The position numbers were made by a program, and so were the translations under genes. Below, one piece after another: positions 1-32,000 of a stretch of 32,000 nucleotides of DNA. The DNA is from Zygophlyctis sp. KS116 (taxonomy: Eukaryota; Fungi; Chytridiomycota), in assembly GCA_054661495.1 (NCBI GenBank), contig BAAFSQ010000098.1, positions 1,405 through 33,404 on the forward strand, in the 5' to 3' direction. How positions within the stretch are numbered: position 1 is the stretch's first letter; every line of letters begins with the position of its first letter. Under the pieces are notes generated by a model that was not told the DNA's origin, made no database searches, and worked only from the letters and a program-made list of their open reading frames with translations.

Positions 1-2922
1 GCTGGGACTGCAGAGTTTTTAGTAGATCAACAAAATCGATACTATTTCATAGAAATCAATCCCAGAATTCAGGTTGAACATACAGTCACGGAAGAAGTTA
101 CTGGTATTGATATCGTGTCTGCACAGATACAAATAGCCATGGGAGCTTCTCTAAAAGATTTGGGATTAATACAAGAAAATATATCGATTAGAGGATATAC
201 AATTCAATGTAGAGTTACCACAGAAGACCCATACAAGAATTTTCAACCAGATACTGGACGCATTGAGGTATATCGATCTTGTGCGGGTCATGGTGTTAGA
301 CTGGATGGTGGTCCTGGATTTTCTGGGGCGATCATATCTCCTCACTATGACTCACTGCTTGTAAAGTGTACAGTTAGTGGTCGTAGTTTCGACTTGACTC
401 GAAGAAAAATGCTACGGGCACTATCAGAATTCAGAGGTAAGTCATTGATTGGTTTAATGTTAGTGCGGGGTCTAAAAACTAATATCCCTTTTCTAATAGG
501 CTTATTACGACATCCGATCTTCCTTGAAGGCGGGAAGGTTTGGACTACATTTATTGATGATACTCCTGAACTGCTTCATGAATTCCCCTCCAAAAACAGA
601 GGGCAGAAAATTCTTCGATATTTGGGAGATCTTGCCGTTAATGGACCAAGAGTGAAGGGTCAAAAGGTATTTATGACATTATAAAATATACTAGGGACTT
701 CCCCAACTTCAAGCATCTGCTATTATTCCCTCTATCCCCAATATACCTGATAGTATAAGTTCTCGACCATGTCAGACAGGTTGGCGTACCATTCTTCTTC
801 AAAAAGGACCGCAGGTATTAAATATCTAATATTTATCTGATAATTCAGGAATTCGCCAAAGCTATTCGAAATCACCCTACTGCACTAATAATGGATACAA
901 CATGGAGGGATGCGCATCAATCTCTGCTGGCAACAAGAGTTCGAACAATTGATATGGCAAATATAGCGACAACTACCTCGCATATTCTGAAGGATGCATT
1001 CGCGCTGGAATGCTGGGGTGGAGGTACGATGATATTTTTAAAAATGAAGCAACTTTTGATGTTTCAATGCGATTTTTATGGGAATGTCCATGGGAGAGAT
1101 TGAAAACTTTAAGAGATCTAGTTCCAAATATTCCTTTCAGCATGCTTCTTCGGGGAGCAAATGCTGTCGGGTACTTGCTTTATTAGGGATTAATGAAATA
1201 GCTATACATCATATCCCGATAATGTGGTCTATGAATTTTGTAAGAAGGCGGTTGCTTGTGGAGTTGATGTATTTCGGGTTTTTGACTCATTGAATTATGA
1301 TGAAAATCTGATCCTTGGTATAGATGCGGTTGTCAAGGCTGGCGGTGTAGCAGAGGGGACCATATCTTACACTGGTGATGTCTCTGATCCTGCAAGAAAG
1401 AGATATGATATTAGCTATTATCTAAATTTAACCGATAAATTAGTCAAAGCAGGTATTCATATTCTTGGAATTAAGGATATGGCTGGATTATTGAAGCCTC
1501 AAGCAGCAAAAATTTTAATTTCTACTATAAGAAAGCGATATCCTGATTTGGTAATTCACGTCCATACTCATGATACTGCTGGAACAGGTGTGGCGAGCAT
1601 GCTTGCAGCTGTTAAAGCAGGTGCTGATGTTGTAGATCTAGCCATCGACTCAATGTCAGGATTAACATCACAACCTTCGTTGGGTGCATTTGTCGCTGGA
1701 TTACAAGGGACCGATTTGGATACGAAACTTGATATGGATCAATTACAGGTTTTGAATAGCTATTGGGAACAAATGAGACTTTTGTATTCGTGCTTTGATC
1801 CTGGAATTAAATCTGGTGACTCTGGAGTATATGTCCACGAGATGCCTGGCGGACAATATACAAATCTACTGTTCCAGAGTCAATCTTTAGGTCTGGGCTC
1901 AAGGTGGATTGGTACGTTTCATCGTATATATAACTTTCAGAAGTTAAAAATGCTTACGCAGCTGCTAACAAAATATGCGGGGATATTGTGAAAGTCACTC
2001 CATCTTCCAAAGTCGTAGGTGATCTTGCTCAATTTATGGTGGCTCAAAAATTAACGGAAGAAGATGTTTACGCACATGCAGAGAACCTATCATTTCCAAA
2101 TTCTGTTTTAGAATACTTTCAAGGGTATCTGGGTCAACCTCCGTACGGCTTTCCTGAACCGCTTCGAACTCGAATCCTCCAATCTAAAAAGCTTAGTAAA
2201 ATTGTTGGTAATTATAATTGATCCCACTAAAAATAGGACGCCCTGGTGCTACTATGGACCCTCTTGATATGGGTAGCTTGAGAATAAGTCTTCAGGAAAA
2301 ATATGAGAAGTTTTCAATCAGTGAATATGATGTTCTTAGTGCTGCTCTTTATCCTAAAGTAATATTTTTTTATTAAAAGACAGGTTTTCGAAGATTATCG
2401 GAAATTCAAGGACCAGTACGGCAATTTAAGCTCCTTGCCAACATTGCAATTCCTGAAACCTTTAAAGGTTGGCGAAGAATTTTGCTTTGAACTGGAAGCT
2501 GGAAAAACTCTCATCATTAGCTTAATTGCAATTGGTCCGCTTAATGAACAAACCGGTCACAGAGATGTATTTTTTAACTTGAATGGCGAAGCTCGAGTCG
2601 TGTCGATAATTGATGAAGTAGAGAAACAAACTAATGATAATTCCGCTTCAGCAGCCAGAACAAAGGTTAATCCTGAGGACAAATCTGAAATCGGTGTAAT
2701 TTTCCTTGTTTTTTATTGTAGGCCCCAATGTCAGGAATAATTGTTGACTTAAGAGCCAAGGAAGGTTCTCCAGTAAAAATTGGTGATCCTATTGCTGTAA
2801 TGTCTGCCATGAAGATGGAAACCGTCATTAATTCGACCTGTGATGGGATAATTGAGAAAGTATACGTCAAAGCCGATGAATCGCTCAATGCAGGAGATAT
2901 GATTGCTAAAATAAAAACGTAG
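1..2922 (+). CDS. PYC: Pyruvate carboxylase (5' part outside window; 9 micro-introns resolved)
   Basis: Biotin carboxylase motifs ([30 protein letters not shown]), carboxyltransferase motifs ([49 protein letters not shown]) and biotinyl domain SAMKM. ORF fragments join via GT-AG introns, e.g. 437-463 and 667-694. Confidence 0.97.
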
Positions 2923-2950
2923 CGGATCTAAAAAAATATGTTTTAGTACT

Positions 2951-4940
2951 TTAAGTTAATGTTGTTTCGCTTTCTGATCTCTGAGCTACACATTTAGAGG
3001 CTGATTCATGAGGATTCAAAGCACTGAATTCGTTTATCAAGTCTAGCATTGCATTTTTTTGATATGATGAGTCCATAGTAAGGCTGCCAAGACTTTTAAA
3101 CATATCTTGCGATAGCTGCGCACTAGCAATAGTTTCTTGAAATTGTTTCAGGTACCAAGTCCGCATTATGTATTTAGTTTTTGCGGCAAGCTTTTTCTTG
3201 ATGGATACCTTCGATATTGTATCAGCACTTTCTTCATCAGAGCTATAAGCCGCATCCTCAATATCTTGATCCATATCTTCAATCTGCTTACCCGTGGAAT
3301 TCAAGAAAATCTTTAAATATATCTCGAATCCAGCAAATGAATTAGCAAATGCTAAATATTCATTCGGAGCTTGAAGATCTCCAACTCTGAAGATATTCAG
3401 TATAGAATCAATCGCCAGTAGTTCAGAGTTTTCGTCACCTTGAATCACATACAAATATTGAAGTAAAGCCATAACAACATTATTGTCAGTCAATTTCTTT
3501 GTAATATACCAATCTCTAAAAGACATGCAGTTTCTTACAAATACACAAGCCTCCTTTTGAAGATCTTGATCTGAATGATCATCTAAAATCTTAATAATTT
3601 GATTAACCAATGGTGTTTCAATTATCACCTTGGCAAAGTGAATATGCGCAGACAAATTAGCCAAAATTTGTATGCAGAATATCTCCAGAGAGGCACGACA
3701 ACTGGAAGGTATTTTATGATATGTAAGAATTAGATCTATTTCAGAAAGTATGCCAGCCGAAACAATGTACTAAAGATTCATTTAAAATAAAAATACATCA
3801 AGATGAATTGGATTTTTGGAAGAAGACAAATTGATCATTGCTCTTAAAATAGGATGAGTCGTCATCATATTATTTCTCCTATTTTTGTAAATTAGAAAAA
3901 GTTACGATAATATTTGAACTAATCTGAAACACAGTTCAGGAGATATCATTGCGTCTATCAAATTATTACGTCCTGCCGCATGAAAAATCCTTGCTACTGC
4001 CCAACAGCATTCTTTCAGCAAAAGAGGATCATCGTGATTCAAGAAATTCGGAATTGCCTTAAGGGCAGGATCCATAAGATGCCAATCTGGTCTGTATCTA
4101 CACATATTGTCAACCACCCACATTGAAATTCTAAAAGCTTCCTTACGAGCACTTTCATCACTAAATTCTCCCTGCCATATTCGTAAAATAGCAGAAAGAG
4201 AACAGTTTTGCAATACGATATCTCGATAGCCTTCCCTGTCGCCTACAATATTACCAACAGTCCAGGCAGCCTCAAAATGAGTTACTCAAGATCATACCTG
4301 AGTTCTGATATTTCCAGAAGGATGAACAAGAAGATTGTTAAGAGATGCTAGAAAATCTGCTTTAACTATTGCCGTTGTGTGAGCAGTCGGGCCAGCTTTA
4401 AGTTAGATCAAACATTAATTACCAGCAATGTTTGTCACAATCCAGAGTGTCTCAAACTATGATTTTAGAATAAACTGATCCTTACAATCAAATTTTCTGG
4501 ATAACTAGCATTTAGAAACGAACGTAATTGACTGAGAATCTGCCACGTCAGCAAATGTTGGACATGAAGTTCGCTATTTTCTAACCATTAATATAAACCA
4601 ATAAGCAACCTCCACAAACATATTTTCTAATTTTCTTTATAGCCCAAAAGTTTTGCTCATGATTATTGACATATAGAGCCTGTACCCATTGACTCTCATC
4701 TATTCCCAGTCCCTAATTATTAAACCACGGTATCAATCAAACCTTTTCTTCCTGATGCTCTAATTTAATCGCTCTAGTTTTACTGATTAGAGGGGCGAGA
4801 GACTCATCTTCCTTTGAATCTGCTAAACGCCGGCGTGGTTTTATCTTTGAATCATCCAATCCGTCTTGAGAGAACTTGATCTCATTAATTTGGACACTGC
4901 TCAGGCATGATGGATCTGTCAAAAAACTAATCTCTTCCAT
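2951..4940 (-). CDS. Divergent importin-alpha-like ARM-repeat protein (multi-exon)
   Basis: Spliced translation gives FETLWIVTNIAAGPTAHTTAIV...RTQAAWTVGNIVGDREGYRDIV, WVVDNMCR, ECCWAVARI and LQKEACVFVRN, which resemble importin-alpha ARM repeats. Confidence 0.8.
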
Positions 4941-4955
4941 TTAAAGTCAAGTTAG

Positions 4956-4963
4956 TGACGTCA
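4956..4963. promoter_or_regulatory. CRE-like palindrome TGACGTCA just upstream of the importin-alpha-like start
   Basis: Perfect ATF/CREB-type site in a 37-bp intergenic gap. Related TTACGTCA lies at 5725-5732, upstream of the next gene. Confidence 0.4.
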
Positions 4964-4977
4964 AATCAATCAAAAAA

Positions 4978-5706
4978 TCACGTCTGCTTTTCAGTTTCGG
5001 ACACATTATTTAGCATTGAATGAATGGCTTCTGGTGATGGAGATTGCAAATTGTCCATCTTGCTCCAATCTATATTTGGAAATCCATTCTGCAAAGCCGA
5101 TAAAATACTAGGGGATTTAATAGAATCCGAATCAAACAGATATGAGAATGATTCTCGGTGATTATTTGGATTATCAATTGCAGGCTTTTCTGGAGTTATA
5201 CTTACATGCTGTTGAGCAGTAGTAGCAAGTGCAAGTAATTCTAGAGGTGATATGTTATATGGAGATTGGACAGATGATTCAGTAGGAGATGATTTTGGCG
5301 AGGTTTTAAGCTTACGAACCACTCTCTTCTTCTTAATGTTAGGAGGAGCTGGATTGCTCTTTCTATTCTTTAGTCTCTGCTGAAGAAGCATCATTGATTG
5401 CTTTTTTTGAAGACTTTCCAAATCTTGTTGACTTTGAATATCCGCTTGAGATGTTTGTCGGACTTGATGTTGACCTAATGTAGATAAAGCATTCATAGTC
5501 ATAATCTGAGCAAGTGCTACTACAAGATTCATATCTACTGAATTTGTAGGATATGAGGCTGGGAATGGCAACATTGGAAGTCCTTGAGGAGTTAACAATC
5601 CAGTCCAATCAGAAGCCGACTTTTCATTCGATGAAAGAATTGGTGAGACATATGGTCTTTTATCATTTGAAGGCTCTTGATCAATCCCCTTTTTAGCTTT
5701 TGGCAT
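4978..5706 (-). CDS. Hypothetical low-complexity S/P/Q-rich protein with a basic NLS-like patch
   Basis: 242-aa intronless ATG ORF filling the space between neighbours; KKKRVVRKLK patch; no family recognised. Confidence 0.6.
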   Translation of the reverse strand: MPKAKKGIDQEPSNDKRPYVSPILSSNEKSASDWTGLLTPQGLPMLPFPASYPTNSVDMNLVVALAQIMTMNALSTLGQHQVRQTSQADIQSQQDLESLQKKQSMMLLQQRLKNRKSNPAPPNIKKKRVVRKLKTSPKSSPTESSVQSPYNISPLELLALATTAQQHVSITPEKPAIDNPNNHRESFSYLFDSDSIKSPSILSALQNGFPNIDWSKMDNLQSPSPEAIHSMLNNVSETEKQT

Positions 5707-5753
5707 TTATAAATAAATCCGGGATTACGTCAACAATTGATCATTTTGAGTTT

Positions 5754-6693
5754 CTATTTCGGTAACAATACAATTTCATCCTTATTCATACGATCTAAAA
5801 TTGGTCTTTCCCATAAATTAACCGCAGTATTTGCAACAGCATCAGGATCAATATGTTTTGTAATATTTAATACTAAATCATCAAAGTCTTGCTGCACTGT
5901 AATCTTTAAAATTTTCCTTTTCACCGACAATAATAAAGAAAGTCCGACATATCCTAGAATCGCATCTTCTCCGGCAATCACAATATCCCAAATCCCTTCT
6001 AAAGTTCCATATGGAAGTACATTTGAAAAGAATGCAGCAAACCACCTATTGTTTAAAATTTAACATAATTCCATACCATGAACACTTTTGCAATTTAAAA
6101 CCTTCCAGATGTATATACATTACATAATCATGAACTTTTAAAAGTTCAGCCATGAAGTCTATTTTATTTGAAATAAAATAAGAATCTTGATCAACATCTA
6201 ATGGAACAGAGCATTGTTGTATAAACCCCCTAAATAGTATAAAAGCTTCGGTCATGCCTTGTATAGAAATATCCTGAAATGCTTTAGATAACGAAATCAG
6301 ATGATCTGGACACTTTTTCTGAATTTGATTAAGAAATTCAATTGGCGAGATCGTATCTAAAGATTGCACGCACAATAAAACCCCTCTGGTTAATAATTCA
6401 TCGTCTGAAATATCAGTTTCACAAATCCTTTTAATACAATTTAAAATCTGATGAATCTCATCATGTTGATTCTCCTGAGCAAATTCCCACATTTTCTTAA
6501 GCGTCGGCCAACATTTTAACAAAACTTTCCAAACCAATGGTCTATAAGAATGAGGAATCCGAACCCATAAACATAATTTCTGAAATTTAGAGATATTCAA
6601 CGGCTCTTCATTTAATGCAATCGTAAGAGAAGATTGTACTTCGACCGATTTAACCCCCAAAGTAGAATAATAATTCTTTCTAAAATTATCCAT
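5754..6693 (-). CDS. TBC1D7: TBC1 domain family member 7 (TSC complex subunit) homolog
   Basis: MDNFRKNYYSTLGVKSVE...IPHSYRPLVWKVLL matches the TBC1D7 N-terminus as I recall it (NFRSVYYEKVG...SMYRALVWKVLL). One 31-nt intron near 6046-6076. The start may extend to the in-frame ATG at 6828. Confidence 0.85.
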
Positions 6694-6864
6694 TACTATA
6701 CAATTTCTTGATCTTTGTTGAACCGTCGAACCGTTACCACTTACACCCTCAGAGCAATGTCTTTCAATAGTGTTTGATTGTACAAGATACAGAAGCGTAT
6801 CCAATGATTCATTTAATAAACTCATCATCTAATAGTATTAAATATAATTTCTTAGAAAATGCAT

Positions 6865-7305
6865 TTATTTCTTTAGATTTGGTGTCCATGATTCAGGAGT
6901 GAAATCAGTCTTTGGTAATGCAGAATGTTTCTTGTCCAATTCCAACTTTTTGACATTTTCCTGAATTCGCTGATATGCTTCTTGAGCCATTATCAATTCC
7001 TAACGTTAATACAATCATAATACTTGTTGAGTCGGAGGTTCAGATCGGGTATGACTTAACCAAGATCGCCATTGAACAGGCAAATCGGTTTCTGAATACT
7101 CAAATGCCTTTTTGTTACCGTCGACGTATTCAACCTTTCGCTTATAATAACTGCCGACCAGATCTAACATTAAACACATGTAAGTATTACCTTTAGACTC
7201 AAAATAACAATTTCCTTGAAGATCAGATCCGATATACTTGTAGTCTGAAGGGATCCAATTCTTCTTCTTAAGAAAGATTAATCCGCTGTTCAAAAGTCTA
7301 AACAT
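6865..7305 (-). CDS. NDUFA12-family protein (NDUFAF2/mimitin-like complex I assembly factor)
   Basis: IGSDLQGNCYFE...RKVEY...LPVQWRSWLSHTRSEPPT and C-terminal FTPESWTP; introns at 7164-7190 and near 7000-7023. Confidence 0.85.
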
Positions 7306-7362
7306 TCACAACAGAAGTACTTGTGGCCGTAAAAACTTCCGGAAAGGTTCCGAATAGATAGG

Positions 7363-9697
7363 ATGGATGATCAGTTGGCTAAAAAAAAGTAATTAATAAT
7401 ACATTAATAATTATAGGAAAATCATTCCTGGAGATGTAGTATTGCATCCATCGGATTCAGCAATCATTATCAATTATACAATGCGCATGTATAATTCACA
7501 AAATGATTTAGATCAAGAGTCGAATCATCAGAAAATGTAATTACAAACTATTAATGGAAAGAATTAGAATCAAGATTTCTCAAAAATCAAATATTAAACA
7601 ATTGGCGTCTGAAATTGTTGAAAAATGTAAATTACTAGGCGCAAATCGGACTTTAAAAGTACAAGAATTGTTACAATGTCTATTAAAGCGTAAGATGGAA
7701 CCAGGTTATGAGTCAAGGCAATCATTAAATAAGGATGAGAACTCAGATTATTTAATCGGAGCAAGGGAGGCTGTTGATTTTATAGTGCCACCAAGTATGG
7801 ATTTTATTGAGGAATATATTGAAAGTCTTTATGAAGGAATTAAAGAAAAGTTGATTGCTACAAGAAAGATTTTATATTTGGCAAAAATTCCAGAGAATAT
7901 GGAAACTTTATTGAAAAATGGTAATTTGTAAACTTAATCAATTTAGAGTCATTAATGTCGGCATTAACAAGAGTGTTACGTGAAGATACAAAGAGAAGTT
8001 TAGAGTTGATTACAAACATTATCTTTATTTTTTTCTGTTTTTCAACTTTTTCAGATTTTCATTCACTAATCACTGCAAATAAATTGGGGGATATGTGTTT
8101 GAAAATTATTGATCAAGAAAAGATGCGATGGAGTTTATGGAAAGATGATTTTGAAAAAAGTATGTCTGGAAAAGGATCAAGTCAAGATTTAGATATAAAC
8201 CAAGCAAAATTTAAGAGTCGATTGAAACGACAAGATCAGCTTTTGTTTTGTAAATTTAAAGTTCCATTAATACTAGTGACATTTAATTTGCTCTTAAATT
8301 TGGCAGAAGATTTGACGCTTGAAGTTAAAATGATTAAAAGAGGAATCATTCCGAGTTTGATGATGATGCTGGATCGCCCTTCTTCGGAATTACTTTTATG
8401 CGTAGTTACATTTTTAAAGAAATTAAGTGTTTTTGAAGAAAACAAGAATGAAATGCTAAAGGTATTTCAAACGCAAGAATTAATAATTAGGATGAAACGT
8501 TTATTGAGCGTTTAATTTCTCTTGTTCCAAGTGACAATGATGATCTTCATGAACTTACTTTTAGGCTTATTTTAAATCTAAGCCATGATGTAAAAGTTCG
8601 GAGTCTTCTTGTCAAGAATTTATTTCTTGGGAAACTTCATGCATTTTTCGAGCATGATCCTCTTTCTGAAATTGTTCTATCTCTTTTATATCAAGTTAGC
8701 ATTGATGAAAAAAACAGAAATAACCTTGCGTTTCAAGAATGTATTCCTTCAGTAAGACTTTTAAATTGTAATGTAGTAGCTAGTAAATATTTTGCTAAAG
8801 ACAGAATTTAATCCTGTTCCGATTGCACATGTCGCACTGTTAATTAACTTGGCTTCGATTCCTACAAATGTAAAACTCATTTGTAAAGACAATCAATTAA
8901 AATACATTTGTAAAAGAGCTATTAAAACCAGTGATTACACTCTCTTAAAACTGCTAAGAGTCTTATCTATTCACGATGATATAAAAATGCAATTCTTGGT
9001 ATTATACTTTTTCTAACTCTAAGGATTATATTGATGACTTTTTAGCCATAATAACGAAAACCAAAAACACTCAAATGACTATCGAATGTCTTGGAATACT
9101 ATGTAACATTGGAACCATTCCAAACTTTGATTTTACAAAGTGTATCAAAAGCTATCAAATCATGCCATTCTTAATTTCCACATTGTCAAAATCAAGTGAA
9201 TCTACATCACTAAATGAAAATGATGATTTACTACTTGAAGTAATTGTATTGATTGGTAACATGTTGAATGATCCTAATGTTATTCCAATCCTACTAGACA
9301 GTGGAATCCCAAAACTCATTGTTAACTTGCTATTATGTAAATTATTAAAATTATAATCAAAATAGCCAAAGAGGAAGATGATGAAATAATTCTTCAACTT
9401 TTATATTGCATCAATAGACTCTTGTATAATGAAATCTGCAGAGAAATATTATTATCTAGCACAGGTAATTTATTAAATTCTTAAAACTAGACTTGATTAC
9501 TTATTTAATTGATCTCCATAATGATGAATGCTCCCCAATCAGATCCCTTTCAGAAAATTGCCTAGATCTTATAATGGTAAAACTTAAAAATCTAACCAAA
9601 GGACTCTTCCCCCCAAAACACACTACTAATCAGACAAATGAAATTCCAAAATCACAATCTAAAATGGCTTGAAGCAGTTTCTAACATTGAGGTTTAA
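7363..9697 (+). CDS. KAP3: Kinesin-associated protein 3 (kinesin-II accessory subunit, intraflagellar transport)
   Basis: Spliced N-terminus KRKIIPGDVVLHPSDSAIIINY...QKIIRIK...LASEIVEKCKL; YIESLYE; ALTRVLRED; LLLNLAED; FLKKLSVFEENK; KEEDDEIILQ; C-terminal KFQNHNLKWLEAV. Many micro-introns. Confidence 0.93.
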
Positions 9698-10136
9698 TTG
9701 GAACAAAACTTAATTGTGAAGCGATTGGCAATTTAATTTTTCCAATTTCCTCAATAGTCTTCCAATTAGAATCATTAATTTCTGATCTTGGTATAAAATA
9801 AACCTCTTCTGACCAAGGCTGCGATACACTTACTAATAAAGATTGATTACAATTTAAGAATGTTAAAATTGGAAAATGCTGAAAGAGAGTCGACGGTTCA
9901 GAATTCTTATTAATAATCACAATTCCATGCATTGATCTAGACTGCAACAGATCAGTAACACTTGATAGTCCCTTGATAGTACTAGATCTTACTAGATCTG
10001 ATAAGACTGACAATACCGATGCATCATTGATAATAGTCCAATCATATTTGTAGGGATGATGTAATGAAAACTTCATTCTAAAGTAAAATTTGTAAGCACT
10101 TGGAATCTCTATTTTACATATGCTTGATGCATTCAT
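9681..10136 (-). CDS. Hypothetical protein
   Basis: 151-aa ATG ORF with globular-looking composition; 3' end overlaps the KAP3 stop; no family recognised. Confidence 0.5.
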   Translation of the reverse strand: MNASSICKIEIPSAYKFYFRMKFSLHHPYKYDWTIINDASVLSVLSDLVRSSTIKGLSSVTDLLQSRSMHGIVIINKNSEPSTLFQHFPILTFLNCNQSLLVSVSQPWSEEVYFIPRSEINDSNWKTIEEIGKIKLPIASQLSFVPIKPQC

Positions 10137-10240
10137 CTCCTGTAATAAATAATATCTACAATTAACATTGACAGATAATAAAATGTTTACAATAGTATAT
10201 TTTCACGAATTCTTAACTGATCTTTGTCATTTTTATGACT

Positions 10241-10903
10241 TTATGAGCTCCTGATTGCCCTAAAAGGTTCTTTCTTTAACTGAGATTGATTTGGGATGTT
10301 GGCATTTGTACTTGTCCTCATTGATTCTGCTGATGTTTTATTCTTGATATTGCTGTGTGTATTTGCAATATTGCGCTGAGACTTTACGACTGGTTTTGAT
10401 ACTTGCTGTGGAGCTTTATCAGCCACTCTAGCCTTTTTATTTGATGCTTGCTGTGGAGCTTTATCAGCCACTCTAGCCTTTTTATTTGATACTTGAGTTA
10501 TTTCTGGCGGTGCAGCTTCTTTTTTAGAGACTGGTCTAGATGCTACTGGAGGAGATGGAGGAACCACAGCTGCTTCTGTTTGAATTTTATTTGCTGGAAG
10601 AGCATTCAGAGATCCAGTATTTCCAAAAGGCAGACTTGACTTTTGATTGCTGTCTGGGTTTCCTGTTGGACTTTGACTGAAAACTGGCTGATCCTTCCCA
10701 TTAATAAGATCATTAAAATCCTTTCTTAAATCATGGAGTATATCAATTGGATCAAGAGATTTAATGTTTATAAGTGCCACATATTTTTCTGATGGAGGCC
10801 ATGATCCATAAGAAGACCATTTAGAGACTTTAATAAGTTTTTGTTGAGCAAAGACAGTTAGCAATTGATTTAATAAAAGAATGAAAAGTCTGATGCTCTT
10901 CAT
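10241..10903 (-). CDS. Putative secreted protein with a P/K/Q-rich repetitive tail
   Basis: Signal-peptide-like MKSIRLFILLLNQLLTVFA and an internal 15-aa repeat. Confidence 0.55.
   Translation of the reverse strand: MKSIRLFILLLNQLLTVFAQQKLIKVSKWSSYGSWPPSEKYVALINIKSLDPIDILHDLRKDFNDLINGKDQPVFSQSPTGNPDSNQKSSLPFGNTGSLNALPANKIQTEAAVVPPSPPVASRPVSKKEAAPPEITQVSNKKARVADKAPQQASNKKARVADKAPQQVSKPVVKSQRNIANTHSNIKNKTSAESMRTSTNANIPNQSQLKKEPFRAIRSS
10396..10495. repeat. 45-bp coding tandem repeat, about 2.2 copies
   Basis: ttgat(a/g)cttgctgtggagctttatcagccactctagcctttttat at 10396 and 10441, partial at 10486; encodes SNKKARVADKAPQQ(A/V). Confidence 0.95.
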
Positions 10904-11114
10904 GAGATTTATTGATTGCAAAAGACGGCAGGTGAGTGGCCACTTGGATCTTGTGATTTCATCCTGACTATATCCGATCAGATCAGTTCAATATATTCTA
11001 TGATTTTATAGAAACATTCTTTTGATTTTCATGTAAACTCAAAGACATTTGAAACACAACGGAGAAAACGGCAAAATTGTAGGAGATAGGCCCCTGATTG
11101 TTTATTTTTTACCA

Positions 11115-13444
11115 ATGACTGAGAAGCTAAAGTATAAAAGAGTTTTGGGAGAATGGGTACTGGGAAAGACTCTAGGACAGGGATCAATGGGGAAAGTGAA
11201 ACTTGCTTTTAATGCAAAATCTAGAGAAAAGGTATTGAAGATTGCTTAATGCATAGCTGGCTTGTAAGATCATACATCGTCCGGCAGATTCTCCAGATCT
11301 ACCGAATGGAGTGAAAATGATTGGTCCGATCACAGAAGTAAAGGATCTTGTGTTATCCGGTCAAGTTAAAAAATCTATAGGAATTAAAAAGGATGCATTT
11401 GATAATTCTAGGCTATTAAGAGAAATCGGAGTTTCTCTTCTTTTAGATCATGACAATATAGTAAAACTAAAGTTTATATATATGGATGCAGAAAATTATT
11501 ATCTATTTTTTCAGTGTGTAGAAGGCGGTCAATTGTTGGATTTTATTATTTCTCATGGAATGCTAAATGAAAAACTATCTAGAAAGTTTTTAAGGCAGAT
11601 TTTAGGAGCAGTAGATTACTGTCATTCAAATTCAATAGTTCATAGGGATCTAAAAATCGAAAATATTTTAATCGATAAAAAGGGTACAATTCAATTAATT
11701 GATTTTGGATTGGCTAATTTTATTGATCCTTATAGTCATTTAGCTACTTTTTGTGGATCATTGTATTTTGCGGCACCAGAGGTTTTGGGAGCTAAAAAGT
11801 ATATAGGACCAGAAGTTGATATGTGGAGTATTGGAGTTATACTATATGTTTTAGTTACTGGAAAAGTTCCTTTTGATGATATGACTCTTCCGGCTCTGCA
11901 TAAAAGGATCAAATCTGGTATTTATGATCCCCCAGCAGGAGTGACTCCAGAATGTTTTGACTTGATCTCAAAATTATTAGTCGTTGATCCAAAGAAACGA
12001 GCCTCAATGGAAGAAGTAAAAAGGCATCCTTGGGTTATGAAATATCACGAGGAACTTCCCGGAGGTAATAATACTAATTATCCTATTGTAAAACTTCCTT
12101 TAAATTCTAAAGTAGTCAAAAGGATGCAAGGTTTGGGCTTTGGAACTGAATCTGAAATAACAAAATATTTAGACACTTATCTAAAAGACAATAGATCTCA
12201 AGGTGTTCAGAAATGGTCTATTGGCGGAAGATGTATAATTTGTCCTGAATCGCCCATGTTTAGCATTTATAAGCTTACACTTAACAAGTATGAAAAATCA
12301 AAAAAGAATCTGAAACCCGATATAATAAGTAAAAATCGTCAAATATCTTCTACTCTCAATGATAAGGATAATCATAGGAAATCTATTTGGAATATTTTCA
12401 ACAAGAACAACTTTGATTCTGATGACACAATTAATATTCCAGATACTTCCAATACTGAAGAAAAAGAGAATGGAACTATAAAGCGCCACATTTCTTCGAA
12501 AATAATATCCAAAATGATGTTCACTCGTTCGAAACGGGATAAAAATGATACGGCCATTCATATATCTCCTGAAGGTAGGAGGAGTGAAAGTGGTGACTTT
12601 GCACGACCAAGTGTAGATATTTCAAAGGAGATGACCTTTTCACGAAATAGTTCAAAAACTTCCAAAAAAAGTTTGGATATATCCAGGGAAAGTATAGATA
12701 TTACTCGACCTTCAGAAGATGGTAATAGGATTTCTTCAAAATCATTGGATCTTAGAAGAGATACTTCTAGTAGATATTCAGAATCAGGCTTCTTTGGAAC
12801 ATTGAAATTCGGCAAGATTTGGTCAAGAACGCAAATGGATTTGAAGAACTCTAAAACCGAGTCTCGAAGAGGATCTAGGCTATTTTCTCCATCTATGGCT
12901 GCCATCAAGACGTTTTCATCTAGAATATTCTCTAAAAAAGAAGTAAGTGCACCTTCTCAAAATATCGCCGGAGCTGCGACTTTGGACATAAAAACATCAT
13001 ACTTAAGCGGTATATTTACCATCAGAAATACGACCAGTCTACCTGTCATTACTATTCGCCAAGAATTGATCAAGGCTTTTTCCAGAGTGCCAAATTTAGA
13101 AATAATCGAGCAGAAAGGATACTTTTTTTGCAAATATTATGATACCGCACCAATAGCTTTTGTGGAACAAAAAGGATTTTTCTTTAGTCTGGGAAGAAAG
13201 GGAAAAAATCATATGGTTGAGCCAATGCAAAAGAAACAAGATAGTATGATGAAACATGCTGAATTAACTACTTCAAAGCCCAAAGCTCAGTTTGAAGTAT
13301 TTATACGTAAGATTCCCTTTTCTTCAATGCATGGTATACAATTCAATAAAATATCGGGCGATGCCTATAAGGTAACTTTATTAGAATATTAACTTCAAGT
13401 ACAAGAAGGTATGTGCTCAAGTTCTTTCTATGGCATCTCTGTGA
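11115..13444 (+). CDS. KIN1: Kin1/Kin2 (PAR-1/MARK family) Ser/Thr kinase with C-terminal KA1 domain
   Basis: LGQGSMGKVKLA, HRDLKIENILI, DFGLAN, TFCGSLYFAAPE, YIGPEVDMWS, GKVPFDD; KA1-like FEVFIRKIP...HGIQFNKISGDAYKYKKVCAQVL. Introns at 11232-11256 and near 13372-13399. Confidence 0.93.
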
Positions 13445-13509
13445 TAACTTTTTTACATTAGATTTAAATAACCCTAAAAAAGTAATATTAATACTATATT
13501 TGATTATTT

Positions 13510-16500
13510 TTAATCTTTCAGTTTAAGAAAGTTCATTTTGGCAGCAAGTAATGTAGAAATCTCAGCCTCGAAACCTTTTATCTAGTGATATGAACCAAAG
13601 CTTCAATAATTACCTTTGTTTCATTAGCTTCCCTTATTTTCAGAGGTGTCTTCTCATAACCTTCAGATTCCTTTTTCTTCACTAATGTATCGAGATTTGA
13701 TTGAATACTTTCAATTTTGTTGTCAATTTTCTTAACTTCTTCATCAAAGTTGATCATCCCTCGGACAAGCAAATAAACATTACAGTCTTCTGAAATATTA
13801 TACGGTGCGCAGCCATCTGGGGCCGAGGCGCCCTTCTTAACAGCATAAACATTATCACACCCCTTAATCATGGATGTAATAACCGACAAGTGTGATCCAA
13901 CCAAGCTAATAAAATGATCATTTATCGAATCAACATATACTATATTTCATTAGAATATAACTTAAAATACCTGTTGCTCCTTTCTTAATACCATAATCTG
14001 AAATTAGAGATCGTGAGGCGTGGATCACTTTATTGAGCATTTCAAATTGCTCTACGGCTCCTGTATTGTTCCATTCAATATTCTTTTCCATATTAATAGA
14101 AAAAAATTACCTCCATTGGGAAATCTGAGATCATGATAGATTCGCCTCGAAAAGTAGAATCAGGGTGTCTTGGTAATCTTTGATATAATTCTTCCGTAAC
14201 AAAAGGCATAAATGGATGCATAAGTTTCAGGCCATATTCAAGGCATGTATAAAGAGTTTCTTGAGTAGCAGCCTTAGCTCTTAAGTCATCGCCGTCCAAG
14301 ATGGGTTTACATATTTCCTAGGAAAATTAAAAGAAAAGATTGAATACCACATAAACATCACATAGATCATAGAGCCAGAATTGATGAATGGCAGAGGTGG
14401 CTTGCATAAAATTCATCTGTTCCAAATTCGAGTCAATATCTTTTATGGTAGAATTAAGTTTATGCAATATCCACAAATCCATTATTGATTCTCTTCCCGA
14501 AAACTAAACATTTGAGCCAAATTTAAATATCTTACTTCAAAGGATTTTTTAGGCTTATAATCGTCCCCTAGTTTCAATAAAGCAAACCGCGTAGCATTCC
14601 AAAGTTTGTTGCAGAACTTTCGGTAGCCATCAACGCGCAGAATGTCCAAATTAATGTCCCTTCCTGACGACGTATATGCTAGCAAGGTGAACCTAAGAGC
14701 GTCTGCACCACATTCAGGAATTCCATTTGGAAAATCCTGTTTTTGTCCTTGTTGAGCCTTTTTAACCTCACGAGGATCAAGATTTCCAATTAGCAGTCGC
14801 GCTTGCAATTCTTCCAGACTTATTCCACTAATTACATCTAATGGATCTATGACATTTCCAAGAGATTTAGACATTTTCCTTCCATGAGCATCTCGAACCA
14901 TGGCGTGGCAAAATACATTTGAAAAAGGTATCTTTCCGGTCAATTTAAGTCCTAACATGACCATGCGAGCTACCCAAAAGAATAAAATATCCCAACCAGT
15001 CTCCAAAAGGGTATTGGGATAGAAATGATCAAAATCTGGTGTCTTTTCAGGCCATCCCATAATTGAAAAAGGCCACAAGCCTGAAGAAAACCAGGTGTCT
15101 AAAACATCTTCGTCTTGATGGAGAGTTATGCTACTTTTACCCACCCCAGGAAACCTCTTGAGTGCTTTATCTAAGGCCTCGCTTTCTGATCTACCTGAAA
15201 CCCAACAACTCTCATCATCTCTTGAATTAGAAAGGCCTGAAACTTCAACAAAGTATGCGGGAATTCGATGTCCCCACCACAATTGGCGTGAAATGCACCA
15301 GTCTTGAATATTTTCAAGCCATCTAAACCATTCATTTTCTGAAGTCTGTGGAGAGATTTTCAATTCACCTGAACGAACGGCCTCCATTGCGGGGATTGCC
15401 AAGTTGGAACAGTCTACCCACCATTGAGGCTTCATCAAAGGTTCAACTATATTTCCTGATCTTCCACATATAGGGATTACCATCTTATTATCTTCAGTCT
15501 TAATATAAAGACCTTTTTCTTTTAGTGCTTCTAAAATCGCAACACGAGCATCAAAGCGCTGCAACCCCTTAAAAGAGCCTCCATTTTCATTTATCTTTCC
15601 TTCATCAGTGAAAATATTAATAAACTCCAACTTATTTCTCTGTCCAACTTTGTAATCATTAAAATCATGAGCAGGTGTAATTTTGACAGCACCACTTCCA
15701 AATTCAGGATCTGGATATTCATCAGCAATAATGGGTACTCTTCTTTCCAAGAAAGGATGAATAGCCAATTTACCATGTAGATGCTATAAATTAAAAAACT
15801 TTTAAATCCATACCTTGTATCTATTATCTGACGGATGAACGGCAATAGCTGTATCCCCCAACATAGTCTCTAAACGAGTCGTAGCAACAATAATTCTTTC
15901 ATCTAAAATAAATCTACTAATATGTATACCTGAATTTTCAATTTCATAGGCAAATGAAATCAAAACTCCAAACTCATATTTTTTCTTTGGATCATGATCT
16001 GGTACTGCCATTAATGTTCTACCTTCCAACTCCTTATTTTCAACTTCCAAATTAGACAGCGCAGTTTTTAACTTGGTGCACCAATTAACCAATCTATTCG
16101 CCCTATAAATAACTTTTTCCTCGTGAAGACGAACAAAAGCCTCTGTTACAGCTTTACTTAGAGATGGATCCATTGTAAACTTTGCTCTTGACCAATCTGT
16201 GGAAGATCCTAATTTTTTCAATTGATTATAAATCCTTTCAACATAACTAAAATTAAAAGGATAAAAAATTACATATCTTTCCAGTCCATAACTTCATGAA
16301 TAAATGCTGATCGACCTAGTTCATGCCTTGTGATCCCTTTTTCCTTCATAAGCTTTTTTTCAACAACAACTTGTGTAGCTATACCTGCATGATCGCATCC
16401 AGGATTATACAAGACAGTTTTTCCCTTCATTCTATTCCATCTAATAAGACAATCCTGAATAGAATTAGTCAATGCATGACCTAGATGTAGAGAACCGGTT

Positions 16501-16850
16501 ACATTTGGCGGAGGAATAGGAATCACAAAAGTTCCTTTTTCACTTGGTTTCCCATTTGGCAACCAAGGCTCAAAATAAGCCTCCTTTTCCCACCATGAAT
16601 ACCATGATGATTCAACTTGCCTCGGTTTATAACCAGTAGCCATTACATCGGACAAATCCTTTTTGTTTCCGGGAACTGTCCGATCGACCCATTCTTCCTC
16701 TTTTGGTTGCGAACTGACCGACTCTTCCTTTTTAACAGACTTTTGACCGATTTTAGCCTTTTCTTCTGCCAACTTTGCCATCTTTGCCAAATACTTTTTA
16801 TTCTTGGCTTCATTCTTTAGAGAATTCTTTGATTTGGCAGCTTCACTCAT
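13510..16850 (-). CDS. VAS1: Valyl-tRNA synthetase
   Basis: [13 protein letters not shown] (HIGH-like), [40 protein letters not shown]; multiple micro-introns. Confidence 0.98.
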
Positions 16851-17058
16851 TGATCTCTTTAAACACTGGCCTAGTATTTTTTTCACCTTGTGCCTCAGTA
16901 GGGAATGTAAATTTGACAATGATTCTATTAAAAAATATCTACTTGGTATCTAAATTTAATCTACAAACTACTTCTAATTGACGGTCTTGGAGGCGCAGAA
17001 ACAAGATCTGATAGATCCAAGTGCTCAGCATGGCGTTAAAATCTATTTTTAGAATGGG

Positions 17059-17068
17059 CTATAAATAG
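17059..17068 (+). promoter_or_regulatory. TATA box (ctataaatag) upstream of the secreted LRR gene; duplicated at 20076-20085
   Basis: TATAAATA about 40 bp upstream of ATG 17102. Confidence 0.55.
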
Positions 17069-17101
17069 GTGGTTGCCGTAAAAGAAGGCATTTAAAAAAG
17101 T

Positions 17102-17501
17102 ATGCTATCAATTACATTCAAAAACACTATCTTACTCATGACAGTTGCTCTCTCTGCATTGATCACTAACGTTGATGCAGTGGCCAACTGTAACACTGCG
17201 TCGAACCAATGCTGTTGGGTACGTCAAGTTCGGACAGAACTGGGAGGGAATGAAAACAGTATTGCCAAATTCAATTGTTGTGGTAAAAAGGGAGTTCGTT
17301 GCGGCTCAGGAAATGTCACAGAACTAGACTGGAGAAGTCATGGACTTGATCCCACAAAAATTCCTACTCAAAGAGCGTTACTGAATTTGCCCGGACTTAA
17401 AGAAATGTAATATTTACTTTTAATTAATCATCAGAAAACTTGGAGCGATTTGCACAGATCAGAGTCTTCCTGGTGGAAGAAGTTGGTTATACTGCTCTTG
17501 A
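17102..17501 (+). CDS. Small secreted cysteine-rich protein with plant-type LRR N-cap and one LRR (copy 1, ~123 aa)
   Basis: Signal peptide, then CC...CCGKKGVRC...VTELDW...IP...LLNLPGLKEIKL, resembling LRRNT_2 plus a first LRR. A 28-nt intron (17407-17434) extends the ORF to TGA at 17499-17501. Confidence 0.75.
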
Positions 17502-17634
17502 GCACTGCATCATATGTCGCTAAACCAAAAAATGTTAACGAATGAAGCACCAACAATTGTACTTTTAGTGCTGTATTCAAAATAAGAAATGGTTTATGAC
17601 AAAAACTGAGTCTTTATTATTCACAATGAGCTAA

Positions 17635-17767
17635 TCATCTACTCAAATCATTCATTTTCCGATTTAATTTGCTGATTCTATCCCTATTTTCATCAGCACG
17701 ATCTTGTACTCTGTCCAATTGATGTCGTTGATTTTCTAATTCGTTATTCATTGATGCTCCCATCATT
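17635..17767 (-). pseudogene. Truncated Sec9 3' fragment (last 43 codons), fused in frame to insert sequence
   Basis: Identical to 20652-20784. Confidence 0.9.
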
Positions 17768-19782
17768 TTTACACAAGCATAGTTTTTCTCTACAAGTCTA
17801 TAAGAGGGTGTCAAGTGTGAAATATTTTCCGACATACCAAAGCAGATTACTCTGGTAAATCATCTTTTACCAGAGATTCCGCAGAACTTGGATCAGATTT
17901 CAAGAAGAGCCTCAGAGCCTCTCTTCGTCAACTAAAAATTTAAACATTCTAATCTGTCCATTGCCAAACAATCAATGCTTCTAATCATAAGTGTGAAACA
18001 TGAATTTCACTAGCGGCAGCTAAATCGAATCATAGTCTTTTCATGAATCCTGAAGCTCTGAATTTATCATCACAAATTAAATATAGCTTTCTTATCGAAG
18101 CAGTTTGACGTTAATTTATGGCAGCCAAATAGCATGCTGAAGGTAACCAAAAAATTTCTTTCTTGAAACAAAATGCCAAAGCGATTCCTCAATGTCGAAT
18201 ACTCTGGAAGTAAAACCAGTATATATGTCACTGACTTTGAAGACCTGAGTGAAGTACAGATAGCTGTCAAGGAAGCATTTTCTATTGATGTCGGTTTTGG
18301 TCTTATTCGACTCTACGACCTCCAAGGCCAGCTCATCACAGACTTGGACGACATCCCCAAAGACTATTACAAGAAGCTGAAGGATGGCGGTCTCTTTCTT
18401 GCTGTTCATTGTCCAAAACAAGAAACTGTGTCTGGTTCTTGTCCACCTAAACGAGCAAGGTCGGCTAGTAGTCTCGCAAGCAGAGCCAGCAATTGCACAG
18501 AATTGAATCAGGATTCTTTCATAGACAGAATTTTGGATAGAGATACCAATGGATGTGTTTTGACAGGAAAAGATGAACTGGATTGCCAGGCCTGTCATAT
18601 TGTTCCTTGGGTTTACTTTCAAAAATATGATTTGGTGGGGCAAGAAATCTGGAACAGTCTATTTCCTTTCAGTTGCTTCAACCCGGTTCATCAAGTGATG
18701 GATGTACGTAATGGTATATTGATGTGGGGCCCCCTTAATGCTCAGTTTGACAAATTCGCTTTTACTATCATTAAAAAGGGCAGTGTTTACGAAGTTGAAG
18801 CTCTTCATGAAGATGAAATGGAAACTCCAAAAAAAATCACGGCTAAGAAGATTCAAATTACGGTGGCTAAATTGGATGGGAAGCAGTTCAAGTTTGATGA
18901 TGACAAAAAGGATATCTGGCCAGGGGAGAAATTTCTTCAACTGCACAACCGAATCTTCCACAAAAAACGAGAAGCGAATAGACTTAGCGCTTCGGCGGAA
19001 GTTAAAGAAATGACGGAGGAGGATTCAGCTCAAACAATAACTGATGAACGAGAAGAGAGTATCATAAAGGTCAAAAATTGGGATGCTCTGTATAGTGCAC
19101 AAACTCATTATGTCAATAATACCTAGATTTACCGTATTATTTTTGACAGATTATCCAAAATATCCGCTTAACGATACAAAGAGATGTGTCATTCAATTGG
19201 ATTGTTTTTGTGAGTCTGGCACTGAGAGCTGCCTTTAATATTAGGCAATTAGATCCTGATAAGATTCTAAAAGCTAAAATCAGATTCTAATTAGATACTA
19301 AATGCCAAACGTTTTTGTTGAGAATAGAGAATCAAACGTCTCCGTGCTGATCAGGTTTTGTAGCGTAAGTGATAGATTCTGTCAGTTTATATTTTTAGAT
19401 GATTGATCGCAAAATATATATTAGTAATGTTAAATTCGGTGAGAAAAAAAGTACTATTGATATTATTTCATGTTTTGGCTCATGGAATTAAATGACTAGA
19501 CTGGCTCGGCATATCTTGATTGGAAAGGTAACACTAAAAGCCCAGAAAAGTGCCCGCAAACCATTGCCACAATAATCCGCTATCTTGAGACGATCACAAT
19601 TAATTTTAGTGTTACGGTGACTGGATCACAGAATTGAAAGAGGGGAACGAAGATAATTAACTTGGCGCAAATGATTTCCTTGAATGGAAGTTCTCATAAA
19701 CCCAACAACTTGACGGAGAAAGCACCCCACAATTGTGCTTTTAGTACAGAATTCAAAATAAAAATGGTTTATGACAAAAACC
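17768..19782 (+). mobile_element. 2015-bp inserted cassette carrying an HNH nuclease gene, between 1-kb direct repeats
   Basis: Unique sequence bounded exactly by the two repeat copies. No transposase, RT or clear TIR seen, so mobility is inferred. Confidence 0.6.
18173..19126 (+). CDS. Crinkler-like protein: ubiquitin-like header domain plus HNH_2-type endonuclease
   Basis: Intronless, 317 aa. Residues ~1-80 form a header (MPKRFLNVEY...IRLYDLQGQLITDLDDIP...GGLFLAVH). The nuclease pattern RDTNGCVLTG...ACHIVP...VRNGILM...NAQFDKFAFTI...WPGEKFLQLH is typical of fungal HNH_2 proteins. Confidence 0.85.
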   Translation: MPKRFLNVEYSGSKTSIYVTDFEDLSEVQIAVKEAFSIDVGFGLIRLYDLQGQLITDLDDIPKDYYKKLKDGGLFLAVHCPKQETVSGSCPPKRARSASSLASRASNCTELNQDSFIDRILDRDTNGCVLTGKDELDCQACHIVPWVYFQKYDLVGQEIWNSLFPFSCFNPVHQVMDVRNGILMWGPLNAQFDKFAFTIIKKGSVYEVEALHEDEMETPKKITAKKIQITVAKLDGKQFKFDDDKKDIWPGEKFLQLHNRIFHKKREANRLSASAEVKEMTEEDSAQTITDEREESIIKVKNWDALYSAQTHYVNNT

Positions 19783-19867
19783 CTGCCATCTTTGCCATCT
19801 TTGCCAAATACTTTTTATTCTTGGCTTCATTCTTTAGAGAATTCTTTGATTTGGCAGCTTCACTCAT
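19769..19867 (-). pseudogene. Truncated ValRS 5' fragment running into the insert
   Basis: [28 protein letters not shown] then GFLS-stop inside the insert end. Confidence 0.85.
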
Positions 19868-20784
19868 TGATCTCTTTAAACACTGGCCTAGTATTTTTTT
19901 CACCTTGTGCCTCAGTAGGGAATGTAAATTTGACAATGATTCTATTAAAAAATATCTACTTGGTATCTAAATTTAATCTACAAACTACTTCTAATTGACG
20001 GTCTTGGAGGCGCAGAAACAAGATCTGATAGATCCAAGTGCTCAGCATGGCGTTAAAATCTATTTTTAGAATGGGCTATAAATAGGTGGTTGCCGTAAAA
20101 GAAGGCATTTAAAAAAGTATGCTATCAATTACATTCAAAAACACTATCTTACTCATGACAGTTGCTCTCTCTGCATTGATCACTAACGTTGATGCAGTGG
20201 CCAACTGTAACACTGCGTCGAACCAATGCTGTTGGGTACGTCAAGTTCGGACAGAACTGGGAGGGAATGAAAACAGTATTGCCAAATTCAATTGTTGTGG
20301 TAAAAAGGGAGTTCGTTGCGGCTCAGGAAATGTCACAGAACTAGACTGGAGAAGTCATGGACTTGATCCCACAAAAATTCCTACTCAAAGAGCGTTACTG
20401 AATTTGCCCGGACTTAAAGAAATGTAATATTTACTTTTAATTAATCATCAGAAAACTTGGAGCGATTTGCACAGATCAGAGTCTTCCTGGTGGAAGAAGT
20501 TGGTTATACTGCTCTTGAGCACTGCATCATATGTCGCTAAACCAAAAAATGTTAACGAATGAAGCACCAACAATTGTACTTTTAGTGCTGTATTCAAAAT
20601 AAGAAATGGTTTATGACAAAAACTGAGTCTTTATTATTCACAATGAGCTAATCATCTACTCAAATCATTCATTTTCCGATTTAATTTGCTGATTCTATCC
20701 CTATTTTCATCAGCACGATCTTGTACTCTGTCCAATTGATGTCGTTGATTTTCTAATTCGTTATTCATTGATGCTCCCATCATT
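19783..20784 (+). repeat. 1002-bp direct repeat, copy 2
   Basis: Matches 16766-17767. Confidence 0.97.
20119..20518 (+). CDS. Small secreted cysteine-rich LRR-cap protein (copy 2, identical)
   Basis: Identical to 17102-17501. Confidence 0.75.
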
Positions 20785-21440
20785 CTCAGTCTCCCAAGAC
20801 CAGCAGAGATTTGATTTAGATTAGAATCTATTCCTTCTTCTACAGAATCCCTTTCTAGTCCATCTGGAGTTGAATGAATATGACTAACTCTTCCTCCAAC
20901 AGATGATCCTCTAGAAGAAATAGCTGGAGCAGATGAAGAATTATTAGCTCTAGGATCTACTCTTTTTCTATTTTCTTTCTCAGTCTTTGATTCTCTTTCT
21001 GCAGCCTTTTTTTCTAAAGCTTCCTGTTTCTTTTTAGAGGATTTACTTCCAATTGCAGGTAAAAAGAACCAACCATTTAATGCCTTTAATCTAGTAGTTT
21101 TCGTTTCAGATATTTTAGCATGCTGATCAGCTTCATCTAATCTTTTATCAACTTTTTCCAATTGTTCACTCTGTAGAGCCAATTTTGATAAATTAGAAGT
21201 TGCAATTTCAGATGCAATCGTTAATTTTCCCAATGCTCTTGAAGAGGCATCCAATGAATCATTTTGAATTTGTCTAGTATGACTTGTATAATCATTTGAA
21301 CCATAATTAAAGCCATTGCCTTTGATTTCTTCTTCAGCTCTTGCCCATTTATTATCATCAGATCCTTGTTCTCTTTCTCTTGGTTCTCTTGATGATGATC
21401 CTCTAGATGATCCCTTTGAGGGGTTGTTGTTATAAGACAT
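20652..21440 (-). CDS. SEC9: Sec9/SNAP-25 family Qbc-SNARE
   Basis: Two SNARE motifs (SLDASSRAL...LALQSEQLEKVDKRLD and IDSNLNQISAGLGRLRMMG...ELENQRHQLDRV). Confidence 0.92.
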   Translation of the reverse strand: MSYNNNPSKGSSRGSSSREPREREQGSDDNKWARAEEEIKGNGFNYGSNDYTSHTRQIQNDSLDASSRALGKLTIASEIATSNLSKLALQSEQLEKVDKRLDEADQHAKISETKTTRLKALNGWFFLPAIGSKSSKKKQEALEKKAAERESKTEKENRKRVDPRANNSSSAPAISSRGSSVGGRVSHIHSTPDGLERDSVEEGIDSNLNQISAGLGRLRMMGASMNNELENQRHQLDRVQDRADENRDRISKLNRKMNDLSR

Positions 21441-21555
21441 TTCTAAATTTAACGAGATATAAATAGAAATTCAACTTGGCAATGAGAACCGGCCGGATAA
21501 AAATTAGCCGGTCGGTAGTGGCGTCTCAGTAACTTACGAAATGCATGATAATATC

Positions 21556-22040
21556 CTAGTATTTATATTTAGTACTGTAATCTTTTGGTGATATAACCAA
21601 TCCTTTTCCCTTTCTAGCTCCCCTGTAAACAGTTTCTAATTTTAAATAAATTTAAATATACCAACAATATCAATTAACTCTTGTTTATTTGTTAGAGGCC
21701 AATTGATTTTATTGTTATCTCCTGTTCCAAGATCAATCATTATATGTCTATTTCTAAAGAAAAACATTACAGTGCATGGATCATATAATTCATACATTTT
21801 TGTAAACTCTGGAACTTCTGTAATGTCGACAACATAAATAACAGCAAAGTTTGATAATTTCTCTGCAACTCCATACAATGTTTCATCCATCTGCATGCAT
21901 TGAGGATCCTGAATTTTAAGTATAACTGATTATTTTACCCAATCATGTCCGAATCTTATAATTACAATCCTTTCTTCTTCGTTTAGTATCGCTTGATCAA
22001 CATGCCATCCTGTATGTAAATGGGTCAAGAAATAAGACAT
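21556..22040 (-). CDS. DIB1: Dim1/TXNL4A U5 snRNP protein
   Basis: MSYFLTHLHTGWHVDQAI...RFGHDWDPQCMQMDE...MYELYDPCTVMFFFRN...ETVYRGARKGKGLVISPKDYSTKYKY; two introns. Confidence 0.97.
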
Positions 22041-22130
22041 TTTCTCACTTTATGCCCTCAAAAAGGTAATTTTGCATTCATTGGCAAATGTTCACCATTG
22101 ATTTGCTATTTGAAAAATTCTAATTAATAT

Positions 22131-23864
22131 TTATAAATTAAATGCTCCACTCGGATATGTAATGTTTTGAATTCTTAATCCAATTTTATACTTTTCAGTC
22201 CTTGTTGAATTTGGTTTGATTACGATTTTTGTTGGTTTATTCTGTAAAATTGAATCAAGGCTAAATGATTGTGGTTTTGAGTTTATTATACTATTCTTTG
22301 ATGATAATTGCTTTTTCCAATCTTGATATTTTAGTAATTTTAAATCTTGAGTAGACTGTTTAGTCAGTAGGTATTCTTTTCGTGCTTTAGTGGTTATAGT
22401 TTCACTATTTTTACAATTTGGTAATGAATAAAGGTATAGTAGCAAATTCAAAAAAGAATCTAATAGCGCTTCATTTTCAGGAGGAAATATTCTTGAGAAA
22501 TTGCCAAGATGTTCATCTTCATAGGTTTTATACTTTTTAGATAATGCTCCACAATGTATACTTTTCAAGGTTTCCAAACAGTCTATAGGATCTTTAGAGT
22601 GTAGAGTTGTTGAAGATGTGTTCGATTTAGAAGAGGTACAAGAAGAGGTAGAAGATGTAATTGATTCTTTTGAATTCTGTAAAGATCCTAATAATCTGCT
22701 TCTTGAAAGATCCTTTTGGTCTTTTTCAAACTTTTTTTGCATTGATGAATTCAGATTAACCAAAACTAGAGTATCCGTAATTAGTCCCGTTTTAATCCTT
22801 AAATCTAAATCAGAATCAGTTGAAAACTAATTTTTAATAAAGACTATTACAGAGGGTGAATGATTAACTTCAAGAACCCATGGTTTTAATTTTGAGTCCA
22901 AGAGTACATCAAATCCAAGAATTTCAAAACACTGGCTCCCAAATGAGGTTTTATTGAGTCCTTCCATTCGATTTTTTGGAAAACAAACACTCATTATTTT
23001 GGTAATTTGAGGTTGTACAATAAGTAAAGTTTTAACAAGAGCATTACATATTTTTTTCCACAATTCCTGTACATTAACACCTGCCGATTCAAGAAATTTA
23101 AAGACTGCTGACATTGATCTCTTTGATCCTCGCTCAGTTTTATCAAACTTTTCTGAATTCTTGTTTATGGCATAGTTTGTCAAATGCATATGAAGAGAAG
23201 CAAAGTTTTTTGTTTTGGGTTCAGAGTATGGTTCTGTAGCAAATCTAGCTAGTCCTTCATTGTACACAAATATACGAAGTGGTTCCATACAAGTAACCAA
23301 AACATAAATCCGAAGATCAAACTTGAACCCATCAATCAGAAAAGGTTTTAATACATAATTTTGAATTACTACATCGCTGTTTAAAGATCCATTTCTTTTC
23401 TGAATTTTCATGATTTGCTTTGGACTCTTTGCTAGAAATATTCCCTTTCCTTGGCATCCTTGATCAGGCTTCACAATATAAACATTATGATCACTTGAGC
23501 GATAATTTAGATTAAAATCAGACCATTCTGAAGGCAGTATCCAACTTTTGGGGAAGAAATCAAACTCTTTTCGTTTATGAATTCTTGACAGATTTCTGGC
23601 TAATAAATTCTTTCTGCAGATTTCACTCATTCCAGGGAAATGATTAATCTTTTGGTATGCATTCATTTCCAAGATCCTTGATAGGGAAACTCCAGTATCA
23701 ATCCAGTACAAGATCCACTTTTTGGGATCGTCAGAGCAATGGAATCCGAGGCTTGTAGCGCATTCCTTTACAATATCATACTTGCATGTGCTGGCATTAA
23801 TAATCAGTTTCTTCTTCTTTTTATGGACTTTAGGTATCACTTTCGAACTCTTTTCCAGGGACAT
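22131..23864 (-). CDS. TTLL6: Tubulin polyglutamylase, TTLL6/TTLL13-like
   Basis: QKINHFPGMSEICRK, IVKPDQGCQGKGI, KFDLRIYVLVT, MHLTNYAINK, CFEILGFDVLLD...PWVLEVNHSPS-FSTDS; 24-nt intron at 22827-22850. Confidence 0.92.
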
Positions 23865-24024
23865 TTTCAAATGACGTTGTTCGGAACTTAACAAGTTATA
23901 TTTATTTCAAGTATGATCAATTGACTTGAGAATCAATTCTCTTTCAAGTCTGTATAAAGATTTTCAACATATTCCAATATGCTCTTGTTTTCTCGCATAA
24001 TTTGTATTGGAACCATTGAGAGTG

Positions 24025-27000
24025 CTAACACTTAGAATAAAATAAATTACCGTTTCGACTGCATTTCGTTTCAGTCTGAAGAGAACTAATAACACTTCCA
24101 AATAATAACCAGAATACTGCCACAACATATAATCCACCAAAAATATACGTTGCATTACCACCAACCTTAAGTGAGGAAAATCCATTTTCAAGGTATTCTT
24201 TACATGCATGATAGCATTGGTAAAGTCCTGTTTCTGCTTCGTTGTTCAAAACTTCCCAAAGGAACCAGAAATCATTTTCAGTTGTAGCGTCAAACTTATT
24301 CTTTAGTCTACTAGCAGCATCAATGATAGAATTCATCATGGCTCCTACTCCCAATGTAGTTTTAGCAGCGTAATCAGGTGGAAGCCAATCATCTCCAGCA
24401 CTGGCCATGCGGTTTAATAAGTTTTGAGGAGATGTGTATGCTTCAGAAATAGGATCTTGGAATAAAGATGAAAGTTTCGGTATTAAATGTGCTTTCTGAG
24501 ATACATCATCATAATATGTTTTTATCTAAAGTAAGATTAAAGATAAAATACCTTTTCAACATATGTTCCAAACTTAACAACATTTTCTGGATATGGGTCA
24601 CAAAATAGACTATTTGTACAATGAAGATATAGTCCCATGGGTCTCCACATTACCCCAACATTATACATGTATAGATTTGCCACTTCGCTTGCCAAATTTA
24701 TAGCGCTACTCAATTGTGCGTTTGTTGTATAGAGCCATGCTACATGTCCGATAAGAGGGAAAGAAATTGAAATTAAACCCAACATAAAAATGATCAAAAA
24801 TTTCTTATTTTGATATGGTATGATCTAAAGGTTATTATTAATCACTATTACCGAAATATCCTGAACGTCTTCGGTAGCATCATTGTTTGCTACGGCCTCA
24901 TCATCGTCTTCATCTTCCTCATCAGATCCACTCTCTTCTTCTTCGTCATCATCATCATAATTGCCGTTATTTGCTCCATCTGCGGTCGAGGACATAGCAT
25001 CATCTTCATCTTTCTTTTTATACTGAGCACTTTCTTCAAGATTTGCAGGAAGATATACGTTGTATACAAGATCATAAATATATGATTTAGGAAGAGTAAC
25101 AATCAATCTTAGGATATTTTCTCTGTCTTTTTGAATTTTTTGCAATTGCGGATTTAGTAAAACCCAAAAAACGATCTATAATGAGTAGCTAAAATTATAC
25201 CAAAGCCACTGCAATAGTAATAATTGCAAGAATCAAGTGAGCAAGTGCTAATTGTGACAAAATCCTAGAACTGATATCCGGTATCAGGTCTGCAAGTTTT
25301 AAATTCAAAGTATTAAAAATATTTCGGTTCGCCACAATCAAGTTCCAATAACGTTCTGATTTTTTAACATCAAATTCCGAGTCAACAATTTCTCCGGCGC
25401 CAATGTAAAGGGAAAAGGCACTCCACAGTGTGGTGACTTCAAATATTGTGATTTCTTCAGCCGAACCATTTACGAACTGCCCAACCTGGAATTTCCCTAA
25501 AATTTGAACATCCAATTCATCTCCAGGAATACGCATCTTCATATAAAAAGCTTGAAAGTTATTGAAAGTATCAATCAATCCAACATCCACTTCGTGAATA
25601 TATTCTTTTAAAGCATGGGTGGTCTTTTCAGAGCCATTTTCAGCCTTTTCAACCCAAGGACAAATTGGGTAAGTATTGTTTTCAGGATTAAATGAGCAAG
25701 GACCATAATTCACCGATTCATCTTGCTGCAGTAGTAAATATCTAGCGGCAAAAACGAGTTCATTACTTTTTACATTCAATTCAGCCAAACTCTCCATAAA
25801 CGTATAGTAAGAAGAAGGAGACGGGAACTGATTGACGATAATAATTCCAACAGAAAAAATAATAATGAATCCAACCAAAAGAATATTAAGCAAAAATGAA
25901 AAGTATCTAAGAGATGAATCTGGCTTATTCGAATCTTTGACAAATTTAAATTTCTCATCGAATATTCGATTCTTGGATGAAACTGTTGTAGAAGCATTAG
26001 TTAAAGCGACTGATTGAACATCCTCACCACGGACCGATATTTGATTAGAACCAGAAGTTTCAGAGACACCACCCCTGAACTTCAGCTTCTTGGTGCTTGA
26101 GGTGATCGAGCCTGACGCCGATTGAGAATTACTTCTCGAGTCTAATCTATTGTCTTGCGTATAATATTTCAAAACCAATTCTAATCTTCAAATTCAAAAA
26201 GTATACCTCTGGGGACTTTCATCTCCAGTTTTTTATGTCTTAGCCTGCCAATAAACGATTTGGCTCCTTCTGAAGAAACTTGCTCTGTGACCTTTTGTAA
26301 AAATATTGGAAACGAACCTGAATTTCAATAGGAACAGTACTTCCATCTCGATGAATCGTATCTACTTCTCGAGCGATTCCAACAACTCTCGCTACTTTAG
26401 TTTGTTTGTACCTATTGATTGATAAAATAAAATAAATACCTTAATAAGTAACCGTCATGCTTTTCTGAAACCTCTGGCGGTTGAATTTTATTGATATTTC
26501 TGCCAATCACTTCTTCAGGATCAAATCCTAGCAAAATAAATGCATCATCATTGACTGCCAGTATTGTTCCAATTTCATCAATAGTAAGTAGTGCATCAAG
26601 TTCAGTCATATCACGAACCAACATTCTCATAGAGTCATCTTCCTTTGATTGAGTGAGGTTATAAGAAATTGGTAACAATGAAAAACTTTTAGTAACCGCC
26701 TGCAAGTAAAAATTCTGGGAAGGATTTTTCAAGCCTCTGACAATCCAGTTTGCTCTGTCTTGTGCAGGATTATCCACTAAAGGCGGAATTATGATTTCAA
26801 TTGGATTTCCAACAAAGTCCGAAATTCTGCGATCTTTCTGATAACCAAGCATGGTAAGTACGTTTCGGCTAATATTGATGATGATTCCAGCTTTATTCAT
26901 AACAATTTCATACGACTCTTTAAATCCTCTCCTACTACCTGGACCACCTGATCCGCCTAAATCTCCTCTTCTAAGAACACCTTTAAAAAGCATTTTACCG

Positions 27001-30000
27001 CTACCATCATTCGCGTCAGATCGGGTAATAATCGCACGGATTTGTATCACCGATCCGTCCGAATGAACCGCAGGAAGAATTCTTCCATCCACAGCACGTA
27101 AAATGTTAGAAACTTTGGTTTTTCTGTATCTCTCTAAGTACATATCATGGTCTAAAAGTTAAAACTCGAGGGAATAATTTACAATCACAGTAGGGCGGAG
27201 GCATAATCCCCTTAATGTTTTTTCCTACGATGTCGTCCCTTTTATATCCTAAAAGGGTTTGAATTCCTTGGTCAGTGTTTTGGATAGTTCCAAAGCCATC
27301 AATGAATATAACACCTTCTATATTAGATGTATCACGAATGTTGGCCATCCAGACTCTTTCTCCATTCACGAAAAATTCTTCTACTGTCAAAGAAGCAGGA
27401 AAGGTAGCTCCACTTGATGTTTTAGCAGGTACACTTCGTCCTGATGTTCCGATCACTTTTGCATTTCCGGTTTCTCTATATTTTTTCAGATAGCCATCAT
27501 GTCCAGCAGCAAATGAATCAATCATTAACATTTTCACATTCTACAATTAAGATCAAATGATATACCTGTCCAACAACATCTTCAGCTTTATATCCAAACA
27601 TCTCTAAAGCACGTTTTGTAACAAGTTTAATTATACCCATTTCACTAATTAAAATAATCCCAGACGTTGCATCCTGAGACGTTTGTATTATCTGACCAAT
27701 AAATTGTCGCTCGCCATTTTCTTTTCGGCGTTCCTGAATCAATAATCTGATGTTGAATGCATATCCTTCTCCATGTAGACCATACAGACTAATCATTAAG
27801 GGAAAAAACTTACGCTTGAGGTTTTCCTATCACTGTTGATACATTAGAAACTCTGTATTTAGTCAAGAATTGATCATGGTGCTCTTTCCAGGGACTGGGC
27901 ACCAATAACTTAATATTTCGTCCCATAACTGCTTGTCTGGACAATCCAAATATAGTTAAAAGCATCTTATTGACTTGTTCTATTAATCCATCTTCAGAGA
28001 TAGCAATAACCCCCTGGGTATCAGGAGAGCCACGACCATCATTAGCTTTGGCTTCTTCAGCCTCACGAGCCCGTTGCTCTTCAGCCCTTCGATGATATTT
28101 TGAAGCCTCTTCGGCATTGTGAAGAATCAAATCGAGGAAAAAAGCATAGCTACTGAGAATGGCAGTATACTTTGGATATCTGAGTAACATTGATTTAAAA
28201 ATTAAGCCAGCTTTCGCACATTCAATTTCCATTTTTTTTGAAGCTTTGAGGAACGCTGAAAAAGATATTGATTTCTGCAAAAAAAGGATCCAAAACTCTC
28301 GAATCGACTTATTTTAAGAAGCAAAAATATACCTGGATTGCTACATTGGTAATCTGTTGTGTTTCCAGAAAATATTTTTGAAATTCAACATAATTAACTA
28401 TTTCAACAGCATTTTGATCCTCAGATGTGACACGAGCCGCAATTGCTTTTACTTCAATCTTTCTTCTGAAAATAAAATAACGAGTATATAAAGATGGTTC
28501 CAATTTTGAAATAGCGTCCAGTTTCATTAAATGGGCCGAGGGATCTGCACTCGTTGAAGTTAAGAAACTGACGCGCAATAACTTTACAAACTTTCTATCG
28601 GGAAAGGCTCGTTCAGCTTTTTCGTAATGCGTGGTGGCAGCTCCCAGAAATTCCGGTTTGTCGGTGAAATGCCAAAGCATTCGGCCCACCAAGTCGATCG
28701 TATTAACATTCGCGCGGTACTGTAATAAAATATTTGAGAGATATAACTTTGGGTTTCTCTCGTAATCACTCTTATCATATTGCCCAGATTTCTTAGTATC
28801 ATTGGATGCTTTTTTCTGATTAACAGCTTTCGACAAATTATTGGCCATTTTTAGGACACCTTTTGCAGCTTTTGACAGCTTGGTTTCCTTCTCCTTGTTA
28901 TCATCCTTTTCAGAGTTTGCCTCTATAGCTGAAGCAGATATACTTTCCTTGGTTTTCTTGGATAAAGTATGCAGTTCAACCAACTCTATAGCGATTGCTG
29001 CAAATTAAAGAATCCTTAACTTACCGGTCATATGTTCGATTCTTGAATTTATTAACGCTTCTCCTAAAAAGAAAAAGGGAATAATACCTAAAGTTTATAT
29101 GGTATAATTTTTGTACCTGCAATCAGTATATAATCGAAAACACGATTCTCATTAGTTTCATTTCCACTAGTATTGACTGACATGAACGAGACAGACGCAA
29201 ACCAAAAAAGCACCATAATTAGCCCTCCGCGTATTCTATTAGCCAATAGCACCTTTGCACGATTAGATAAAAGATAGATACCTGAAATGGTAAGTAAATA
29301 TATATGTGAAAAACAAGAGCCGTTATGATGAGAAAATTAAATAATGATTCCCACCAATGACCATAAGGATTGATAGATGGCCCAACCAAAAACTTATTAA
29401 TAGTCATAAATATGACCGAAAAATAATATTGTTTTCTATAACCAGAGCCAGTTGTTACACTCATATCATTTTGTACTGGGATTAGATTGCTTTGAATAGT
29501 TGATATAATAAAGATTCCAAAAATCACCAAAAGCATTGCGATTGTCCCAAGTGCAATTAAGCCATTATTGGTTCCAGAAAAACATGCAACTTTTCTTACA
29601 TATGAGTTGAAATATTTTACCCGGGAATATTTATGAGTATATTATCACTAGAACAAAACCAGGGCAGTAGAAGTATATAAACTATGGCTGGGAAAAAAAT
29701 TTGTGCGCCAGTAGTCATAATACTTACTAATATAGCACTAAAGAGTTGATGGTTTGGAAATCTAAACCAATATGATATACCAAATACCACAAAGGTAACT
29801 GATAGGAGTAGAATAAAGATCGCAGTGAACCAAAATGCTACCTGTCGTATAAAACAATATATTAATAATACCTGATATTCCCCATACGAAAAAGCGGGGA
29901 GCTGTAGCTGAATCCATCTCGAGAATTCGGCCCATCTCAAAGAAACATGTCCAAACATAAAACCTAAAATAAATCATCTTGTTTTACCATCTATCAAATT

Positions 30001-30250
30001 AATGAATCGAATGATTACCGTGTATAAGGAAAGGAATGATGTGAAATAGATCCAAAATAACTCCAAACAAAAATTCGCCAATATTATTTCGGACAAGTTT
30101 TCTGTCATTGATTACAGTTTGCAATGAGAATAGGATTCCAAAATATGTATCTTCTAGTAATGCTGAAATATACTTGATTGTGTAACCCTCTTGAGCAAAG
30201 ATAAGACTGGAATTTCCTCGGTTCTGCGACGTATCACTGGATGAGGACAT
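24025..30250 (-). CDS. TmcB/TmcC-like multi-pass membrane protein with five PAS domains
   Basis: N-terminal TM block, TPR-like region (ILSSYAFFLDLILHN), five PAS repeats (e.g. LLTIDEIGTILAVNDDAFILLGFDPEEVIGRNINKIQP), C-terminal TM segments and an acidic linker. ORF fragments are linked by micro-introns. Confidence 0.8.
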
Positions 30251-30296
30251 TTCGCGTCTCAAAAACTATTACGGAGATTTTCGCGTTTTGTTCGCG

Positions 30297-31913
30297 TCAA
30301 GTCTGATAATTCTTTGAATCAAGCAAAATAGATTCAATCTCTTCTTGGATCGTCATCAGACCTTTGTACATTTCAAAATACTCGGATCGAGGCGTGACAA
30401 TGACTTTTAGACTCTTTCTTGGAATCACAAGATTGATATTGATGTTCTTGAGTGCCGCAATACCTCTGAATGCACAACCCACTGCAGCAGAATTAGGATG
30501 ATCATCGGCATAAACTGTAACGCCGAAAACATCTGAGCAAATCTGAAGAATTGTAATGTTCTGACTTGCACCACCTATAATGATTCTAATAATATTACCT
30601 GTTACATAAATCTGCCTTGGAGAAACCCCGATTTTAGTTGCATGTCTCTTCATCGCCATAAATTGAGATTCAATTATTAGCCTAGGATGTAGATTATCGT
30701 CGACTTTATACACGCTCTCTAATCCCTTAAAATAATAGAATCCAGTCTCAAGAATACGAGGAGATAATTCAGGTACTTTTAGATAATATCCTAAATATCC
30801 ATTACATCCAGGTTCAGTATCCATTATAAACTGATTGAAAATATCCCAGGAAGAATTACAAAATTCATCTCTTATCGCTTTCCTAGTTAATGACCCATTC
30901 TTATAAACAATCATTCCCATAAACAAATCTAATTGATTTGGATGACACAAAACATGAGAAAAATTGTTTGGTTTTGGATCCTTTAATGATAAAAACAGTG
31001 TATCACTTGTTCCTAGCGATACCATTAAATCACCTTGTTCCCAAATCATACACGATAATGATGCTGGATTATCACCAGTAAAAGCCGATACTATACATTT
31101 TGTAGAGAATGAATATTTTTTCACAAAATAATTTCCAATATTCCCAACAATATCTGATCCTAATACCAACTGTGAACCCAATTTATCATCTAAATCAGGA
31201 TCAATAGCTTGTAAAATCCTATTTGACCATTTTTTAGAGTGTATATCTAATAAATTCATTCCCGAACCATCAGAGACATCAATTGAAGAATATTCTTGAA
31301 TCAATAAACTAGCAATAAATGAAGACACCAAGGAAATCCTTTCAGTATTATCATAATTTAGACGAGTCTCCATGATAATCTTGAGTATTTGAGATCCTGT
31401 AAACCTTTCAAAACCAGCAGATCCTGTAATCTCTGCTAATTTTTGTGGTCCACCAACTGCATTTTCCAAAATCCTCATCTGATCAGTTGTACTCGAATCC
31501 ATCCAAATTGGACATTCCAAAACTGAAAAAGCCTTGACAAGTTGATCTTTTAAATCCCTCTCTGAATCCAATCCTTTTAATGTATTTAAAGCGCCTTTTG
31601 CCCAATATACCGATCCATGTTGCTGTCCGCATCCACTTACCACATCCACCAATTGTAATTCTTTTGGCGTAAATTTAGATAACAATAAATCCAATGCATT
31701 CACCCACATTAATACTGGAGCCTTTACTGATTTCCCATCTATTAAAACACCGCCAATAACTCTACCTTTAAACAATAAAAACTACTTGTATTCAGTTAAA
31801 TCATCAAAAGCTACGAATGCTTCCTTTACTATTTGAGTTGATCCGCCATTATAATCAATAATAATCCCTTTAAACTGTTGTGTGCTACAGTCTAATCCAA
31901 GTGCCACAACCAT
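30297..31913 (-). CDS. XKS1: Xylulokinase (FGGY family)
   Basis: LGLDCSTQQ, SGCGQQHGSVYW, PIWMDSST, ERFTGSQI, ERISLVSSF, FTGDNP, SLGTSDT, KNGSLTR; 24-nt introns at 30575-30598 and near 31763-31786. Confidence 0.95.
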
Positions 31914-31947
31914 TTAAGCGGTCGATTTGGTTTAGAGTGAGGAAGAA

Positions 31948-32000
31948 ATGTTGGCTCAGTCTGGCTTTTGGAATGAGACTCAACAAGATTTAGTAGTGAT
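31948..32000 (+). CDS. Possible start of the next gene (truncated by window)
   Basis: ATG in AAATG context, open to the window end, divergent from xylulokinase. Confidence 0.3.
   Translation, partial: MLAQSGFWNETQQDLVV

What the first reader, a model, noticed from the sequence alone, without database searches (positions are those of the whole stretch)
16766..20784. HNH-nuclease cassette inserted with a ~1-kb target-site-like duplication
Seen: the structure is A-insert-A, where A is 1002 bp (one mismatch, at the junction) and the insert is 2015 bp with a single HNH gene. A begins inside the ValRS CDS and ends inside the Sec9 CDS, so both essential genes keep one intact copy, and removing the insert plus one A restores a normal locus. 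Known: ordinary transposon TSDs are a few to tens of bp, and Crinkler-type nuclease effectors have been linked to transposon origins. Inference: this is a very recent event. It may be a nuclease-driven mobile element that integrates through widely staggered nicks or a circular intermediate without a transposase, or a repair-mediated capture. Recombination between the repeats could excise a 3017-bp circle or amplify the unit.
Basis: partly seen in the sequence, partly recalled or inferred. Interest (0 to 1): 0.9.

Follow-up and report, generated by a model that had tools for sequence, protein, structure and literature searches.

The report
Effector gene inserted with host duplication
In a freshwater chytrid fungus, a probably borrowed nuclease-effector gene sits between two identical 1-kb copies of the neighbouring host DNA, a layout that recurs with unrelated cargo genes in this genome and looks like copy-in DNA repair that spares tightly packed essential genes, not like a new transposon.

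Summary
The A-insert-A structure is real: 1002-bp repeats, one mismatch, 2015-bp insert. Each junction recurs in contigs from other studies carrying different alleles, so the junctions are not assembly errors, although no contig spans the whole unit. 'Very recent' and 'HNH-driven mobile element' are not supported. The insert differs between strains as much as the flank does (0.5-1.2%). It is a mosaic of decayed (77-84%) host fragments, including a relic of IMPACT and an 83% copy of this locus's own Sec9 3' region. It has no TIRs, shared ends, poly(A) or transposase. I verified the same host-sparing layout at two other contigs (341-bp and 212-bp perfect cores). At one the repeat ends in a decayed tail, so perfect repeats are homogenised and do not date an event. 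This scan noted about ten more on other DNA of this genome, with varied cargo (not checked). The Crinkler-type gene (ubiquitin-like header plus HNH_2) is 86% identical in DNA to a Globomyces gene (dS 0.34), while housekeeping genes are saturated, so transfer between chytrids is likely. Best reading: repair-type templated insertion that re-copies the target, filtered by selection in a gene-dense genome.

The parts
14482..16850 (-). Valyl-tRNA synthetase, intact copy (5' and middle exons; the gene continues left)
   Evidence: Pfam tRNA-synt_1; N-terminus 80% identical to a relative's ValRS
16766..17767 (.). Repeat copy A1 (ValRS 5' end, spacer with secreted gene, Sec9 3' end)
17102..17410 (+). 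Small secreted Cys-rich protein resembling an LRR N-terminal cap, copy 1; absent between Sec9 and ValRS in relatives; highly variable between strains; possible 28-nt intron at 17407-17434
17521..17606 (.). 'T' segment, just downstream of the Sec9 stop (probable Sec9 3' UTR), copy 1
   Evidence: found only at this locus
17635..17767 (-). Promoterless Sec9 3' stub in A1
17768..19782 (.). Insert X: mosaic cassette without terminal repeats
17796..18067 (-). Decayed relic (79-84%, about 290 bp deleted inside) of the 5' CDS and promoter of the IMPACT/YIH1 gene on contig C198
18173..19126 (+). Intronless Crinkler-type gene: ubiquitin-like header (aa 1-79, DNA to about 18401) plus HNH_2 nuclease (18554-18769, H-N-N variant); probable horizontal acquisition
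19179..19389 (.). Short decayed pieces shared with the C67 cassette (19179-19278, 77%) and with C131/C166 (19316-19389, 80%; at C131 next to an RVT_2 remnant)
19697..19781 (.). T': old (83%) copy of T; begins next to where a Sec9 stop would lie
19769..19867 (-). Truncated ValRS start (32 codons) running from A2 across junction 2
19783..20784 (.). Repeat copy A2
20119..20427 (+). Small secreted LRR-cap gene, copy 2
20538..20623 (.). T segment, copy 2
20652..21440 (-). Sec9/SNAP25 t-SNARE, intact copy

Best explanation
A chromosomal L-A-X-A-R allele made by repair-type templated insertion. DNA synthesis left the chromosome at one end of A, copied a foreign or ectopic string (IMPACT relic, Crinkler-HNH gene, other scraps, a local copy of the Sec9 3' region) and returned about 1 kb upstream, re-copying A. 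No dedicated element ends or transposase are involved. The HNH gene is cargo, probably acquired from another chytrid lineage. In a genome where Sec9 and ValRS are ancestrally 35-70 bp apart, insertions whose duplication spans both gene ends leave both genes whole, so these survive selection. The event is older than the strain split. The two A copies are kept alike by recombination, while the unpaired relics decay. Shown: layout, junction recurrence, mosaic relics, lack of shared ends, recurrence at other loci, low dS to Globomyces. Inferred: template switching, homogenisation at this locus, selection filter, direction and timing of transfer.
For: Junctions in independent runs with other alleles. 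Insert divergence between strains (0.5-1.2%) matches the flank (0.5%), making 1 or fewer differences between A copies unlikely without homogenisation (P 0.03 to 0.003). Relics at 77-84% identity, JC 0.19-0.27. No TIRs or shared ends. Same layout at C312 (341-bp core spanning the diphthamide synthase 3' end and the V-ATPase D 3' end; HNH cargo) and C67 (212-bp perfect core plus decayed tail, spanning a nucleotide-sugar transporter 3' end and an EF-hand gene start; non-HNH cargo). Relatives have Sec9 next to ValRS with no cassette. Bulk metagenome X2: insert depth about equal to or above the flank, A-containing contig 1.8x, against 1.6x expected for two copies. The same geometry is defined as a 'cycle of templated insertion' (PMC7025897).
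Against: No donor locus with the whole insert was found, so junction microhomology cannot be measured. No read or contig spans the full unit. The product cannot be told from circle pop-in by sequence alone. T' may point to a two-step history. In X1 the contig holding A and the insert's right end has depth 623, against about 315 expected; this is unexplained. Only two sister cases were verified by me.
Confidence: 0.55

Rival explanations
1. Circle pop-in: a circle carrying A plus X formed first by end joining and then entered the chromosome by a single crossover in A (Campbell-type). It may still pop out.
For: Gives exactly this product. Proposed for Arabidopsis transposed genes with flanking repeats (PMC2869330). 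The insert contigs in X3 are at about half the flank depth (57-104 vs 118), which would fit an empty allele.
Against: The circle needs the same two non-homologous joins, so it explains less. Relics at the two insert ends come from different loci, not from one permuted donor repeat. Contig depth is not copy number.
Confidence: 0.15
2. Two local steps. First a tandem duplication, or a merger with a diverged haplotype in which the HNH cassette already lay behind Sec9, created junction 2 and T'. Then a one-sided invasion copied A back and end-joined it at junction 1.
For: T' exists only at this locus and begins where a Sec9 stop would lie; the relative's sequence after the stop aligns in register with it, though weakly and in AT-rich DNA.
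Against: No haplotype with Sec9-T'-X was found. The Sec9 C-terminus in A shows no sign of a pseudogene period (70% aa to a relative, like the rest of the gene). It does not explain the sister loci.
Confidence: 0.12
3. Not tandem: A plus X is an ectopic copy or a free circle that a short-read assembler threaded into the locus as a loop.
For: No contig spans the unit. The Crinkler header is a high-copy repeat that could close a loop (contig depths 2,357-15,792 in X1). Excess depth on the A contig.
Against: An independent ENA contig joins header, HNH and right arm, 1565 bp at 100%. Junction 1 has the same depth as the flank in X1 (204 vs 197). C67's repeats differ by an indel and a decayed tail. 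The breakpoints fall so that both host genes stay whole in tandem, which is what selection on a chromosomal allele predicts.
Confidence: 0.11
4. One reading: a transposase-free element whose HNH nuclease makes widely staggered nicks, so that A is a giant target-site duplication.
For: The HNH gene is intact and under purifying selection (dN 0.075, dS 0.34). Two of the verified cases carry HNH_2 genes. Crinkler nucleases are linked to mobile DNA (PMC5289972).
Against: No conserved ends or second full copy. Repeat length varies (212, 341, 1002 bp). Four of six well-flanked HNH loci lack repeats. HNH relatives in three other chytrid contigs lack them (one has a short flank). The same layout occurs without HNH (C67).
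Confidence: 0.07

Closest known systems
Cycles of templated insertions (PCAWG; PMC7025897)
   Same: A string of segments copied from distinct loci is inserted and returns to the host chromosome upstream, re-replicating a host segment (A-X-A).
   Different: Described as somatic events in cancer. Here it is a heritable allele shared by strains of a free-living fungus, carries a whole, probably foreign, effector gene, and is old enough to have decayed.
Arabidopsis transposed genes with flanking repeats (Woodhouse et al. 2010; PMC2869330)
   Same: Non-transposon genes (F-box, LRR, defensin) flanked by direct repeats of mostly genic DNA that is present once at the orthologous empty site.
   Different: Repeats there were mostly sought at 15-400 bp and often also found at the donor. 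Here the repeat is 1 kb, spans two essential gene ends, and no donor repeat was found.
Crinkler (CR) effectors with Ubl header and HNH nuclease (Zhang et al. 2016 as reviewed in PMC5289972; AeCRN13/BdCRN13)
   Same: Ubiquitin-like header fused to a swappable C-terminal domain; HNH here, a P-loop-motif domain in the C332 paralogue.
   Different: No Pfam Crinkler (PF20147) hit; H-N-N variant; secretion and activity untested; host unknown.
Transposons with target-site duplications (DDE elements, non-LTR retroelements, Starships, Helitrons)
   Same: Insert flanked by a direct repeat of target DNA; cargo moved between lineages.
   Different: No transposase, recombinase or RT; no TIR, poly(A) or shared ends; repeat length varies from about 200 to 1000 bp in the verified cases.

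Membership tests
Autonomous or non-autonomous transposon | Conserved termini (TIRs or shared ends) among copies | tested here: not met
   Six inserts: no TIR above shuffles, no shared ends; the right-end motif occurs only at this locus
Autonomous or non-autonomous transposon | Multiple dispersed full-length copies | tested here: not met
   Only partial matches of 60-245 bp elsewhere; the assembly is fragmented, so this is a lower bound
Autonomous or non-autonomous transposon | Transposase, recombinase or RT gene in the element | tested here: not met
   Only ORF is Ubl header plus HNH_2
Non-LTR retrotransposition (retrocopy) | Poly(A) tail at the 3' junction | tested here: not met
   Junction 2 ends in T', no A-tail
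Cycle of templated insertion | Inserted string returns to the host chromosome, re-replicating a host segment | tested here: met
   empty-site gene order in relatives
Cycle of templated insertion | Insert made of segments templated from distinct loci | tested here: met
   Relics of C198, C67, C131/C166 and the local T; decayed, so one event vs serial build-up is open
Cycle of templated insertion | All junctions phased on one molecule and of one age | tested here: inconclusive
   Only short-read contigs; none spans the unit
Cycle of templated insertion | Microhomology to the donor at junctions | not testable with these tools
   Donor for the insert ends not found
Crinkler / CR effector | Ubiquitin-like header domain | tested here: met
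   Model aa 1-79 has beta-grasp order; all top Foldseek rows are PB1/Ubl, best E 1.7e-3, probability 1.0
Crinkler / CR effector | Header reused with different C-terminal domains | tested here: met
   Header 60-76% aa identical at C332 and C702, homology ending at 18401
Crinkler / CR effector | Pfam Crinkler PF20147 match | tested here: not met
   weak hits to Batrachochytrium Crinkler proteins only
Crinkler / CR effector | Delivery into host cells and nuclease activity | not testable with these tools
   Needs experiments

The most novel reading that the evidence does not exclude
This chytrid has a dedicated, end-less pathway that repeatedly installs accessory and horizontally acquired effector genes by copying them in with 0.1-4 kb target duplications, possibly started by breaks from its own Crinkler nucleases. 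The repeats then work as reversible, Campbell-like attachment arms for pop-out and re-entry.
Probability: 0.15. Interest if true: 0.88.

Novelty: new variant of a known kind. Interest (0 to 1): 0.6.

Why it matters
If the dozen or so A-X-A loci are confirmed, this genome shows how a compact eukaryote adds effector genes, including ones from other chytrids, without transposons and without breaking essential genes. A rearrangement class known mainly from tumours would be acting as a heritable route of gene gain. It also gives a testable landing mechanism for fungus-to-fungus gene transfer outside Starships, and warns that perfect flanking repeats do not date an insertion.

Tried and rejected
Assembly artefact of the junctions: rejected. 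T as a transposon end, attC-like site or ncRNA: no other copy in the genome, no Rfam hit, folding z only -0.5 to -2.1; the metagenome pattern scan gave only 20-23 bp chance matches in 43-46% GC contigs. C88's repeat is part of a tandem protease array, C354's are tandem paralogues, C633's repeat brackets a housekeeping RNA12/YME2 gene, and C166's looks like a paralogue pair: none counted as verified cases. Exact-protein look-ups of Sec9 and the secreted protein found nothing. The Zhang 2016 paper was not held.
Full report
Observation. The repeat is as described: 16766-17767 and 19783-20784, offset 3017, one mismatch (16772/19789). The insert holds one 317-aa ORF with HNH_2. A runs from inside ValRS across a spacer into the Sec9 3' end, so ValRS is whole on the left, Sec9 is whole on the right, and the spare copies are a 32-codon ValRS stub and a promoterless Sec9 stub. 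The genome is a 12.7-Mb assembly in 1175 contigs. Named relatives of the HNH protein come from Globomyces, Boothiomyces and Batrachochytrium, so the organism is inferred to be a chytrid. The runs that hold it are mostly freshwater or estuary samples.

Is it real? I laid four runs on 14700-19900. In X1, probably the source, one contig bridges junction 1 at depth 204 (left flank 197), and one contig joins the insert's right arm to the start of A. X3, from another study and with other alleles, has both junctions and the A-to-Sec9 join; its junction 2 is one 9-bp unit shorter. X5 bridges junction 1 and then carries extra sequence after 17809. X2 shows a 1-bp variant at junction 2. An ENA metagenome contig matches 18155-19719 at 100%. 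So the junctions exist in nature. All four runs are short-read contigs and none spans the unit, so the tandem order is inferred. In bulk metagenome X2 the A-containing contig is at 9.5 against a flank of 5.3 (8.4 expected for two copies). In X1 that contig is at 623 against 315 expected. Depth rises steadily from left to right in that run, which uneven amplification could cause, but I could not resolve it; the tool warns that contig depth is not copy number.

Age. X3 differs from the window by 0.52% in the flank and 0.5-1.2% in the insert, so the insertion predates the split of these strains. At that divergence, at most one difference between A copies has probability 0.03-0.003, which implies homogenisation or assembler collapse. 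At C67 the repeat is a 212-bp perfect core followed by a 14-bp indel and a decayed tail. Collapse alone cannot produce that, so cores are kept alike while unpaired margins decay. 'Very recent' is therefore not supported.

Anatomy of the insert. 17796-18067 is a decayed copy (79-84%) of the 5' CDS and promoter of IMPACT on C198. 18173-18401 encodes a header shared with Crinkler-like genes on C332 and C702, which continue into other domains; paralogous header contigs reach depths in the thousands. The model's first 79 residues form a beta-grasp, and all top PDB matches are PB1 or ubiquitin-like. The nuclease has N at the last HNH position, as several relatives do. Downstream are scraps shared with C67 (77%) and C131/C166 (80%). 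The last 85 bp (T') are an 83% copy of the segment behind the Sec9 stop, found nowhere else in the assembly. There are no TIRs, no ends shared with five other candidate inserts, no poly(A), and no second full copy.

Empty site. In two related chytrids Sec9 is followed by ValRS after 35 and about 70 bp. The secreted LRR-cap gene inside A (a lead-level match) is therefore itself an earlier arrival in this slot.

Recurrence. Among loci fetched around Crinkler and HNH genes, C312 has a 341-bp perfect core around a 1.4-kb HNH_2 cassette, spanning the 3' ends of diphthamide synthase and V-ATPase D. C67 has the repeat described above around a 1.8-kb cassette without an HNH domain, spanning a sugar-transporter end and an EF-hand gene start. 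C214 has a 43-bp repeat around a trypsin gene. The C312 insert also carries 76-83% pieces of other contigs. Of six HNH_2 loci with long flanks, two have the layout and four do not. Forty kb of C1 has none. Earlier notes of this scan list further cases with repeats of about 100, 176, 197, 250, 281, 287, 390, 410, 599 and 4000 bp and cargo such as LRR, retropepsin and PD-(D/E)XK genes. These are unchecked leads; the 341-bp note matches my C312 case in size.

Horizontal origin. The HNH gene is 86% identical in DNA over 949 bp to a Globomyces pollinis-pini gene, with dS 0.34 and dN 0.075. DNA polymerase alpha on the same Globomyces contig matches this genome at only 65-67% in its best patches. Housekeeping genes of a closer relative already have dS above 1. 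Transfer between chytrid lineages, or from a shared donor, is the simplest reading. It rests on one control gene and no tree, and the direction is unknown. The relic distances (0.19-0.27) are of the same order, which would fit one period of acquisition; this is inference.

Mechanism. The geometry equals a 'cycle of templated insertion': a string of copied segments that returns to the host chromosome and re-replicates part of it (PMC7025897). Transposed Arabidopsis genes often carry similar flanking repeats that occur once at the orthologous empty site (PMC2869330). I favour replication-based repair with template switching and end joining (0.55). Circle pop-in (0.15) gives the same product. A two-step local history that explains T' (0.12), an ectopic or circular copy threaded in by the assembler (0.11) and an HNH-driven element (0.07) are the other rivals. 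The tendency of repeats to span two gene ends is best read as survival bias in a genome with tiny spacers (inference). Crossover between the A copies would release a 3017-bp circle and restore a single-A locus (follows from the layout; not observed). X3's lower insert depth is only a hint of an empty allele.

Verdict. Real, recurrent and not reported for chytrids in the papers searched, but a new variant of a known kind of rearrangement rather than a new mobile element. Interest 0.6. If a dedicated, reversible gene-installing pathway is shown (probability about 0.15), interest would be 0.88.

Handling notes. In one search I translated the secreted gene locally with a putative 28-nt intron removed; the joined model was not searched and is not given here.

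Noticed in passing
window 17102-17410: The secreted LRR-cap gene is far more variable between strains than its flank: A differs by 3.6% in X3 vs 0.5% for the flank; of ten codons changed by the listed SNPs, nine are non-synonymous (the SNP table was truncated). Suggests diversifying selection.
   Followed up: partly
L038:963 (window 20807): A 98.8%-identical strain contig breaks off inside Sec9, 23 bp from the A boundary, and continues into DNA with a TIP49/RVB1 fragment that has no DNA match in G000: a second rearrangement at this gene, or a chimera.
   Followed up: partly
window 17809: Run X5 has 330 or more bases of other sequence after 17809, inside the insert's left relic.
   Followed up: no
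window 18155-18401: Paralogous Crinkler header contigs reach depth 2,357-15,792 vs about 200 for single-copy DNA in X1, while the assembly shows only a few copies; a large collapsed family or amplification bias.
   Followed up: no
window 19119-19789 + 16773-17767: Contig depth 623 in X1, twice what two copies of A predict; unexplained.
   Followed up: partly
L054 (G000:C633) 553-685 and 3191-3323: 133-bp repeats made of an HNH gene's 3' end bracket a housekeeping RNA12/YME2 gene: the inverse layout.
   Followed up: partly
L004 (G000:C896) 31-226: Fragment of the HNH gene's 3' end (85-91%) next to a CobW gene at a contig end; possibly another landing site.
   Followed up: no
L045 (G000:C88) 1894-10000: An HNH_2 gene sits inside a tandem array of aspartic-protease-like genes (family recognised from motifs, not tested).
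   Followed up: no
window 10395-10484: Two near-perfect 45-bp tandem units inside a minus-strand ORF.
   Followed up: no

Follow-up and report, generated by a model that had tools for sequence, protein, structure and literature searches.

The 85 bases at the right end of a 2,015-bp insert in the window (the whole 32,000-nucleotide stretch of DNA analysed here) are a diverged, gene-less copy of the 3′ end of a family of secreted, Cys-rich LRR genes, and their sole close relative in the genome is the tail of the LRR gene that lies in the repeats on either side of the insert. This LRR gene itself arrived in an older insertion. The reading that we favour, with a probability of about 0.5, is that a break was later repaired in such a way that the insert came to lie between two copies of a 1,002-bp block, and that the 85 bases are a scrap of local origin that has since decayed. 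What looked like the end of a mobile element is instead the conserved tail of one effector-like gene family, which survives here once, decayed and without its gene, at a probable seam of repair; the case for a cassette terminus at this locus loses one of its arguments.

Organisation of the locus

The window contains an exact direct repeat at an offset of 3017, in which positions 16773–17767 are identical to 19790–20784 (995 bp). The repeat extends, with a single mismatch at 16772, to positions 16766 and 19783, and this defines a duplicated block, A, of 1,002 bp, with copy 1 at 16766–17767 and copy 2 at 19783–20784. Between the two copies lies the insert, I (17768–19782), which carries an HNH nuclease gene described below; the outer flanks are termed L and R. 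Each copy of A comprises the first 85 nt of a gene for valine-tRNA ligase (ValRS) together with its upstream spacer, the whole of a small LRR gene, a stretch that we call m (17521–17606, plus strand, and identically 20538–20623 in copy 2), a 28-bp spacer and the last 133 nt of a Sec9-type gene. The genome searched comprises 12.7 Mb in 1,175 contigs, and the stretch is also contained in public lake, freshwater and estuary metagenomes.

Both neighbouring genes are intact. ValRS, with several exons at 14482–16850 on the minus strand, is made up of L and copy 1; its best match is NCBIfam valS, it also matches Pfam tRNA-synt_1, and its start codon at 16850 was positioned via alignment to two relatives (L072 and L073). 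The Sec9-type t-SNARE gene (20652–21440, minus strand; 262 aa) is made up of copy 2, which continues unbroken into the remainder of the gene, and R. Its match to V-SNARE_C is weak, and a 38% relative of its product is annotated as a plasma-membrane t-SNARE in a Chytridiales genome. The duplicated Sec9 fragment in copy 1 contributes its C-terminal SNARE motif, again with a weak V-SNARE_C match, to a chimeric ORF of 66 aa (17635–17835, minus strand) in the ORF list, in which 22 new residues come from I. Gene callers place a 66-aa ORF at the same position in two contigs (L232 and L233) of a diverged strain, strain B, that is described below.

The match between the insert and the resident LRR tail

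The copy of m at the right end of I, which we call m′ (19697–19781, plus strand), aligns with m over 87 columns with 12 mismatches and 3 gaps, an identity of 82.8% (E = 3.9e-17 pairwise and 1.2e-15 against the 12.7-Mb genome), and the final 20 bases of the two are identical. The similarity stops at 19781, with one extra C between it and the start of copy 2 of A at 19783. On the resident side the last matching position is 17606, 28 bp from the Sec9 stop codon at 17635–17637. The original prediction had described this match, its coordinates and its coincidence with the insert boundary, and in all of these respects it was correct. Searches of the genome with the full 85-mer, its last 20-mer, its last 16-mer and a central 20-mer found only these three places, and near-matches of pieces of the 85-mer were at or below control counts (10 versus about 50 in the control for the terminal pieces). 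No inverted copy of the 85-base match was found, and no part of I other than m′ resembles A in blastn (word 7) or tblastx searches.

The m′ sequence corresponds, at 17% divergence, to positions 756–841 of block A. Pairing of an m-like tail on an incoming fragment with the resident m, so as to guide or tether the HNH-bearing fragment, would account for m′ being the sole homology between insert and target and for its place at the very end of the insert. The junction is, however, out of register, m′ being joined to block position 1 and not 842 with 0–1 bp of microhomology, and priming of m′ on m would not duplicate the first 841 bp of the block. We regard such homology-assisted capture as improbable, and the original prediction's proposal that template switching was guided by this homology is not borne out.

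The match is a 3′ module of a secreted LRR gene family

A profile of m and m′ gave weak matches downstream of three LRR paralogs, from which a shorter core emerged, the 13-mer AAATGGTTTATGA, with 24 occurrences in the genome versus 2 in the control. About 15 of the 21 sites outside the locus have one common architecture, in which an A-rich repeat coding for a Lys-rich tail is followed by ..AACGAATGA, which encodes NVNE and the stop codon, then by some 30–40 variable bases and finally by AAAATAA(A)AATGGTTTATGA. Beyond this last block, similarity between subfamilies ceases, and the common boundary of family similarity lies at ...GGTTTATGA. At 13 of the 14 other sites checked, the core is 130–640 bp 3′ of the family's C-terminal Cys-rich exon and on the same strand. 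A family HMM, built with the window sequences excluded, matches m at E 7e-4 with an alignment that reaches the end of the profile; on m′ it finds the last 20 nt only, at E 0.067.

By its sequence, m is the 3′ module of this family, reading ..KPKNVNE, stop, AATAAG, AAATGGTTTATGA and then CAAAAAC, and consisting of the last seven codons, the stop codon and a 3′ UTR in which an AATAAA-like block resembles a poly(A) signal. About 17–20 members of the family share the module. Whereas m sits behind a truncated member with the N-terminal exon only, m′ has no family sequence upstream and is therefore an orphan, the sole gene-less copy of the module, with m as its sole close relative in the 12.7 Mb. 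Neither tblastx nor a 260-bp family HMM detected any trace of the rest of an LRR gene in the part of I that precedes m′. The AAAATAA(A)AATGGTTTATGA block at the end of the similarity is present in both m and m′; the last codons and the stop are present before m and absent as such from m′, which reads GACGGAGAAA and has lost the stop codon. A middle part and seven extra bases beyond the family boundary, CAAAAAC, are common to m and m′ and found in no other copy, so that each of the two is the nearest relation of the other. One site of m′ retains the base of the family and of strain B, and there it is m of the reference that has changed.

A conserved hairpin in the module was considered and rejected: a stem can be drawn by eye for each subfamily, but most copies have ViennaRNA z-scores close to zero. 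An Rfam search of positions 16500–21000 gave no match at E ≤ 1, and a scan of the metagenomes with a 19-mer was discarded after it returned 120 chance matches, none of them in a family context.

The original prediction had offered a conserved end of a family of cargo cassettes as its other explanation of the match. This stands in so far as the sequence belongs to a whole family, is found 3′ of effector-like genes and has a common end base; what ends there, however, is the last codons and 3′ UTR of one Cys-rich LRR family and not a cassette. The short invariant 3′ block marks a subfamily of fast-evolving secreted LRR genes and is a candidate poly(A) or regulatory signal.

The resident LRR gene is an older insertion

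Paralog matches identify the resident LRR gene as a truncated member of the secreted Cys-rich family, with an exon 1 at 17102–17410 (plus strand) that encodes a signal peptide and the N-terminal Cys-rich domain; it is a complete small gene, probably with a short second exon. Exon 1 has at least 54 paralogous matches in the genome. Full-length paralogs have plant-type LRRs, a C-terminal Cys-rich domain and many short introns, and family genes often stand in tandem arrays; a second truncated mini-gene like the resident one is found on contig C41.

A search with Sec9 found relatives at 54–67% identity. In the contigs of three of these (L072, L073 and the P0004 contig, with Sec9 60–67% identical), Sec9 is followed by ValRS on the same strand across a spacer of 34–70 bp, with no LRR gene, and in two of them, L072 and the P0004 contig, Sec9 has DIM1 on its upstream side, as it does in the window. 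The direct adjacency of Sec9 and ValRS in the relatives marks the LRR gene as an insertion of older date, a possibility that the original prediction had raised. The comparison indicates that about 700 bp with the LRR gene and m were inserted into the Sec9–ValRS spacer in the lineage of the window. The limit of this cassette on the side of m can be placed no closer than 17606–17620. A stretch at 16907–16955 (minus strand), picked out by eye, is a possible relic of the Sec9 stop and the start of the spacer; if so, the target was duplicated long ago when the LRR cassette went in. Relative L073 has AGTAGAT and TAGAATCATT in common with it, and the Sec9-side copy has TCATTGT; local-alignment scores for an old target duplication around the cassette are within shuffle noise. 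Retro-copying of genes with a LINE-type 3′ tail was rejected as a source of the cassette, in that family members keep their introns and the resident cassette includes upstream sequence.

Could the end of the module be a cis-acting terminus, belonging to a one-ended carrier that brought in both the LRR and the HNH cassettes? Both inserted units bear the module where host DNA adjoins, and family similarity stops at a common base. Against this, the terminal 16- and 20-mers are unrepeated, all other copies end intron-bearing LRR genes and none caps other cargo; no terminal sequence recurs at several independent insertions. Around 14 other module-bearing genes, no target duplications were found apart from a tandem pair on C197, and an LRR island on contig C80 (L049) has a perfect 25-bp target duplication with a gene-side end that lacks the module. 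The resident cassette boundary, moreover, is placed only to within 17606–17620. At the locus itself there is no second matching end and no target duplication of characteristic length, the duplication being of 1,002 bp and the left end lying inside a pseudogene. We consider a shared mobile terminus very unlikely.

Composition of the insert

The insert is a mosaic, and fragments at 77–91% identity to parts of it are found elsewhere in the genome, with no full-length second copy. At its left end (17768–18067, minus strand) is a fragment of an IMPACT/RWD-like pseudogene, cut at the boundary of the insert, with 79–84% identity to C198. The fragment has stop codons and an internal deletion of about 260 bp; its counterpart on C198 is intact, and this ORF matches UPF0029 and, more weakly and below the Pfam cut-off, RWD. 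Next comes an intact gene of 317 aa (18173–19126, plus strand) with an HNH_2 nuclease domain (Pfam PF13391, E 1.3e-8) and a shared N-terminal header. The header, at 18157–18401, is 87–88% identical to sequences on C702 and C332 and is a high-copy module, with a read depth of 6,000–10,000 versus a few hundred elsewhere. The remainder as far as m′ (19127–19696, plus strand) is non-coding filler, which similarity searches divide into a 3′ flank that also accompanies other genes with the header (reaching about 19278), a piece of a dispersed repeat at 19316–19389 and about 300 bp without a match. No transposase was found within I, its sole intact ORF being the one that matches HNH_2.

Both junctions of I are blunt or nearly so. 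Since the pseudogene is cut at the left boundary, no second copy exists and the junctions are near-blunt, we conclude that I does not form a discrete element whose ends are defined. Similarly, because the left end cuts a pseudogene and the junction between m′ and A is out of register, neither a cassette terminus nor a homology-guided entry is supported.

The 12.7-Mb assembly yielded no donor for the greater part of I, and a scan of the metagenomes with the HNH protein gave no relatives. HNH_2 and LRR family genes lie two genes apart on C181 and its ortholog L234; this locus was rejected as the donor, its HNH protein being only 23% identical and the module being missing. Nevertheless, such an arrangement would favour the copying of I as a whole from an effector island in which an HNH gene was followed by the decayed 3′ end of an LRR paralog, the likeness of m′ and m then reflecting the common descent of two LRR genes. 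The frequent tandem arrays of LRR genes and the make-up of I, a mosaic of family pieces with an HNH body that has no extant source, are consistent with this. The 12.7-Mb assembly, however, holds neither a donor nor a further member of the m/m′ subfamily, I has no family homology upstream of m′, and the arriving fragment must have carried the closest relative of the target's own tail. A tail brought in with the donor is in our view unlikely.

Junctions in independent samples

The evidence for the junctions comes from contigs of four runs and from contigs found through their proteins. All four edges (L-A, A-I, m′-A and A-R) are present in independent samples and studies, some of them in diverged strains. 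The A-I junction is bridged in X2, L232 and L233, and the contigs X1 and X4 start 30 bases inside A, missing the 31-base rule by one, and run into I. The m′-A junction is seen in X1, X4 and the independent contig L230, and the edge from A into R in L231 and X3. A 9-bp unit, GCCATCTTT, is variable in copy number at the seam between m′ and A. Contigs L056 and L230 carry the m′ sequence itself with 100% identity. A 247-bp tail of contig L071 has no match in this genome.

Block A forms one collapsed contig in every short-read assembly, and one contig, L233, follows a path I-A-I, which may reflect a tandem array, a circle or the assembler's choice. Both observations could be taken to mean that the A-I-A order, or m′ itself, is an artefact of mis-joined repeats or strains. 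Set against the independent recovery of all four edges and of an unchanged m′, this is scarcely credible. The linear order L-A-I-A-R and the copy number are those that the given assembly suggests, the reads being seen as short contigs only. Read depth was rejected as a test of copy number, the mean depths of the contigs being uneven and contradictory.

A diverged strain and concerted evolution

Strain B, at about 94% identity, is known from three samples through contigs L231, L232 and L233. The left junction of I is the same in it as in the reference; its right junction joins I at 19269 to A at 19938. Strain B is thus without 668 bp (19270–19937), which comprise scrap including m′ together with the ValRS fragment. 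The heptamer GATTCTA occurs once at the join in strain B and twice in the reference, at 19263–19269 and 19931–19937 (plus strand), bounding the missing segment, as the junction sequences of L231 and L233 show. We interpret this as a microhomology deletion in strain B, because the alternative, an insertion in the reference, would happen to restore perfect continuity with copy 1. A loss by strain B rather than a gain by the reference is what this mechanism, as opposed to any outgroup, suggests. As m′ is lost from this lineage, it is dispensable.

The two strains differ unevenly along the locus. Identity is 100% in the ValRS piece, 98.8% in m, 98.5% in the Sec9 piece, 98.2% in the left part of I, 97.4% in R and 95–97% in the spacer/promoter, and it falls to 91.8% in LRR exon 1. 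This exon has 30.5 nonsynonymous differences against 1.5 synonymous ones, which corresponds to a dN/dS of about 6.5 with a dS of 0.022. The two copies of A, by comparison, show 0 differences in 995 positions in the reference and 1 in 856 in strain B, with about 6% between the lineages. The A copies evolve in concert, and their perfect identity is for this reason uninformative on the age of the event that produced them. That event, the formation of A-I-A, is older than the split of the strains. The m′ sequence is too short and too diverged for homogenisation; its divergence of about 15% is several times the between-strain dS and is similar to that of the IMPACT-like fragment from its source (79–84% identity). 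Repeat identity in this genome is hence unusable for dating such events.

Origin of the orphan module

The sequences show that m is a family 3′ module, that the LRR gene is an older insertion, that both junctions recur in independent samples, that the copies of A evolve in concert and that one lineage has lost m′; that m′ arose locally and that a break was repaired are inferred. The LRR gene first inserted into the short spacer between Sec9 and ValRS. A later break would then have been repaired with 1,002 bp copied twice and some 2 kb of foreign and scrap DNA joined between the copies (A-I-A), without damage to either ValRS or Sec9. In this scheme, m′ is a fragment of the resident LRR tail that came to rest at the right seam of the scrap; the repair may have copied it there as a patch, or it may be the residue of a local duplication that happened earlier. 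Since then m′ has decayed, with 15 differences in 87 columns and its stop codon lost, and the 1-kb copies of A have meanwhile been held identical through gene conversion. The comparable divergence of m′ from m and of the IMPACT-like fragment from its source fits a similar age for the two dead pieces. The locus thus contains two nested, gene-sparing insertions between the housekeeping genes Sec9 and ValRS, which are adjacent in the relatives. We prefer a local origin because it needs no coincidence, where a fragment from elsewhere would need one; taking the two variants together, we put its chances at even or slightly better.

The direct duplication on either side of inserted DNA and the junctions with 0 to a few bp of homology are of the end-joining type. 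The genome has a single weak match to a family-A polymerase (DNA_pol_A, 48.8 bits, in a 923-aa frame), which could be the mitochondrial polymerase, and polymerase theta may therefore be absent. Some observations sit less well with break repair. In particular, an 85-bp patch beyond a 1.9-kb foreign insert exceeds typical polymerase-theta products in size and complexity. Moreover, a donor that already bore an m-like tail is possible, the source of most of I not having been found, and HNH_2 and LRR genes are neighbours on C181 and L234.

A more speculative scheme makes the end of the LRR module a preferred site of breakage or priming, with one-ended copying that yields long, gene-sparing target duplications and with A and I, 3 kb together, perhaps still cycling as a circle or a tandem array, for which the I-A-I path of L233 might be a sign. 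The LRR and HNH cassettes would in that event have entered the locus by one mechanism. We hold this to be a long shot, and return to break repair with a local origin of m′ in the comparisons that follow.

Comparison with known systems

The locus resembles transposon termini and the products of one-ended transposition in having one conserved and one arbitrary end and a duplicated target. It differs from them in that it lacks recurrent copies of a terminus, an inverted partner, a fixed length of duplication and a transposase, and in that the conserved end is here the 3′ UTR of a gene.

For the module, a parallel is offered by the VSP genes of Giardia, which have an invariant C-terminal CRGKA and a conserved poly(A) signal. 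In both cases, a fast-evolving family of secreted or surface proteins has a short invariant tail that spans the last codons, the stop and the poly(A)-signal region. The organism, the protein family and the motif are different, however, and the role of AAATGGTTTATGA is putative, with no conserved hairpin found.

The arrangement of A and I can be compared with the tandem duplications of about 0.1–10 kb, with templated or patchwork insertions at their junctions, that arise in helq-1 mutants of C. elegans and are attributed to end joining of aborted homologous-repair intermediates (PMC8654963). Shared with these are the direct duplication of about 1 kb, the seam DNA that in part matches sequence beside the break and the little or no homology at the junctions. 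Unlike them, the insert here is 2 kb long, mostly foreign and equipped with an intact gene; the patch that would come from the flank measures 85 bp and is 17% diverged; the event is of old date and has become fixed among wild lineages; and no polymerase theta was identified in this genome.

Filler DNA is also captured at double-strand breaks, for example as pieces of mitochondrial DNA during end joining (PMC2567098). Like such filler, I is composed of unrelated genomic scraps, is joined by blunt or microhomology junctions and has no transposon features. What sets the present locus apart is the 1,002-bp duplication of the target, with both of the neighbouring essential genes left whole.

Possible rearrangements around the duplicated block

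The order of segments in L233, a strain B contig from JGI 3300046808, is insert (window 19196–19269), duplicated block A (16921–17767) and insert again (17768–18050) over positions 1–1197, with insert DNA on each side of A. This path could represent a tandem (A–I)n array, in which I is the insert, a 3-kb circle, or an assembler passing through a collapsed repeat. The strain represented by L071 (ENA GROS21-1), which is 98.75% identical, tracks Sec9 as far as window position 20807, 23 bp from the boundary between A2, the right-hand copy of A, and its flank R. The 247 bp that continue beyond this point (L071 positions 964–1210) are not present in the window's genome, and the departure reflects either a chimeric scaffold or another, second rearrangement beside this breakpoint.

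At the seam between A and m′, the orphan diverged 3′ module that ends the insert, lies a 9-bp unit, GCCATCTTT, corresponding to three ValRS codons (window 19783–19810; L230:35–70). Its copy number at the seam differs among samples, with two copies in the window, three in L230 and one fewer in X4. The same region of the functional ValRS copy is fixed, in a slightly different version.

A chimeric ORF of 66 residues (window 17635–17835, minus strand) fuses 22 insert residues with Sec9's duplicated C-terminal SNARE motif, and the duplication boundary lies exactly in front of a Met-Met pair. A 66-residue ORF is called at this position in the strain B contigs also.

The resident LRR gene and the HNH header

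For the small secreted LRR gene within A, exon 1 (window 17102–17410 and 20119–20427) was compared with that of a strain diverged by about 2% (L232:315–626). The comparison gives 30.5 nonsynonymous changes against 1.5 synonymous ones, a dN/dS of about 6.5, with the changes concentrated in residues 55–85; inside each strain, both copies carry the same allele.

The HNH gene has an N-terminal header (window 18157–18401), which is a high-copy module with sharp bounds. Contig depth across it is 6,000–10,000, compared with 200–600 nearby, and contigs of all four runs diverge on either side of it, at 18150–18157 and at 18401.

Related loci elsewhere in the genome

On the reference contig C896 (L007:61–217), 41 bp after the stop codon of a CobW-like GTPase gene, a 157-bp piece matches the final 120 nt of the HNH gene and 36 nt of its 3′ flank with 91% identity; it looks like a further remnant of an insert of the same type. 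A second mini LRR gene, similar to the resident truncated gene, lies near the end of contig C41 (L101:2780–3510) and consists of an N-terminal domain, one LRR, a Lys-rich tail and the 3′ module, after which comes a repeat that recurs at two other contig ends. In L234 (7900–10339), the ortholog of contig C181, an HNH_2 gene, a 185-residue gene and an LRR family gene stand in series, flanked by the housekeeping genes SIP1 and XPG. The arrangement suggests that nuclease and LRR genes collect in the same small islands.
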